NCBI GenBank assembly: GCA_964618975.1 | Contig: CAZUDI010000003.1 | Location: forward strand, 61,962 to 125,961 | Source of the DNA: an uncultured Bacteriovoracaceae bacterium | Lineage (GTDB): Bacteria; Desulfobacterota; Desulfomonilia; UBA1062 | Direction of reading: 5' to 3' | Length of the DNA: 64,000 bases | Shown here: positions 1 through 64,000 of the stretch, piece after piece | Layout: each line of letters opens with the position of its first letter | How positions within the stretch are numbered: position 1 is the stretch's first letter | Notes under the pieces: model-generated | Told to the model about the DNA's origin: nothing | The model's input: only the letters and a program-made list of their open reading frames with translations | The model's database searches: none | Program-made: the position numbers and the translations under genes

Positions 1-720
1 TACGAGACGGTCTTCCCGCTGATGATCGAGGACCAGCTCTTCGCCGCACTGAGCATCGTCTCCTCCAAGATGCTCACCACCGACGAGGAACGCAAGATCG
101 CCTATTTCCTGCAGCGGGCGGCGGAAAGGATGGAAAATGTGGCGCTCTACGAGGGGCTCTACGAAAACATCCTCTCCACCCTGAACAGTATGGCCAAGAT
201 CATCGACGCCCGCGACCCGTACACCTCCCAGCACTCCACCCGGGTCACCATGCTCGCCACTTCCCTGGCCCGGGCCCTGAAGATCTCGGTGGATGACCTG
301 GATATCCTGTCCATCGCCGCTTCATTGCATGACATCGGCAAGGTGGGCATACCCGATCACATCCTGCTCAAACCGGACCGGCTTACCGATGAGGAATTCA
401 CGGTCATCAAACGACATGCCGACATCGGTGCGGACATCCTCAATCCCATCATCCCCATGCGCAAGGAATCCCAGATCATCCGACATCACCATGAGCGCTA
501 CGATGGCAAGGGCTACCCTCTCGGTCTGGCAGGGGAGGACATCCCCCTGCTCTCACGGATTATCACCCTGGCCGATGCGTACGACGCCATGACGTCGGAC
601 CGCCCCTACCGCAAGGGCCTGGCAAAAGAGGCGGCCCTGGCCGAGATCACGCGCTGCAGGGGAACCCAGTTCGACCCCGTCATCGCCGGCATCTTCATCG
701 AAACGCTCGGCGAAGACTAG
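1..720 (+). CDS. HD-GYP domain c-di-GMP phosphodiesterase (5'-truncated by the window edge)
   Basis: Reading frame is open from base 1 (YETVFPL precedes the first Met). Protein has the HD motif 'LHDIGKVGIPDHIL' and 'HHERYDGKGYP' (the GYP signature), ending 'AYDAMTSDRPYR', all typical of HD-GYP. Confidence 0.8.
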   Translation, partial: YETVFPLMIEDQLFAALSIVSSKMLTTDEERKIAYFLQRAAERMENVALYEGLYENILSTLNSMAKIIDARDPYTSQHSTRVTMLATSLARALKISVDDLDILSIAASLHDIGKVGIPDHILLKPDRLTDEEFTVIKRHADIGADILNPIIPMRKESQIIRHHHERYDGKGYPLGLAGEDIPLLSRIITLADAYDAMTSDRPYRKGLAKEAALAEITRCRGTQFDPVIAGIFIETLGED

Positions 721-727
721 CTTACCC

Positions 728-1207
728 TTACTCGGTGGTCGTGCGCAAGACGGCCGAATCCCGGACGTCCTGCACGCGTGAGGCCTCTAGTTCCGCCTGC
801 AGCATCTTCAGGCGCTGCCTGAGCTGCCGGACCTCATCCTGGAGCTCGGAACGCTCGCCTTCAAGTTCCAGGATTCTCTCGTCCAGGGACTTGAGCTCGA
901 CCGCCTTCTCCTGGGGGGTCTTGGCAAGTTCGGCCTTGACGGTGGCAAGCTCGGCGCCCAGCTCGGTCATGCGCTGCGTCAGGCCGCGGTTCTTGTGCTC
1001 GAGTGTGGCGATGTAATCGATGACCTCGGTCAGCACCTGTTTATAATCCCGGGGCCCGTTCCCCCGGTATTCCCAGATATAATATCCCAGCCCGAGCCCC
1101 AGGATGAAGATGATCAGGATACCGATCAGCGGGGCCCGCCAGCGGTTGCCCTTCTTTGCACCCCCGGCAGCCGGGGCGTCCGGGTTCTGTTTTGCGTTGT
1201 CGGCCAT
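728..1207 (-). CDS. hypothetical membrane-anchored coiled-coil protein
   Basis: ORF 728..1228; start chosen at MADNAKQ (ATG 1207) because GGGAGGG lies 5 nt upstream. One N-terminal TM helix (LIGILIIFILGLGLGYYIW) followed by a heptad-rich E/L/Q/R segment. No family recognised. Confidence 0.5.
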   Translation of the reverse strand: MADNAKQNPDAPAAGGAKKGNRWRAPLIGILIIFILGLGLGYYIWEYRGNGPRDYKQVLTEVIDYIATLEHKNRGLTQRMTELGAELATVKAELAKTPQEKAVELKSLDERILELEGERSELQDEVRQLRQRLKMLQAELEASRVQDVRDSAVLRTTTE

Positions 1208-1317
1208 AGCACCCTCCCTGAAAATCATGCTCTAGGACAGATCCCGCTCCGAGTCAAGAAAGAAGGCACACATTCCCCGGTTGTACGAGATCGCCCGATA
1301 TGCCATAGCAGATAGAT

Positions 1318-2295
1318 ATGGATATCCTGATCGTCAAGCTGGGGGCCCTGGGCGACGTGATCAACACCTTGCCGCTGGCCATCCATCTGCACGAGCAGCT
1401 CCAGGCGCGTATCCACTGGCTCTGCGAGCCCTTGAGCCTACCCCTGTTGGTCGAGCACCCGTATGTCGATTGCCCCATCCTCTTCGACAGGCACCGCTGG
1501 CAGACAAGCCTGCCCCGCGTGCTGCGTCTTATCCGGGGGCAACACTTCGAGTTGGTGCTGGACCTCCAGCGCATCGCCAAGTCCGCCCTCCTGGCCCTGT
1601 ATGCCAACGGTGAGCGCACCCTCGGCTTCGACAGGGCCAGGTGCAAGGAGATGACCTGGCTTTTGCCCTTCGAGCGCATCCCGCCCTGCCCGGGGGTCAC
1701 GCACATGGCTTTGCAATACCTGGAGTTCGCGACCTACCTGGGACTGCCACCTGGTACCCCGCGTTGGGAGATCCCGGTGAGTGCGGTGCCTCCCATCAGT
1801 CTCCCCGCGAGGTACGTCGTCCTGAACATCGGCGCCACCAAGCCTGCCAACCGCTGGCCAGCCGCCAGTTTCGCCGCGCTGACGCAGGCGCTCCAGAAAA
1901 GCTTCGGCCTGCCGGCCGTAATCACCGGAGGTCCGTCCGAGAAACCGATGGCCCGCGAGGTCATGGACCGGGCCCACCCCGGCACCATCGATCTCACGGG
2001 CCGGACCACGCTGGGCGAGCTCACCGCGGTCCTGGCCGGGGCCCTGGCCGTGGTGAGCTGCGATACCGGGCCGCTGCACCTGGCGGTGGCCCTGGGGCGC
2101 CCCGTGGTCGCCCTCTTCGGCCCGGCCGATCCGCGCCGCACCGGACCCTACCGGGGGGTGGTGATCCAGAAGGAGCTTGCCTGCGTCCCCTGCAACCGGC
2201 GCGAGTGCCCGGACAACATCTGCATGCAGCGCATCACGCCGCAGGAGATCATCGCACGGCTCGAGCCCCTCATCATTAAAACTAAAAATTCTTGA
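1318..2295 (+). CDS. ADP-heptose:LPS heptosyltransferase (glycosyltransferase family 9, WaaC/WaaF-like)
   Basis: N-terminus 'ILIVKLGALGDVINTLPL', then 'CDTGPLHLAVALGRPVVALFGP' and a C-terminal CxxC...C pattern, as in GT9 heptosyltransferases. 325 aa. Confidence 0.8.
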   Translation: MDILIVKLGALGDVINTLPLAIHLHEQLQARIHWLCEPLSLPLLVEHPYVDCPILFDRHRWQTSLPRVLRLIRGQHFELVLDLQRIAKSALLALYANGERTLGFDRARCKEMTWLLPFERIPPCPGVTHMALQYLEFATYLGLPPGTPRWEIPVSAVPPISLPARYVVLNIGATKPANRWPAASFAALTQALQKSFGLPAVITGGPSEKPMAREVMDRAHPGTIDLTGRTTLGELTAVLAGALAVVSCDTGPLHLAVALGRPVVALFGPADPRRTGPYRGVVIQKELACVPCNRRECPDNICMQRITPQEIIARLEPLIIKTKNS

Positions 2296-2304
2296 AGGGG
2301 GCGT

Positions 2305-2334
2305 GGGGGGAACTTCTTATAAGAAGTTCCCCCC
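2305..2334. terminator. perfect 30-nt palindrome; likely bidirectional intrinsic terminator between convergent genes
   Basis: GGGGGGAACTTCTTATAAGAAGTTCCCCCC is its own reverse complement (14-bp GC-capped stem). It sits between the heptosyltransferase stop (2295) and the minus-strand kinase stop (2414). Confidence 0.6.
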
Positions 2335-2413
2335 ACATAAATAAGGCAGGTCCGCGTTCCTCCCTCTTCGGGTGCAAATTCTCCTTCCTGACAAAGAAAC
2401 ACGACCATGGCGC

Positions 2414-3901
2414 TCAGTGCGCCGCCTCCCCCCAGCACTCGCGGCGGTCGCCTTCCCCGGTGCAGTAGAGGACCTGCTCGGAGACCGAGCGCCGCCACAC
2501 CGCAGCCAGAAGCGCGCGCGGGTCGTCGCCGGTGACCCCGGCATAGGCTTTCAGGAAGGCCAGGCGCACGGGCCGACCCACCTTGAGGGGGATGCTCGTG
2601 TTGAGCTGGACGAGATTCTTGAGCCGGCGTGAGCGGGAAAGGGAGCGCGCCTGGAGCACCCGGTCGGTGTCGAGCAGAAAGAACCGCGGAAGTTCCGGGT
2701 CGATCTTGAGGTTGCAGCCCTTGAGATCGGCGTGGTAGATGGCTGCCGCATGCAGCTTGCCGATGATGCGGCCGAGCTCCCGGGCCAGGGCGTAGCGCTT
2801 GCGGGGGGCCAGCGTCTCATACCGGCAGCATAGAAACTGGTCGAGATCGGGCTCTGCCAAGGCCCCGGTGATGAGCGCGCTGCTGCGATCAGTCATGAGG
2901 ACCAGCGCCACAGGGGGCGCCGTGGCGAACCCGTGCATGTTGAGGGTCAGAAGCCCTTGCCAGGACCTCAGCGCATAGGGTTGCTGTGCGGGACGGGTGC
3001 GACAATAGGATTTCACACAGAGCCTTTCCACCAGCGTGATCTGGGTCTTGTGCTGCTGTTTGAGAACCTGGGTGCCGCTCTCAATGTTCGCGGTGTGGCG
3101 CGCGAGCACCGCGTCCACATCCAGCTCGATGCCCGCCATGACATAGGCCCTGTATCCGGGTCCCTCAAACTGCTGCATGAGGTCACGGTCGCGCAGCAAC
3201 CCCCTGACCCAGCGGGTCACCACCTGCCGGCGCACACGCCGGGAGCGCCGGACGATCTGCCGCGCACACGCCTCAAGGTCGGGCAGGTGCCCGAGACGCT
3301 CCAGGTAGCCCATGAGCTGCGAGTCAGGCACCTCGTAACGGCTGAGCACCTGCGCAAAGAGACGCACCGCGTCACGACGCCTGAGAAAAGCGTGTTCCCG
3401 GATCTCGTAGGCATCCAGAAACCAGGGGCGCCCATCTTCGTCGAGGATGACGTTCCCCGGATGCATATCGGTAAAGGAGAAGTTGCCGCTCAGAAGTTCG
3501 AGGGCCAGCTCCAGCAGGATGGCGGCCTGTTCCGAGGGGGGCAGCACATGCATGTCTCTCCCCTGGGGGATGGCCCGGGTGACGAGCGCCGAAAGCGCCC
3601 CCAATCTGACGTGGTCCACCACCTCGGGCACCCGCACCCCCTTGTCCGCCAGCCGAGCGAGCATGCGGGCCTCGTAGCCGGTCTTGGGCCGCAGGCGGTT
3701 TCTCAGGCGTGCGAAAGGCCCCCGGGGATCGCAGACCTTCACATAGTAGAGATCCCGGCCGTCTTGTGAGAGCCGGTACACGCTGCGCTCGGACTTGGCC
3801 TGCACCAGTTCCCACGTACAGCCAGGGCAGCATTGTGAAAGTGATCCCTGCAGCCGCCCGAGGGATTCCCCTCTGGAAACATGTGCGTACTTGACCTCCA
3901 T
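2414..3901 (-). CDS. tandem two-domain lipopolysaccharide kinase (Kdo/WaaP/InaA family) protein
   Basis: Start set at MEVKYAHV (ATG 3901), which is preceded by AAGGAGGG. N-terminal kinase-like half has 'DMHPGNVILDEDGRPWFLDAYEI'; C-terminal half has 'YHADLKGCNLKIDPELPRFFLLDTDRV'. Both are the catalytic-loop pattern of the LPS-kinase family (PF06293-like). Confidence 0.7.
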   Translation of the reverse strand: MEVKYAHVSRGESLGRLQGSLSQCCPGCTWELVQAKSERSVYRLSQDGRDLYYVKVCDPRGPFARLRNRLRPKTGYEARMLARLADKGVRVPEVVDHVRLGALSALVTRAIPQGRDMHVLPPSEQAAILLELALELLSGNFSFTDMHPGNVILDEDGRPWFLDAYEIREHAFLRRRDAVRLFAQVLSRYEVPDSQLMGYLERLGHLPDLEACARQIVRRSRRVRRQVVTRWVRGLLRDRDLMQQFEGPGYRAYVMAGIELDVDAVLARHTANIESGTQVLKQQHKTQITLVERLCVKSYCRTRPAQQPYALRSWQGLLTLNMHGFATAPPVALVLMTDRSSALITGALAEPDLDQFLCCRYETLAPRKRYALARELGRIIGKLHAAAIYHADLKGCNLKIDPELPRFFLLDTDRVLQARSLSRSRRLKNLVQLNTSIPLKVGRPVRLAFLKAYAGVTGDDPRALLAAVWRRSVSEQVLYCTGEGDRRECWGEAAH

Positions 3902-3971
3902 GCTGCCCTCCTTACCACATCCGCAGGGAGGATGAAAACAAACGAAAGATCCCTTCCCCTGGTGCACGCGG

Positions 3972-4000
3972 TTGACAGCCGCCCGGGGCGTGTGTAAGGT
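3972..4000 (+). promoter_or_regulatory. sigma70-like promoter (TTGACA-N17-TAAGGT) for the GT2::kinase gene
   Basis: TTGACA at 3972-3977, a 17-nt spacer, TAAGGT at 3995-4000. It lies in the 106-bp divergent region between ATG 3901 (minus) and ATG 4008 (plus). Confidence 0.4.
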
Positions 4001-4007
4001 CTTGCGC

Positions 4008-5759
4008 ATGGCGGCAGGCAAGCAAATCGTCCATGATTTCCAACAGACCCCCGATGAATCCTCCCCTTTCGCCGAGCACCCTTCCCAGGTCAGCATCATC
4101 ATCGTGACCATGGGCGCAGACGCGATGCTCAAGGCCTGCATCCACTCGATTCAGGCCCGGGTAGACCTACCCCTCGAGATCATCATCGTCAACAACGCGG
4201 CCACCCCCCTGGATTTGGAGGACGCCCCCGCGCTCACAATCATCGAAAACGGCACCAATATGGGCTTTGCCCGCGCCGTGAACCGCGGCCTGGAGATGGC
4301 CGCCTCCCCTCTCGTGTGCCTGCTCAACTCGGACACGTACCTTACCGAGGACATCATCGCGCCCATGGTCGCCTTCATGCACACCCACGCGCGGGCCGGC
4401 ATCTGCGGGTTACAGCTGGTCTTCGGGGACGGCGCGCTGCAGAACTCCTTGGACATCTTCCCCAACCTGGCCACCGAGTTCCTCAACAAGTCCCTCCTGA
4501 AGCTCATCTTCCGCCGAAGCTACCCGAGCAAACGCTCGGGGTTCACGGCCCCGGTCAGGGTGCCCTCGGTGATCGGTGCCTGCATGATGATCAGACGCGC
4601 ACTCCTCGATACAATCGGGGACCTGGACGAGGGGTACTTCTTCTATCTCGAGGAGACCGACCTCTGCCGGCGGGCCTGGGACCATGGGTATGAGGTCTGG
4701 CACCTGCCGCAGCTGCGCCTCGTCCACTACCAGGGAGGCACAGCCCGCCGGAGCGATATCAGGCGCAAAATCGAGTTCCGCCGCTCGGTGATCACCTTCT
4801 TCCGGCGCCACAGGGGTCCGTTGCGGACCGCGCTGCTCGTCGCCCTCAGCGTCCTGAAGTCGCTCATCGAACTCGCAGGCGCCCTCCCGCTGGTCGTCAC
4901 AGAACGCGGAAGACAGCGCCTCATCACGGTCACGAGCCTGCTCCTCTGGTACCTGAGCGGCCGCCCCGAGGGCTGGGGACTGGAGCGCACCCACCCGCTC
5001 TACGAGAAGAGCAGGGCTCACGGCTACACCTGGTTTCTCAAACCCGGGAAAGACCTTCCCTCTCCGACGCGTGATCCGCAGGCCTTCATGGAGGGCTTAA
5101 GGTGCGTCCTCAATCTCTCGCGCACGGCCTGTGTGAAATCGGGACAGTTGGACGGAAAGACGATCTTCATCAAGCGCTACAACTTCAAGGGCTGGCGTGA
5201 TGCCTGCAAGAACCTTTTCCGCAAAAGCCGCGCGCTCAGGGCCTTCGAGTCGGCCCTCCTGCTCGAGAACCTGGGGGTCCCCACCCCGGCGGTGGTCTTC
5301 GCCTGTGAAAGGCGGATCCTGGGGGTGCTCGTGGTATCCTATATCGCCACCGAGGGGATCGACGCCCTGGACCTGGTGCGCCATCAGGCGCGGCACGGCT
5401 TCACGGATGACGATATCCGCAGGCTTGCCCGCTGCATGCGACGCCTGCATGAGATGGGCATCCTGCACGTGGACCTCAAGGGAGAAAATCTGCTCATCGA
5501 CGATAAGCACACCATCCACCTCATCGATCTCGATCGCCTGCGGCGGGTGCGCCATTTGGGGCTGAAGGCGCGTGCCAAGAACCTGAGTTACCTGAACGCC
5601 TCCTTCGCCACCACCCTGCCAGGGGAGATGCGAGCGCTGTTCCTCGACGAATACCTCAAAGGGCACACGGATCTGGAACGCCAACGTCCCCGCCTGGAGG
5701 CGCTCATCCACGGCCACACGCAGCATCGGCTGCGCACACGTTACCCTGCCCCTCAGTAG
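4008..5759 (+). CDS. fusion protein: family-2 glycosyltransferase (N-terminal) + LPS kinase (Kdo/WaaP family) domain (C-terminal)
   Basis: N-terminus 'VSIIIVTMGADAMLKACIHSIQ...EIIIVNNAATP' and 'CLLNSDTYL' (GT-A fold, GT2). C-terminus 'KRYNFKGWRDA...LHEMGILHVDLKGENLLIDDKHTIHLIDLD' is an LPS-kinase catalytic loop. Start taken at MAAGKQ (4008); the ORF is open from 3972. Confidence 0.7.
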   Translation: MAAGKQIVHDFQQTPDESSPFAEHPSQVSIIIVTMGADAMLKACIHSIQARVDLPLEIIIVNNAATPLDLEDAPALTIIENGTNMGFARAVNRGLEMAASPLVCLLNSDTYLTEDIIAPMVAFMHTHARAGICGLQLVFGDGALQNSLDIFPNLATEFLNKSLLKLIFRRSYPSKRSGFTAPVRVPSVIGACMMIRRALLDTIGDLDEGYFFYLEETDLCRRAWDHGYEVWHLPQLRLVHYQGGTARRSDIRRKIEFRRSVITFFRRHRGPLRTALLVALSVLKSLIELAGALPLVVTERGRQRLITVTSLLLWYLSGRPEGWGLERTHPLYEKSRAHGYTWFLKPGKDLPSPTRDPQAFMEGLRCVLNLSRTACVKSGQLDGKTIFIKRYNFKGWRDACKNLFRKSRALRAFESALLLENLGVPTPAVVFACERRILGVLVVSYIATEGIDALDLVRHQARHGFTDDDIRRLARCMRRLHEMGILHVDLKGENLLIDDKHTIHLIDLDRLRRVRHLGLKARAKNLSYLNASFATTLPGEMRALFLDEYLKGHTDLERQRPRLEALIHGHTQHRLRTRYPAPQ

Positions 5760-6130
5760 CTCACGCCATCGACGCTGGCCGTTTCTCCCCGGATGAGCAC
5801 ATACACCCGGTTGGGAATGCACACGATCGAGCTTCCCGCTTTATGGATACGGCCTCTGCGCAGGCACAGCTGATGCGGACAGGGGGAGGAGAGCATGCTC
5901 ACCTCCCCGCCTTCGATGACCACCACACTCTCCCCCAGGGGCCCCTCGAGGCGTACGGTGACGTCCCGATCAAGGGGGAGGACGGCCACGAGGCCCTCCT
6001 GCGAACGGATCTCTACCTCACATCCCGGTGGCGCCCTCCAGGTGTCTATGGCGAACCATGCCCCGCCCACCATCAGGAGCGCGATGATCAGGACCACGTC
6101 GCCGCGGGTAAGTGGCGGCAGTCTTTGCAT
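5753..6130 (-). CDS. NusG domain II-like membrane protein (PF07009/DUF1312-like)
   Basis: Start at MQRLPP (ATG 6130) with AGGGGGGG upstream. N-terminal TM helix, then 'SSPCPHQLCLRRGRI...SSIVCIPNRVYVLIRGE', matching the CP..LC / VCLPNRV pattern of NusG_II proteins. Confidence 0.55.
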   Translation of the reverse strand: MQRLPPLTRGDVVLIIALLMVGGAWFAIDTWRAPPGCEVEIRSQEGLVAVLPLDRDVTVRLEGPLGESVVVIEGGEVSMLSSPCPHQLCLRRGRIHKAGSSIVCIPNRVYVLIRGETASVDGVSY

Positions 6131-6234
6131 ATCCCCCCCTATACGACGAACAGCCGTCAAACACAAACGCTGCCCTTCGCGCTCAAGGACCGGCTTGACC
6201 TTGAGCGCCGATCCTCCTATAGTCGGGGTCCAAG

Positions 6235-7167
6235 ATGGATATGGAGCAGATACGCAAGCGAGGCATCAGATTCACCAGCATCAACGAACGCCTCCACATC
6301 ATTCACGGCACCGGCCGCAGCCGTTCCCCCTTCGCCAACGCCTTCCTCGTAACCGACCGCGTCTGCGCCCTGATCGATACGGGCTGCGGCCTGGATATCC
6401 TCACGAAACTCCTGGATCTCCAGCCCATAGAACTCGTCATCAATTCCCATTCGCATCCCGATCACACGGCCGGCAACTGGCTGGTACAGGGAATCTGCTC
6501 CCCCGAGATCGCCGTGCCAATCGAGGCCGCCTCCAGCATCGGGAGCGCCGACAAACTCGCACCCAGGCTCGCCGGTGCGGAGTTGGCATCCTGCTGGCTG
6601 GAGACGTCCCTGTCCGTCACCGGGTTCAGGGACTTCACCCTCTCATCGCATTTCAGTGAAGGCCACGAGTTCCGCCTGGGGAGAACACGCCTGGTGGCCC
6701 TGCATACCCCGGGACACCTGGCCGACCACTACTGTCTGTGGGAGCCGGAGGAAAGGATTGTCTTCGGCTTCGATATCGACCTGAGCCCCTTCGGCGGATG
6801 GTATGGCAATGCGGAGTCCGACCTGGGACGCTTCAGGGCCTCCGTGGACCGGCTGCTCTCCCTGCCGGCCGAGGTCTATCTCTCGTCGCACGCCCGTCCG
6901 GTCAGGGGGGCGCATATCGACCGGCGCCTCAAGGCCTACCGGTCCATCTTCGACGTCCGGCGCGAACGCATCAGGGCCCTCGTGCCCGTCAACGCCTGGA
7001 AGGGCCCGGAGGACATCGCGCACCTTTCCCCCATCTACGACGTGCATCACCCCGACTCCAAGACCCTGCTGTTCTACAACGAGACCCAGATGGTGCGCAA
7101 ACACCTGGACGAACTCGTGCTTGCGGGAGAGCTGGTGCACCTAGATGGCGGCTATCGCCGCCGCTAG
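6235..7167 (+). CDS. MBL-fold metallo-hydrolase
   Basis: 'INSHSHPDHTAGN' (the HxHxDH motif), a downstream 'LHTPGH', and further His/Asp ligands. 310 aa. Confidence 0.8.
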   Translation: MDMEQIRKRGIRFTSINERLHIIHGTGRSRSPFANAFLVTDRVCALIDTGCGLDILTKLLDLQPIELVINSHSHPDHTAGNWLVQGICSPEIAVPIEAASSIGSADKLAPRLAGAELASCWLETSLSVTGFRDFTLSSHFSEGHEFRLGRTRLVALHTPGHLADHYCLWEPEERIVFGFDIDLSPFGGWYGNAESDLGRFRASVDRLLSLPAEVYLSSHARPVRGAHIDRRLKAYRSIFDVRRERIRALVPVNAWKGPEDIAHLSPIYDVHHPDSKTLLFYNETQMVRKHLDELVLAGELVHLDGGYRRR

Positions 7168-7466
7168 CCCCTGTCTGCCGCGAACGTCACCCGGAAAAGA
7201 ATCCGCCGCAGATGCTCCCCTGCAATCAGCCGCTCAGGGACACTAACTCGGGGCACCACTGCGGGGCACCCCTTGAAAGCCTCACGCGAAAGGGAACTGC
7301 CCCTAAGGGGACTCAAACCGGTTGATCTGCGGGTCAACTTCTGTCAGACTAACACACGGAAATCCTCTAGCATGGGGTTGAACCCCCGGCGGCACGCACC
7401 CTGGCCTCCCCATTCAGCCTTGAGCGGCGGGGAAGATGACCCATAGCAATCAAAAGGAGGCATGCA

Positions 7467-7910
7467 ATGGAATACTCCGAACTTGAACGACTCATCACGG
7501 ACACCATACCCTGGGTCAAGGACAGCGGACTGCGGGTAGATCTCATGGCCAAAAACCACATCCGTCTCACCGTTCCGCCTGAAAAGCACCTCAACCACGT
7601 GGGCATCGTCTATGCCGGGACCCACTTCATGCTCATGGAGGTCGCGGGGGCGGCCCTGTACTTCGCCACCTACGGCCTGAACAACCTTGTCCCTGTGAAC
7701 AAGCACATGGAGATCAGCTACCTCAAACCCGCCTTCGGCGACATCAGCTGCGAGCTGAGTCTGGATGAGGAGACGGCCCGCGCCATGATGGCCCCGGTCG
7801 AACAGCGCGGCCGGGGTGACTGGATCCTGGATATGGCGGTCACGGATACCTCGGGTGTTACGGTCTCAAAAGCGCGGTGCAACTACTACCTCATCCCGAC
7901 CCCGGCCTAG
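7467..7910 (+). CDS. hotdog-fold thioesterase-like protein (DUF4442/YiiD C-terminal-domain type)
   Basis: 147 aa. 'HVGIVYAGTHFMLMEVAGAALYFATYG' and 'KHMEISYLKPAFGDISCE' fit the PaaI/DUF4442 hotdog pattern. RBS AAAAGGAGG is upstream. Confidence 0.55.
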   Translation: MEYSELERLITDTIPWVKDSGLRVDLMAKNHIRLTVPPEKHLNHVGIVYAGTHFMLMEVAGAALYFATYGLNNLVPVNKHMEISYLKPAFGDISCELSLDEETARAMMAPVEQRGRGDWILDMAVTDTSGVTVSKARCNYYLIPTPA

Positions 7911-7949
7911 GACACCCTTCGGGGTGCAACAAGCCGGATCGGCCCTGAC

Positions 7950-9041
7950 CTAGAAGATGAAGCGCCTCCAGGAGACGCTCAACACGATACCGATGCAGGC
8001 CATGTTCACCAGCATGAAGGAGCCGCCGTAACTGATGAACGGCAGGGGCACACCCACCACCGGGAAGACGCCGATGGCCATGGCGATGTTGATGAAGACA
8101 TGCAGGGTGAAGTACAAGGCGATGCCGAAACAGATCATGGCCCCGAAGCGGTCCTTGGCCTTGTTCCCGACAGAGATGATCTGGGTGATCATGATCAGGT
8201 AGAGCACGATCAGGACGAAGGAACCCACAAAGCCCCATTCCTCGGCCACCACGGAGAAGATGAAATCGGTGTGGTGTTCAGGCAGGAACTTGAGCTGGGT
8301 CTGGGTTCCGTGCAGGAAACCCTTGCCGATCAGGCCGCCGGAGCCCACGGCGATCTTGGACTGAATCGCATGGTAGCCGCTGCCCAGCGGGTCCTGGGAC
8401 GGGTTCAGAAAGGAGAGGATGCGCATGCGCTGGTAGTCCTTGAGCGAGAGCCAGCCGAACGGCAGCAGGGCCAGAACGAGGATGGCGGAGGTGACCAGCG
8501 TCGACTTCTTGATCCCCAGCAGCAGCAGCATGCTCATGGCAATGATCAGGATGATGCCGGCCGTGCCGAGGTCCGGCTCGGACAGGATCAGCAGAACCGG
8601 GACGGCGACGGCCGCCATGGGACGGATCAGCTCCCGCAGGCCGTGCTCCTGGATATGTTTGTAACGCGCCCCCCAGTGGGCCAGCCAGACAATGATGATG
8701 ACCTTGGTGAGTTCCGAGGGCTGGATCCCCAGCGGGCCGAGGGAAAGCCAGCGCCGTGCGCCCGAGATCTCGCGCCCCATACCCAGCACGACCACGAGCA
8801 GCACCACGGCCAAGACATAAAGCGGCCAGGCGAATCGGGTGAGCAGGCGATAGTCGATCACGAAACTCACGAACATCACGAGAAGGCCCAGGCCTACCCA
8901 AAGGAGTTGCTTGAAAAAGATCGCACTGTCGGTGACCCGGGTGGAGCTGTAGAGACACAACAGACCGATGGCGACGATACTCATGACCGTGGTGATCAGT
9001 CCCCAGTCGATGTTATCGATTACCTTCGAATATCTGCTCAT
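7950..9041 (-). CDS. rodA: peptidoglycan glycosyltransferase RodA (SEDS family)
   Basis: 363 aa, 10 predicted TM helices. 'YSKVIDNIDWGLI' N-terminus and 'PFISYGGSFMLVNMACIGIVLSV' C-terminus are typical of FtsW/RodA. Follows mrdA in the operon. Confidence 0.9.
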   Translation of the reverse strand: MSRYSKVIDNIDWGLITTVMSIVAIGLLCLYSSTRVTDSAIFFKQLLWVGLGLLVMFVSFVIDYRLLTRFAWPLYVLAVVLLVVVLGMGREISGARRWLSLGPLGIQPSELTKVIIIVWLAHWGARYKHIQEHGLRELIRPMAAVAVPVLLILSEPDLGTAGIILIIAMSMLLLLGIKKSTLVTSAILVLALLPFGWLSLKDYQRMRILSFLNPSQDPLGSGYHAIQSKIAVGSGGLIGKGFLHGTQTQLKFLPEHHTDFIFSVVAEEWGFVGSFVLIVLYLIMITQIISVGNKAKDRFGAMICFGIALYFTLHVFINIAMAIGVFPVVGVPLPFISYGGSFMLVNMACIGIVLSVSWRRFIF

Positions 9042-10836
9042 CCGAGATCCCCTTCAGGAAATAATACCCCTTGATCACGTCCCTGACAATCGGCGCGGCG
9101 ATGGACCCGCCGTGCCCGCCGTGCTCCACCACCGCCACCACGAGGATCTCCGGGCTCTCCACCGGCGAGAAACCGAAAAACCAGGCGTGGTCTCGTACCT
9201 TGTACGGCAAATCGGACTCGTCCATGAGCTTCGAGGAATAACCCCGGGCCACCTGTGCCGTCCCGGTCTTGCCGCCCACCGAGAACATGGGGTCGCGGAT
9301 GCCCCGGCCGGTGCCGTACTCACCCTCCACCACGGCGCGCAGGGCCTCCTTGATGGCGTCCAGGTCCCCGGGGGCCACCTCCAGCCTGCGCTCCAGTCGC
9401 AACGGAGAGGATAGGATCAGACGCGGGGTGTAGACATACCCCCCGTTCACCACGCTGCTCATGGCCTTGGCCACCTGCAGCGGGGTCACAAGCGTGAATC
9501 CCTGCCCGATGGCGGTGATGATCGTCTCACCGGGATGCCACGGCTTGCCGAAGCGCCGCAGCTTCCATTCGCGGCTGGGGATGAGCCCCGAGACCTCATC
9601 GGCGAGCTCGATACCGGTGGGATGTCCGAAACCCAGTTCGGATGCCACGCGCGTGATGGTGTCGATCCCCACTTCCTCGCCGAGTTGGTAGAAATAGCTG
9701 TCGCATGATTCGGCCAGGGCCTTCTTGAGGGATACCTCCCCGTGACCGGTGGGCTTCCAGCAACGATAGGTGTTGGTTCCGAGCGTATAGGCCCCTGAAC
9801 AGTAATAGGCCTTCTGGGGGGTGATCACATTCGCCCCCAGGCCCGCCAGGGCCACCGCCACCTTGAAGATCGACCCCGGAGGATACTGCCCCCTCAGCGC
9901 CCGGTTCTCCAGGGGGTGCAGGGGGTCCTCGATGACCTGCCGCCACATCTCCGGGGCCATGGGGGTCAAAAACATGTTGGGATCGAACTGGGGGCCGCTG
10001 GTCAGGGCGAGGATCTCGCCCGTCCGGGGGGAGATGGCCACCACGGCCCCGGCCCTCTCGCCCAGGGAATCCTGGGCGATGACCTGCAGCGAGCGGTCGA
10101 TGGTCAGCCGCACTTCCTCTCCCGGCACCGGGGTGTGCTCCGAGAGCACCTTGATCTTGCGGCCGATGGCGTCCACCTCGAAGATACGAATCCCCTTGGT
10201 GCCTTTGAGCCGCGTCTCACAGGCACGCTCCATCCCGTTCTTGCCCTCGAGATCACCCGGGGCATATTCTCCGTCCGAGGCCTGTTTGAGGGTCTCCCGC
10301 GACACCTCGCCCAGGAATCCCAGACAGTGGGAGGCCAACTCCTTGTATACGTAATCCCGCTCGGTGGAGGCCTCGATGGAGACCCCGGGCAGGTTGAAGA
10401 TCTCGGATTCGATGCGGGCCATCTCCACGAAGGTGATGTCGCGTGCGAGATAGACCGGGTCGTACGGTCGGGAGAGACCCGTGACAATCTTCTGTCGGAT
10501 CTCCTTGGTATCCTGCTCCAGCAGAGTGGCCAGGCGGGTAGCGATGGAATCCGGGTCGGCGATATCCTTGGGCATCACCGTGAGGTTGTATGCCGGGCGG
10601 TTATCCGCCAGAACGACCCCGTGGCGGTCCAGGATCTTGCCACGCGGCGCCTTGAGGCTGACGATGCGGATGCGGTTGTTCTGGGCGAGCCCCTCATAGT
10701 AGCCCCCCTTGAAGATCTGCATATGGACCAGTCGCATCACGAGTGAGAGCAGGAGGATAAAAACCAGCAGGGTGATGAAACGCGCGCGCAGTCGCAGTTC
10801 CTCGTCCAACTCCGGTCCGGTGATCTTAGGGTTCAT
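9013..10836 (-). CDS. mrdA: penicillin-binding protein 2 (peptidoglycan D,D-transpeptidase MrdA)
   Basis: Start set at MNPKITGPELDEELRLRARFITLLVFILL (ATG 10836), overlapping the mreD stop. Has the transpeptidase motifs SIFK (SxxK), 'SCDSYFY' and the 'KTGTAQ' (KTG) box. Confidence 0.9.
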   Translation of the reverse strand: MNPKITGPELDEELRLRARFITLLVFILLLSLVMRLVHMQIFKGGYYEGLAQNNRIRIVSLKAPRGKILDRHGVVLADNRPAYNLTVMPKDIADPDSIATRLATLLEQDTKEIRQKIVTGLSRPYDPVYLARDITFVEMARIESEIFNLPGVSIEASTERDYVYKELASHCLGFLGEVSRETLKQASDGEYAPGDLEGKNGMERACETRLKGTKGIRIFEVDAIGRKIKVLSEHTPVPGEEVRLTIDRSLQVIAQDSLGERAGAVVAISPRTGEILALTSGPQFDPNMFLTPMAPEMWRQVIEDPLHPLENRALRGQYPPGSIFKVAVALAGLGANVITPQKAYYCSGAYTLGTNTYRCWKPTGHGEVSLKKALAESCDSYFYQLGEEVGIDTITRVASELGFGHPTGIELADEVSGLIPSREWKLRRFGKPWHPGETIITAIGQGFTLVTPLQVAKAMSSVVNGGYVYTPRLILSSPLRLERRLEVAPGDLDAIKEALRAVVEGEYGTGRGIRDPMFSVGGKTGTAQVARGYSSKLMDESDLPYKVRDHAWFFGFSPVESPEILVVAVVEHGGHGGSIAAPIVRDVIKGYYFLKGISDEQIFEGNR

Positions 10837-11285
10837 AGGCCACCCTGATAAGGCCCACGAGTCCCACCAGAAGCGGGGTGGCCAGGCCTGTGAGCACGGC
10901 ACTGAGCAGAAAGGCGGGCAGGCCATGCGCCAGGGGTACGACGTCGGCAAAGAAGGCGGCGGTAAGGACAATCATGACATACAGCCCCAAGCCCACCACC
11001 CCCTGGGCCAGGGTATTTTCGAGATAGATGAGGTTGCGCAGAAAATCGGCCAGGAGGTAGGACAGGACATACACGAAGGGGAAATACCCCAGCCTGGCTC
11101 CCGTGAATGCCTGCAGGATCACGGAGCAAGCTAGCACGAACAGGAAGCCCCGGGCAAAGGGACGGTAGATAATCACGCCCAGGACCATCCCCAGGAAGAG
11201 ATCAACCCTCAAGGCCGGTAGCATCAGGGGTAACAGCGTCGCCTCGAGCAGCACGACCACTACGAAGACACCGGCCAGGATCGCT

Positions 11286-11299
<14 letters not shown>
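10826..11299 (-). CDS. mreD: rod shape-determining protein MreD
   Basis: 157 aa polytopic membrane protein immediately downstream of mreC, in the conserved mreBCD order. Confidence 0.8.
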
Positions 11300-13153
<1,854 letters not shown>

Positions 13154-13268
13154 TCAATGAGGTATGTGTCTTCCACATTTATCAAATACCCATTTCTTTT
13201 ACAAGCAACTATCTGGTAAACCCTCATTATTGCGAAAATATCCTTCTTGTGATATCGAGGCAGGCACC

Positions 13269-14228
13269 ATGCAGAACACCATCAGTATCATACTGGCCGC
13301 CGGAAAGGGAACGCGGATGAAGTCCGCCCTCCCTAAAGTTCTCCATGAGATCCTGGGGTTGCCGCTCATATACTACCCCATTACCCTGGCTGAGGCCTTC
13401 AGCAACGTGGTGGCGGTGGTGGTGGGCCACGGTCGGGAGCAGGTGGAAGAGAGGCTTTTACCCTTTCAGGTTCGCACCGTGGTTCAGGATCCCCCCCTCG
13501 GCACGGGACATGCCGTGCTGCAGGCCCGGGATATCCTGTGTGAGTGCCCCTTTGAGAACGTCATCGTCCTGCCCGGCGACATGCCACTCGTCGACAAGGC
13601 CTCCCTTAAGGGGCTCATCGACCTTCAGACCTCTTCTCACGCCGCCCTGGGCGTCCTGACCGCCACCCTCGACGACCCTACTGGCTACGGCCGCATCCTT
13701 CGGGATCAAGACGGCCGGGTGCGGGCCATCGTGGAACACAGCGAGGCCAGTCAGGAGGAGCGCTCCATCCGCGAGATCAACACCGGGGTCTATGTCATCC
13801 GCCGCGACTTCCTGCTCGAGGCCGCTTCGCGCCTGGCGCCGGACAATACCAAGGGTGAATTCTACCTGACGGATATCGTCGCCATGGCGCCCGACGCCGT
13901 CGGGTTCCCCATGGCCGACGCCGAAGGTGCGCATGGCATCAACTCCCAGGCCCAGCTCGCCTGGGCGGCCGGAATCATGCAGCAGCGCATCAACCGCGCC
14001 CATATGGATGAGGGACTTACCCTCATAGACCCGCACACAACCTGGATCAGCCCCCTGACACGCCTCGGACGTGACGTGACCGTCTGGCCCAACGTCCACA
14101 TCCTGGGTGAAAGCGTGGTCGGGGATCACGTCACCATCCTTCCCAACACCTGGATCAGGGACGCCTGCATCGCCAGCGGCCGCAGCGTCCCCCCCGGAAG
14201 CATCATCGAGGGTAAATCTGCCGTCTAA
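13269..14228 (+). CDS. GlmU-like sugar-1-phosphate nucleotidyltransferase with a truncated left-handed beta-helix (320 aa)
   Basis: 'IILAAGKGTRMKSALPKVLH' is the GlmU uridyltransferase signature. The pyrophosphorylase domain is complete, but only about 3 hexapeptide turns remain before the stop at 14228, and no acetyltransferase-domain continuation exists in any frame before lon. Confidence 0.65.
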   Translation: MQNTISIILAAGKGTRMKSALPKVLHEILGLPLIYYPITLAEAFSNVVAVVVGHGREQVEERLLPFQVRTVVQDPPLGTGHAVLQARDILCECPFENVIVLPGDMPLVDKASLKGLIDLQTSSHAALGVLTATLDDPTGYGRILRDQDGRVRAIVEHSEASQEERSIREINTGVYVIRRDFLLEAASRLAPDNTKGEFYLTDIVAMAPDAVGFPMADAEGAHGINSQAQLAWAAGIMQQRINRAHMDEGLTLIDPHTTWISPLTRLGRDVTVWPNVHILGESVVGDHVTILPNTWIRDACIASGRSVPPGSIIEGKSAV

Positions 14229-14309
14229 GGCGCCCGGCGAACCACTGGCGTCATCTCCGCCGCCCGGAGATGGATTGACAACCCAGGCCGCTTCACCTAC
14301 AAGAAAGGC

Positions 14310-16739
14310 ATGGGCTGGATCAAAAACCTGTTCTATCAGAGTGGCGACCTGCAAGGCGATGTAGTACAAGCGGAGAGCTTCCCCTCCATCCTTCCGGTCC
14401 TGCCGCTCAAGGACGCCATCCTGATGCCCGAGGCCATCCTGCCTCTGATCGTGTCCCACCCCTCATCCATCGATCTCATCCGGTCATTCCACAAACGCGG
14501 CGAGGCCATCATCGCCGTGGGCATGCGTGAGCCCAAGGACATTCATCGCGCCACTTGGGACAACCTCCACCGTGTGGGGTGTGTGGCCAGGATTACCAAG
14601 ATTACCGAGGACGACAGCGGGGAGCTCTCCATCATGATCAAGGGCATCCGCAAGGCCGCGCTCGAGGAGATGCTCTCCGAGGATCCCTACCTGCGGGCAC
14701 GGGTGACCTACCTCAGTGAAGACCTGTCCCTGAACAAGCACGTGCTCGCCACGGCCCACTCCACCCGCGAACTCCTCAACCAGCTGGCGCGCCTGTCCTA
14801 CCACAACATGGACCCCATCCTGGCCAATCTCGCCAAGATCAAGGACCCGCTCATCCTCTTCAGCACCTGCGCCACGACCCTGCCCATCCCCGTGCGCCGC
14901 AAGCAGGAGATCCTGGAGACCGAGCCCCTGCAGCAAAAGTTCACCATGCTCTACCTCGCCCTCAAGGAGGAGCTCGACATCCTCGAGCTCTCCACCCGCA
15001 TCACGGAGACCGCCAAGGACGAAATCAGCCATGCGCAGCGCGAGTATTACCTGAGGCAGCAGCTCAAGGCCATCAAGAAGGAACTCGGGGAAGGCGCGGA
15101 TCCTGACAGCGAGATGGAGGATCTGGAAAAGGAGCTCAAGGACAAGGCTCTCCCGGACGAGGTGACCACCGACGTACAGAAGGACCTCAAGCGCATCGCC
15201 CGCATGCAGCCCGGATCCTCTGAATATGTCACTATCCGCACCTACTTGGACTGGATCCTCGACCTCCCCTGGCACGAGCAGACCGAGGACAACCTCGAAA
15301 TCGCCGCCGTCGAGGAGATCCTCAACGAAGACCACTTCGACCTCGCGCGTCCCAAAAAACGCATCCTGGAGTTCCTGGCAGTCAAGAAACTCAAGGGCGA
15401 CCTCAAGGGCCCCATCCTGTGCTTCGTGGGCCCCCCCGGGGTGGGCAAGACCTCGCTCGGCAAGTCCATCGCCCGCGCCATGGGCCGCACCTTCGTGCGC
15501 ATCTCGCTGGGCGGCGTGAGAGACGAGGCCGAGATCAGGGGCCACCGGCGCACCTATATCGGCGCCATGCCGGGCCGCATCATCAACGGCATCAAACAGG
15601 CCCAGACCATAAATCCGGTCTTCATGCTGGACGAGATCGACAAACTCACCCAGGACATCCACGGGGACCCGGCCTCGGCCCTGCTCGAGGCCCTGGACCC
15701 GGAACAGAACAACAAGTTCGTCGATCACTACCTCAACGTCCCCTACGACCTCTCGGCGGTCTTCTTCATCACCACCGCCAACGTGGTCGACAACATCCCG
15801 CCGGCCCTCAGGGACCGGCTCGAGATCGTGGAAATCGAGGGCTACACCCAGGAGGACAAGCTCCAGATCGCCCGGGAATACCTCATCCCCAAGGAGCTCC
15901 GGGCCAACGGCCTGGATGAGACCCCCGTCACCTTCCGCGATGAGGCCGTCACCCACATCATCCGGCACTATACACGCGAATCCGGTGTGCGCAACCTCCA
16001 GCGCGAAATCGCCTCGGTCCTGCGGGTGATCGCCTCCCGCGTCGCCCGACAGGGCCCCTCCCCCTTCGAGATCGACCGGGAGTTCATCGAGGAGGCCCTG
16101 GGGGCGGTGCGTTTCATCCCCGAGGTCAAGGAGCGCACCCGCATCCCGGGCATCGCCACCGGGCTGGCCTGGACCCCCTACGGGGGCGAGATCCTCTTCG
16201 TGGAAAGCGCCCTGGTCCAGGCCAAGGAGGAGATGATCCTCACCGGACAGATGGGCGACGTCATGAAGGAATCCGCCCGCATCGCGCTCAGCCTGATCAA
16301 GGGCACCGCCTGCGGCCTCAGTGAGAAGGCGTCTCTCCACATCCATGTCCCGGCCGGCGCCATCCCCAAGGACGGCCCCTCGGCCGGGGTCACCATGGTG
16401 ACCTCCCTCGTCTCGCTCCTGACCGGCCAGGTGGTACGGGAGAACCTCGCCATGACCGGGGAGATCACCCTCAGAGGCGTGGTGCTGCCCGTGGGCGGGA
16501 TCAAGGAGAAGGTCCTCGCCGCCCGGCGCGCCGGCATCACCGAGGTGATCCTGCCCCGCATGAACGAAAAGGACCTGCGTGACATCGAATCAGACGCCCG
16601 GCGGGATCTCACGGTGCATTTCGTGGAGGGGATCGACGAGGTACTGCACCTGGCCTTCCCGCAGGCCACCGACAGGCTCCTGACCCTCATCCCCCTGGTA
16701 CCCCACCCCCCCGACAAGGGGATCGGCCTCAGAGCGTAG
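14310..16739 (+). CDS. lon: ATP-dependent protease Lon
   Basis: 809 aa with a LON N-terminal domain, Walker A 'GPPGVGKTS', and the protease motif 'PKDGPSAGVTMVTSLVSLL' carrying the catalytic Ser. Confidence 0.95.
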   Translation: MGWIKNLFYQSGDLQGDVVQAESFPSILPVLPLKDAILMPEAILPLIVSHPSSIDLIRSFHKRGEAIIAVGMREPKDIHRATWDNLHRVGCVARITKITEDDSGELSIMIKGIRKAALEEMLSEDPYLRARVTYLSEDLSLNKHVLATAHSTRELLNQLARLSYHNMDPILANLAKIKDPLILFSTCATTLPIPVRRKQEILETEPLQQKFTMLYLALKEELDILELSTRITETAKDEISHAQREYYLRQQLKAIKKELGEGADPDSEMEDLEKELKDKALPDEVTTDVQKDLKRIARMQPGSSEYVTIRTYLDWILDLPWHEQTEDNLEIAAVEEILNEDHFDLARPKKRILEFLAVKKLKGDLKGPILCFVGPPGVGKTSLGKSIARAMGRTFVRISLGGVRDEAEIRGHRRTYIGAMPGRIINGIKQAQTINPVFMLDEIDKLTQDIHGDPASALLEALDPEQNNKFVDHYLNVPYDLSAVFFITTANVVDNIPPALRDRLEIVEIEGYTQEDKLQIAREYLIPKELRANGLDETPVTFRDEAVTHIIRHYTRESGVRNLQREIASVLRVIASRVARQGPSPFEIDREFIEEALGAVRFIPEVKERTRIPGIATGLAWTPYGGEILFVESALVQAKEEMILTGQMGDVMKESARIALSLIKGTACGLSEKASLHIHVPAGAIPKDGPSAGVTMVTSLVSLLTGQVVRENLAMTGEITLRGVVLPVGGIKEKVLAARRAGITEVILPRMNEKDLRDIESDARRDLTVHFVEGIDEVLHLAFPQATDRLLTLIPLVPHPPDKGIGLRA

Positions 16740-18006
16740 CCAGGGCCTCCCGGCAGGCCTCCAGCGTCTGCCCGATCACCTCCGGGGAATGCGCCGTGCT
16801 CACAAAGAACGCTTCGAAGGGGGACGGGGCCACATAGACCCCCTTTTCCAGCAGGGCGTGAAAGAAGCGCGTGTAGCGTTGCGCGTCCGCGGACATGACC
16901 CCCTCGAAATCCCTGACCGCACCGTCCTGGAAAAACAGACCCGCCATGGAGCCCACGCGATTGATCGCCAGGGGGATCCCTTGCCGGGCGGCCGCATCCT
17001 CAAGCCCGTCGGTGAGGGTCTCCATGGTACGGGCAAGACCGGCATAGGGGGACTCGTCCCGCAGTACCTTAAGCGTCGCCAGGCCGGCGGCCATGGCCAG
17101 GGGATTGCCGGAGAGCGTCCCCGCCTGATAGACCGGGCCTTCGGGCGCCAGCAGACGCATGATCTCCTGCCGGCCACCAAAGGCGCCCACCGGCAGGCCG
17201 CCGCCGATGATTTTACCCAGACAGGTGAGATCAGGGCGGATGCCGCACAGGTCCTGATAGCCGCCCAAGCACAGGCGGAAGCCCGTAATCACCTCGTCGA
17301 AGATAAGCAGGGCGCCGCGCTCACGGGTCTCGTGGCGCAGGACCTCCAGAAAGCCCTTCTGCGGCAGGATCACACCCATGTTACCGCCGATGGGCTCCAC
17401 GATGACCGCGGCCACCGCGTCCCCGCGTTGCGCCATGAACTCCCGGAAGATGCGGGTGTCGTTATAGGGCAACACGGCCGTGGTGGCGGCCAAGGACTGC
17501 GGTATGCCTGCTGAATCGGGCTTTCCCAGGGTGAGCGCCCCGGAACCCGCCTTGACGAGCAGGGCGTCCACGTGCCCGTGGTAGCAGCCCTCGAACTTGA
17601 CGATGATCTCCCGGCCCGTGCCGGCGCGGGCCAGCCTCAGGGCACTCATGGTGGCCTCGGTGCCGGAATTGACGAAACGCACCCGCTCCATCGAGGGCAT
17701 CGCCTGGCAGATCAGCTCGGCCATCTGTACCTCGAGCTCGGTGGGCGCCCCGTAACTGGTACCGGCCTCGGCCTGGATTTTCAACGCCTCCACCACGGCC
17801 GGGTGCGCATGCCCCAGGATCAGGGGCCCCCAGGAGAGCACGTGATCGATATAGCGGTTTCCCTCGACATCATAGAGGTGGGGTCCTTTTGCCCGCGCAA
17901 TGAAACGTGGTGTTCCCCCCACCCTGGCGAACGACCGCACCGGGGAATTCACCCCCCCGGGGATCCTGGCCTTGGCCCGCGCGAACAGTTCCGTATTCCT
18001 ATTCAC
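16729..18006 (-). CDS. hemL: glutamate-1-semialdehyde 2,1-aminomutase
   Basis: 'ARIPGGVNSPVRSF' N-terminus and a class-III aminotransferase PLP fold. Start set at GTG 18006 (GGGGAGGA RBS 5 nt upstream); ATG 18024 is an alternative. The 3' end overlaps the lon 3' end by 11 bp (convergent). Confidence 0.9.
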   Translation of the reverse strand: MNRNTELFARAKARIPGGVNSPVRSFARVGGTPRFIARAKGPHLYDVEGNRYIDHVLSWGPLILGHAHPAVVEALKIQAEAGTSYGAPTELEVQMAELICQAMPSMERVRFVNSGTEATMSALRLARAGTGREIIVKFEGCYHGHVDALLVKAGSGALTLGKPDSAGIPQSLAATTAVLPYNDTRIFREFMAQRGDAVAAVIVEPIGGNMGVILPQKGFLEVLRHETRERGALLIFDEVITGFRLCLGGYQDLCGIRPDLTCLGKIIGGGLPVGAFGGRQEIMRLLAPEGPVYQAGTLSGNPLAMAAGLATLKVLRDESPYAGLARTMETLTDGLEDAAARQGIPLAINRVGSMAGLFFQDGAVRDFEGVMSADAQRYTRFFHALLEKGVYVAPSPFEAFFVSTAHSPEVIGQTLEACREALATL

Positions 18007-18481
18007 CGTCGTCCTCCCCAACATACTGCATGGAAACCTTCTTGAGCTCCCGCACACTCCAGTAGATCCGATAATCCTCGCAGGCAAGCTCGCAGGCAAG
18101 CTCATGGACGAGGTCCTCCACCTCCTGGCGGGTAGTCCCGTGGACCATGGAAAAGATCCGGTAGGCACCGAAGGCTGGCCGCTCGTAGCAGTGGGTGACT
18201 TCCGGGTGCCGGGCGATCAGCCGGCCCACACGATCGCTCTCGGCCTCGGAAACAGCCCAGACTACCATGGCGTTGGCGCGTATCCCGACCTCCTGGTGAC
18301 GGAGGATCGCCTTGAATTCGCGGATGATGCCCTGGGCCTTCAGGGTCCTGATGCGCTCCAGCAGCTCGTCGGGAGCGATGCCGAGCTCCCGGGCCCAGGC
18401 ATCGAAAGGCTGCCTCCCGGCGGGAAGATCGCCCTGCACGCGCCGCAGGATGGCCCTGTCCCTGCTGTCCAGTTGTCGCAT
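17999..18481 (-). CDS. Lrp/AsnC-fold protein resembling siroheme decarboxylase AhbA/AhbB (NirD/L/G/H family)
   Basis: 160 aa. N-terminal HTH 'LDSRDRAILRRVQGDLP', C-terminal RAM-like domain ending 'YRIYWSVRELKK'. Sits immediately upstream of hemL with a small overlap, suggesting co-transcription. Confidence 0.5.
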   Translation of the reverse strand: MRQLDSRDRAILRRVQGDLPAGRQPFDAWARELGIAPDELLERIRTLKAQGIIREFKAILRHQEVGIRANAMVVWAVSEAESDRVGRLIARHPEVTHCYERPAFGAYRIFSMVHGTTRQEVEDLVHELACELACEDYRIYWSVRELKKVSMQYVGEDDGE

Positions 18482-18586
18482 GGGTATTGATCTATCCCCA
18501 ACTTATGAGTTAATTCAAGGAAAAACAGCCCGACGCGCCCGGCGCGCCCCTCAAGGGCCACGGCCCGGGGGTCTGCCCCTGACGCT

Positions 18587-19036
18587 TCAGCGCGCCTCGG
18601 GCGCGGTCCCCTCGCAGAGGGCCAGCCAGGCCTGCTCGTCAGAGACGCGGTTGATGTGCAGACCGATTTCCATGGTCCCCGGCTCGACACGGATGATGTC
18701 GGCCCACAGGGTGAGGAGCTGGTCTTCCAGCTCGACCACCACCGCCTTGCCCACCAGTCCGCGAACCAGGGAGGGGGTGAGGCTTCCCCTGGTCTCGAAG
18801 GCCGTGCCCACCACCCGGACCATGAACCCCCGGCTGGAGATGTTGAGTGTATCCACCAGACCGTAGATCTGGCGGCTGGACTGCCGGATGCGGGCGGACA
18901 GATCTGTGAAATGCAGGCTGATGCGGATCCGCGCCGGCAGTCTGGTCTCCCGGCGCGGATAGGTCCTGCGCTCCGGATGCGATCCCCTGGCATCCTCAGG
19001 CGCCCCCACCCTTTCCCTCGGCTCCCTATCCTGCAT
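18587..19036 (-). CDS. stand-alone PilZ domain protein (c-di-GMP receptor)
   Basis: 'RRETRLPARIRIS' (the RxxxR motif) and 'DTLNISSRGFMV' (the D/NxSxxG motif). GGGAGGGG RBS is upstream. Confidence 0.7.
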   Translation of the reverse strand: MQDREPRERVGAPEDARGSHPERRTYPRRETRLPARIRISLHFTDLSARIRQSSRQIYGLVDTLNISSRGFMVRVVGTAFETRGSLTPSLVRGLVGKAVVVELEDQLLTLWADIIRVEPGTMEIGLHINRVSDEQAWLALCEGTAPEAR

Positions 19037-19060
19037 GGATCCCCTCCCGTCTGCGGTTCT

Positions 19061-19483
19061 TCATTTCCGTCTGCGCCGCCACTCCTTGGGAAAGATGCTG
19101 ATGCCCTCCTGGTGCTCGTCACACAACCTTTTCCAGGCGTGCACATCGGACACCCGTTGGATGATGACGCCGAACTCCAGCGCCCTTTGCTCCACCCGGA
19201 CGATCTCGCCCCACAGCGTAACGCCCTCCCCGTCGAACTCCACCATGATCGGGCACCCCATGAGTTTCTGGCTATCCCCCGGGGCGAAGCTCTGGGCACC
19301 GGAAACAAGCGATCCATCGATCATGAGGCCCAGTCCGCCGATGCTTATGTTCACCGTCTCCACCAGGGCGCGGATCTCCTTGACGGCGGACCTGACCTTG
19401 GAGAACTGGTCCTCGAAGAGGCTGATGCGGATCTGACCCGGCAGGCGCGTGCTGATACGGTGGAATCGTCGTCTCTCGTCCAT
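19061..19483 (-). CDS. stand-alone PilZ domain protein (paralogue)
   Basis: 'RRRFHRISTRLPGQIRIS' and 'ETVNISIGGLGL' are the same PilZ motifs. Tandem with the previous gene. Confidence 0.7.
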   Translation of the reverse strand: MDERRRFHRISTRLPGQIRISLFEDQFSKVRSAVKEIRALVETVNISIGGLGLMIDGSLVSGAQSFAPGDSQKLMGCPIMVEFDGEGVTLWGEIVRVEQRALEFGVIIQRVSDVHAWKRLCDEHQEGISIFPKEWRRRRK

Positions 19484-19536
19484 GAACGTGGCCTCTCACA
19501 GACCTCTTCGTCCAACATATCCTTTTCCTTTAGTTT

Positions 19537-20568
19537 TTATTGCTGCGGGGCGCTCTCCGGCAGGACGACCATGAATGAATCCCATGCATAAAGCCGGTCT
19601 TCCCGCCGGCGAGCCGTGACAATGATACGATTGACCTTGCGGGTCAGCGCGATGGGACCCTCGCTGCTGAGAACCCCGGTCTCGGGATCGAACACCGCCG
19701 GCAGCCGCCCCCTCTCGGAGAGGAACATCTGGACCTGTCCTGACAGGTAGAGATGGGGATTGGCGAGGGTCAGGCGAATGTGTTCCAGGGTCCCTGAGGT
19801 GAGTCTGCCGTACGCCGGCTCCCGACGGACGATCATCAGCGGCGGGCTTATCAGCTTGGCGACGAAGGTATCCATCGTGATGTCCCGGCCCACGATGGCC
19901 TGTCGGGGGACCCGGCCGGGTTCGGCCCAGCCCCCTGTGTTTCCAGGGTCCGAGGTGAGCCCGAGCGTATAGCCCAGGTGGGATACGGCCTCCAGCACAC
20001 TGCCATCGTATTCCCCGAAGGGATAGGAAAACCATCGCACCGCATGCCCCAGGCCCTGTTCCAGGATCTCCTTCGAGAGCCTCATCTCGCGCACAGCCTC
20101 GCTCTGAGAAATATTCACCAGGCGGGGGTGGGTATGCGAATGGGAGCCAACCTCCCCCTTGTGCCGCTCCATCTCGCGCAACTGATCCCAGCTGACGAAA
20201 TGCTTTTCCCCGATCGCACGGGTGAAGACAAAGACCGAGAACGGATAGTCATAGGCCTTCAACACGGGAAAGGCCTTTTCATAGACCGAGCGATATCCGT
20301 CATCGATGGTGATGACCACCCCTCGGGAAGGCATCGCCTGCCGGCCGCAGAGTATGTCTTCCAGCTCTCTCAGGCAAAGCACCCGATAGTCATGCTCTTT
20401 AAGGTAGGCCATCTGGCGGGAGAATTCGGCGCTGGAGATCGAAGTGGAGGGGGAGTCCGCCTCGTCGAACTTGTGGTACAGCAGCACGCTGACATGGGCC
20501 TCGGCCGCAGCGCCCCCCCCCAGGAAAAAGATCATTACCGCCATAAGGATCTGCCGTACGTGCTTCAT
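19537..20568 (-). CDS. secreted polysaccharide deacetylase (NodB-homology, CE4 family)
   Basis: Signal peptide, then 'VLLYHKF', 'ITIDDGYRSVYEKAFPVLKAYDYPFSVFV' and an HxxxxH-type motif typical of CE4 deacetylases. Confidence 0.75.
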   Translation of the reverse strand: MKHVRQILMAVMIFFLGGGAAAEAHVSVLLYHKFDEADSPSTSISSAEFSRQMAYLKEHDYRVLCLRELEDILCGRQAMPSRGVVITIDDGYRSVYEKAFPVLKAYDYPFSVFVFTRAIGEKHFVSWDQLREMERHKGEVGSHSHTHPRLVNISQSEAVREMRLSKEILEQGLGHAVRWFSYPFGEYDGSVLEAVSHLGYTLGLTSDPGNTGGWAEPGRVPRQAIVGRDITMDTFVAKLISPPLMIVRREPAYGRLTSGTLEHIRLTLANPHLYLSGQVQMFLSERGRLPAVFDPETGVLSSEGPIALTRKVNRIIVTARRREDRLYAWDSFMVVLPESAPQQ

Positions 20569-20633
20569 GGCGCCCCCCTGGTTTTCATATCATGTAGGGT
20601 ATAATTGTGAAACCCACCCGATGGAATAGCGCC

Positions 20634-21452
20634 TCAGAAAACGGCGTCGGAGCGGGCCGGTGCAGGGCCGGGGAGCTCGAGGACACAGTCGTCATAGGCC
20701 GTGAGGTCGTTGTACCGGATGATACGCCGGAGCCTCTCCACATAGGCCGGGCCCGATTCGGAATAGGAGCTCAACGCCTGGGCCAGGACCAGGGCATCGG
20801 TTGGCTGGCCGGTTGACCCTCTGAGCTCCCGCAAGGCCGCATACGCCGGGTGTGTGTTGATGGTCCAGAGGTAGTAGTCGATGTTGGACTGCAGGTCCTT
20901 GAAGACCGAGACGCGAAAGACCCTCCCGGGGGCCTGGGCCTGCGGTACCATCCCCTCGCCCTCCGGGGTACGCAGGCCGAAGAGATTGTTGCCGTACCGC
21001 GCAAAGCGCGAACTCCCCCAGCCCGATTCGATGGCGGCCTGGGCGATGACCAGCGACACCGGCAGGGTGTCCACGCGCAAGAGCAACTCCGCCAGCATAC
21101 CTCGATATCCCTCTTCTTCCACACGATAGGTGCGGGCGAGGGCCATCAGCGTCTGCTTTTCCTTCTTTGTCAGCCACCAGGCACGGGCATCGATACGCTC
21201 CAGCATTTCGCGCTGGAAACGGACCTCGGCGTTCGACTTCAGTACCAGCGGCAGCAACACCTTAATGAACCGCTCCTTCCTGCGGCTTACGACCTGCATG
21301 GTCTCCAGATCCTCCGGCAGGCACTCGGAATACACGTAGGCCACCCGCACCGGCGCGTTAACGCGCTCCGAATCGGGAAGGAATCCCGGGAGTAGCACCC
21401 CCACGACACTCGCCAGCAGGACTCCCAGAACAATATATTCGCTCTTCTTCAA
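20634..21452 (-). CDS. glucosaminidase-domain protein (Bax / FlgJ C-terminal-type peptidoglycan hydrolase)
   Basis: N-terminal TM/signal segment and 'AQAAIESGWGSSRFARYGNNLFGL', the hallmark of PF01832 mannosyl-glycoprotein endo-beta-N-acetylglucosaminidase. Confidence 0.75.
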   Translation of the reverse strand: MKKSEYIVLGVLLASVVGVLLPGFLPDSERVNAPVRVAYVYSECLPEDLETMQVVSRRKERFIKVLLPLVLKSNAEVRFQREMLERIDARAWWLTKKEKQTLMALARTYRVEEEGYRGMLAELLLRVDTLPVSLVIAQAAIESGWGSSRFARYGNNLFGLRTPEGEGMVPQAQAPGRVFRVSVFKDLQSNIDYYLWTINTHPAYAALRELRGSTGQPTDALVLAQALSSYSESGPAYVERLRRIIRYNDLTAYDDCVLELPGPAPARSDAVF

Positions 21453-21568
21453 AACTCCCCTTTCTTATCACACATGTCTCCCTATACCATTCGGAAATTT
21501 TCCCCATGACATGAGTCTGACGGGCGGGGGTCCACATTCATGACCGCCTAGGACCGGACGCTTGAGGC

Positions 21569-21601
21569 TTGACATGCGACAGAAGCAGCATATTGTATAA
21601 T
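21569..21601 (+). promoter_or_regulatory. candidate sigma70 promoter with extended -10 (TTGACA ... TGTATAAT) upstream of pfk
   Basis: TTGACA at 21569-21574; TGTATAAT at 21594-21601. The spacer is long (21 nt), so this is tentative. Confidence 0.3.
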
Positions 21602-21631
21602 TGTTTCTTGCAATAAGGGGGTATATCAGGA

Positions 21632-22789
21632 ATGAGGATCGGCATACTCACGGGCGGGGGTGATGTTCCCGGATTGAATCCCTGTATCAAGGCATTGGTC
21701 TGGCGGGCCGTGGAAGAGGGGCACGCGGTTATCGGCATCCGCCGGGGCTGGGCCGGGCTCCTCAACTACAACCTGGACCTCGGACTTCAGGAAAACGCCC
21801 GCAACGTAATCCCGCTCGACAAGGGTGCGGTGCGTACGGTAGACCGGACCGGGGGGACCTTTCTGCACACCTCGCGCACCAACCCCTCGAGCGTGAAGGC
21901 CGGGGAGGTGCCCGGCTTCCTCTCTACGCGCCGCGCGCAAGACGCCACACAGAAGGTCGACCTCACCGATCATGTACTCAAGGTGGTCGAGGCCCTGGGA
22001 ATCGATGTCCTGGTTCCCATCGGGGGGGACGACACCCAGAGCTTCGGGGAACGGCTGCACCGCGAGGGCGTGCATACAATCGCGATTCCCAAGACCATGG
22101 ACAACGACGTCTTCGGCACGGACTACTGTATTGGCTTCTCCACGGCGGTCTCGCTCAGTACGCACTACATCCAGACCCTGCGGACCACAGCGGGCTCCCA
22201 CGAACGCATCGCCGTGATCGAGCTCTTCGGCCGCAACTCGGGGGAGACCTCCCTCATGGTCGCCTACCTGGCGGCGGTGGACCGCGCCATCATCTCGGAG
22301 GTTCCCTTCGAACCCACGAAGCTCTCCGAGCTCATCATGCAGGACAAACGCTCCAATCCCAGCAACTATGCCATGCTCACCATCTCGGAGGGTGCCCGGA
22401 TCATCGGGGGCGAGTGCATCGAGACCGGCGAGCAGGATGCCTACGGCCACCGCAAGCTCGGTGGAATCGGGCAGATCACCCGTGAGCGCCTCAAAGAGAT
22501 CACCGGCCAGGAGATCCTCTACCAGCAGATAGGATACCTCATGCGCAGCGGCGCCCCGGACTCGGTGGACCTCATGGTAGGTTTCAATTTCGCCCACCTG
22601 GCGGTCGAGCTCATCAACAAGGCGGTCTTCGGGCGGATGCTCGCCATCCAGAAAGGTGTGTACACCCACATCCCCTACAGCATGATCACCGGGGGGGTGA
22701 AACGGGTGAATGTGGATGAATTCTACGATATGGACCAGTACCGCCCCAATATCCGCAGCCTCGAAGGCAAGCCTCTCTTTCTCTACTAG
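21632..22789 (+). CDS. pfk: 6-phosphofructokinase, probable pyrophosphate-dependent type
   Basis: '[16 protein letters not shown]', and 'PIGGDDTQ' plus 'PKTMDNDV' instead of GGDGS/PGTIDND. These Asp/Lys substitutions are the established PPi-PFK signature. Confidence 0.85.
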
Positions 22790-22883
22790 ACCCGTGAAAG
22801 GGGGCCTCCGCCCTCCCCCAACCCCGGGTTGTTCCCGCAATATCATAAAATATCTGAGAGATCTTGTCGCGGTGAAATCGCAC

Positions 22884-22912
22884 TTGCAATATGAATGACT
22901 ATTCAGTAAGAT
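22884..22912 (+). promoter_or_regulatory. sigma70-like promoter TTGCAA-N17-TAAGAT upstream of atpZ
   Basis: TTGCAA at 22884-22889, exact 17-nt spacer, TAAGAT at 22907-22912. About 38 nt upstream of the atpZ start. Confidence 0.4.
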
Positions 22913-22949
22913 ACCACGATACAATTCGTGTTGTTTTACAGGATATCTT

Positions 22950-23198
22950 ATGCAGGATGATAGAGGGAACAGGAAGCAGTACCTCATGATAGCGGATCTC
23001 ACCACCATGGGGATAGCCATGGTGGTGTGTATCGTGCTGGGACTTGCGGCAGGCGTCTACCTGGACAGCCGCTTCGACACCGCGCCCATCTTTACGCTCC
23101 TGCTCATATTCGGCGGCATACTCGCAGGGTTCAGGATTATGTACAAGGTATACATGCGCTTCTTCAACGAGGACAAATCCGATGAGTCCAAGGGTTAA
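22950..23198 (+). CDS. atpZ: AtpZ/AtpR-type small F0F1 ATP synthase-associated membrane protein
   Basis: 82 aa with two TM helices and a basic C-terminal tail, directly upstream of atpI-atpB-atpE as in many anaerobes. Confidence 0.6.
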   Translation: MQDDRGNRKQYLMIADLTTMGIAMVVCIVLGLAAGVYLDSRFDTAPIFTLLLIFGGILAGFRIMYKVYMRFFNEDKSDESKG

Positions 23199-23565
23199 GG
23201 ACCGCGTTCAGAGGCAGATCGAATACATGTCTCTGGCGATCTGGGTCCTCCTGTGCGGTATGAGCCTGGTCACACTGGGCACGCACTTCGCCCTGGGGGT
23301 CTTTCTCGGAGGCGCCTTGTGCCTCATCAATCATCAATGGCTCTACCGTCATGCCCGCCTGGCCGTCACCATGCCGCCCAAGATGAGCTCCGGCTATATG
23401 GTCAGACGCTACCTCGTCCGGCTGACCACGCTCGGATTCATCATCTTCGCCCTCATCGCCTGGGCGCACGTGAATGTCATCGCCCTGCTCGTGGGGCTCT
23501 CGGTGGTCGTGCTCAGCATAGTGAGCTATGCTTGCTTTACCTACATATCTGCAGAAGGAGATTGA
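23182..23565 (+). CDS. atpI: ATP synthase protein I
   Basis: Start at [10 protein letters not shown] (ATG 23182), overlapping the atpZ end. About 127 aa with 4 TM helices, in the atpI position before atpB. Confidence 0.65.
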
Positions 23566-23566
23566 T

Positions 23567-24274
23567 ATGGATCACGGCATACTGTTTCTGGATTTTATCA
23601 CCAAACCCTTATATCATTTCCTGCAGCACCATTTTCACCTGATCGATGGTAATCATCTCTACCAGGTCACCTACATGTGGTTCTATATGCTCGTGCTCAT
23701 CATCGTCGGCTTCCTGGCCGTGCGGGGTCTGAAGATGGTCCCGGGCCGGCTGCAAAACTTCCTGGAGGTGGTGATCGACGGCCTCAGGAATCTGCTCATC
23801 GACACGATGGGGGAGGACGGCATGCGCTTTTTCCCGCTCATGGCCACGCTGGCCATGGTCATCCTCGTGTGCAACCTCGGCGGGATCATCCCCGGCATGT
23901 ATTCACCGACGGCCAATATCAACACGAATGCCTCCATGGCGATCGTCGTCTTTCTGCTGACCCATATCGTGGGGGTCAAGATTCACGGCATCAAATATCT
24001 CAAGCAATTTATGGGGCCGGTGTGGTGGCTGGCCCCTCTCATGATCCCGGTGGAGATCATCGGCCACCTGGCCCGCCCCCTGTCCCTGACCATGCGTCTT
24101 TTCGGGAACATCTTCGGGGAGGACCTGGTGCTGATCGTGCTCCTGCTCCTGGCCCCCTTCCTCATCCCGCTGCCCATGCTGGCCCTGATGATCTTTACCT
24201 CGGTGCTGCAGGCCTTTGTGTTCATGCTGCTCGCCATGATGTACATCAGCGGGGCAATGGAGGAGGCCCATTAG
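23567..24274 (+). CDS. atpB: F0F1 ATP synthase subunit a
   Basis: Start at MDHGILF (ATG 23567) after a GAAGGAG RBS. Carries the conserved '[14 protein letters not shown]' with the essential Arg, in a 5-6 TM topology. Confidence 0.9.
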
Positions 24275-24408
24275 CAATATCATGATGAATCCCGGGGCAC
24301 GCCCTGAAATCCCCGTGACGCCTGCTGGCGGCAAGGGGATTCGGCCCATAGCGATCAAGGGCAATTTTATGTTATACACGCAGTATAAATATATTTTAGG
24401 AGGATTGT

Positions 24409-24765
24409 ATGATGAAGTTTCTGGCATCAATGGGGTTCTTGGCATGTTGTGTTCTGGTAGGATCGTCGGCGGTCCTGGCGGCCGAGGGAACGGTGGGACC
24501 CGAGGCCATCACCTACTTCTGCTGGATCGCCGTCGCCGCTGGCATCGGCATGGGAATTGCTGCCGTGGGGACCGGCATCGGCCAAGGACATGCAGCGCAG
24601 GGTGCCTGCGAGGGGATCGCACGCAACCCCGAGGCCTCTGGCAAGATCACGACCGCCCTCATCATCGGTCTGGCCATGATCGAATCGCTCGCCATCTATG
24701 CCCTGGTGGTCGAGCTCATCCTGCTCTATGCCAACCCGTTCCTCAAATACGTCGTCGGGGCATAG
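24409..24765 (+). CDS. atpE: F0F1 ATP synthase subunit c with a ~30-aa N-terminal signal-peptide-like extension
   Basis: Core '[28 protein letters not shown]...[17 protein letters not shown]' is a c-subunit hairpin with the conserved Glu. The N-terminal '[27 protein letters not shown]' is extra. RBS TTAGGAGG is upstream. Confidence 0.85.
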
Positions 24766-24841
24766 TGCTTTAAGAATAATAATCATGGTGATTCGCCCGG
24801 GCCTTCGAGTGAAGCCGCAGTCGGCGGGGGAATTCGACCCG

Positions 24842-24890
24842 GAGAAATAAGAATTTCTCATCCGGGGTGGGTCGTGAAGCCCCACCCCGG
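24842..24890 (+). terminator. two consecutive hairpins downstream of atpE (candidate terminator)
   Basis: GAGAAAT-aaga-ATTTCTC at 24842-24859 and CCGGGGTGGG-tcgtgaag-CCCACCCCGG at 24862-24890. Neither is followed by a U-tract, hence low confidence. Confidence 0.35.
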
Positions 24891-25025
24891 ATGTAACCAC
24901 TAGACTGACACCCGGGAAACACCCCCATAGAGTACGAATATGAGGCTGCGTGGCATATTCAGTTTGCCTCGCCCCAGGTAATACTCTATATATGAGGTGC
25001 AATATATCATTGTTAGGAGGTGGGC

Positions 25026-25310
25026 ATGACAAAGGCAGAGCTGGTTGAGGCAATGGCAAAACAGGCTGATCTTACAAAGGCAGATGCAGCCAAGGCACTA
25101 GACGCCTTTCTGGAGGCCGCGGCAACGGCACTGAAAAAGGATGACAAGGTAACCTTGGTCGGATTCGGCACCTTTTCCGTGAAGAAGAGAGCGGCTCGCA
25201 CCGGCGTCAATCCTAGGACCAGGGAACCCATCAAGATTCCTGCATCAAAAACGATCGGTTTCACACCGGGCAAGGCCCTGCGCGAAACCGTGAACAAGAA
25301 GAAGAAATAG
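25026..25310 (+). CDS. hup: DNA-binding protein HU
   Basis: 'MTKAELVEAMAKQADLTKADAAKALDAF...GFGTFSVKKRAARTGVNPRTREPIKIPA' is the canonical HU/IHF fold sequence. RBS TAGGAGG is upstream. Confidence 0.95.
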   Translation: MTKAELVEAMAKQADLTKADAAKALDAFLEAAATALKKDDKVTLVGFGTFSVKKRAARTGVNPRTREPIKIPASKTIGFTPGKALRETVNKKKK

Positions 25311-25900
25311 CGTTTTCAGCGCGGGTGGCGCCGGCAAGAGAGGGCTCCACCCGCAATCCCCCACCCGTGCTTTACCCACCGGCGCAAAGGCCTTCACATC
25401 GCGGCGAGTCGCTTTGAATTCAGGGGACAGCCGGAGCCCCGGGGGCAAGACCAGAACCCCAAAGCATGCCGCAAACGGGGAGGGAATGCACGCATGGGTA
25501 TGAACCCCAGGGCTAGCCCTGGCCCCTCTTTGTCGCCACAAACGGAGGGGAAATTCCCTGAAATATCGGGGGAGGCCATCCTCCGCCTGACGTCGGCCTG
25601 ACAGGCATAAGCGGCCTCACTCAGGTCCTCGCATCGCGCGAGGTCGCCTGGCAGCATGCCTGATCACGGTCACCAAAAGCAGGGAGCCTTTCTCTGAAGA
25701 GAATCTATCGTTGCATACCCGGGGCTGTGGATGCCCTAAAGCAACGCCGGGGAATGGTTCGGAGAGGCAGGGCCGCCCGACCTTGAGGTCCTCCTCCTCA
25801 GGAATGGGGGAAATTCATCAGCGCCAGATAATCATAACTTTCCCAAAACACTCTCCGCCCTTACCGCCGGATACGCCCCCCCCAAAGGCAGAGAACGGTC

Positions 25901-26578
25901 CTATTCTCCGGGATTGAGGACCTCCGGATTGCCACCCCCCGTATCCGCAAGATGGACGTGTATGGCAAAGGGCACCTGGTCCTTGCGGACCCGGATACCA
26001 TCAAAGACCATATCCACCAGGGGATCCACCAGCGCGATGAGGCTCTCCGGCTTACCGAGCAGGTGCCAGCGGATGCATTCGTGCTCGATGGTGCCCAGGA
26101 TCATGGCCCGGATCAGGTAGGGGTCCGCATCCCTGCGGAAGATACCCTCGTCGATGCCTTCCTGGATACAGGTCAGCAGAATCTGCGAGATGCGCCGGAT
26201 CTGCTGGTAGGCGCCGGTCCTGAGAAAGTTGCGGTTGCTCTTGAGCTGGAGCATAACGAGGGCGGAATAGAGGGGATTGCTCTCGTAGAGGATCATATAG
26301 CCCAGAACGATCGCCCGCACCTTGTTGTCCGCCCCCCGGAGAAAGGGGAGCATTCTCTCCATCTGCTCCAGAGGCTCTTTGGTGATATTCTCCGGAATGG
26401 CGAAGAGCAGCTCTTCCTTGCTGTTGAAATACTCGTATACGGTGGCATCCGAGACGCCGGCGGCCTTGCTGATCTCTGAGATAGTGGCTTCCTGAAACCC
26501 CTTTTCCGCAAAGGTCTTCAGGGCCGCATCGATGATCTTGTTTCTCCTGGTCAGTTTGGTGCTGGTCTTGGCCACGAT
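25901..26578 (-). CDS. TetR/AcrR family transcriptional regulator
   Basis: HTH 'IIDAALKTFAEKGFQEATISEISKAAGVSDATVYEYFNSKEEL'. Start set at GTG 26578 (IVAKTST), which has GGAGGGAGAGG immediately upstream. The annotated ORF is open to 26800. Confidence 0.75.
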   Translation of the reverse strand: MVAKTSTKLTRRNKIIDAALKTFAEKGFQEATISEISKAAGVSDATVYEYFNSKEELLFAIPENITKEPLEQMERMLPFLRGADNKVRAIVLGYMILYESNPLYSALVMLQLKSNRNFLRTGAYQQIRRISQILLTCIQEGIDEGIFRRDADPYLIRAMILGTIEHECIRWHLLGKPESLIALVDPLVDMVFDGIRVRKDQVPFAIHVHLADTGGGNPEVLNPGE

Positions 26579-26984
26579 CCTCTCCCTCCATTTTGGGATA
26601 TCAACCTTTTTCAGGGAAGATGCACCCCGGATCCCCTCAAGGCGCCCGCCTGTGCTCCTGACACCATTCTCCCGCAGTACCATGGTTGCCCAGTCCGAGG
26701 ATACTGTATGGCGCAGGCCGCGACTATGCGCCCCCACCAAAAATCCTGGATTACCGCTTACGCCTGCTAGACGATCCGGATGGGGATACCCCCGGTACAC
26801 ACCCGCCGAAAGGGATACCCATATTCTCCGGGCGGGAACACGCCCAAAGGGGCAATCTGAGTGCCGCCACGGCCCCTCTACGGGATCCTGAAATGCGAGC
26901 AGTTACCCTGACCCTTCAAATTCTCCCCGGGGCAAGCCCAGCCACCCTTCAACCTTATGCGGCGGGCAATGCGCTCCCCGACGA

Positions 26985-27134
26985 TCAGAGTCCGAGCAGC
27001 TCAAAGACCTTCTTGCGCCGCTGAGCGTCTGCGAGCACGAAGACCGCCGTGCCGCTGAGTGCCATACCGAGGAAGAAGGGCTGCCTGAGCAGTCTGAAGA
27101 ATATTCTGAACACGAACCCGATGATTCCCTGCAT
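26985..27134 (-). CDS. small hydrophobic protein, 49 aa (paralogue 1 of a 3-member family; absent from the supplied ORF track, which lists no ORF under 60 aa)
   Basis: Translated by hand: MQGIIGFVFRIFFRLLRQPFFLGMALSGTAVFVLADAQRRKKVFELLGL. RBS GAGGGGGGAATT precedes the ATG. Its C-terminus ...A(Q/E)QRRKKVFE(L/V)(L/I)GL matches the next gene's C-terminus. Confidence 0.55.
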   Translation of the reverse strand: MQGIIGFVFRIFFRLLRQPFFLGMALSGTAVFVLADAQRRKKVFELLGL

Positions 27135-27161
27135 AATTCCCCCCTCTCAGGAGAGCCTGTC

Positions 27162-27434
27162 CTAGAGGCCGATTACCTCAAAGACCTTCTTTCTGCGCTG
27201 CTCGTCCATCAGCATGAATATCATGGCGCCACCGCAGGCCATACCGAGCACCAGCGGACGGGTAAACACCTTGAAAATTGCCTTCACCGTCAGACGCAAA
27301 GCGGCAAAAAGCCCGAAGATCAAGGCATTGTTCAGCATAAACCGGAACACCTTGAATGGTGCCAGAACGAGCCTGGTGATAATCTTCACCGGCAGGACCA
27401 CCAATGTCTTGAGTGTGCCTTTCAGGAATCCCAT
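27162..27434 (-). CDS. small membrane protein, 90 aa (paralogue 2; internal two-module repeat)
   Basis: The N-terminal half (LPVKIITRLVLAPFKVFRFML) resembles paralogue 3; the C-terminal half (LVLGMACGGAMIFMLMDEQRRKKVFEVIGL) resembles paralogue 1. RBS GGGGAGG is 7 nt upstream. Confidence 0.6.
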   Translation of the reverse strand: MGFLKGTLKTLVVLPVKIITRLVLAPFKVFRFMLNNALIFGLFAALRLTVKAIFKVFTRPLVLGMACGGAMIFMLMDEQRRKKVFEVIGL

Positions 27435-27561
27435 AAAATACCTCCCCTACATGATGCTGCCTGTATACACCCTGCCAGGGCGTCCTGCAAGATCGCGGTT
27501 CAGGGTGCTGTTCTCCCCGGGTATATCCTGCCGGATGCCTCTCGCCGAACTTCTTACCACT

Positions 27562-27762
27562 TTACCACACGCCACGCAGCACGTAGAACATCGCCCTCAG
27601 CAGCAGTCCGACAGGGATGAGGGCCAGCCGGAATACGCCTACCGCGAGCCGGACCGGCAGCAGCATTACCTTGAAGGGCACCAGCAGGATCGACAGGGGG
27701 AGGAACACGATCGTCTTTATGATTGAGACTGCTGCGGATATTGTGCACCTGATCAGACCCAT
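27562..27762 (-). CDS. small membrane protein, ~66 aa (paralogue 3)
   Basis: 'IIKTIVFLPLSILLVPFKVMLLPVRLAVGVFRLALIPVGLLLRAMFYVL' repeats the LP..I..L.L.PFKV module twice. Start taken at ATG 27762 after GGGAGGAG; the TTG at 27780 is an alternative. Confidence 0.55.
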   Translation of the reverse strand: MGLIRCTISAAVSIIKTIVFLPLSILLVPFKVMLLPVRLAVGVFRLALIPVGLLLRAMFYVLRGVW

Positions 27763-27786
27763 ACCCATCTCCTCCCGCAAAGGACT

Positions 27787-28023
27787 TCAGGGCTCGCACT
27801 TGTGAATGAGCCCCTCAACCGTGGCCAGCGCATCCGTTGATACCTGGGCGGCCCTGACATTCTCCTCCTGAATCTTGAGGTACACCTCCTGGCGGTGAAC
27901 CTCGACACTCTTGGGCGCCTTTATGCCCAGTTTCACCTGAGTGCCTTTGATATCAACTACATATATCTGGATCTCGTCCCCGATAGCGACGGCTTCGCCG
28001 ACCTTGCGCGTCAAAATGAGCAA
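27787..28023 (-). CDS. csrA: carbon storage regulator CsrA (flagellar-cluster type)
   Basis: '[48 protein letters not shown]' is the canonical CsrA fold with the GxxIxV...VxxHRxE motifs. Confidence 0.9.
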
Positions 28024-28062
28024 TCCTGCCTCCCAGGCATGCTTTTGGGGTTTTCTACACCA

Positions 28063-29823
28063 TTATTTCACCGAAAGCAATGTCTGCAACATCTCGTCGG
28101 CTATGGATATGAGCTTGGCTGAGGCCTGGTAGAGGTACTGATTCTTAAGCAGGTTGGCCATCTCCTCGTCCAAGTTCACCCCGGATACGGACTCCTTGCG
28201 GCTGAGGTACTGCCCGAGGAGCGTATCGTTGAACTGCGCGTTCATCTTGGCATTCTGGGTGTGTACCCCCACCTCGGAAACAAAGGCGCTGAAGAAGGCA
28301 TCCATGGTGGTACGCGTACCATCCATGGTGACCACCGTGTCCTGCAGGCCGAAAATAGCGCTCGCCACACTGTTGTCACCCGGGGCCACCGCGTTGTTCG
28401 AATCCAGGTACCCGGCACAGATGCGCTGCGGATCCGAAACCAGGGCGGCATTGATCCCGACGGTTTCGGAAAGGTCTCCCAGAGAACTGTCCCAGGAGAA
28501 GAAGGTGTTCACCCCCAGCACGGCCAGGGCATGGCTACTCCCCGCCGCATCCGAAGTGGGCTGGATAGCCAAGGTGTAACCGGCGTTGGCCTGAAGGGTA
28601 AAGTATCCGTCGGTACCGCCGCTCAGGGCGGCGCTGATCTCCCCGCCGCCGGCGGCTGCCTCGGCGTTGATCTCGTCTCTGAGGGCCTGCACCGTGCTCC
28701 CCGCCGGGTCGATAGTATAGGTGCTGGCCACCTGTCCGTCGGCATCAAAGACCACGATATCGAACGACCCGCTGGCGTTAAAGTGGCTGCCGAAGGTGAG
28801 AGCACCGATATCATCCGCGAGCCCGACATCCACCGTGCCGGACAAGGAGCTCACCGCCTGGAGCCCGACCCCTTCGGCGTGCAGGGAGTTGACCTGCCAG
28901 ACAAGTTCCTCGGTGAGCGTGTTGAGGGAATCGAGGTAGTCTCCGATGCGGGTGTCGCGCACCTCCACCCAGCCGGCGATCTTGCCGCCCTCGAGACGGT
29001 GGGTGATATCCACCTGCCGGCCGCTCTGGTCGTTCCAGAAGACATCGGTATATCCCGTGGTGGCGTTGTTACCCACGCTCAGCTCGTAGCTCTCGTTCCC
29101 CAGCACCAGGGGGGTGCCGCCCAGGATATAGACCATGACCTGGCCGCTTTGCTCCTCCTCGTAGTAATTGATGTCCATGTACTCGGAGAGCTCTTCCAGA
29201 AGCAGGTCCCGGCGATCCCGGAGGTCGTTGGCGTTGATCATGCCGTCGATCTCGACACTGGAGATGGTGCCGTTCAGCTCGGCGATCTGGGAAGTGAGGG
29301 AATTGACGTACTCCACCGAACCATCGATGTTGCGGTCAAGGTTGCGCTGATACGATCGCAGATTGTAGTCTATATCCTGTATGGCCTGCACCAGGTTGTC
29401 GCTCTGGGCGATCAGGGCCTCGCGCTCGGGGATACCGTCGGGATTGTTGCTCAGGTCGCTCCAGGCATTCCAGAACTCGCCCATGAGATAATTGAGGCCG
29501 TAGCCGTCGCTTTCGTTGAAGATCACCTCGATCTCCTCCATGGCATCACTCTGGGCGCTCCAGTAATAGTACTCCGAGTTCTTGATATTGAGCTGTTTGT
29601 TGATGAACTCGTCATAGGCCCTGGTCACCTCGGTGGCCCTCACGCCGGTCCCGATCTGACCCGGTCCCATCGTAATGGGATAGTTGGGCTCCACCAGCAG
29701 GGACTGTTTGGAATAACCCTCGGTATTGGCATTGGCGATATTGTGTGAGGTGACCTCGATGGCCAGCTGTGAAGAATACAGGGACCACCGTGCGATGTCG
29801 AGCGCTCCGCCGATTCCCGGCAT
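28063..29823 (-). CDS. flgK: flagellar hook-associated protein 1 FlgK
   Basis: 586 aa. N-terminus 'IARWSLYSSQLAIEVTSHNIANANTEGYSKQ' (flagellar rod/hook N-terminal consensus), C-terminus 'LLKNQYLYQASAKLISIADEMLQTLL' (FlgK C-terminal helix). Confidence 0.85.
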   Translation of the reverse strand: MPGIGGALDIARWSLYSSQLAIEVTSHNIANANTEGYSKQSLLVEPNYPITMGPGQIGTGVRATEVTRAYDEFINKQLNIKNSEYYYWSAQSDAMEEIEVIFNESDGYGLNYLMGEFWNAWSDLSNNPDGIPEREALIAQSDNLVQAIQDIDYNLRSYQRNLDRNIDGSVEYVNSLTSQIAELNGTISSVEIDGMINANDLRDRRDLLLEELSEYMDINYYEEEQSGQVMVYILGGTPLVLGNESYELSVGNNATTGYTDVFWNDQSGRQVDITHRLEGGKIAGWVEVRDTRIGDYLDSLNTLTEELVWQVNSLHAEGVGLQAVSSLSGTVDVGLADDIGALTFGSHFNASGSFDIVVFDADGQVASTYTIDPAGSTVQALRDEINAEAAAGGGEISAALSGGTDGYFTLQANAGYTLAIQPTSDAAGSSHALAVLGVNTFFSWDSSLGDLSETVGINAALVSDPQRICAGYLDSNNAVAPGDNSVASAIFGLQDTVVTMDGTRTTMDAFFSAFVSEVGVHTQNAKMNAQFNDTLLGQYLSRKESVSGVNLDEEMANLLKNQYLYQASAKLISIADEMLQTLLSVK

Positions 29824-29824
29824 A

Positions 29825-30253
29825 TCAGACCCCCTTCCGCACGAGTGGCAATGCCAACCTGGCCTTCTTCCCCGAACGGTCGTAGCCGGTCTGCAGCCCG
29901 GCGAAGAAGGGCTCGAGTTGGGCGCGCACCTCGCTGAGACGCTTGGTGACCAGTTCCCTGGCCGACTCGTTCAGGCCCCTCACGCGCGTCCACGACCCCG
30001 CGAGATCCTGCTGCAGACCCCTGATCCGCTGCGCCTGGCCGCGGGAGGGTTCTCCGGCCGGGTCTGACATGCCCTCGCGGTTTTCGGCAATGGTGTGCAT
30101 CAGCCGTTGCTTTTCGGGAAGCGATTCCTCCAGTTCCTCCACATCACCGGCTAGAATATAACCCAGTTCCTCTTCGAGGCACGCTCCGAGGCGGGCGACA
30201 AGCTCCTTTTCCCTCTCAAGACAGGCTTCCATCTCCTGATACGTCATCGCCAT
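29825..30253 (-). CDS. flgN: FlgN-family flagellar export chaperone (putative)
   Basis: About 142 aa, helical, acidic. Sits directly upstream of flgK, the usual flgN position. Start at MAMTYQEME (30253). Confidence 0.5.
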   Translation of the reverse strand: MAMTYQEMEACLEREKELVARLGACLEEELGYILAGDVEELEESLPEKQRLMHTIAENREGMSDPAGEPSRGQAQRIRGLQQDLAGSWTRVRGLNESARELVTKRLSEVRAQLEPFFAGLQTGYDRSGKKARLALPLVRKGV

Positions 30254-30294
30254 TCTCCCCCCTGACGGGTATGCCGGCACCCTGGTCCCGTACA

Positions 30295-30627
30295 TCACCG
30301 CCCCTCTTTCTTATCGGTCAAGGGGACCGATGTCTGAGTGGGCGTCTCCGCTGAGATTCCCTGGATGCGGGCGATCCTCTCGTAGAGCACCTGGGCGATA
30401 CCGATGCCCTCTCCGGCCGTGGCCCCCCTGGCCATGGCCATATAGAGCAGGTCCTTGGAAATCTCCCCCGAGAGTCCCTCGCCCATGAAACCCTCACCGA
30501 CCCCGGACCCCGTGGCCTTGAGCAGCTGGTGGACGAAGATGGACTCGAATTCACGGCAGGCCTCGCGCAGCGCCCGCTCGGGATGCTGGGCCTTCATATG
30601 GTAGAGCGCCGCCACATTGCCGATCAT
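30295..30627 (-). CDS. rod-binding protein (FlgJ N-terminal-domain homologue lacking a glucosaminidase domain)
   Basis: 'ALREACREFESIFVHQLLKAT' matches the FlgJ N-terminal / rod-binding signature (PF10135). Start ATG 30627 forms an ATGA overlap with the flgI stop. About 110 aa. Confidence 0.6.
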   Translation of the reverse strand: MIGNVAALYHMKAQHPERALREACREFESIFVHQLLKATGSGVGEGFMGEGLSGEISKDLLYMAMARGATAGEGIGIAQVLYERIARIQGISAETPTQTSVPLTDKKEGR

Positions 30628-31712
30628 ATGACCTCCAGATCGGCGTACAGCGCGTCCGAACGCTTGATGCACTGCAGGATCACCACCAGGTCCCGCGGGG
30701 TCACCCCGATGGCATTGAGGGCCCCCACCAGGTCCCCGATGGTTGTGCCGTCCGGCAGCACCACGAGTCTGCGCCCCCCCTCCTCCACCGTCACCCCGCT
30801 CCCGGGGACCACGGTGGTCACCCCCTGGGAGAAGGGCTGCGGCTGAGAGACGCCAGGTTCTTCCGTGATCTTGATGCTCAGGTTGCCGTGGGCGATAGCC
30901 ACGCTGGAGATACGCACATTGTCGCCCATCACCACGGTGCCGGTACGCTCGTTCACCACCACCTTGGCCCGCGAATCGGGGTTCACATCCACCCCCTCGA
31001 TCATGGCCACGAAGTCGACAATCCGCTCATGATACGCCTCTGGCACCTGCACACGGATCGTGGAAAGGTCCTCGGCATGCGCCACGCCCTGGCCAAGCCG
31101 CTTGTTGAGCGAGCCCACGAGCCGGTGCGCCGTGGTGAAGTCCGGGATGTCCATCACGAGCCGCAGCTCATTCCCCAGGGTGAACTCCGTGGAACGTTCC
31201 ACTACCGCCCCGCGGGGAATCATTCCCACCGTGGGGAAATTCTTGGTGACGCCGCTGCCGCTCTCACCCGCAACGGCAAAGCCGCCCACGGAGATGGCGC
31301 CCTGCCCCAGGGCATACACCCGCCCGTCGGGACCGTAGAGCGGGGCCGCAATCAGCGTACCGCCCGCCAGGGACGTGGCATCCCCCAGCGAGGAGATGGT
31401 GCAGTCGAGGTATTGTCCGCTGCGGGCAAAGGGAGGCAGGATCGCCGTCACCATGACCGCGGCCACGTTCTTGACCTTGAGCGCGTTCGCATCCACGGTG
31501 ATACCCATGGTCCGCAGGAGATTGGCCAGGGAATAGACGGTGAACTGCGCGCCGGTCTTGTCGCCGGTACCGTTGAGCCCCACTACCAGCCCGTACCCGG
31601 CAAGGCGGTTCTCCCGCACGCCCTGGATCTCCACCAGGTCCTTGACCCGTACGCCGTAGGCCACGGGGGCCAAAAGCAGTATTCCCAATATGAGCAGCAG
31701 TATCTTTTTCAT
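30624..31712 (-). CDS. flgI: flagellar P-ring protein FlgI
   Basis: Signal peptide, then 'VRVKDLVEIQGVRENRLAGYGLVVGLNGTGDK', the conserved FlgI N-terminus. Confidence 0.95.
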   Translation of the reverse strand: MKKILLLILGILLLAPVAYGVRVKDLVEIQGVRENRLAGYGLVVGLNGTGDKTGAQFTVYSLANLLRTMGITVDANALKVKNVAAVMVTAILPPFARSGQYLDCTISSLGDATSLAGGTLIAAPLYGPDGRVYALGQGAISVGGFAVAGESGSGVTKNFPTVGMIPRGAVVERSTEFTLGNELRLVMDIPDFTTAHRLVGSLNKRLGQGVAHAEDLSTIRVQVPEAYHERIVDFVAMIEGVDVNPDSRAKVVVNERTGTVVMGDNVRISSVAIAHGNLSIKITEEPGVSQPQPFSQGVTTVVPGSGVTVEEGGRRLVVLPDGTTIGDLVGALNAIGVTPRDLVVILQCIKRSDALYADLEVI

Positions 31713-31720
31713 CCTTCACC

Positions 31721-32413
31721 TCAGAACGGCCAGAGCTTGTCCATGGCCCGCGACACGATACCCCTTCTCTGCTGGTCGCCGATGATACCGTTCCCATAAT
31801 AGTCAATCCTGAGATCGGCGATGGAGGTCGATGCAATGGTGTTGTTCGAGCTGACATCATCGGGCCGGATGATTCCCGAAAGCAGGATATACTGCACCTC
31901 CGAATTCACACGGATCTGTTTCTTACCCTCGATCATCAGGTTGTTTGACGGCAACACCCTGACCACGCGGGCCGAGATTGTGGCCTGGATGCTACCCTTG
32001 CGCGAGGTGTCCCCGGTGCCCTCAAACTCGCTAGAGGAAGAGGCCCCGAGAGCAGGGGTCAGGGCATAACCCTTGACGGAGGCCCTGTCGAGTGGCAGAC
32101 CCAGGAGATTGGTGATCGAGCTGTCCGCCTTATTCGTCCGCTCCGCCTTGGTTTCGGCCTCCTTGCTGGCCGACGAGTTCTCCGCGATCTGCACCACCAC
32201 GAGATCACCCACGCGGCGTGCCTTGGATTCAGCATAGATGTCCGAAAATTTGGCGCCCGGCGACCACAGGGATCCGGGTATGGCGACGCTTTCCACGCGC
32301 TCCTCCACCGGTGGCGCCAGGGTATCCACCTCCAGGCGCGGCGGCCCCTCGTGCGCACAGCCCCCCATAATCAGGGCCAGCATCACCAACATGATGCACA
32401 TGTGTCTCTGCAT
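31721..32413 (-). CDS. flgH: flagellar L-ring lipoprotein FlgH
   Basis: Lipobox 'IMGGC'; 'GSLW...GDLVVVQIAENSSASKEA' and a C-terminal 'GNGIIGDQQRRG' match FlgH. Confidence 0.9.
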   Translation of the reverse strand: MQRHMCIMLVMLALIMGGCAHEGPPRLEVDTLAPPVEERVESVAIPGSLWSPGAKFSDIYAESKARRVGDLVVVQIAENSSASKEAETKAERTNKADSSITNLLGLPLDRASVKGYALTPALGASSSSEFEGTGDTSRKGSIQATISARVVRVLPSNNLMIEGKKQIRVNSEVQYILLSGIIRPDDVSSNNTIASTSIADLRIDYYGNGIIGDQQRRGIVSRAMDKLWPF

Positions 32414-32422
32414 ATCTTCCTC

Positions 32423-33379
32423 CTAGAAAACTACCCGTACGCAGGAAGGAGCAATAATGGTGCCAAACACCTGCTTACCGGAGGTCACATTCCTCACCGG
32501 TATGCGTTGACTGAGGCCGCCGTCCCTGAGTGCCACCCCCTTGTCCCGCACCACCAGCCTGTCGCGGGAGGCCTCGATAATCACCGTCTCTCCCCGGCAC
32601 ACCACGGGCCGGGGCTCGACATTGGCCTGCAGGATGGGCGCCTCGGCGCGGATGGCCGTCTTGGCACGCATGCCCGTACAGGACGCCTTGTCGGTCATGA
32701 GGCTCTCGAGGTCGCAGACCTTCAGGGGCCGCATGACCAGGGCCGCCTCTGTGATCATCTCCCCGCGCCGGATGGGGGCACGCGCCACAGGGACCTGGGT
32801 CTCCAGCGATACCCGGGCAGAGATGCGCACACGGGTGGATGATGGTCCCTCCCCGAAGCTCAGGATCATGCTCACCGGACCCAGAAAATCCTCGCGGGGG
32901 GAAATTTTTGCCTGCGGACCCTGTCGCTCATTGCCCCACACCCTCACACTGAGCGGGGCCCTGATGTCTTCAATAACGATCCGCCCCCTGCCCGCATAGG
33001 GCTGTTCACGCATCAGCGCGCGGGTAAAGATCGTCTCCAGTTGCTCACGCACGATCTCCGTATACAACGGCGCAACCAGCACCTCGCTGGCACCTCTCAC
33101 CTGCAGGGGAAGGCTCACCTGGCGGGCAATCCTCTCCCTGATCCAGGCTGCCGATACGCTACTCCCCGCTGGGGACACGGGGGTGCGCATGAGACGTAGC
33201 GCGCTCAGGCGCTCGGCGTCATGGCCCTCGATCCGGGCCAGGTCCCCGAGCGTCACAACCGAATGAGGAATCTGAACGCGCTCTTTGAGCACCACGGTGA
33301 TGCCTGACGAGGCCAGAACAGGCCCTCCCAGCAACAGCACACTAAAAACCAAGATCAGACCGCGGCCGCTGATCTTCAT
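32423..33379 (-). CDS. flgA: flagellar basal-body P-ring formation chaperone FlgA
   Basis: Signal peptide, with a SAF/FlgA-type C-terminal domain ('GETVIIEASRDRLVVRDKGVALRDGGLSQRIPVRNVTSGKQVFGTI'). Sits upstream of flgH/flgI. Confidence 0.8.
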   Translation of the reverse strand: MKISGRGLILVFSVLLLGGPVLASSGITVVLKERVQIPHSVVTLGDLARIEGHDAERLSALRLMRTPVSPAGSSVSAAWIRERIARQVSLPLQVRGASEVLVAPLYTEIVREQLETIFTRALMREQPYAGRGRIVIEDIRAPLSVRVWGNERQGPQAKISPREDFLGPVSMILSFGEGPSSTRVRISARVSLETQVPVARAPIRRGEMITEAALVMRPLKVCDLESLMTDKASCTGMRAKTAIRAEAPILQANVEPRPVVCRGETVIIEASRDRLVVRDKGVALRDGGLSQRIPVRNVTSGKQVFGTIIAPSCVRVVF

Positions 33380-34158
33380 GACCGCAGGTTATTGGCCACC
33401 TGCAGCATGGAATCCGCCGTCTTGATGGCCTTGGAATTCAGCTCGTAGGCGCGCTGGCCGGCGATCATATTGATCATCTCCTCCACGGCGTCCACATTGG
33501 ACATCTCCAGATATCCCTGAGCGATGGTGCCCATATTCTCTGTTCCGGCCTCTCCCTGAATGGGATCGCCGGAGGCCGGGGTGGGAATATAGGCGTTGCG
33601 GCCGATGGATTTCAGCCCCGCCGGGTTGGTGAAGGTGTACAGCGAGATCTCACCGGTCGCCAGGATCTCGTCGCCCGCCGACATGCAGGTGAGGTTGCCG
33701 TCCTGATCGATATTGATGATCGCGGTGTCCGCCGGCACCGCGAAGTCCGGCTGGAGCCGGTCACCGCGTGAGTTTACGATATAGCCGTCTGAGTCAATCT
33801 TGAAGGCCCCATCGCGGGTGTAGAGCTCATCACCATCCGAAAGCAGCAGGAAGAACCCGTTGCCCTCAATGGCCAGATCCAGTTGGTTCTTGGTCTCCAT
33901 ATAGTCGCCCTGGGTAAAGATCTTCTGGACCGCCACCGGCCGGGTGCCCATGCCCACCTCGATACCCACCGGCACGGTGCCGCCCTCGGCGGTGGGGCTG
34001 CCCTTTTCGCCATAGGCTTCATAGAACAGGTCTTCGAACTCGGTGCGGCTCTTCTTGAACCCCGTCGTACTGACGTTGGCCAGATTGTTGGCCATCACAT
34101 CGATCATCATCTGCTGGGCGCCCATGCCGGACGCCGCGGTCCACATCGCTCTAATCAT
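33376..34158 (-). CDS. flgG: flagellar basal-body distal rod protein FlgG
   Basis: 260 aa. 'MIRAMWTAASGMGAQQMMIDVMANNLANVSTTGFKK' and C-terminus 'YLEMSNVDAVEEMINMIAGQRAYELNSKAIKTADSML' are canonical. Confidence 0.9.
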   Translation of the reverse strand: MIRAMWTAASGMGAQQMMIDVMANNLANVSTTGFKKSRTEFEDLFYEAYGEKGSPTAEGGTVPVGIEVGMGTRPVAVQKIFTQGDYMETKNQLDLAIEGNGFFLLLSDGDELYTRDGAFKIDSDGYIVNSRGDRLQPDFAVPADTAIINIDQDGNLTCMSAGDEILATGEISLYTFTNPAGLKSIGRNAYIPTPASGDPIQGEAGTENMGTIAQGYLEMSNVDAVEEMINMIAGQRAYELNSKAIKTADSMLQVANNLRS

Positions 34159-34181
34159 GATCCATCCTCCCTCTGTTGCCC

Positions 34182-34919
34182 TTAAGCCAGCACTCCCACA
34201 TTGCGGATGGAGAGTGAGTACGTGTCTGAAAATGACTTGATCACCTTCTGGAAGGCCTCATACGCCCGCTGGGTGGTGATCAGCCCCACCATCTCCCGGA
34301 TGGGCTCCACATTGGACAGCTCGAGGCTCCCCTGCCGCACGGACAGCGCCTCCACCGGCGCGGGCACGAAACCCTCCTGCACGGCGAACATCCCATCGCC
34401 GCCCCGAATGAGGGCCTCCGGCGGGATGTCCACCACCCGCAGCACATCCACGACCCTCCCGTCGAGGACCACCGTGCCGTCGGTCTCAACGCTCACCGTG
34501 CCCCCGCCCAGGGGCAGATCCCCGCCCTCGCCCTGGACCGGGTCCCCGTGCGCATTCACGAGCACACCCTCCATGGATAGCTGGAAGGCCCCCGCACGCG
34601 TATAGCGCTCGCCGTCGAGGGTGTTTACCACAAAGAATCCCTCCCCCGTCACCGCCAGATCGAGGGGGTTAGCTGTCTCCCTCAATGGACCCGGGGTCGT
34701 ATCAATGAAGGGGCTCTCGGCGAGCACATCCACCGGTACCCGCTGGTATTGCCCGGAGGCAAGCGGGGTGGTGTCCAGCAGACGGATGTACTGCTCAAAC
34801 GCGAGGGCGTCCTTCTTGAAACCCGAGGTCCCCGCATTGGCCAGATTATGGGAGACGAGGGCCAGATTCTCCTCCATTGCCCTGGCTCCGGCAGCCGCCG
34901 TATAGATACCCTGATCCAT
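34182..34919 (-). CDS. flgF: flagellar basal-body rod protein FlgF (or second FlgG-type rod protein)
   Basis: Start at MDQGIYTAAAGARAMEENLALVSHNLANAGTSGFKK (ATG 34919) after a GGAGGA RBS. C-terminus 'LELSNVEPIREMVGLITTQRAYEAFQKVI' is the rod-protein consensus. Confidence 0.85.
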   Translation of the reverse strand: MDQGIYTAAAGARAMEENLALVSHNLANAGTSGFKKDALAFEQYIRLLDTTPLASGQYQRVPVDVLAESPFIDTTPGPLRETANPLDLAVTGEGFFVVNTLDGERYTRAGAFQLSMEGVLVNAHGDPVQGEGGDLPLGGGTVSVETDGTVVLDGRVVDVLRVVDIPPEALIRGGDGMFAVQEGFVPAPVEALSVRQGSLELSNVEPIREMVGLITTQRAYEAFQKVIKSFSDTYSLSIRNVGVLA

Positions 34920-34943
34920 GGTCGATCCTCCTGAGGCCCTCTG

Positions 34944-34959
34944 AGCAATAAGGGTGCCA
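34944..34959 (-). promoter_or_regulatory. sigma54 (-24/-12) promoter TGGCAC-N5-TTGCT upstream of flgF
   Basis: On the minus strand: TGGCAC-CCTTA-TTGCT, an exact match to the RpoN consensus TGGCAC-N5-TTGCW. It ends about 25 nt upstream of ATG 34919. Lying inside the longer annotated ORF, it supports the shorter start. Confidence 0.6.
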
Positions 34960-35157
34960 GCTACGGCAGAACCTCTTAAAGCCAGGCCCCGACACCGACA
35001 CAGCGGCAAATATTGCCCCTGGCCCGGCAGACGGTGGCCGGTCCCCCTGTCAGCGGGACCCCACAAGCGCCCGGTACGAATCTTGTGGCGGTCGACAGGC
35101 AGACCCTTTCGAACCGCAGGCAGCGGCCGGGGGCAGATCCCGGATGTATGGGGCTCT

Positions 35158-35787
35158 CTAGGAGGCGGAGTTGTGCTTGATGCGGTAGGCCAGCGAGATG
35201 AGCGAGGGGAAGAGGCTCACGTTCTCGAGGGTGATGTCGGGCGGCACACGCAGATTGATGGGGGCGAAATTCCAGATCCCCTTGATGCTGGCGTCCGCCA
35301 TGAGGTCGGCCACCTGCTGGGCCACGTCGGCCGGGGTGGTGATGATGCCGATGGTGATGCGTTCGCGCTTGATCACCTCGGGCATGCGTCCCACGGGGTA
35401 GGCGGGAACGCCGAGAATGCGCGTGTCGATCAGGTCTTCGCGCTTGTCGAAGATGGCCCTGATCACGAAGCCCTTTTCGCGGAATCCCGGATAGCGCAAG
35501 AGGGCAAAACCCAGGCTGCCGAGCCCCACGAGCGCCATGTTGGCGCCGGACGAGATCCCCAGCACCTCTTCCAGGATGGCCTTGAAGCTCGCTGTGCTGT
35601 AGCCGAAGGACGAGCTGTGGATCTTACCCAGATATTGGATATCCTGCCGGATGGTGGAGGGTGTGAGACCCAGGGACGAGGCGATCATGTTGGAGGAGAT
35701 CCACTTGCTGCCCTGCGCCTCCATATGGGCGATATATTCATAGTACAGGGGCAGGCGCGCAGAAACCGCCAGGGGGATCTTGAGCAT
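35158..35787 (-). CDS. rex: redox-sensing transcriptional repressor Rex
   Basis: 'LPLYYEYIAHMEAQGSKWISSNMIASSLGLTPSTIRQDIQYLG' (winged helix) plus a Rossmann fold 'MALVGLGSLGFALL' with the GxGxxG NADH site. Confidence 0.9.
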   Translation of the reverse strand: MLKIPLAVSARLPLYYEYIAHMEAQGSKWISSNMIASSLGLTPSTIRQDIQYLGKIHSSSFGYSTASFKAILEEVLGISSGANMALVGLGSLGFALLRYPGFREKGFVIRAIFDKREDLIDTRILGVPAYPVGRMPEVIKRERITIGIITTPADVAQQVADLMADASIKGIWNFAPINLRVPPDITLENVSLFPSLISLAYRIKHNSAS

Positions 35788-35924
35788 GGACCCTCTTCCT
35801 TATGATAATCTATTATTTAACATATAAATCAAAATAGCTTTCTTTCTGTGTATTGTCAACTATAGATATCAGGTACCTATATCATTCGAAGGCTATATAT
35901 TCTCCATTCCATGGACCCTTCGCC

Positions 35925-35942
35925 TTGTTAATTTTATGACAA
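35925..35942. promoter_or_regulatory. candidate Rex operator (imperfect inverted repeat TTGTTAATTTTATGACAA)
   Basis: 14-15 of 18 positions match the Rex consensus TTGTGAAnnnnTTCACAA. It lies in the rex / flgM divergent intergenic region, where autoregulation would be expected. Confidence 0.3.
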
Positions 35943-35978
35943 TTTCCGGTACGCCCCCCCACTTCAATCGAATAACGT

Positions 35979-36005
35979 TAAAGCTTTTTCCCTGACAACC
36001 GATAG
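35979..36005 (+). promoter_or_regulatory. sigma28 (FliA)-type promoter TAAA-N15-aCCGATAG upstream of the small ORF-flgM pair
   Basis: TAAA at 35979-35982, 15-nt spacer, ACCGATAG at 35998-36005, against the consensus TAAA-N15-GCCGATAA. flgM is classically sigma28-dependent. Confidence 0.5.
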
Positions 36006-36042
36006 ATCTGTAGTGGCTTTCAAAAAAGATAAGGAGTGCGTA

Positions 36043-36246
36043 ATGGAGGTCAAAAGCATCTTCGTCAACACCATCATGCGCAGCTACGAGCAATCGGTAC
36101 GACCGGGCGCAGCCAGAAAAGACCCTGACGATACGCACGATACGGTAAACATCTCATCCCGCGCAGGCCAACGCCTCTTCGGAGAGATGATGGAACACAG
36201 CCTGACCAAATCCCTGAACAAGGACCACCACCATGAAGGTGACTAA
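36043..36246 (+). CDS. small hypothetical protein (67 aa), translationally coupled to flgM
   Basis: AAGGAG RBS sits 6 nt before ATG 36043. The stop TAA at 36244-36246 overlaps the flgM ATG (36233). No family recognised. Confidence 0.45.
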   Translation: MEVKSIFVNTIMRSYEQSVRPGAARKDPDDTHDTVNISSRAGQRLFGEMMEHSLTKSLNKDHHHEGD

Positions 36247-36538
36247 TACCCCCCCCTCGGAACTCATCAAGGCCTATCAGTCGCACGCCTCCAACGGGGT
36301 CGAGCCCACACGCCATGAAGCCCGCGCCGGCACCTCAACCCCGCTCAGAGACACGGTGAGGATGTCCGAGAAGGCCGCCCTCTTCCAGGACATCCAGAAG
36401 GGGGTGGCTTCCGCCTCCGAGGTGCGCCCCGACAAGGTGCAGGAGGCCCAGAGACAGCTCCAGGCAGGCAACTACCAGGCGGATTACACACAGGTTGCCG
36501 ACAAACTTATCCATCCGGACCTCAGCGCGCGGATATAG
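36233..36538 (+). CDS. flgM: anti-sigma-28 factor FlgM
   Basis: C-terminus 'DKVQEAQRQLQAGNYQADYTQVADKLI' is the FlgM sigma28-binding helix signature. 101 aa. Confidence 0.8.
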   Translation: MKVTNTPPSELIKAYQSHASNGVEPTRHEARAGTSTPLRDTVRMSEKAALFQDIQKGVASASEVRPDKVQEAQRQLQAGNYQADYTQVADKLIHPDLSARI

Positions 36539-37703
36539 TCCTCCCGGCCTTATACGATCCCACATACCCAGTCCGGCGTGAACGCTGTTCCATTACGTGC
36601 ACATAGCGGAAGAACTCCCCGTCCTCACACGCGACCAGCATGCCCGAGAGATATTCATTGCCCATGACCGCCGCCAGGGCCTCGGCGAGCGGCTCACCCT
36701 CCCTGGTCAGGGCCAGGGCGTCCAGCACAAGCAGATAGGCATCCGCCGCCAGGGCAGCCCCCGTCGAGATCCTTCCCTCCCGGTGTGCATATTGCGCGAG
36801 ATAGGTCTGCGCCCTCTGCGATGTGGCCTGCGCGGCATAAAAGTCAGTGATGACGTAGCGGTGCGCCTTTTTGGGCACACCCTGGCGCAGGGCGCCAGAA
36901 GCGCTGTCCCCGCCGCAGAGGATGAGGGGGGTTTCGATGGCCAGTTCCAGGGCACTCCTCAGGGGTGCGAGGCTCCCCCCCCCGGGGGCGAAGATCACAT
37001 CCACACGCCCCGCCGCCAGAGACGCGGCCAGGGCCTCGGCCTCGCCGGAGGCGTCTCCCAGAAAGGCCATGCGTTCAATGGCGCCGCCCTGGTTGATGAA
37101 CAGGGCCGAGAACATGCTCGCCAGGCGCACCGACGCACTGTCCTGAGGGTCCACCACCACCACCGCGGTGAATGCGCCCAGTCGGTCGCGGGCAAGACGG
37201 GTAGCGGCCCAGGCCCGGTGTTTGAGTGATGATCCTAGACGCCACAGGTTTGCGGTGCCCCCCCTGACCAGGGGAACCTGGGCCGTTGTCACCAGCAGAG
37301 GCACAGGGTGCGCCTGCAGGAGGGGCTGCGCCGCCCGGACCTCGGCCTCACTCACCCCTCCGATGAGCGCCACGATCCCTTTCTGGGCGAAGAGATCGGC
37401 GAGGGCCTCGCCGGTGCCGGTGGCGTCCCCCCGGGTGTCGCGCAGTACCAGTTCCACGCGATGTGAGCGCACGGTGGGCCAGAGGGTATTCGCCAGGCAC
37501 AGGGCCTGCCACTGCTCTTCACCCTGGGCCTTGAGGTCACCGCTCATGGGCAGGCACACCCCGATCCGTAGGGGCTCGGCCTCAGGATCGGCCGTGGGTG
37601 GCAGCGGCAGATCCTTCTCGAAGCAGCCCCAGACCATGACGAGCAACGCCACGAGCAGCGCCACGAGTTTCGACTTGTCGGCAATGGGATTCATGCCCCC
37701 CAT
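36522..37703 (-). CDS. periplasmic substrate-binding lipoprotein (type-1 PBP, Leu/Ile/Val-binding-like family)
   Basis: Start around 'MGGMNPIADKSKLVALLVALLVMVWGC' (lipobox). 'RIGVCLPMSGDLKAQGEE' and 'VALIGGVSEAEV' are typical of PBP-1. No ABC permease or ATPase genes are adjacent. Confidence 0.6.
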   Translation of the reverse strand: MGGMNPIADKSKLVALLVALLVMVWGCFEKDLPLPPTADPEAEPLRIGVCLPMSGDLKAQGEEQWQALCLANTLWPTVRSHRVELVLRDTRGDATGTGEALADLFAQKGIVALIGGVSEAEVRAAQPLLQAHPVPLLVTTAQVPLVRGGTANLWRLGSSLKHRAWAATRLARDRLGAFTAVVVVDPQDSASVRLASMFSALFINQGGAIERMAFLGDASGEAEALAASLAAGRVDVIFAPGGGSLAPLRSALELAIETPLILCGGDSASGALRQGVPKKAHRYVITDFYAAQATSQRAQTYLAQYAHREGRISTGAALAADAYLLVLDALALTREGEPLAEALAAVMGNEYLSGMLVACEDGEFFRYVHVMEQRSRRTGYVGSYKAGRTISAR

Positions 37704-37857
37704 CTCTACCCGCAAAGGACTCCTCCTGTCCAGCCCTATGGCGCCCGGCTGGCCTTGAGGTCGCCCCACAAGCCCCCGACAGAAGAGGGCCGAGCGGTCT
37801 TGTTCAATGGCACACTTTGTGGTAAAGGGACTTTCCCAATAATCGTGGAGGTGCGCA

Positions 37858-38601
37858 TTGCCAGGCATTCAGGTCGCAGGACACAGGTACGAGACCGACC
37901 TCGTCATCTTTGACAAGGACGGCACCTTGCTGGATTTCCGCGAAACATGGATCGATATCATCCAGGAGCTGATCGCCGCCATCTCTCGGCGCACCCCGGT
38001 CAGCCAGGCCCTTGCGCTGCGCATCCAGAAGGACCTGGGCCTCTCGCTTAAGGCGCGGTCTATCGACGGATGCGGCCCTCTGGCCATGGGGAGTGCAGCC
38101 GAATGCGAGGCCGTGCTCAGCGCCTGCCTCTACCGCGAGGGGTTGCGCTGGGATCAGGCCCTGGCGGTCATTCAGGCCTCCGAGGATGAGGTCTTCGGGG
38201 GCGAATTGCGCGCCTCCCGGCTCAGACCCGCCCACGGTGCCTTGGAACTTCTCAAGATCCTGAAATCCCGCAACATCGCCGTGGCCGTGGCCACCAATGA
38301 CAATGCCGCCGAGGCCCAGAGGGACATGCTGGGTATCGGGGCCAGTGCCTACATCGATCTCGTGGTGGGGGCCGACAGCGTCCCGCGGCCCAAGCCCGCC
38401 CCCGACATGGTCCATCTGATCTGTGAACGGATTGGGGCTTTGCCTCAGCGATCGGTCTTCGTCGGTGACACCATCATGGACGCCCTCACGGGCAGGAATG
38501 CCGGCGTTAGTCTCACGATCGGCGTGAGCGGCATCGTTCCGGCCGAGGTCCTGCGCGAGCACAGCGACGTGGTCATCTCCAGCCTGAGCGACATCGGCTA
38601 A
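37858..38601 (+). CDS. HAD-superfamily hydrolase (phosphatase)
   Basis: Motif I 'LVIFDKDGTLLD', motif III with K, and motif IV 'VFVGDTIMDALTGRNAG'. TTG start with a GGAGGTG RBS. Confidence 0.75.
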   Translation: MPGIQVAGHRYETDLVIFDKDGTLLDFRETWIDIIQELIAAISRRTPVSQALALRIQKDLGLSLKARSIDGCGPLAMGSAAECEAVLSACLYREGLRWDQALAVIQASEDEVFGGELRASRLRPAHGALELLKILKSRNIAVAVATNDNAAEAQRDMLGIGASAYIDLVVGADSVPRPKPAPDMVHLICERIGALPQRSVFVGDTIMDALTGRNAGVSLTIGVSGIVPAEVLREHSDVVISSLSDIG

Positions 38602-38607
38602 TCCGCC

Positions 38608-39015
38608 CTAGTCATCGTCGCGGGGCAGTCGCTCCAGCATTCCGGCGAGGATCCCGGAATGCTCGCGGCAGAGCCTCTCTCCGGTCTGCCTGTCTCGAAC
38701 TGACGTGCCGAAGAAGGCGTTGTGGGCCGCTATCACCCCCCTTAAGGCCGCGAGTTCGTCGCGACCGAGTCCCCTGGCCGCGAAATCCATGCGCAGGAGC
38801 GAGGCGAGCACCCGGTCCTCCAGCAAGGGGGGCGTCTCGTCCTGTCCCGTCTCTCCTTGCAGGCCTTCCTGGCAGAGCCGGATGTGCTCCAGATTGCCCC
38901 TGATCTCTTGCGCCAGATCCCGCAGGAAGAGCCTTCGGGTGTGGCACCGCATCAACCACGGGATAAGCAGCACGGCCGCAAGGGTCACTATCAGGGTAAT
39001 GGTGATGTCACTCAT
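38608..39015 (-). CDS. hypothetical single-pass membrane protein
   Basis: Start at MSDITITLIVTLAAVLLIPWLM (ATG 39015), giving a TM helix followed by a soluble domain. No family recognised. Confidence 0.45.
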   Translation of the reverse strand: MSDITITLIVTLAAVLLIPWLMRCHTRRLFLRDLAQEIRGNLEHIRLCQEGLQGETGQDETPPLLEDRVLASLLRMDFAARGLGRDELAALRGVIAAHNAFFGTSVRDRQTGERLCREHSGILAGMLERLPRDDD

Positions 39016-39244
39016 GCCCTCCCCTTTACCAGAGGTGTGGCGCTGGTGACCAGAAAAACCTGCATCCGAAGTGATGCGCCTGAGCGTGGTATGGCTCTGC
39101 CCGGGTCGGCCTTCGGTGCCCCCCGGCAACCGCAGCGACAAATTTTACTGATTCCGCATGCATTCCGGTTAATTATCGCCCTAGGCCCCCCTCGTGTCCA
39201 GACGCCTGAGACCGGGGGCCCCCACCCGGCCCCATCTGCTTGTG

Positions 39245-39273
39245 TTGACTCCCGGGGGGAAATCTTCTATATA
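39245..39273 (+). promoter_or_regulatory. sigma70 promoter TTGACT-N17-TATATA upstream of lysS
   Basis: TTGACT at 39245-39250, 17-nt spacer, TATATA at 39268-39273. Confidence 0.45.
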
Positions 39274-39292
39274 AGCCTTCGATTTTCAAGAA

Positions 39293-40789
39293 ATGAAAGG
39301 GAGTGCCCCGGTGGAGGATGACAACCGTCTGAGAAAACAGCGCATTGATAAATACCAGATGCTCCAGGAGGAGATGGGGGTCGCCCCCTTCCCCAATACC
39401 TTCCGCAAGGACTCGCTGGTCAGGGACTTTATCGACAGTTATGGAGCCAAGGAGGCCACCGAGCTCGAAAGGGTCACCACGGTGCATCACCTTGCCGGTC
39501 GGATCATGGCCATACGCACGTTCGGGAAGGCGGCCTTCATCCATTTTCAGGATACATCGGGCCAACTCCAGGCCTTCTTCGAGAAGGCCACCGTAGGGGA
39601 AGAAGACTATGCGCTCTTCAAGAAGCTCGATGTCGGGGATATCATCGGGCTGTGGGGCAGCCCGATCAAGACGCGCACCGGCGAGCTGAGCGTGTATGTC
39701 CAGGGCTTCTCCCTGCTCACGAAATCCTACCGCCCGCTGCCGGAAAAATGGCACGGGCTCAAGGATATCGAGACCCGCTATCGCCAGCGCTATGTGGACC
39801 TCATCGTGAGCCCCGAGGTCCGGCAGACCTTCCTGATGCGTACCCGCATTATCCAGTTCCTGCGCTCATACATGGATTCCCGCGGCTTCCTCGAGGTGGA
39901 AACCCCCATGATGCACCCGCTGGCCGGAGGTGCCGCGGCCCAGCCTTTCAAGACCCACCACAACGCCCTCGACATGGACCTGTACATGCGCATCGCGCCC
40001 GAACTCTACCTGAAACGGCTCCTGGTCGGCGGATTCGAGCGGGTCTACGAGGTCAACCGCAACTTCCGCAACGAGGGCATCTCCACCAAGCACAACCCGG
40101 AATTCACCATGATGGAATTCTACCAGGCCTATGCGGACTATACCGATCTCATGGATCTCACCGAAGACATGTTCTCGAAACTGGCCTGCGAGATCTGCGG
40201 GGACATGCGGCTGACCTATCAGGGCACGCCCATCGACCTCACCCCGCCCTGGCAGCGCTACACTATGCAGGAGGCCACCGTCACCATCGGCGGGGTCGCC
40301 CCAGAGGTGCTTCGAGACCATGACAGGGCCCGTGCCTACTGCCGGGAACTCGGGCTCGATCTTGCGGGGGACGAACCCCTGGGAGAGATGCAGACGCTCA
40401 TCTTCGAGGCCACCACCGAGGCAAAGCTCACGGGTCCGGCCTTCATCACCGCCTACCCCATCGAGATCTCTCCGCTGTCGCGCCCGAACAATGACGATCC
40501 GGGCGTGGTGGATCGTTTCGAGCTCTTTATCGCCGGACGCGAGTACGCCAATGCCTTCAGCGAGCTGAACGATCCCCTCGACCAGAAAGAGCGCTTTCTC
40601 GAGCAGCTCCGGCACAAGCAGGGACCCGGCGCGATCGACGAGGATTACGTCCGGGCCCTGGAATACGGCATGCCGCCTGCGGCGGGTGAGGGCATCGGCA
40701 TCGACCGGCTCGTGATGCTCATGACCGACAGCCCCTCCATTCGGGACGTTATCCTGTTTCCGTTGTTACGTAAAGGAGATGTGTACTGA
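39293..40789 (+). CDS. lysS: lysine--tRNA ligase (class II)
   Basis: OB-fold anticodon-binding N-terminus; class II motifs 'FRNEGISTKHNPEFTMMEFY' and 'GIGIDRLVMLMTDSPSIRDVILFP'. The start may instead be GTG 39311 (AAGGGAG RBS 8 nt upstream). Confidence 0.95.
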   Translation: MKGSAPVEDDNRLRKQRIDKYQMLQEEMGVAPFPNTFRKDSLVRDFIDSYGAKEATELERVTTVHHLAGRIMAIRTFGKAAFIHFQDTSGQLQAFFEKATVGEEDYALFKKLDVGDIIGLWGSPIKTRTGELSVYVQGFSLLTKSYRPLPEKWHGLKDIETRYRQRYVDLIVSPEVRQTFLMRTRIIQFLRSYMDSRGFLEVETPMMHPLAGGAAAQPFKTHHNALDMDLYMRIAPELYLKRLLVGGFERVYEVNRNFRNEGISTKHNPEFTMMEFYQAYADYTDLMDLTEDMFSKLACEICGDMRLTYQGTPIDLTPPWQRYTMQEATVTIGGVAPEVLRDHDRARAYCRELGLDLAGDEPLGEMQTLIFEATTEAKLTGPAFITAYPIEISPLSRPNNDDPGVVDRFELFIAGREYANAFSELNDPLDQKERFLEQLRHKQGPGAIDEDYVRALEYGMPPAAGEGIGIDRLVMLMTDSPSIRDVILFPLLRKGDVY

Positions 40790-42021
40790 AATTCGAACTG
40801 TTTGTCGCTAAACGTTATCTCCGCGCGAAGAAGGCTCAAGGATTCATCAGCTTCACCTCGGGGCTCTCGGTGTTCGGAATTGCGATCGGTGTCATGGCGC
40901 TGATCGTGGTGCTCTCCGTCATGAACGGCTTCGAGGATGACATCAAGAACAAGATCCTCGGCACCCAGTCGCACCTGATCGTCTCCAGCTACTCGGGGGG
41001 CATCGACGCCCCCGACGCCCTGATGGAGCGCATCACCCGGGACCCTGGGGTACGCGGGGCCACCCCCTTCATCCTCTCCCAGGGGCTGATCACCGCCGCC
41101 GGCGGGATCAGGGGGGCCGTGATCCGGGGCATCGATCCGGTCAGTGCCCCGGAGGTCATCCGTATCCGAGACATCATTACCGCGGGTGACTTCGATTCTC
41201 TGGGGGACACCGGGGTGCTCGTCGGCTCCGAACTGGCCCTGCAGGCGGGCATCCACGTGGGGGATGCCCTCACCCTGGTCTCGCCCGCCGGGACCATCAC
41301 CCCGCTGGGCATGATCCCCCGCTCCAGTGTCTTCGTCGTCCGCGGTCTGTTTTCCACCGGCATGTACGAGTTCGACGCCAATATGGCCTATATCTCACTG
41401 GAGGCCGCCAAAAAGCTCTTCATGCAGGAGCACCCCTCCGGCATCGAGGTCAAGGTGGCCGACATCTACCGCGCCCAGGAAGTGGCCCAGCGGCTGATGC
41501 AGGACCTGGGTCCGGGATACTGGATCAAGACGTGGAAGGATATGAATCGCAGCCTGTTCTCCGCCCTGCGGCTGGAGAAGACGGTCATGTTCATCATCCT
41601 GCTCTTCATCATTCTGGTGGCCGCCTTCAGCATCATCAGTACCCTCATCATGCTCGTGATGGAGAAACGCAAGGACATCGCCATCCTCAAATCCATGGGG
41701 GCCACCACCTCCCAGATCCTGATAATCTTCATGAATCTGGGCATGGTGATCGGAATCTCCGGGACCCTGCTGGGGCTGGGCCTGGGACTGGGGTTGGCCT
41801 ACCATCTCGACCTGGTGGTGGCCGGCGTGGAAGGCATCATCGGCATCGAGGTCATGCCCAAGGACGTCTACTACATCACCGGGCTGCCCACCAAGGTGAA
41901 CCTCCTCCAGGTGGGTCTGATCACCCTGATGGCCCTGCTGCTCTCCTTCCTGGCCACCATTCATCCGGCCCGCCAGGCCGCCCGGCAGGACCCCGTGGAG
42001 GTCATGCGCTATGAAGGCTGA
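40786..42021 (+). CDS. lolC: lipoprotein-releasing system permease LolC/LolE (FtsX-like)
   Basis: 'KFELFVAKRYLRAKKAQGFISFTSGLSVFGIAIGVMALIVVLSVMNGF' is the conserved LolC/E N-terminus. No in-frame ATG or GTG exists between the upstream stop (40771) and this sequence, so a CTG at 40786 (AAGGAGA RBS 6 nt upstream) or another non-canonical start is implied. The start overlaps the lysS stop. Confidence 0.8.
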   Translation: MKFELFVAKRYLRAKKAQGFISFTSGLSVFGIAIGVMALIVVLSVMNGFEDDIKNKILGTQSHLIVSSYSGGIDAPDALMERITRDPGVRGATPFILSQGLITAAGGIRGAVIRGIDPVSAPEVIRIRDIITAGDFDSLGDTGVLVGSELALQAGIHVGDALTLVSPAGTITPLGMIPRSSVFVVRGLFSTGMYEFDANMAYISLEAAKKLFMQEHPSGIEVKVADIYRAQEVAQRLMQDLGPGYWIKTWKDMNRSLFSALRLEKTVMFIILLFIILVAAFSIISTLIMLVMEKRKDIAILKSMGATTSQILIIFMNLGMVIGISGTLLGLGLGLGLAYHLDLVVAGVEGIIGIEVMPKDVYYITGLPTKVNLLQVGLITLMALLLSFLATIHPARQAARQDPVEVMRYEG

Positions 42022-42700
42022 TCCCATCATCAAGGTGAACGGGCTCCATAAATCCTTCCCCCGGGGTCCGGAGGTCATCCATGTCCTCACGGGCGTCGAG
42101 ATGACCATCGGGCGCGGAGAGGGCCTGGCCGTGGTGGGGGCCTCGGGCAGCGGCAAGAGCACCCTGCTCCACCTGCTCGGCGGCCTGGAACACCCGGACA
42201 AGGGCAGCATCCTCTACGGGGAGAGGGAGCTCGCACGCCTCAAGACCGACGAACTGGCCGCCTTCCGCAACCAGACGATCGGTTTCGTGTTCCAGTTCCA
42301 TTTCCTGTTGCCCGAATTCACGGCCTTTGAAAACGTGCTGATGCCGGCGCTCCTGGCATACCCCCGCCCCCGGGATCACGGGGAGCGGGCCGCGGAACTG
42401 CTGCAGATCATGGGCCTGGAGAACCGTAGTCAGCACAAACCCGGGCAGCTCTCCGGGGGGGAACAGCAGCGGGTGGCCCTGGCCCGGGCCCTGATGATGA
42501 ACCCGGCCGTGCTCCTGGCGGACGAACCGACCGGCGACCTGGACCCCGAAACCGGCGAGCGCATGCGCGACCTGCTCATCTCGCTCAAGGAACGCCTGCA
42601 GCTAACCATGGTCATCGCCACCCACAACCTCGGCCTGGCACAGGCCATGGACAGAATCGTCATGCTCAAAGGAGGGCGACTTGAGCCGTACGAAAGGTAG
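42011..42700 (+). CDS. lolD: lipoprotein-releasing system ATP-binding protein LolD
   Basis: Walker A 'GASGSGKST', ABC signature '[15 protein letters not shown]', Walker B '[11 protein letters not shown]'. Its ATG overlaps the lolC stop (ATGA). Confidence 0.9.
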
Positions 42701-45107
42701 CATCGGCGTCCTTTCTCTGATCCTTATCCTCTTCCCGGCAGTGCTCATGGCCCAGAAGGTTGAGCTTTTCACCGATGACCAGGAGATCCTGGACCTGCTC
42801 GCGGATATCTCCTGCATTCAGGTTGCCGAGAAGGGGGGCACCTCCCTGCGTCTCAGTCGGGAGGGCAGCCTCTTTGTCGTTCAGGACACCCTGGGTGTCA
42901 CCTACCGGGCCCCTTCACCGCAGGAGGCGCTCGATGGATACCTCCGGCTCAAGGGCATCTGCCTGATCGAAGAGGTCAAAATAATCGGCACTCAGCGCAT
43001 CTCACCGGAGGCCATCCGCTTCCGGATCAAATCCGCCCGCGGGGATATCCTCCACCGACAGTCCGTCCGCGCCGACATCGAGGAAATCTACGCCATGGGA
43101 TATTTCGAGAGCTGCAACGGCACCTTCGAGGAGGGGGTCCTCACCTTCGAGGTCAAGGAGTACCCGGTCATCGTCTCCATCGAGGCTGAGGGCAACAAGA
43201 AGATCGACGACGACAAGATCCTCGAGTCCATCGGCCTGAAACGCTTCGACATCCTCAATACGCGCCTGCTCAAGACCAGTGTCGACCGCATCCAGGCCCT
43301 GTACCGCGAGAAGGGCTACTACAATGTGGAGGTGGATTCATCCCGAGAGCTCACCGACGGGGGGATCGTGCTCACCTTCGAGATCGATGAGAACAAACGT
43401 CTCTTCGTGAAGAAGGTCCTTTTCGACGGCAACGCGCACGTCCCGGACAAGAAGCTCCGCAAGGTCATGGAGACCAAGAACCGCTGGTGGCTCGGTCTCT
43501 TCTCGCATCCGGGTTCCTACATGGACGAGACCCTGGATACGGACCTCCTGCGCATCGAACAGTACTATGGCGACCAGGGATATATCGAGGCCCGGGTGGG
43601 TCGACCCCAAGTGGAGGTCGGAGAGAAGGGAATTTTCATTACCATCCCCGTCGAGGAGGGCCCCCTGTTCCACATCGGGGCGCTCGAGGTTACCGGGGAC
43701 CTCATCCGCCCCCGGGAAGAGCTCATCGAGGCCCTGGATCTGAAAAGCGGGGATGTCATGAGCAAAAGCAGGATCCACCTGGGGATCGAGCACCTGCGGG
43801 ACATCTATATGGACGAGGGCTATGCCTTTGTCCAGATCCAGACACAGAGCAAGGTCGAGGGCACCACGGTGGCGCTGACCTTCGACATCCGCAAGATGAA
43901 TCCCGTGCACATCGGAGAGATCACGATCCAGGGCAACACCAAGACGCGCGACAAGGTCATCCGGCGCGAATTGCAGCTGGAAGAAAGCGACCTCTTCTCA
44001 TCAAGCGCGCTCAAACGCAGCAACGACCGTCTGAACCGCCTCGGCTACTTCTCCTCGGTAGAGATCGAGCCCACTCCCGGCCCGGACGACACCATGTCCC
44101 TGCGGGTCAAAACCGAAGAGACCACCACTGGCGCTTTCTCCTTCGGCCTGGCCTACTCGAGCGAGGACAAGGTCACCGGCACCCTGGAGCTCAGCGAAAA
44201 CAACCTCAAGGGGCTGGGGCTCAAAACCAAGCTGGCAATGGAGTATGGACAGGAAAAAAAGAAGTACACCCTGGACATCGAGGAGCCCTGGCTCATGGAT
44301 TACCCCGTCTCCCTGGGATGCCGTCTCTACAGCCAGGAGAAGGAGGAGCTCTACTACACCAAGGAATCCCGGGGCGGCAATATCCGCCTGAGCTATCCCC
44401 TCTTCGAGGAGGTACGCCACTTCATCGCCTATACCTATGAGGAGGTTACCGGGCTGAGCGATATTGACCCCACCTACCGCTACCTGCTGACGGCAGACGA
44501 TATCGACGGCTATCTCACCTCCAGTGTCACCAACACCCTCTACCGCGATACGACCAACGATTTCTACCGCCCCACACGCGGTTCGGACCTCTCCTTCTCC
44601 CTGCAGTACGCCGGGCTGGGCGGCGACTACCACTTTACGCGCACCTCTCTCAAGGCAGCGCAATTCTTCCCGATCTACAAGGACAAAGTGGCCTTGATGT
44701 TGAAACTCAGATGGGGTACCATTAACGGGTCCAAGGGTGATGATGTGCCCATAGACGAAAAGTATACCCTGGGCGGAATGAATACCATCCGGGGTTTCAG
44801 ATACGGCGAGATCGGGCCTCAGGACGTTTATGGCAATGTCATCGGGGGGGACAGGATGTTCATTTTCAATACCGAGGTCACCTTCCCCATCGGCGGTGTG
44901 CCCGGTCTCTCGGGGCTGGTCTTCTACGATGCCGGCAATGCCTACAACAAACGCATCGACCTCGGGAACATCAAGCAGGCTTACGGCGGCGGCTTCCGCT
45001 GGGTGACACCCATGGGACCTCTGCGGCTGGAATACGGCAAGGTTATCTCTCCAGAGTCCGGAGAATCCAACGGACGCTGGGATTTCACCATTGGAACATT
45101 TTTCTAA
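42681..45107 (+). CDS. bamA: outer membrane protein assembly factor BamA
   Basis: 808 aa. TTG start after AAAGGAGGG; signal peptide, POTRA repeats, and a C-terminal beta-barrel ending '...WDFTIGTFF' (terminal aromatic). Confidence 0.9.
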
Positions 45108-45133
45108 GGAAATCATAGAACGGAGGAACATGT

Positions 45134-45676
45134 ATGAAAAAAACGGTGTCGGTGCTCACCACCCTGAGCATGCTGCTGATCCTGATCCCTTGCGCCTATG
45201 CCGCGGAGTACAAAATCGCGGTGGTGGACAAACAGAAACTCCTGCTGGAAAGCCAGGCCGGCAAGGATGCCCTAGCAGAGCTGGAACAGGTACAGAAGGA
45301 GAAGGAGGCGGAAATCAACCAGAAGCGCGAGGCCATCCGCAAGCTCGAAGAGGAGATCTCGATCAAGGGACTCACCATGAGCGATGCCGCCAAGGAGGAG
45401 CTCGAGCTGCGCCATCAGCAGATGACGCGCGAGATGAACCGCTTCTTCCAGGACGCCCAGGAGGACTGGAAGCGCAGCCAGATCACGCTGCTCAAGCCCA
45501 TCAGTGACGCCCTGGACGAACTAATAACCAACTACGGCCAGGAACACGGACTGGACCTCATCATCGACAGACGCACCCCGGGCGTGCTCTTTTCCGCCGA
45601 CGGGATCGACATCACCCCGGGCATCCTGGCCCTCTACGACAAGCTCTACCAGGAGAAGAAGGCCAAGAAAGAGTAG
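45134..45676 (+). CDS. skp: periplasmic chaperone Skp (OmpH)
   Basis: Signal peptide followed by 'KIAVVDKQKLLLESQAGKDALAELEQVQKEKEAEIN', the OmpH coiled-coil tentacle sequence. Immediately downstream of bamA. Confidence 0.85.
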   Translation: MKKTVSVLTTLSMLLILIPCAYAAEYKIAVVDKQKLLLESQAGKDALAELEQVQKEKEAEINQKREAIRKLEEEISIKGLTMSDAAKEELELRHQQMTREMNRFFQDAQEDWKRSQITLLKPISDALDELITNYGQEHGLDLIIDRRTPGVLFSADGIDITPGILALYDKLYQEKKAKKE

Positions 45677-45679
45677 CCC

Positions 45680-46690
45680 ATGCGTTTGAGCGAGCTGGCA
45701 TATTCCGTCGCGGGCCGCCTGCGGGGCGAGGATCGCGAGATCACCGGGGCCTCGACCCTCGAGGAGGCCCAGAGGGGTGACATCACCTTCCTGGCCAATC
45801 CGCGCTACAAGGCCCAGGCCCTCAAGACCTCCGCCGGGGCGATCCTCGTGTCCGAGGAGCTTGACAGCCCCATATCCCAGGTCATCGTGGGCAACCCCTA
45901 TCTGGCCTTTGCCGAGGTCCTCGACCGGCTCTACCCCCCCCGGGAACACCCTGCCGGGATCGCGAAGGAGGCCTGCGTGGCGCCGAGCGCCCGCGTGGAC
46001 AGGGGTGCCAGCATCGGTGCGCACGTCTTCATCGGTGCAGACGCCCACATCGGGGAAGACTGCATCATCTATCCGGGATGTTTTATCGGTGACGGGGTGC
46101 GCATCGGGAAGGAGTGTGTGCTGTACCCCCAGGTGGTGGTGTATGACGGCTGTCTGATCGGGAGCTCCTGCATCATCCATGCCGGCAGCGTCATCGGCTC
46201 GGACGGGTTCGGTTTCACCTGGGACGGCCAGCGTCACCGCAAGATCCGCCAGAAGGGCATCGTGGTCCTCGGCGACGGGGTCGAGATCGGCAGCAACTGT
46301 ACCATCGACCGCGCCGCACTCACGCGCACAATCGTGGGCACGGACGTCAAGACCGACAACCTCGTGCACATCGGCCACAACGTCGTGGTGGGGGATCACA
46401 CCCTCATCGTGGCGCAGAGCGGAATCGCCGGCAGCGCCCGCATCGGCAACCACGTCACCCTGGCTGGACAGTGCGGGGTCATCGGACACATCACTATCGG
46501 GGATTACTGCGTGGCCGCCTCGCGCGCGGGCATCACCGCGGATCTCAAACCCGGCAGCATCGTCTCCGGTTATCCGGCAATCGACCACAAGCAGTGGCTG
46601 CGGGTGCAGAAGGTGTACAAGGAGCTCCCCGAGCTCCTCCGACGCGTGCGCGAGTTGGAAAGGAGACTGGATGTCCACGGTGACGATTGA
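45680..46690 (+). CDS. lpxD: UDP-3-O-acylglucosamine N-acyltransferase
   Basis: LpxD N-terminal domain ('ITGASTLEEAQRGDITFLANPRYK') followed by left-handed beta-helix hexapeptide repeats. Conserved position after skp. Confidence 0.9.
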   Translation: MRLSELAYSVAGRLRGEDREITGASTLEEAQRGDITFLANPRYKAQALKTSAGAILVSEELDSPISQVIVGNPYLAFAEVLDRLYPPREHPAGIAKEACVAPSARVDRGASIGAHVFIGADAHIGEDCIIYPGCFIGDGVRIGKECVLYPQVVVYDGCLIGSSCIIHAGSVIGSDGFGFTWDGQRHRKIRQKGIVVLGDGVEIGSNCTIDRAALTRTIVGTDVKTDNLVHIGHNVVVGDHTLIVAQSGIAGSARIGNHVTLAGQCGVIGHITIGDYCVAASRAGITADLKPGSIVSGYPAIDHKQWLRVQKVYKELPELLRRVRELERRLDVHGDD

Positions 46691-47453
46691 TCCCACGGCC
46701 TGTGTCTCACCCCGGGCCGAGCTGGAAACGGGCGTGCGCGTGGGGCCCTACAGCGTCATCGAGGACGAGGTCCACATCGGTGCCGGCACCTTTATCGGCC
46801 CCCACTGCCTGATCCAGGGTCCCTCCCGCATCGGAGCCCAGTGCACCTTCACGGGCTACGCCAGCATCGGCACCCCCCCTCAGGACCACAGCTACCGGGG
46901 GGAGAAGACCTCCCTGGTCATGGGCGACCACAACACCGTGCGCGAGTTCGCGACCATCAACCGCGGGACCCTCAAGGACAAGGGGATCACCCGCGTGGGC
47001 AGCGGCAACCTCATCATGGCCTATGCGCACGTGGCCCACGACTGCATCGTGGAGGACCACATCGTGATGGGCAACCTCGCCACCCTGGCGGGGCACGCCC
47101 AGGTGGGCCACCACGCCATCATCGGGGGGCTCTCCGCCGTGCACCAGTTCACCCGGATAGGCGCCTATGCCATCCTCGGCGGCGGTTCCATGGTGAGCCT
47201 CGACATCGTCCCCTTTGCCAAGGCCTCGGGCAATCGCGCGCGGCTCTTCGGGCTCAACTCCATCGGCCTCAAACGCAACGGCTTTACCCCCGAAGCGGTC
47301 CGCGACCTGCGGCAGGCCTTCCGCCTGCTCTTCCAGAAGGGCCTGCTGCTCGCCGAGGCCCTGTCCCTCCTTAGCAGCACCTTTCCCGACTCCGAACACA
47401 TCGCCCATCTGATCGACTTTATCGAGTGCTCAAAGCGGGGGATCGCCCGATGA
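46671..47453 (+). CDS. lpxA: acyl-ACP--UDP-N-acetylglucosamine O-acyltransferase
   Basis: Start at MSTVTIDPTA (ATG 46671) after GGAAAGGAG. 'IDPTACVSPRAELETGVRVGPYSVIEDEVHIGAGTFIGPH' is the canonical LpxA LbH N-terminus. Overlaps the lpxD 3' end by 20 nt. Confidence 0.9.
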   Translation: MSTVTIDPTACVSPRAELETGVRVGPYSVIEDEVHIGAGTFIGPHCLIQGPSRIGAQCTFTGYASIGTPPQDHSYRGEKTSLVMGDHNTVREFATINRGTLKDKGITRVGSGNLIMAYAHVAHDCIVEDHIVMGNLATLAGHAQVGHHAIIGGLSAVHQFTRIGAYAILGGGSMVSLDIVPFAKASGNRARLFGLNSIGLKRNGFTPEAVRDLRQAFRLLFQKGLLLAEALSLLSSTFPDSEHIAHLIDFIECSKRGIAR

Positions 47454-48376
47454 AGCGCATCCGTGTCGCCGTGATCGGCGTGGGCTATCTCGGCCGCTTC
47501 CATGCCCAGAAATACGCTGGTCTTGAGACCGTCGACCTCGTAGGCGTGGTCGACATCGACGCCCGGCGCGCCCAGGCCGTCGCCTATGAGGTGGGTTGCC
47601 CAGCCTTCAGCCGGATCGAGGAAATCAGAGAAGGCCTCGATGCGGTGAGCGTGGCGGTGCCCACCTCGGTGCACGCCGAGGTGGCCATCCCCCTGCTCGA
47701 GCAGGGTATCGCGGTGCTACTGGAAAAGCCCATGTCGGCCAGCATTGAAGAGGGCCGCCGCATCATCGCCGCCGCCAGGAGCGGCGGCGCCGTGCTCCAG
47801 GTGGGGCATCTCGAACGTTTCAATCCGGCGCTGCTGAGTCTCAAGGACCGCATCGATCGTCCCATGTTCATCGAGGCGCACCGTATCAGCCCCTTCCGCG
47901 AACGCGGCATCGACGTGGACGTGCTCTTGGACCTCATGATCCACGACATCGACATCATCCTCTCGCTCGTCAACTCTCCCATCACCTCGGTGGAGGCCGT
48001 GGGTGTCCCGGTGCTCACCCAGGAGGTGGACATTGCCAATGCCAGGCTGCGCTTCGAGAGCGGCTGTATCGCCAATGTGACGGCCAGCCGGGTCAGCGCC
48101 GATACCATGCGCAAGATCCGCATCTTCCAGCCGGACGCCTACATCTCCATCGACTATGCCAAACGCGCGGTGGATGTCTACACCCTGGGGGAGGGTCGGG
48201 AGATCCTGCACGATCACTTGAGCATCTCGGAGGCCGACGCCCTGCAGGCGGAGGTGCACGCCTTTGTCGAGGCCCTCCGAGGCAAGCTGTCCGTGGTGGT
48301 GGACGGCGAGGCCGGTCTTCGTGCCCTCGAGGTCGCCTACCGGATCAAGGACGCCATGATCATACCCGAACGATGA
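47450..48376 (+). CDS. Gfo/Idh/MocA-family NAD(P)-dependent oxidoreductase inserted between lpxA and lpxB (candidate UDP-GlcNAc 3-dehydrogenase, GnnA-like)
   Basis: 'IRVAVIGVGYLGRFHAQ' (Rossmann GxGxxG) and 'EKPMSASIEE' (the EKP motif of Gfo/Idh/MocA). ATGA overlap with the lpxA stop; runs to the lpxB start. Confidence 0.6.
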   Translation: MKRIRVAVIGVGYLGRFHAQKYAGLETVDLVGVVDIDARRAQAVAYEVGCPAFSRIEEIREGLDAVSVAVPTSVHAEVAIPLLEQGIAVLLEKPMSASIEEGRRIIAAARSGGAVLQVGHLERFNPALLSLKDRIDRPMFIEAHRISPFRERGIDVDVLLDLMIHDIDIILSLVNSPITSVEAVGVPVLTQEVDIANARLRFESGCIANVTASRVSADTMRKIRIFQPDAYISIDYAKRAVDVYTLGEGREILHDHLSISEADALQAEVHAFVEALRGKLSVVVDGEAGLRALEVAYRIKDAMIIPER

Positions 48377-49449
48377 AGAGCATCCTCATGACAGCCGGCG
48401 AGGCGAGTGCTGATCGGCACGCCGCGTGTGTAATCCGACAACTGAAAGCCACGCTTCCCGAGGTGGAGGTCTTCGGTATGGGCGGACCCGCGATGGTCCA
48501 GGCGGGCCTTAAGTGCCGCTACGGCATGGAGCACCTCAGTGTCATGGGCTTCTCGGATGTCCTTCCCCGCCTTAGCGACATCCTCGGCGTCTGGCGGGGC
48601 CTGCGCCGGATCATCCGCGAGGAGCGTCCGGACGTGTTCATCCCGGTGGACCTGCCGGATTTCAACATGCCCTTGGCCCGCTATGCCCGGCGCTACGGGG
48701 TGAAGGTGCTCTACTATATCGCGCCCCAGGCCTGGGCCTGGAGGAGGTACCGGGCGCGCACCCTGGCGCGCATCACCGACGGACTGGCGGTGATCTTTCC
48801 CTTCGAGGAGCCCTTCTTCGCCTCTTACGGGGTGAAGGCCCGCTACGTGGGGCACCCCATGCTCGAGGACGATCCCGACCCGTGGGAGGTCGCCTGGCCG
48901 CCAAGGCGCATCACCCTGCTGCCCGGCAGCCGGGCCCATGAGATCGAACGCATGCTGCCCGTGATGCTCACGGCCAAGCGCATTGTTCAGCGCCGCAGGC
49001 CAGGGCTGGCGTGGACGCTGCCCGTGGCCCCCGGCCTCGACGGGAGCTGGCTTGCAGGCCTGCTCGACGACGACGTCACACTGAGTGCCGCCATGGTCCC
49101 GGCGGATCTGGCCCTGGTCACCTCCGGTACCGCCACCCTGGAGATGGCCGTTCGCGGTGTCCCGCAGGTGATCTGCTACCGCACGTCACAGGCGAACTAC
49201 CGTCTGGCACGGGCCTTCGTACGGTTGGAGCATATCGGCATGCCCAATGTGATCCTGGGCCGGGAGGCCGTGCCCGAACTCATCCAGGAGCGGTGTACGG
49301 GAGAGGGTCTGGCCGGCGCCATGCTGCGCCTGCTGGAGGAGCGCGAGGAAGCTGAGCGCCAGTTTGCGGCCTATGCGCAGTTACGTAAGAATCTCGGAAA
49401 CAGGAAGGCCGCCCAAGGAGTCGCCACATGGATACGACAGATGCTCTAG
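48373..49449 (+). CDS. lpxB: lipid-A-disaccharide synthase
   Basis: 'ILMTAGEASADRHAA...VFGMGGPAM' N-terminus and a GT-B fold (glycosyltransferase family 19). Confidence 0.85.
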   Translation: MKSILMTAGEASADRHAACVIRQLKATLPEVEVFGMGGPAMVQAGLKCRYGMEHLSVMGFSDVLPRLSDILGVWRGLRRIIREERPDVFIPVDLPDFNMPLARYARRYGVKVLYYIAPQAWAWRRYRARTLARITDGLAVIFPFEEPFFASYGVKARYVGHPMLEDDPDPWEVAWPPRRITLLPGSRAHEIERMLPVMLTAKRIVQRRRPGLAWTLPVAPGLDGSWLAGLLDDDVTLSAAMVPADLALVTSGTATLEMAVRGVPQVICYRTSQANYRLARAFVRLEHIGMPNVILGREAVPELIQERCTGEGLAGAMLRLLEEREEAERQFAAYAQLRKNLGNRKAAQGVATWIRQML

Positions 49450-51188
49450 CGCACAGAAGCGATCTCCAGGTCTACAAACGTCTGATCGGCTACCTCGGGG
49501 ACTACTGGCCCAAACTCGCCGTGGCGGCGGTGCTCATGATCATTCTCTCGGCCACTCAGGGGATGCTGGCCTTCCTGGTCAAACCCGCCATGGACGATAT
49601 CTTCATCGCCAAGGACGTCTCCAAGCTGCACCTCATCCCCTTAGGTATCGTGGGCATCTTCCTCCTGCGGGGGGTATGCGATTACGGGCGGTATTACCTC
49701 ATGGCCGAGGTGGGACAGCGCATCATCATGGATATCCGCGACCAGCTCTATGCCCACATCCAGCGCCTCTCGATGCCCTTTTTCATCCGCACCCCCACCG
49801 GCATCATCATCTCGCGTATCACCAACGACGTGAACCTCGTCCAGGCCTCGGTGACCAATGCGATCACCGGGCTGATCCGTGAGGCCTTCACCCTGGTGGG
49901 GCTCGTCTTCGTGGTCTTCTACCGCGACTGGCAGCTGGCGCTGATCGCCATGCTCGTCTTCCCGGTAGTGGCCGTCCCCATCAACCGCTTCGGTAAGCGC
50001 CTCAAACACTACTCCACCAAGGGTATGAAGGTCATGGGCGACGTCATGACCATCCTGGACGAGGGCATCTCGGGCATCCGCATCGTGAAGGCCTACAATA
50101 TGGAGGACTACGAGCAGCGCCGTTTCAATATCGAAAACCGGCGCTATTTCCGCAACTGGATGCGCCGTCTCTCCATCCGGGCGGTCTCCACCCCGCTCAT
50201 GGAGCTCATCGGCGGTCTGGCCATCGCTTTCATCCTCTGGTACGGGGGCATGAAGGTCATCGATGGAACCTCCACCCCGGGCAACTTCTTCTCCTTCATG
50301 GCCGCGCTCTTCATGCTCTACGCCCCCATCCGCAAGCTCAACGAGCTCAACATCGTGGTGCAGGAGGGTATCGCCGCTGCCCGCCGGGTATTCTCCCTGC
50401 TCGATACCGAGCCCGAGATCGCCGAGAGCATCGATGCGCTGACCCTCGCGAACGCCCGCGGGCATGTGGTCTACGAGGACGTGTGGTTCAGCTATACCGG
50501 TGAGATCGATGCCCTCCAGGGGATCTCCTTCGAAATCAAGCCCGGTGAGCACGTGGCGCTCGTAGGCGAGAGCGGGTCCGGCAAGACCACCATCGCCAAT
50601 CTGCTGCCGCGCTTCTTCGACGTCACCAAAGGCCGCATACGCGTCGACGGGTGCGACATACGGGAGCTCACCCTGTGCTCCCTGCGGGAAAACATCGCCG
50701 TGGTCACGCAGGACATGGTGCTCTTCAACGACACCATCCACGCCAACATCGCCTATGGCTCGCAGTCCGCCTCTGAGGAGGATATTCAGGCCGCGGCCAG
50801 AGCCGCCCACGCCCACGATTTCATCATGCAGCTGCCCGAGGGCTACGAGACCAAGGTGGGCGAAGGCGGCAGCCGCCTCTCGGGCGGCCAGAAACAGCGC
50901 CTCTGTATCGCGAGGGCCGTCCTGAAGAAGGCGCCCATCCTGATCCTGGACGAGGCCACCTCGTCTCTCGATACCGAGTCGGAAAAGGAGGTGCAGGCGG
51001 CCATGGACTCCCTCATGTCCGGACGCACCACGCTCTCCATTGCCCACCGCCTCTCCACCATCGTCGGCGCCGACCGCATCATCGTGCTCAACCAGGGGCG
51101 GATCGTGGAGACGGGAACCCATACACAGCTGCTCGCCAGGGACGGCTACTACACGCGACTCTACTCCCTCCAGTTCAGCAATGACTAG
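49428..51188 (+). CDS. msbA: lipid A export ABC transporter (permease/ATPase fusion) MsbA
   Basis: Six-TM domain plus an ABC ATPase: 'GESGSGKTT', 'LSGGQKQRLCIARAV', 'ILILDEATSSLD'. Confidence 0.85.
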   Translation: MDTTDALAHRSDLQVYKRLIGYLGDYWPKLAVAAVLMIILSATQGMLAFLVKPAMDDIFIAKDVSKLHLIPLGIVGIFLLRGVCDYGRYYLMAEVGQRIIMDIRDQLYAHIQRLSMPFFIRTPTGIIISRITNDVNLVQASVTNAITGLIREAFTLVGLVFVVFYRDWQLALIAMLVFPVVAVPINRFGKRLKHYSTKGMKVMGDVMTILDEGISGIRIVKAYNMEDYEQRRFNIENRRYFRNWMRRLSIRAVSTPLMELIGGLAIAFILWYGGMKVIDGTSTPGNFFSFMAALFMLYAPIRKLNELNIVVQEGIAAARRVFSLLDTEPEIAESIDALTLANARGHVVYEDVWFSYTGEIDALQGISFEIKPGEHVALVGESGSGKTTIANLLPRFFDVTKGRIRVDGCDIRELTLCSLRENIAVVTQDMVLFNDTIHANIAYGSQSASEEDIQAAARAAHAHDFIMQLPEGYETKVGEGGSRLSGGQKQRLCIARAVLKKAPILILDEATSSLDTESEKEVQAAMDSLMSGRTTLSIAHRLSTIVGADRIIVLNQGRIVETGTHTQLLARDGYYTRLYSLQFSND

Positions 51189-52134
51189 AGCGAGCGTATC
51201 CTTGACCCTCCCCTACGGCGCCCTCATCCGGGTGCGCAACCACCTCTATGACCGGGGCCTCCTGCCCAGCTACCTCACCCCGCCGCTGGTCATCAGTGTC
51301 GGCAATCTCGAGACCGGCGGCACGGGCAAGACCCCCACGACCATCGCCCTGGCAAAAACCCTCACCAACCGCGGACACCGCGTGGCCATCGTGACTCGGG
51401 GCTATCGGGGCCGGCTGCCCGGGGTCGTTGAGGTCACGGCCACGCATACGGCGCGCGAGGTGGGGGACGAGGCCCTCCTCATGCAGCGCACGAGCGGGGT
51501 GCCGGTCATCAAGGCCCCCGACCGGGTGGCCGGGGCCCTGTATGCCTCCCGCCTCGGATGCACCATCGTAGTGCTCGACGACGGCTTTCAGCACCGCCGG
51601 ATCCGGCGCGACCTCGACATCGTGCTCGTCTCGCGCGACCTGACTCGCGCCCGTCTGCTGCCCACCGGGGTGCTGCGCGAACCGGTGGACTCGCTTGCAC
51701 GCGCGCACCTGGTCATCGCCACCAAGGGGGCGCCCCCGGGAGGGCTGAGCGCTCACCTCGCCCCGGAATGTCTGGTGGACATCCACGCCCACACGACACC
51801 GCTCGAGGCGCTTAAGGACAGACGGGTGCTGGCCTTCTGCGGCCTGGCCCGCCCGCAGGGCTTCTATGACAGCTTGAGCGCCTTGGGTGCCCGTGTGGAA
51901 GCCTTGAGCTTCAGGGACCATCACCGCTACACGCAGCGGGATCTCCGACGCATCCAGCGTCACGCCCAATCCAGCGAGCTGGTCGTGACCACGGAAAAGG
52001 ACCTGGTCAAGCTCAGGCCGGAATGGACCGAGAAAAACTGGTACGCGCTGCGGGTGGGTATGCAGTTCAGCGATCCGGGCAGGATCATCCAGGAGATTGA
52101 GGACCGTGTATCCAACAGGCGTCTTTCTCGATAG
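51181..52134 (+). CDS. lpxK: tetraacyldisaccharide 4'-kinase
   Basis: Start at MTRASVSL (ATG 51181), overlapping the msbA stop. P-loop 'VISVGNLETGGTGKTP' is the LpxK signature. Confidence 0.85.
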   Translation: MTRASVSLTLPYGALIRVRNHLYDRGLLPSYLTPPLVISVGNLETGGTGKTPTTIALAKTLTNRGHRVAIVTRGYRGRLPGVVEVTATHTAREVGDEALLMQRTSGVPVIKAPDRVAGALYASRLGCTIVVLDDGFQHRRIRRDLDIVLVSRDLTRARLLPTGVLREPVDSLARAHLVIATKGAPPGGLSAHLAPECLVDIHAHTTPLEALKDRRVLAFCGLARPQGFYDSLSALGARVEALSFRDHHRYTQRDLRRIQRHAQSSELVVTTEKDLVKLRPEWTEKNWYALRVGMQFSDPGRIIQEIEDRVSNRRLSR

Positions 52135-52663
52135 GGACGACACCCTCATCCGTGATCGGGTCTATCTCAGCGACCCCGAGGGGATCGAGATCCTTCCCGG
52201 GGTGCCGCAAGCCATCGCCCAGCTCAACGCCCATGGCATACCCGCCATCATCGTCACGAACCAGTCCGGTATCGCCCGGGGGCTCTTCGACGAAAAACGC
52301 CTGGCCGAGATCCACGCCCGGCTTACGACACTGCTGGCCGCCCGTGGTGCCCGCATCGATGCCATCTACTACTGCCCGCACCATCCCGAAGGGATCGTAG
52401 CTCAGTACCGCCTGGAGTGCCCCTGCCGCAAGCCCGAACCCGGCATGCTCATCCAGGCCGCGCGCGACTTCGCGCTCGACCTTACACGCTGTTATCTGAT
52501 CGGCGACCAGTCCATCGACATCGCCACGATCAAACGCGTAGGCGGCACCGGCATCCAGCTCGTCCCGCCCGGGACGGCGCCCCCCTGCGGGGCCGACCAT
52601 ACCGCCCCGGACCTTGAGCAGGCCGTAGAGTGGATCCTGAGGAAGGAAAACCTCTCATGCTGA
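52097..52663 (+). CDS. gmhB: D-glycero-D-manno-heptose 1,7-bisphosphate phosphatase (HAD-IIIA)
   Basis: 'VFLDRDDTLI' (the DxDxT motif), 'IIVTNQSGIARG', and 'CYLIGDQSIDIA' with a CxHxxxxC..C zinc motif ('YCPHHPEG...CPCRKPEPGM'). Confidence 0.75.
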   Translation: MRTVYPTGVFLDRDDTLIRDRVYLSDPEGIEILPGVPQAIAQLNAHGIPAIIVTNQSGIARGLFDEKRLAEIHARLTTLLAARGARIDAIYYCPHHPEGIVAQYRLECPCRKPEPGMLIQAARDFALDLTRCYLIGDQSIDIATIKRVGGTGIQLVPPGTAPPCGADHTAPDLEQAVEWILRKENLSC

Positions 52664-53622
52664 GCGCCAAAGAGCTGGTCTCACACCTGCTCCCCCTCAT
52701 CCGCGGGCTGATCACCCTCATCCGCTTCACCCCCTATCCGCTGGCCATCCTCGGCGGCCGGACCCTGGGGCTCCTCGGCTGGGCCCTGGATCCCTTCCAC
52801 CGCCGGTCAGCCGACACCCAGATGCATGCGGCCCTCGGGACGGCCTGGCACCCCCTGATGAGCCTCAAGGTCTTCATGAACCAGGGGGACATCCTCGTCG
52901 ACACGATCAAGTATGCCTATATGGACACACAGGAGCTCAGACGCCGCGTGCGCATCGAGGGCCGGGAGCACCTCGAGCAAGCCCTGGCCAGCGGGCGGGG
53001 CATCATGCTCGTGACCGGGCACATCGGCAACTGGGAGATCCTCGCCAACCTCGCGCGCCTGATCGACATCGAATTCTGTGTTATGGCCGATCAACGCGAC
53101 GACCCCGGGCTGGAGAGCATCATCGACGGCCTGCGCGAACGCACCGGGGCCACCATCCTGCCGCCCAAGGGCAAGGCCCTCATGCTTGTGCGCGAGCTGC
53201 GGCGAGGCCGAACCATCGGCATGGTCGTGGACCAGCGCGGCCGCAGGGGCGAACGCCTGCTGTGTGACGTCTTCGGCCTGCCCGCCCCCACCAACCCCGC
53301 CCCGGCCGTCATCGCGCTGAAGGGCCGGGCCCTGATCGTGCCGGTGACGGCCGTCCGGGAGCACCATGGCTACCGCATCCGCATCGAGGAGCCCCTGGAT
53401 GCGACCAGCTTCGGGTCCAGCGCTCAGGCCATCCAGGAAGCCAGCGACTTCATGCAGTCCTGGGTAAGCCGCGAGGTGGAGCGACACCCGGATCAGTGGT
53501 TCTGGCTGCACTGCCGCTGGACCAGACGCTCCGAAATGCGCCGCCTGCTGCGGGAGGGCATCGATTTCCGTGATTATATCCTGAAGCAGGCCGAGGCGGT
53601 CAGGCAGGGTCGCTATTTATGA
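52658..53622 (+). CDS. lpxL: lipid A biosynthesis late (lauroyl/myristoyl-type) acyltransferase, LpxL/LpxM family
   Basis: N-terminal TM helix, the 'LVTGHIGNWE' HX4D-like acyltransferase motif, and 'DQRGRRGE'. Has a C-terminal tail 'RWTRRSEMRRLLREGIDFRDYI' past the usual LpxL end. Confidence 0.75.
53514..53557 (+). repeat. 44-nt segment nearly identical (2 mismatches) to 54609-54652, within the lpxL paralogue tails
   Basis: cgctggaccagacgctccgaaatgcgccgcctgctgcgggaggg against cgctggaccaggcgctccgagatgcgccgcctgctgcgggaggg. Confidence 0.8.
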
Positions 53623-53720
53623 ACATCCACCATTCCGCCAGGCCACAGGCACGAGCCGTTGCGATCAGCGGTGATGCCGGTCCATCTATGGCGCCCCCCC
53701 TTAAAAGGAGAAACATACGC

Positions 53721-54755
53721 ATGCAGATACCATCACGAATCCTCTATCACTCGGCTAAGGCCGGCATCTTTCTCATTGGCGCCATGCCCGCTGTCATGGC
53801 GCAGTTCCTGGGCCAGCTGCTCGGGATCCTCGGCTTTATCCTGGCGCCGCAGCACCGCAAAACCGCCGAACTCCAGATGCGCCAGGCCCTGGGTGACGAC
53901 TACAACAGGAGCCTGCCGCTCAAGGTCTTCATGCATCACGGTCGCGTCCTGGTCGATGCCATCCGTTATGCCGGCATGGATACGGATAGCGTGCATCAAA
54001 GTTTCGAGATCGAGGGCCGTGAGTACCTCGATGCGGCCCTGGCTTCTCCGCGCGGCGTCATGCTGATCGAGGGACATCTCGGCAACTGGGAGATGACACC
54101 CCACCTGCCACGCGTCCTGGGTTTCGCTTGCGATATCATCATGAACGAGCGCAAGAACCCCGGTATCGAGGCCCTCATCCAGGAACTGCGCGACCAGCCC
54201 GGGGTTACCAAGCTGCCCCCCAAGGGGGGGGTGATGAAGGCCATGATCGCCACCCTCAGGGCCGGCCATACGGTCTTCATGGCCGCCGATCAGCGCGGCC
54301 CGCGAGGCAATACGCTGGTCTGCAACTTCTTCGACCTGCCCGCCCTCACCAGCCCGGTCCCGGCCTACATCGCCATCAAGGGTGACGCCCTGATCGTGCC
54401 GGTGTCCATCATTTACATGGCCGACCGCTACCGCGTCCGCTTCGAGGCCGCCATCGATCCGCGCGACATCTGCCCGAACGCCGACGCCCTCACCGGTCTG
54501 CGCCAGGGCATGCAGACCGAGCCCGTGGAGAGACTCAGTACAATCATCCAGGACTGGCTGGTCGCGATGATCCGGCAATATCCCACCCAGTGGATCTGGC
54601 TCTACAGCCGCTGGACCAGGCGCTCCGAGATGCGCCGCCTGCTGCGGGAGGGGGGAGATTTCAGGGCCTATATCCGCTCTCAGGCCGAGCGCATCAACCA
54701 GAGGCCGGGGACGCATCCTGAAGTGGGCAGTCAAACCGGAGCGTTCCTGCCATAA
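53721..54755 (+). CDS. second LpxL/LpxM-family late acyltransferase (paralogue)
   Basis: Start at MQIPSRILYHS (ATG 53721; AAGGAGA RBS). 'LIEGHLGNWE' and 'DQRGPRGN' motifs, and the same C-terminal tail 'RWTRRSEMRRLLREGGDFRAYI'. Confidence 0.75.
   Translation: MQIPSRILYHSAKAGIFLIGAMPAVMAQFLGQLLGILGFILAPQHRKTAELQMRQALGDDYNRSLPLKVFMHHGRVLVDAIRYAGMDTDSVHQSFEIEGREYLDAALASPRGVMLIEGHLGNWEMTPHLPRVLGFACDIIMNERKNPGIEALIQELRDQPGVTKLPPKGGVMKAMIATLRAGHTVFMAADQRGPRGNTLVCNFFDLPALTSPVPAYIAIKGDALIVPVSIIYMADRYRVRFEAAIDPRDICPNADALTGLRQGMQTEPVERLSTIIQDWLVAMIRQYPTQWIWLYSRWTRRSEMRRLLREGGDFRAYIRSQAERINQRPGTHPEVGSQTGAFLP
54609..54652 (+). repeat. second copy of the 44-nt near-identical segment (see 53514-53557)
   Basis: See paired feature. 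Confidence 0.8.
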
Positions 54756-54889
54756 GACCTTTGCCAACGCGGCCAGGGGTAGTCGGCCCCGGGGGCCGCG
54801 CCCCGTTCGTACCGGTATATTTACACGATTACCTCATACTGGGGCTTGATTTTCAGACCCTTTATCGGTATACGGAAGGTGCACTCTGG

Positions 54890-54964
54890 GGCGGCATAGC
54901 CAAGTGGTAAGGCGACGGTCTGCAAAACCGTTATTCACCGGTTCAAATCCGGTTGCCGCCTCCA
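54890..54964 (+). tRNA. tRNA-Cys (anticodon GCA)
   Basis: GGCGGCAtaGCCAAGTGGTAAGGCGACGGTCTGCAAAACCGttattcaCCGGTTCAAATCCGGTTGCCGCCtCCA shows a 7-bp acceptor stem, anticodon loop CT-GCA-AA, T-loop GGTTCAAATCC and an encoded CCA. Confidence 0.85.
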
Positions 54965-54988
54965 TTTTATTATCCAGTCCGGGGTTTT

Positions 54989-55915
54989 ATGAAGAAGGCT
55001 TCCCACATAACGCACATCATACCCCTGCTGCTGTTGCTCTTTTCCACGCCTCTGCTGGCCGACGGCGGGGGGCGCATCGAATGCATGGGTCTGCGAATAT
55101 CCGGGGAAACCCGCTATGAGCTCACCATCCCCGCCGGCCAGAGTGCCCTCGAATGGCCCCTGGAGCACTATCTCGTCGGACTCAACGCCACAGTCGATAT
55201 GGACGATCACCTGGAGGCCGAGCTCACCTGCCTGATTTCCCCCTGGCAGATCTCGGAGTCGCCCCTGAAGGATTCCGACTGGCTTGTCGATACGCATCCG
55301 CGCCTGCGCTACTATTCGGAGACCGACCTGGACACCAGGGGGCTGCTCCTGTGGGCCCAGGTGCGTTTCTATCCCATCGCGCACGAAAGCCTCTCCCTCG
55401 GAATCACCGGCGGATACCGCTTCCAGGAATTCAGCTTCATGGGCTATGATGCCCTCCAGGCCGAATACACCTCGGGGGACTGGAGCGGGTATGTGGTCGG
55501 GGGGGAGGTGATCACCTACCGCGTCCTGTACGACCTGGTTCAGGCGGGTCTGAGCCTGCGCCTTAGACAGGGCGACGCCTTCCACCTCACGCTCGACACC
55601 AGCTTCATTCCCCTGGCGCGTGTCCGCGACGCCGACAACCATCTGCGGCGCTATAAAAAACTGCAAGGTTCCTGCATAGGCGACGGGATTGCGGTGGATC
55701 TCGCCGTACGATACCGCGTGTATGCCCGCTGGCACCTGCTTCTTACAGGCGGTCTGACCCGTGTGAGTACCAGCGGTCATCAGGACCAGATCTGGTATGG
55801 CGACGATCCCATAACCCCCGGTACCGACGACACCGGCCAGGCCTCCCTGCATCTCCCCCTAAAGGTGGAGTTGAACGCCGTGCACCTCGGGTGCGGCCTC
55901 GGCCTGCAGTTCTAA
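54989..55915 (+). CDS. outer-membrane beta-barrel protein of unknown function
   Basis: Start at MKKASHITHIIPLLLLLFSTPLLA (signal peptide). Alternating amphipathic beta-strands, ending '...GLGLQF' (C-terminal Phe). Family not determined. Confidence 0.55.
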   Translation: MKKASHITHIIPLLLLLFSTPLLADGGGRIECMGLRISGETRYELTIPAGQSALEWPLEHYLVGLNATVDMDDHLEAELTCLISPWQISESPLKDSDWLVDTHPRLRYYSETDLDTRGLLLWAQVRFYPIAHESLSLGITGGYRFQEFSFMGYDALQAEYTSGDWSGYVVGGEVITYRVLYDLVQAGLSLRLRQGDAFHLTLDTSFIPLARVRDADNHLRRYKKLQGSCIGDGIAVDLAVRYRVYARWHLLLTGGLTRVSTSGHQDQIWYGDDPITPGTDDTGQASLHLPLKVELNAVHLGCGLGLQF

Positions 55916-55967
55916 GAAATCACCCCGGGGGGTAATGCCCGTTTGAGAGCCTGTCGATAGGGTACCT

Positions 55968-57317
55968 ATGTCGCAGGCCAAGAGACTCGCCAACCGCAAT
56001 ATCGGTCGTGCCCGGCACTCCCTGCCCTATCTCCCCGTTGAGGCGCAGGAACTGATCGCTATCATCCCCTGCCTGCTTGCGCTCGGAGATGCGCCCTGCG
56101 GGGTGTACGGCCACCCCGTGTGCACCCCCTCCCAGTTCGATCTGCTCATGCGGCACCTGGGATGCAAGCCCGACCTTCCCGTCGGACGCCTGCCGGACAG
56201 AATCTGTCTTGAGAGCCTCATGGCCATTCCGCGCCCCTCTCTTACGGGCCCCTTCTCCCTCGGTCTGACGCTCATTGCCATTCCGCGTCCGGATATCCAT
56301 CTTGCGGAGGTCCACCGCCAGATGGAGCAGGTCGGATCGTTTTTACGCCACAGGGGAATCACAACCACCACCCTGGTCCAGACGCAGTTTCCGGAGTTCC
56401 TGATCAACGAGATCATGCGCTTAGGTATCGTGTTGGGCGGCAAACACCCGGTCACCAGCAGAGAGGAACTCACCGCGGAGGCGATCCATATCGGCGAGCT
56501 GCCCTCCGCGCTTAACGACCCCACCCTCGTCCTTCACGCGGACAGGAACCCCTTCCAGGACTATCTGAACCGGGAGCTCGCCGCCCGCGTGAGCCGCTCT
56601 GCCTATCCCTGTCCCCTGAGCATCCCCGGGGCCAATCCCTTCATCCTGCCCTACCTGAACATGCTCACCGAATCCGAGGAACGTGCCGACCACGACCGCC
56701 TGACCAAGATGCGCACGAGCCTGTTCCACCTCTTCGGGGGCTTCGGACCCACACGCGGGGTGGAGACCGTCCGGGGGACCTCCGTGCCGGACAGAACCAG
56801 CCTGGCCCATCTCAGTGCCGGGGAACGCCTGCGACTGAGAAAATGGCTCGTGCCCCTCGAGGATGACGAGCTGCCGCTCTTCTCCTGGCCGCCCCTCTCG
56901 TCCGGGGCCCTGGACGAGGTATCCCTCACCTGCCGCAGTGGCCTGTGGTCCCTCCAGGAGGCGGGAGATTTCGCCCACCGCTACTCCTGGATGGTGCTCG
57001 CCTGGGGGGCCCTGGCCGGGCTGATCGGCATAGAGACCCGCATCCGACACGCCGCCTCCCACAATCTGAAGCCGCAGGCCACGCAATACCTCATGGACAT
57101 GCTCGCGGCCTTGGAGGATGGAGCCACGCTCATCGTCACCCCCGATCCGCTCCAGGGTTCTATCCGTGTGAGCTCCGGACGCTTCTTCACCTCGAACAAA
57201 CCCTTTGCCCTGCTGGAGAACGGCATCAAATTCAGTCTCGAGTTGCACGAACCGGTCAAGAAGAAGGCCCTGATTGACGATAGGGATCTGGAGATCACAG
57301 CCAGGACAAAAATATGA
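55968..57317 (+). CDS. hypothetical protein (449 aa), no confidently recognised domain
   Basis: Continuous ORF with even codon usage, translationally coupled (ATGA) to the downstream pseudo-receiver gene. There is a weak, unverified resemblance of the first ~200 aa to the N-terminal region of class I adenylate cyclases. Confidence 0.5.
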   Translation: MSQAKRLANRNIGRARHSLPYLPVEAQELIAIIPCLLALGDAPCGVYGHPVCTPSQFDLLMRHLGCKPDLPVGRLPDRICLESLMAIPRPSLTGPFSLGLTLIAIPRPDIHLAEVHRQMEQVGSFLRHRGITTTTLVQTQFPEFLINEIMRLGIVLGGKHPVTSREELTAEAIHIGELPSALNDPTLVLHADRNPFQDYLNRELAARVSRSAYPCPLSIPGANPFILPYLNMLTESEERADHDRLTKMRTSLFHLFGGFGPTRGVETVRGTSVPDRTSLAHLSAGERLRLRKWLVPLEDDELPLFSWPPLSSGALDEVSLTCRSGLWSLQEAGDFAHRYSWMVLAWGALAGLIGIETRIRHAASHNLKPQATQYLMDMLAALEDGATLIVTPDPLQGSIRVSSGRFFTSNKPFALLENGIKFSLELHEPVKKKALIDDRDLEITARTKI

Positions 57318-58339
57318 CCATCGTTACGGACATCACCATTCTCATCGTCGGCCCGGACAATATCTTCCGGCGATCGATGGCCAACATGCTCACGACGATC
57401 GGATTCAGCAACATCCACGAGGTGCATGACGGAACCACGGCCTGGGAGGTGTTGCGCCGGATTCAGCCCCGCATCGTCATCACCCAGTGGGACATGCCGG
57501 AGATGAACGGTATGGCCCTCCTGAAGCTGATCCGCAGGGACAACGAATACGGTGACACCCCGCTCATTCTGTGGACCAAAGAGATCGACAAAACCGATGT
57601 CGTTAAGGCCGGCGAAACGGGGGTGAACTCCATCATCGTGGATCCGGTCGGCCTCGAGAGCCTCGAGTCCAAGATGCATGCGATCCTCGATTTTGAGATG
57701 AGTCCTCAGACCAAGCAGGCCAAAAACATCATGGCCAGGGGCGATTTCTATCTCAAAGAAAACCGCCTGGAGGAGGCGCTTAGAGAATACGAGCACGTGC
57801 TGGACATCCTCGAATCGGCCGAGGTGTACTACAATATCGGCTACATCAAGACGGCCAAGGGTGAGTACGACGAGGCCCTGGCCGCCTTCCGCAAGGCCAC
57901 CCAGCTGAATCAGATGTTCGCCAAGGCCTACAAGGCCATGGCGGATGTCTACCTCAGAATGGACAACAAGCAAATGGCCGAACAATACCTGCAGATGGCC
58001 GGCGAGATCTTCCTGGAACGCGAGATGCATGAGAGCGCCGAGAGCATCTTCAACGAGATCCTGGCAATCAATCCGGACACCATCAACGTCTACAACAGCC
58101 TGGGCATCATCTACCGCCGTCAGCACCGCTTCCAGGATGCCCTCATCCAGTACCAGAAGGCCGTCAAGATCAGCCCCACGGACGAGAACATCTACTTCAA
58201 CATGGGACGCGTCTACCTCGAGCTGAACAATCCGGACATGGCCAAGAAATGCTTCATCAAGGCCGTCAAGATCAATCCCAATTTCGATATCGCCCAGGGA
58301 ATGCTCACCGCCATCCAGACTTCGGAAAAGGTGGACTGA
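57314..58339 (+). CDS. CheY-homologous pseudo-receiver domain fused to TPR repeats
   Basis: The receiver aligns residue-by-residue with CheY ('GFSNIHEVHDGTTAWEVL', 'IVITQWDMPEMNGMALLKLIRRD', 'TPLILWTKE...SIIVDPV'), but the phospho-acceptor Asp is Gln (ITQW vs ISDW), the DD pair is PD, and the conserved Lys is Asp (VDPV vs VKPF). The C-terminal ~200 aa are TPR repeats ('AEVYYNIGYIKTAKGEYDEALAAFRKA', 'NIYFNMGRVYLELNNPDMAKKCFIKAVKINP'). Confidence 0.7.
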   Translation: MTIVTDITILIVGPDNIFRRSMANMLTTIGFSNIHEVHDGTTAWEVLRRIQPRIVITQWDMPEMNGMALLKLIRRDNEYGDTPLILWTKEIDKTDVVKAGETGVNSIIVDPVGLESLESKMHAILDFEMSPQTKQAKNIMARGDFYLKENRLEEALREYEHVLDILESAEVYYNIGYIKTAKGEYDEALAAFRKATQLNQMFAKAYKAMADVYLRMDNKQMAEQYLQMAGEIFLEREMHESAESIFNEILAINPDTINVYNSLGIIYRRQHRFQDALIQYQKAVKISPTDENIYFNMGRVYLELNNPDMAKKCFIKAVKINPNFDIAQGMLTAIQTSEKVD

Positions 58340-58535
58340 GAGCCTGTCACCGAGATTACCGCTTCCTCCGGCTTCCCTTTAATCGCTAGAGGTCGACATC
58401 CCGGAGGCTCGCGGCGTCAGGGCGGGTCCCGGGCTTGCCCCGGGGTTCCTACCCATGACCTGCAGATCAAAACCGGGAAAACGCAGGGGGAAATATCTGT
58501 TTGATGAGCTCTGGTTTTGTGCTACAAACACCGCT

Positions 58536-58781
58536 ATGGGTAACAACGATTCCTTCCTCAGCATCCTTATCCTGTTGGTTCTCTTCTTCGTGCTGCCACC
58601 GGTGCTGAAGCTCCTGGGCAGGTATACACTGAACAGCAAGGAGCAGGCCGAAAGGCCGGAACCTCTGGCCTCCGCACCCGCCGATCCTGCGGACTACAGC
58701 GGGCATTTCACGTCCGAGAGCGGCCTCCACGCGGGTGAGGCCGGGCATTCCTACAAACCGATCAACCCCAAATGGTTCTAG
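58536..58781 (+). CDS. small hypothetical membrane protein (~82 aa)
   Basis: Start at MGNNDSFLSILILLVLFFVLPPVLKLL (TM helix), followed by a Pro/Ala-rich tail. No family recognised. Confidence 0.35.
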   Translation: MGNNDSFLSILILLVLFFVLPPVLKLLGRYTLNSKEQAERPEPLASAPADPADYSGHFTSESGLHAGEAGHSYKPINPKWF

Positions 58782-59413
58782 GTCCCGCAAAAGGCAATCC
58801 CGGGCTCAGGTTCCTCCTCGGCATCGTCGTCATCTCCCTTTCTATCTACCTCTTCTACATCGGTCTTGCCCGCAAAAACTCGCCCCAGCTCTTCATCGTG
58901 CCCGCCCCGGTCAAGACCGTGGACTATCCCTGCAAGGTGGAACGCAGCGACACCTTGTCCGCATGCATCCCCAGCACCATGCGCGCCGCCCCCACACAGA
59001 AGGGGCTCGTCTTTCACTCGCTTGAGCTACGAACCCGCGGGGAGATCTTCATCCTGGAGGGGGGGCTGCCCGAGGAGAAGGCCTGGAGGGACTCGCTAAA
59101 GACCCCCATCGTACGGGTCTTTCTTGGTGACACGGAGGACTCCGGGACCTTCCACCTCATGAAGGACCTCCTGAGGCACCGCTGGAACCCTTCCCTCATG
59201 GGGATCAAGGCCCGGCTGATGCCTTCATGGACCAAGGGTCGCAGCGACGTGGAAATCCTCATACCCGAGGCGCTCCCGGCCCTGATCTTCTATACACCGG
59301 AACGCGCCCTCGGCCTGGCCTTCGGTACGGACCACGTGGCGGTGCTAACGGTGAGCGGTCACTTTGACAAGACGCTCCTCGCCGGCATGCTGCGTTCGAT
59401 CAGCCCTCAGTGA
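58772..59413 (+). CDS. hypothetical membrane-anchored protein (213 aa)
   Basis: N-terminal TM helix (FLLGIVVISLSIYLFYIGLA) then a soluble domain. Overlaps the preceding ORF by 10 nt. Confidence 0.45.
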   Translation: MVLGPAKGNPGLRFLLGIVVISLSIYLFYIGLARKNSPQLFIVPAPVKTVDYPCKVERSDTLSACIPSTMRAAPTQKGLVFHSLELRTRGEIFILEGGLPEEKAWRDSLKTPIVRVFLGDTEDSGTFHLMKDLLRHRWNPSLMGIKARLMPSWTKGRSDVEILIPEALPALIFYTPERALGLAFGTDHVAVLTVSGHFDKTLLAGMLRSISPQ

Positions 59414-59864
59414 CGGGGACGACCAGCAGGGGGCACGGCGGCTGTTTGAGGAGCTTCTCGGCCAGGTCGACCTTGAAGGACGAAAGCGTCCCCTTGGAGA
59501 CATCGTGCCCGAGGACCAGCAGGTCGATGCCCTGGTCCTGGATGACCTCATTGATCACGAGGAGGGGATTGCCCCGCATCACCAGCCGGTTGGCCGGGTC
59601 CACATCCCCAATGACCTCATGGCAGATGCTGTACATCTTGTCGCTGGCGGCCTTGATCACCTCCTCCTCGAGCTTGTCGGTGTTGATATGAGGCACATAG
59701 AAGCCGGCCGCGCCCTTGATATCGGTCACCGTGTGGAGCATGAAGAGTCTGGCATCGAAAATCCGTGCGACGCGGTAGGCGTAGCTGACCACCTGGATAC
59801 TGTGCCGACCGAGATCGAGATAGCAGAGCACCCTGGTGGGGTCCTGCGAAAACACCTTCTTCAT
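59400..59864 (-). CDS. universal stress protein (UspA family)
   Basis: Start at MKKVFSQ (ATG 59864; GAGGAGGG RBS). 'LLVLGHDVSKGTLSSF...CPLLVVP' is the USP C-terminal ATP-binding motif region (G-x2-G-x9-G(S/T)). Confidence 0.75.
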   Translation of the reverse strand: MKKVFSQDPTRVLCYLDLGRHSIQVVSYAYRVARIFDARLFMLHTVTDIKGAAGFYVPHINTDKLEEEVIKAASDKMYSICHEVIGDVDPANRLVMRGNPLLVINEVIQDQGIDLLVLGHDVSKGTLSSFKVDLAEKLLKQPPCPLLVVPVTEG

Positions 59865-59908
59865 TTCATCCCTCCTCATCATCGTTGAATGGTTACTTCA
59901 CGCTAGCC

Positions 59909-60289
59909 TTAGCGATTGCATACCGAATCGATCACATCCTTGAGGTCCTTAAGGTGGAAAGGCTTGGCCATAAAGGCATCCGCCCCCCGCTCGAAGGCCA
60001 CCTTGCGGGCGTCCTCCACGCTGAATCCCGTGATGAGGACCACCGGCATCCCGGGATACTGTTGCTTGACCTCGGTCATGAGCTTGAGCCCGTCCATCCG
60101 CGGCATGTGGATGTCCGTCACCACGATATCCAGGCGCCTCTCCTTCATGAGGTCCAGAGCGGCATAACCGTCCTTGGCGGTGGTGACATCGTACCCGAAC
60201 ATTCCCAGGAAGTCGGCGATGACCTGGGACAATTCATTGGAATCATCCACCACAAGCACTTGTTTTCTCTTATTCATTGCTCGGTTCAC
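59909..60289 (-). CDS. single-domain response regulator (CheY-like receiver)
   Basis: 'VLVVDDS', 'DIVVTDIHMPRMDG', 'VVLITGF', 'FMAKPF': all five canonical receiver residues are present. Confidence 0.85.
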   Translation of the reverse strand: MNRAMNKRKQVLVVDDSNELSQVIADFLGMFGYDVTTAKDGYAALDLMKERRLDIVVTDIHMPRMDGLKLMTEVKQQYPGMPVVLITGFSVEDARKVAFERGADAFMAKPFHLKDLKDVIDSVCNR

Positions 60290-60944
60290 TTGTCAAATCA
60301 ATAATCTCGTAGTCACGTAGCGAGGTATACTTCTTCGTATCGGCCTTGCTGAGCCTGGCCAGCTTGTCCATAACCTCCTTGACCTTGAAGATCTGGTCCT
60401 CCATGGTTTTCAGTATCTTCTGAACGCCACTGACCCGCTCCAGTTCCTCGCTCAGCTGCAGCATCTCGATATTTCCGAGGATGATGGTCAAGGGCGTGTT
60501 TATCTGATCCGAGAGGGTCACCGCGGTCTTGGCGATGGCATTGACCTCCTGTAAACGCCGCTGCTCGGCCCCGAACTTCTGCATGTCAAGTGCCCGGTGT
60601 ACCCGCATGAGAAGCTCCTCCTCGTCACAGGGCTTCAGCAGGTAATCGTAAACCCCGAGCCTAAGGGCCGAGACCGCCGTCTTGATGGAGCCGTAACCCG
60701 TGATCACAATCACCATGGTCCGCGGTGAGAGCACCTTGACATTCTCGAGCAGTTCCAGCCCGTCCATGCCCTCCATGACGAGGTCCGTCAGCACGAGATG
60801 GTAGTTCTTCTCATAAAGTAGCTTGAGGGCATCCTCGGCCGAGGCAACCCCATCCACCTCATACCCGTGAGATGTCAGGATATTCACCAGCGAATACCTG
60901 ACGATCTCTTCATCATCAACTATGAGTATTCTCTGTGTGCTCAC
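60270..60944 (-). CDS. response regulator: canonical receiver plus a C-terminal DHp (HisKA)-like helical domain lacking the phospho-accepting His
   Basis: Receiver 'ILIVDDEE', 'LVLTDLVMEGMDG', 'VIVITGY', 'LLKPC'. C-terminus 'AIAKTAVTLSDQINTPLTIILGNIEMLQ' resembles the HisKA H-box (hsHELRTPL..I.G..ELL), with Asp/Gln where the His would be. Confidence 0.65.
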   Translation of the reverse strand: MSTQRILIVDDEEIVRYSLVNILTSHGYEVDGVASAEDALKLLYEKNYHLVLTDLVMEGMDGLELLENVKVLSPRTMVIVITGYGSIKTAVSALRLGVYDYLLKPCDEEELLMRVHRALDMQKFGAEQRRLQEVNAIAKTAVTLSDQINTPLTIILGNIEMLQLSEELERVSGVQKILKTMEDQIFKVKEVMDKLARLSKADTKKYTSLRDYEIIDLTSEPSNE

Positions 60945-63085
60945 TGCCTGATCATCCTGTACTTGAGCCTGCTGATCTCCTCGTGCACGATGCCCTGGAG
61001 CTCCTTGACACGGAAGGGCTTGCGGATGAAGGTCGCGCCGGTGCGGTCGAAGAACTCCTTGACCTGCAAATCATAGGTATCTCCAGTAATGAAAAGAAAT
61101 CTCTGCTGCAGGCAGGGTTTCTTGCTGACGACCTCCCGGTACAGTTCCATGCCGTCCATGACCGGCATCCTCAAGTCCGAGATGATGAGCTCCCACTCAT
61201 GCTCATCCAGGTGCTCGTAAGCCTCGCGCCCGTTCCTGAAACTGCGGATGGAATAGTACGGTCCCAGGGCGTCGGCCATGAGATCAAGGAGATCCTCCTC
61301 ATCCTCCACTACCATGATCGTGCCCGGATCATCCCCCCCCTGCATCTCCTCCAAACAGCACTCGGCCATCTCATGACCCTGGGGGGTCCGAACCCTGTCT
61401 TCCCCTTTCTCGACCGCCGGGATCTTCACGATCGCCAGCGTCCCGTGATCGGTGTTCTCCAGGCTGATCTCGCCCCGGTGATCCGTGATGATCCCGTAAC
61501 AGATCGACAGCCCCAGACCGGTGCCCTTATCCACGGACTTGGTGGTGAAAAAGGGGTCGAAGACCTTGGGCATGACCTCGTCCAGGATCCCGGGGCCGGT
61601 GTCTTCGATCTGGATATGGACAGAGCCACCCTTGATAAAGGACCGGATGATGATATTGCCGCTCTCGTTGCCGATGGCATCGATGGAATTGTTGATGAGG
61701 TTGACCATGACCTGCTCCATGCAGTTCATGTCGGCCCGCACCACCAGGGGCGCCTGGGAGATCTCGTGCATGATCTTGATCCCCCGTTTCTTGATGGTGG
61801 GCTTGTAGAGATTCATGGTACGATCGATGATCTCGCGGATATCGAAGACCGTCTTGGCCGGCGGGAGGTTGCGCGAGAAGGTCAGCAGCGACCCTACTAT
61901 GTTGCGGGCCGAGTCGGCCGATTCCATCAGGGTGGTGAACCGCTCGCGATCGCGGGGGGTGAGATACGAGGTGTCGATCAGATCGGCGAACCCGAGGATG
62001 GGGGTGAGCTTGTTGTTGAGCTCATGGGCAATGCCCGAGGTGAGCAGCCCCAGCGAGGTGAGCTTCTCGGTCTGCATGCTGCGCTGCTCGATACGTTTCT
62101 TGAGCGTAACATCTTTGAGGATGAGCAGTATCTGGTCCGGCATGATGCGCTTGACGGAACACTGGCAGATGAAACTCGAGGCGTTGACCAGTACCAGGCC
62201 CACATCGAAGTCCCGGGCTTCACCCTCGGCCAGATCGTCCATCTGGGTCTTAAGGATCTGCAGGGATTCGGCGTCAAAGATATCTTCCAGGGTGAAGGGC
62301 TGACGCTGCAGGCGGGCAGACAGGGCCTGGTTGCTGAAAATCACCGTATCCTGCTCGATGAGGAGGATCATCTCCTCAGTGGAATCGACCACCGCCTTAT
62401 AGCGGGTGGAAATCTCCCGCAGCGTGGTCTCCTTCGTATGCACTTGCTGTTGCAGCTCGTTGTATTCCCTGCTGAATATGCCATAAAGGCTCAGGAGTGT
62501 CAGCATCTGGCCCACGAGCAGCCCCAGGAGCTCGAACATCCGCACGTCATGGACATGGAAAAAATTCTTCTCCGCATGTGAGAGGTTCAGGACGCCGACG
62601 ACCCTGTCACCCTCCTTGATGGGCACGCACAGCATCGAGCCGATCGGCACACGAGTATCGGGTCGCCGTTCGAAAAAGGCACAGCGCTCGGTATCCGAGA
62701 CCAGCACATGGCGCCCCTCCTGAGCACACTTCCCCGCCACCCCTTGGCCGAGGGCGATGCGGACATGTTTGTTGGTATTCTCGTTGTGGGAACCCGAGGC
62801 CGCCTTCAGGACCAGCTGATCTCCCGACACCATGAAGAGGGAGGCGTTCTTGCACTTGGATTCTTCGATGAGCACATTGACCACATAGGCATAGAAATCC
62901 TCCTCGGGTGAACCCTTGCGCACGAATTCCTGCAGCCGGAAGATGCCCGAGAAGATACCGATGGTGTCCTCGTAGAAGGTGGTCGTCTGACGGAGAAGGT
63001 CGAACAGTACCTCTTCCCGCCTGCCCCCCGAGGATGCCTCGAACTCGGTAATCTGATCCATCAACGTGCCCTCGATGCCCATCAC
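60941..63085 (-). CDS. hybrid sensor histidine kinase (GAF - PAS-like - HisKA - HATPase_c - receiver)
   Basis: GAF-like region ('VLNLSHAEKNFFHVHDVRMFELLG'); H-box 'LGLLTSGIAHELNNKLTPILGFADLI'; N/G boxes 'VMVNLINNSIDAI', 'IEDTGPGI', 'GTGLGLSICYGI'; C-terminal receiver 'IMVVEDEEDLL...LIISDLRMPVMDG...FIRKPF'. Confidence 0.85.
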   Translation of the reverse strand: MMGIEGTLMDQITEFEASSGGRREEVLFDLLRQTTTFYEDTIGIFSGIFRLQEFVRKGSPEEDFYAYVVNVLIEESKCKNASLFMVSGDQLVLKAASGSHNENTNKHVRIALGQGVAGKCAQEGRHVLVSDTERCAFFERRPDTRVPIGSMLCVPIKEGDRVVGVLNLSHAEKNFFHVHDVRMFELLGLLVGQMLTLLSLYGIFSREYNELQQQVHTKETTLREISTRYKAVVDSTEEMILLIEQDTVIFSNQALSARLQRQPFTLEDIFDAESLQILKTQMDDLAEGEARDFDVGLVLVNASSFICQCSVKRIMPDQILLILKDVTLKKRIEQRSMQTEKLTSLGLLTSGIAHELNNKLTPILGFADLIDTSYLTPRDRERFTTLMESADSARNIVGSLLTFSRNLPPAKTVFDIREIIDRTMNLYKPTIKKRGIKIMHEISQAPLVVRADMNCMEQVMVNLINNSIDAIGNESGNIIIRSFIKGGSVHIQIEDTGPGILDEVMPKVFDPFFTTKSVDKGTGLGLSICYGIITDHRGEISLENTDHGTLAIVKIPAVEKGEDRVRTPQGHEMAECCLEEMQGGDDPGTIMVVEDEEDLLDLMADALGPYYSIRSFRNGREAYEHLDEHEWELIISDLRMPVMDGMELYREVVSKKPCLQQRFLFITGDTYDLQVKEFFDRTGATFIRKPFRVKELQGIVHEEISRLKYRMIRQ

Positions 63086-63888
63086 ATGAGACTCTTGATA
63101 ATGGTGGCCTGTTTTTTATACCTGTGTATCATATCATTGACAAGGTCTTTGTAATTACCCCCCAGAAACACCCTCAGCCATCCCACATACTTGGCTATGT
63201 CGAAAGGAATTCCACTCTGTTGCTGGTGCACCACCAGATTGGCGACGTGAATCAGGGCCGAAGGTCGGTTGATGGGTGTGTGGTGGTTCCGGATCATGCC
63301 CGCGACCTCGGGGGGGAAATGCCACTTTTTGGCCACGATCTCCCCGATGAACGTGTGGTCCATCGCGAAAAGTTCGCGCTCCTTCTCCGTATCCGGCCAG
63401 GACCCGTCCTTTTCGTACAGGGCCGAATAGCGCGGCTGGCCCTGACTGAGGAGCACCATGCGTCCCAGATCGTGCAGCAGACCGCCCGTGAACAGCCATT
63501 GGCGCTCGTTCCTGGTGGAGCCCAGCTCATAGGCGACCAGGGCGACCCCGTATGAATGCCGCCAGAGGTCGTTGGCTGCCTGCGAGAAATCGCTAAGCCT
63601 CTCCATCACCGCCATGGAGAGGGTGATACACTTGACCATATTGAATCCGACCGTCCTGAGGGCATCCTGCAGGCATAGGCCCTGCTCGGTATGCCGGTAG
63701 AACGGTGAATTGGCGAGTTTCATGATCTTGGCCGCCATGGCCGGATCACTGGCAACCACCTGCTCGATATCCGAGACCTCGGTGTTCCCATCCTCCAGGA
63801 GATTCAGCAGCATCATCTTGCTCGCCTCCAGGGTGGGGACACTCTCCAGGTCCAGCTCGACACACATCACAGCATCTCCAGACTCCAT
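63082..63888 (-). CDS. HDOD domain protein (HD-related output domain)
   Basis: 'VASDPAMAAKIMKLANSPFYR', 'LWRHSYGVALVAYEL', and 'GGLLHDLGRMVL' carrying the degenerate HD motif, as in HDOD proteins. ATGA-coupled to the hybrid kinase gene. Confidence 0.75.
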   Translation of the reverse strand: MESGDAVMCVELDLESVPTLEASKMMLLNLLEDGNTEVSDIEQVVASDPAMAAKIMKLANSPFYRHTEQGLCLQDALRTVGFNMVKCITLSMAVMERLSDFSQAANDLWRHSYGVALVAYELGSTRNERQWLFTGGLLHDLGRMVLLSQGQPRYSALYEKDGSWPDTEKERELFAMDHTFIGEIVAKKWHFPPEVAGMIRNHHTPINRPSALIHVANLVVHQQQSGIPFDIAKYVGWLRVFLGGNYKDLVNDMIHRYKKQATIIKSLM

Positions 63889-64000
63889 AGTATTGTATAT
63901 ACGGAATATCCCTGAAGCAACTTTAAGGCTTTCTGCTCAGGGCCTCTGACCGCCCAGTCCCCCGCCCACGATCCCCTTGTAATTTTCCCCCCGGACCTTT

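Follow-up and report, generated by a model that had tools for sequence, protein, structure and literature searches.

A receiver-fused DHp domain with aspartate in place of the phospho-accepting histidine: a candidate phosphatase or docking module in a conserved five-gene signalling cluster

The window, as the whole 64,000-nucleotide stretch of DNA analysed here is called, contains a set of five co-directional minus-strand genes encoding an HDOD-domain protein, a GAF hybrid histidine kinase, a receiver (REC) joined to a HisKA-like domain, a single-domain receiver, and a universal stress protein (USP). The third of these, a 224-aa regulator, ends in what profile comparison identifies as a genuine HisKA/DHp homologue, with aspartate at the position of the phospho-accepting histidine and no ATPase domain. 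The reading tentatively favoured here, from sequence, is that this regulator acts as a receiver-controlled dedicated phosphatase, or as a docking module, for the neighbouring single-domain receiver (REC2). If true, a single-domain response regulator would gain a receiver-gated, kinase-independent 'off' enzyme. The family of such aspartate-type (D-type) domains is widespread and apparently unstudied.

The signalling cluster is real, and the five minus-strand genes with overlapping or coupled junctions described in the first-pass annotation were all recovered as open reading frames (ORFs), most of them overlapping. The first gene encodes the HDOD protein (63082..63888, 268 aa; Pfam HDOD, PF08668, 144.9 bits, and HD, 40.3 bits) and meets the gene for the 714-aa kinase (60941..63085) at ATGTGATG, an overlap of 1 or 4 nt. 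The kinase and regulator (60270-60944) genes overlap by 4 nt at GTGA, and at ATGAATAA the receiver gene overlaps the regulator stop by 8 nt. REC2 comprises 122 aa when read from the ATG at 60277 (59909..60277; Pfam Response_reg, 101.3 bits), although its ORF may start at either 60277 or 60289 (59909-60277/60289), and its acceptor motif is IVVTD55I. A short gap separates it from the last gene, which encodes the USP (59400..59864, 154 aa; Pfam Usp, PF00582, 41.1 bits). The longest USP ORF begins at 59882, and the third ATG, which gives the 154-aa protein, has an AGGAGG Shine-Dalgarno sequence ahead of it. Both the HDOD and Usp scores exceed their gathering cutoffs.

Gene order is kept in four independent contigs (L001, L004, L005, and L088), with proteins 45-79% identical, and this conservation exceeds chance expectation. 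The regulator is the best-conserved member, at 71-79% identity versus 45-63% for the other genes. In all four contigs, as in the window, the single-REC gene overlaps the 3′ end of the regulator gene, and the USP gene is kept downstream of the receiver; L001 and L005 each have an HDOD orthologue, with 45-51% identity, at the corresponding place. The HDOD protein and the USP may, as the first-pass annotation suggested, point to stress or second-messenger integration. An HDOD protein was also found adjoining another D-type DHp protein. A conserved neighbour of the cluster and possible member of the system, an ORF of 213 aa on the plus strand (58772..59413), has a hydrophobic segment near its N-terminus, matches no Pfam family, and has an equally convergent homologue in L001, L004, and L005 (41-47% identity).

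The gene preceding the regulator is, by its motifs, a hybrid histidine kinase. Pfam assigns GAF_2 (aa 61-195), HisKA with His354 (codon CAT, 62024-62026), HATPase_c (aa 456-557), and a C-terminal Response_reg with Asp637 (aa 590-699), and the H-box, AHELNNKLTPILG, the N, G1, F, and G2 boxes, His354, and Asp637 can all be read directly from the sequence. Among NCBIfam models, the kinase comes closest to EspC, AtoS, and CckA, with scores far under the cutoff of each. The enzyme had been annotated as a 'GAF/PAS' kinase, and the PAS part of that description was not confirmed: Pfam finds no PAS family in the kinase at E ≤ 1, and a phmmer search of residues 196-345 against the PDB returned nothing relevant and no PAS match. 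A PAS-sized stretch without an assigned family (aa ~196-330) lies between GAF and HisKA and may represent a divergent PAS fold.

The regulator, to which Pfam assigns a REC and a HisKA domain, begins with an intact receiver (aa 6-115, 60600..60929; Response_reg, PF00072, 106.1 bits) in which D10/D11, D54 within the acceptor motif LVLTD54L, T82, and K104 are conserved among orthologues, and the closest folds to its AF2 model are NtrC1/NtrX-type receivers. The remainder, aa 131-218 (60291..60554), is an ATPase-less, His-less DHp domain with a conserved tail. The peptide quoted in the first-pass annotation as resembling a DHp helix, SDQINTPLTIILGNIEML, is present, and Asp146 (codon GAT, 60507-60509) occupies the phospho-His position inside the motif D-Q-I-N-T-P-L. 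Comparison with HisKA models turned this resemblance into homology and did not bear out an unrelated coiled coil: Pfam HisKA (PF00512) scores 29.9 bits against a gathering cutoff of 26.9 (E 5.9e-7), and a profile of the D-type clade matches only histidine kinases in the PDB (LvrB, the best, at 8.8e-8 and HK853 at 9e-7), with D aligned on the phospho-His and the tail on the DHp-CA linker. The reported absence of histidine also holds, with His at residues 26, 49, and 116 only, so that the C-terminal domain is His-less in every register, and with Asp at the H-box site in all 120 of 120 close orthologues. Pfam finds no HATPase_c in the regulator, the chain of which ends 78 residues past D146, and no Hpt domain (PF01627) in any of the five proteins at E ≤ 1. 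With Asp in place of His, the +1 acid gone, and no CA/ATPase domain, the protein would therefore be neither a kinase nor a His phosphotransferase.

In the AF2 model, helices 108-164 and 172-196 form a hairpin (pLDDT about 85-90), the first of which runs unbroken from REC helix 5 into DHp helix 1. After helix 2 come only ~25 residues, predicted to include two short strands, and the protein stops at what is left of the first CA strand. DHp domains are the top Foldseek matches of the hairpin (GacS DHp, with a target-length-normalised TM of 0.91), and taken alone the hairpin is about as similar to generic helical hairpins, such as WXG100 proteins and designed bundles; since all E-values are at least 0.06, the fold search is not significant on its own. 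This resemblance to generic hairpins, along with the estimate that about 0.9% of HisKA domains have no His (PMC12632262), would suit a purely structural output, in which phosphorylation controls dimerisation or coiled-coil formation by a vestigial hairpin whose H-box takes no part in catalysis or docking. Such a role is quite unlikely, as a vestigial site would drift, yet D, N(+3), T(+4), P, and L hardly vary over phyla and architectures, and conservation over 121 orthologues peaks in DHp helix 1 (0.94 versus 0.85 for REC). For the same reasons the D-type DHp, as judged by its conservation, does not reflect decay.

The D-type domains form essentially one clade inside a broader group of HisKA proteins that have no ATPase domain. 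HisKA was matched in 72 of 75 family representatives, HATPase_c is not among the 25 commonest families in these 75, and the chain ends 69-97 residues past the H/D position in most family members. The motif D-[QRK]-I-N-T-P-L is common to the D-type set, a phylogenetically redundant sample of 243 collected sequences, with D in 243/243, Asn at +3 in 100%, Thr at +4 in 97% (236/243), and an acidic residue at +1 in none (0/243). The H-type relatives, by comparison, have Glu at +1 in 87% and Asn at +4 in 80%. Constraint on Asp, the +4 Thr, and helix 1 looks typical of a receiver-facing active surface, not of a mere dimerisation module.

Candidates for the receiver that this surface would face come from gene fusions. 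REC-DHp(D)-REC proteins are found in other phyla (P0133, P0135, and about 90 others), and their second, C-terminal receiver is homologous to the neighbouring single REC of the window. Fusion homologues with a recognisable motif number roughly 95, with D in 92 and H in 3; the fusion orthologues P0154 and P0245 have His at the H-box site, and therefore the shared function may not depend on the residue there. At another locus, where no kinase is encoded within 5 kb, two overlapping single-REC genes come after the gene for a 947-aa GAF/PAS-DHp(D) protein. Fusion and adjacency together suggest a functional link to REC2, and they do not tell catalysis and plain binding apart.

The same evidence is equally applicable to a non-catalytic sensor or adaptor similar to DivL of Caulobacter, a recognised pseudokinase that reads DivK~P through its DHp (PMC4211667). 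The Asp-DHp would then bind REC2 or the kinase's receiver according to phosphorylation state, sequestering the receiver or informing the hybrid kinase without acyl-phosphate hydrolysis, and the charge of Asp146 could imitate that of phospho-His. A hybrid kinase, a His-less DHp protein, and a single-domain receiver resemble the CckA-DivL-DivK network, because the nearest curated models of the kinase include CckA and EspC. DivL differs, however, in having Tyr and not Asp, in keeping its CA domain, in receiving PAS inputs and not a receiver, and in being alphaproteobacterial, and the sequence relationship recognised here is at the level of the HisKA superfamily. Without a CA domain, the regulator falls outside the DivL-like pseudokinase class, the His-less DHp being the sole feature that the two proteins have in common. 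The joint conservation of Asp, +3 Asn, and +4 Thr also suggests an active site rather than a binding patch, which leaves the adaptor possible though unlikely.

As a receiver-controlled phosphatase or docking module, the regulator would operate downstream of the hybrid kinase, which would phosphorylate both its receiver (REC1) and the downstream-encoded REC2. The last helix of the phosphorylatable REC1 is predicted to run directly into a homodimeric DHp hairpin, and the model suggests that its phosphorylation state could be passed along this continuous helix to the Asp-DHp bundle. The hairpin, of apparent HisKA descent with the ATPase lost and with an H-box of Asp-Gln/Arg/Lys-Ile-Asn-Thr-Pro-Leu replacing His-Glu-Ile-Asn-Asn-Pro-Leu, would be incapable of autophosphorylation and of His-mediated phosphate relay, and would keep the receiver-docking helix 1 and the phosphatase-required +4 Thr. 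Docking of REC2 by the Asp-DHp is suggested by gene fusion and gene order, and hydrolysis of REC2~P would most likely follow, with Asp146 as the putative general base in place of His, activating a water positioned by Thr150. In HisKA kinases, the +1 acid is required for kinase activity only and the +4 Thr/Asn for phosphatase activity only, and replacing the His by Ala leaves phosphatase activity largely intact (PMC3510030). Thr150 stands at the +4 position of HisKA-type transmitter phosphatases, for which the +1 acid is dispensable. The HisKA His serves the catalytic water as general base, and phosphatase activity survives removal of the CA domain from HK853 (PMC7005713). Against hydrolysis, some kinases need the His for phosphatase activity, such as PleC, as seen in its H610A variant (cited in PMC3510030), and the CA domain, together with ADP, enhances the phosphatase activity of HisKA kinases (PMC7005713), so an ATPase-less domain could be a weak enzyme.

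The mechanism first put forward in the first-pass annotation was that the His-less DHp might dimerise with, or titrate, the DHp of the hybrid kinase; such heterodimers would poison its autophosphorylation. The overlapping kinase and regulator genes are co-conserved, fusion-type homologues frequently adjoin a PAS kinase, and RetS acting on GacS is a precedent for one DHp inactivating another kinase, with the DHp-DHp heteromer of the RetS-GacS co-complex (7n0e) among the fold matches. RetS, however, is a full hybrid kinase, and the DHps of the regulator and the neighbouring kinase belong to different HisKA subgroups. The two regions have no significant BLASTP similarity; the kinase H-box is of the CckA/EspC-like type without Pro at +5, and the helix-kinking Pro differs in position (AHELNNKLTP versus DQINTPL). 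D-type proteins are also encoded where the flanking 5 kb lack a HisKA kinase, or inside a CheA cluster, and pure dimerisation leaves the invariant Asp and +4 Thr unexplained. In view of these differences, the receiver fusions, and the active-surface constraint, titration of the kinase DHp was set aside as the leading mechanism; it is less supported than a phosphatase or docking role for REC2 and appears improbable.

Strict conservation of Asp, with no other small or polar residue at the site, raises the further idea that Asp146 is itself a phospho-carrier, taking phosphate from REC1~P or the kinase's REC~P and passing it to REC2 with no histidine involved. The REC-DHp(D)-REC layout does match that of the His-containing, relay-like REC-DHp(H)-REC relatives (L006, P0165, and P0154), and if true, this would be an Asp-Asp-Asp phosphorelay bypassing histidine altogether. 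Loss of the +1 acid and the change from Asn to Thr at +4 fit phosphatase genetics, however, and not transfer. We know of no acyl-phosphate described on a DHp helix, and Asp-Asp-Asp relay chemistry is, to our knowledge, undescribed in two-component signalling, making a carrier role very improbable.

Several known systems share parts of the proposed architecture. The HisKA DHp domains of bifunctional kinases such as HK853, EnvZ, CrdS, and LvrB are hairpins homologous to that of the regulator and have in common with it the x-I-N-T/N-P-L context, the phosphatase +4 Thr, and the receiver-docking helix 1. In LvrB, too, the DHp is preceded by a receiver at the N-terminus. The regulator differs from these kinases in its Asp for His, the absence of a +1 acid, and the absence of a CA/ATPase domain. 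Spo0B, ChpT, and PhyT are kinase-derived four-helix-bundle proteins that dock receivers and have no kinase activity, but they need their His and keep a CA-like alpha/beta domain, whereas the regulator has neither and, lacking a helix-1 His, lies outside the Spo0B/ChpT-type phosphotransferases. CheZ (DxxxQ), CheX/CheC (ExxN), and Spo0E insert an acidic residue and an amide or hydroxyl residue from one helix face into the receiver active site, and motif inspection suggests a possible analogy, without homology, to D146-x-x-N149-T150. In the 'four-component' system RedCDEF of Myxococcus, RedE dephosphorylates a single-domain response regulator and cannot autophosphorylate (PMC2755868). It resembles the regulator in being kinase-like, non-autophosphorylating, and controlled via a receiver protein; RedE keeps its own His and is controlled by phosphotransfer from RedD onto it, whereas the regulator described here carries a fused receiver and an Asp.

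The C-terminal domain of the 224-residue response regulator encoded at 60270-60944 on the minus strand is a true homologue of the dimerization and phosphotransfer (DHp) domain of histidine kinases; Asp146 (GAT, 60507-60509) takes the acceptor position, and an ATPase domain is absent. Its likeness to HisKA and its missing phospho-acceptor histidine, both raised in the first-pass annotation, hold up. Pfam assigns 106.1 bits to the receiver (REC1) and 29.9 bits to HisKA, the latter above the gathering score and aligning residues 143-203 with model positions 8-65; the family profile matches histidine kinases, and histidines occur only at residues 26, 49, and 116. A histidine in an alternative register is ruled out, as none lies past residue 116. 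An HPt identity was rejected, there being no Pfam Hpt match, as was a coiled coil, the remaining Pfam matches (Sipho_Gp157 and the Isd linker) falling far under their cutoffs. A profile of 27 domains with Asp at the phospho-His position (D-type; A3), searched against all PDB sequences, retrieved histidine kinases only, led by LvrB (8.8e-8), an HK853 variant (9e-7), and wild-type HK853 (2e-4), followed by FixL chimeras and ThkA. Asp lies over the phospho-His in every alignment, and a conserved tail, K-x-Y...M-x-D-L, aligns with the DHp-CA linker and first CA strand of HK853. That Asp146, standing at the acceptor position, is itself a phospho-carrier is considered very improbable.

The AlphaFold2 model of the regulator (mean pLDDT 84.9) has a canonical receiver whose helix 5 runs unbroken into DHp helix 1 (residues 108-164); after a turn come helix 2 (172-196) and two short strands of low confidence. 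The isolated C-terminal domain is given the same structure. Foldseek searches with the isolated domain returned, as best PDB matches, the DHp domains of SB2F1/FixL, GacS (TM 0.91 normalised by target length, rmsd 1.1 A), CpxA, and ERS1. Because E-values were at least 0.06 and other helical hairpins match too, the fold search is consistent with a DHp domain but carries no independent significance; with the full-length model, receiver-domain matches swamped the list and nothing was returned on the C-terminus. Since the modelled helix of residues 108-164 is continuous, REC1 would be unable to fold back onto Asp146, and for that reason a role in regulating the bundle is more plausible for it than one as substrate. 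A purely structural output, in which the bundle would serve for dimerization, is given a slim chance.

The regulator belongs to a cluster of five co-directional minus-strand genes, confirmed by reading frames and Pfam assignments: an HDOD protein (63082-63888; HDOD 144.9 bits), a hybrid kinase (60941-63085; GAF_2 68.3, HisKA 38.0, HATPase_c 71.2, and Response_reg 60.6 bits), the regulator, a single-domain receiver, REC2 (59909-60289; 101.3 bits), and a universal stress protein, USP (59400-59882; Usp 41.1 bits). The overlaps described in the first-pass annotation are present at the HDOD/kinase junction (ATGTGATG; 1 or 4 nt), the kinase/regulator junction (GTGA; 4 nt), and the regulator/REC2 junction. 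As the last reads ATGAATAA, the ATG at 60277 is the most likely start of REC2, giving an 8-nt overlap; for the USP gene the most likely start is the third ATG (59864), preceded by AGGAGG. Promoter and terminator consensus matches between 59000 and 64000 were no commoner than in shuffled sequence. Convergent with the USP gene, whose 3′ end it overlaps by 14 nt, is a 213-residue open reading frame (58772-59413, plus strand) that has a hydrophobic segment at the N-terminus and matches no Pfam family; it occupies the same position in three homologous loci (L001, L004, and L005) at 41-47% identity. Just past it lies a gene for a 341-residue REC-TPR protein (57314-58339, plus strand), a further receiver near the cluster, which is overlapped by 4 nt by an upstream 449-residue frame without a Pfam family (55968-57317, plus strand).

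The neighbouring kinase is intact on reading of its sequence, with His354 in AHELNNKLTPILG, N, G1, F, and G2 boxes, and a receiver with Asp637. The PAS domain earlier attributed to it was not detected by Pfam or PDB sequence search. Between GAF and HisKA lie about 135 residues (~196-330; 62096-62500), a PAS-sized stretch that matches no Pfam or PDB sequence. BLASTP of the C-terminal 107 residues of the regulator against the kinase gave no significant DHp-DHp alignment, and a recent duplication of the neighbour's DHp was rejected.

The closest 120 database proteins are 70-80% identical and come from metagenome-assembled genomes (MAGs) labelled Desulfomonilia, Syntrophaceae, or Deltaproteobacteria; all 120 carry the motif LSD[RQK]INTPL. 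Among 121 orthologues, conservation peaks in DHp helix 1, where the majority residue has a mean frequency of 0.94, compared with 0.85 in the receiver and 0.74 in helix 2. All five genes and the convergent 213-residue frame recur as the same cluster on a 1.4-Mb contig (L001) and in L004 and L005; at L088, where the orthologue is 52% identical, REC-DHp(D), REC, and USP still follow one another in that order. Conservation within the cluster is highest for the regulator (71-79% identity), ahead of the kinase (55-59%), REC2 (54-63%), USP (55-60%), and HDOD (45-51%). A scan of GTDB genomes found two close orthologous loci and two distant relatives only, the other 76 loci being generic receiver matches, and a word-indexed search with the D-clade profile found 15 proteins only, mostly fragmentary. 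In L001, the 71%-identical locus, a divergent REC-GGDEF gene (3899-4861) lies just upstream of HDOD; the window ends 112 nt past HDOD.

An exhaustive HMMER search with the same 107 residues gave 102 cluster representatives, nearly all with the domain at the extreme C-terminus, and most end 69-97 residues past the H/D position. Pfam HisKA was found in 72 of 75 scanned representatives, whose N-terminal domains include REC (27), PAS (about 20), GAF (about 10), and also TPR, HAMP, or CBS; HATPase_c is absent from their 25 commonest Pfam families. The acceptor residue is His in 70 representatives (H-type, TAVTxNHEINNPL) and Asp in 30. In a rough neighbour-joining tree of the domain (about 100 residues), the Asp forms make up essentially one clade and a small second group elsewhere, two His revertants (P0154 and P0245) are nested inside the main Asp clade, and parsimony gives three H/D changes. 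The D clade spans MAGs of Desulfomonilia-type Desulfobacterota, Calditrichota, KSB1, Zixibacteria, and Delongbacteria. One protein 39% identical to the regulator (L007:80-1150) is REC-DHp(D)-HATPase_c, with Asp (LADTLNNRM) aligned to D146. It could represent a pseudokinase or an intermediate stage in evolution; its architecture suggests that LvrB-like receiver-kinases first had His replaced by Asp and then lost the ATPase. The ATPase domain of this protein is apparently intact. In the His branch of the ATPase-less family are REC-DHp(His)-REC proteins that have no kinase domain (e.g., P0165, L006:1896-2957) and resemble a complete Asp-His-Asp relay within one chain, proteins of X-DHp(His) type with single-domain receivers encoded after them in the vicinity of flagellar/motor genes, and P0128 (L084:6001-6687). 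These proteins may be Spo0B-like phosphotransferases, apparently uncharacterised.

Homologues point to REC2 as the probable partner. P0133, P0135, and roughly 90 more of about 95 homologues with a recognisable motif are REC-DHp(D)-linker-REC proteins (92 of the REC-DHp-REC forms with Asp, 3 with His), found in MAGs whose labels include Calditrichota, KSB1, and related groups. The C-terminal receiver of these proteins is closely similar to REC2, and judged by sequence the architecture is a Rosetta-stone fusion of the window's two adjacent genes; these fusion-type proteins adjoin PAS kinases. In a Delongbacteria MAG (L092:5001-8619), a 947-residue GAF-PAS-GAF...DHp(D) protein is followed, with 4-nt overlaps, by two single-receiver genes, and no HisKA kinase lies within 5 kb of its gene. 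A LOG-family (lysine-decarboxylase-like) gene and BMC shell protein genes come next. A chemosensory cluster (L090:4234-10672) encodes a GAF protein, PAS-DHp(D), CheW, HDOD, CheR, CheA, and CheB, with no CheZ/CheX-type phosphatase in the stretch read. In the window's own cluster HDOD and USP are both conserved, and L090 is a second case of HDOD beside a D-type protein. Tethered or co-translated, REC2 would plausibly be the DHp(D) substrate. The first-pass annotation had suggested instead that the His-less DHp might dimerize with, or titrate, the kinase DHp. Such pairing is improbable, being weakened by the undetectable pairwise similarity of the two domains, by their different H-box subgroups, and by D-type proteins without a neighbouring HisKA kinase in L090 and L092.

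Mutants of HisKA kinases, CrdS and HK853 among them, showed that an acid at H+1 is required for autokinase activity only and Thr/Asn at H+4 for phosphatase activity only (PMC3510030). His-to-Ala mutants retain most phosphatase activity, CrdA~P having a half-life of 53.5 min by itself, 2.6 min in the presence of the mutant, and 0.7 min in that of the wild type (PMC3510030). Structures and biochemistry of HK853/EnvZ assign the His as general base for the catalytic water, and phosphatase activity persists in HK853 without its CA domain but is stimulated by CA with ADP (PMC7005713). When every fetched sequence is pooled, in redundant samples, D-type motifs (n=243) have Q/R/K/H at +1, acidic in none, Asn at +3 in 100%, and Thr at +4 in 97%, and H-type motifs (n=70) have Glu at +1 in 87% and Asn at +4 in 80%. 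The D-type motif, D-Q-I-N-T-P-L in the regulator, lacks the kinase residue and retains the phosphatase residue (Thr150 in the regulator), with a carboxylate at the general-base site. The most economical reading is that DHp(D) acts as a dedicated transmitter-type phosphatase, gated by REC1 and acting on REC2, a tentative proposal to which we give somewhat less than an even chance.

In two-component theory, the DHp domain is a carrier of His-phosphate joined to an ATPase, and pseudo-kinases are regarded as rare one-offs. Here, a large conserved clade across several phyla has lost the ATPase, systematically replaced His with Asp, lost the kinase-specific neighbouring residue, and retained the phosphatase-specific one. 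A 2025 survey put HisKA domains without His at about 0.9% and did not describe an Asp-DHp class (PMC12632262), and no description of a REC plus ATPase-less Asp-DHp architecture was found in open-access literature on REC-HisKA, CA-less DHp, His-to-Asp HisKA, or HDOD/USP operons. If these proteins are dedicated sensor-gated phosphatases or docks for single-domain receivers, they would form a new kinase-derived class of auxiliary response-regulator phosphatase, account for the resetting of some hybrid-kinase or CheY-like circuits without CheZ/CheX-type enzymes, and offer a natural separation-of-function variant for studies of the HisKA phosphatase mechanism. Annotation would also gain, as such proteins are now labelled 'response regulator', 'NtrC family', or 'YesN/AraC family'.

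By homology, the C-terminal domain belongs to the HisKA superfamily. The regulator differs from histidine kinases in lacking the His and the CA domain, their defining functional features, and from the His phosphotransferases Spo0B and ChpT in having neither His nor a CA-like domain, and is therefore neither. As with DivL, its DHp lacks the His and its network includes a single-domain receiver and a hybrid kinase; a DivL-like role as a non-catalytic reader or sequestrator of the receiver has a modest probability. RedE, a kinase-like, non-autophosphorylating, receiver-controlled phosphatase for a single-domain regulator (PMC2755868), is the parallel for the proposed phosphatase role. From both DivL and RedE, the regulator differs in residue, domain content, and input.
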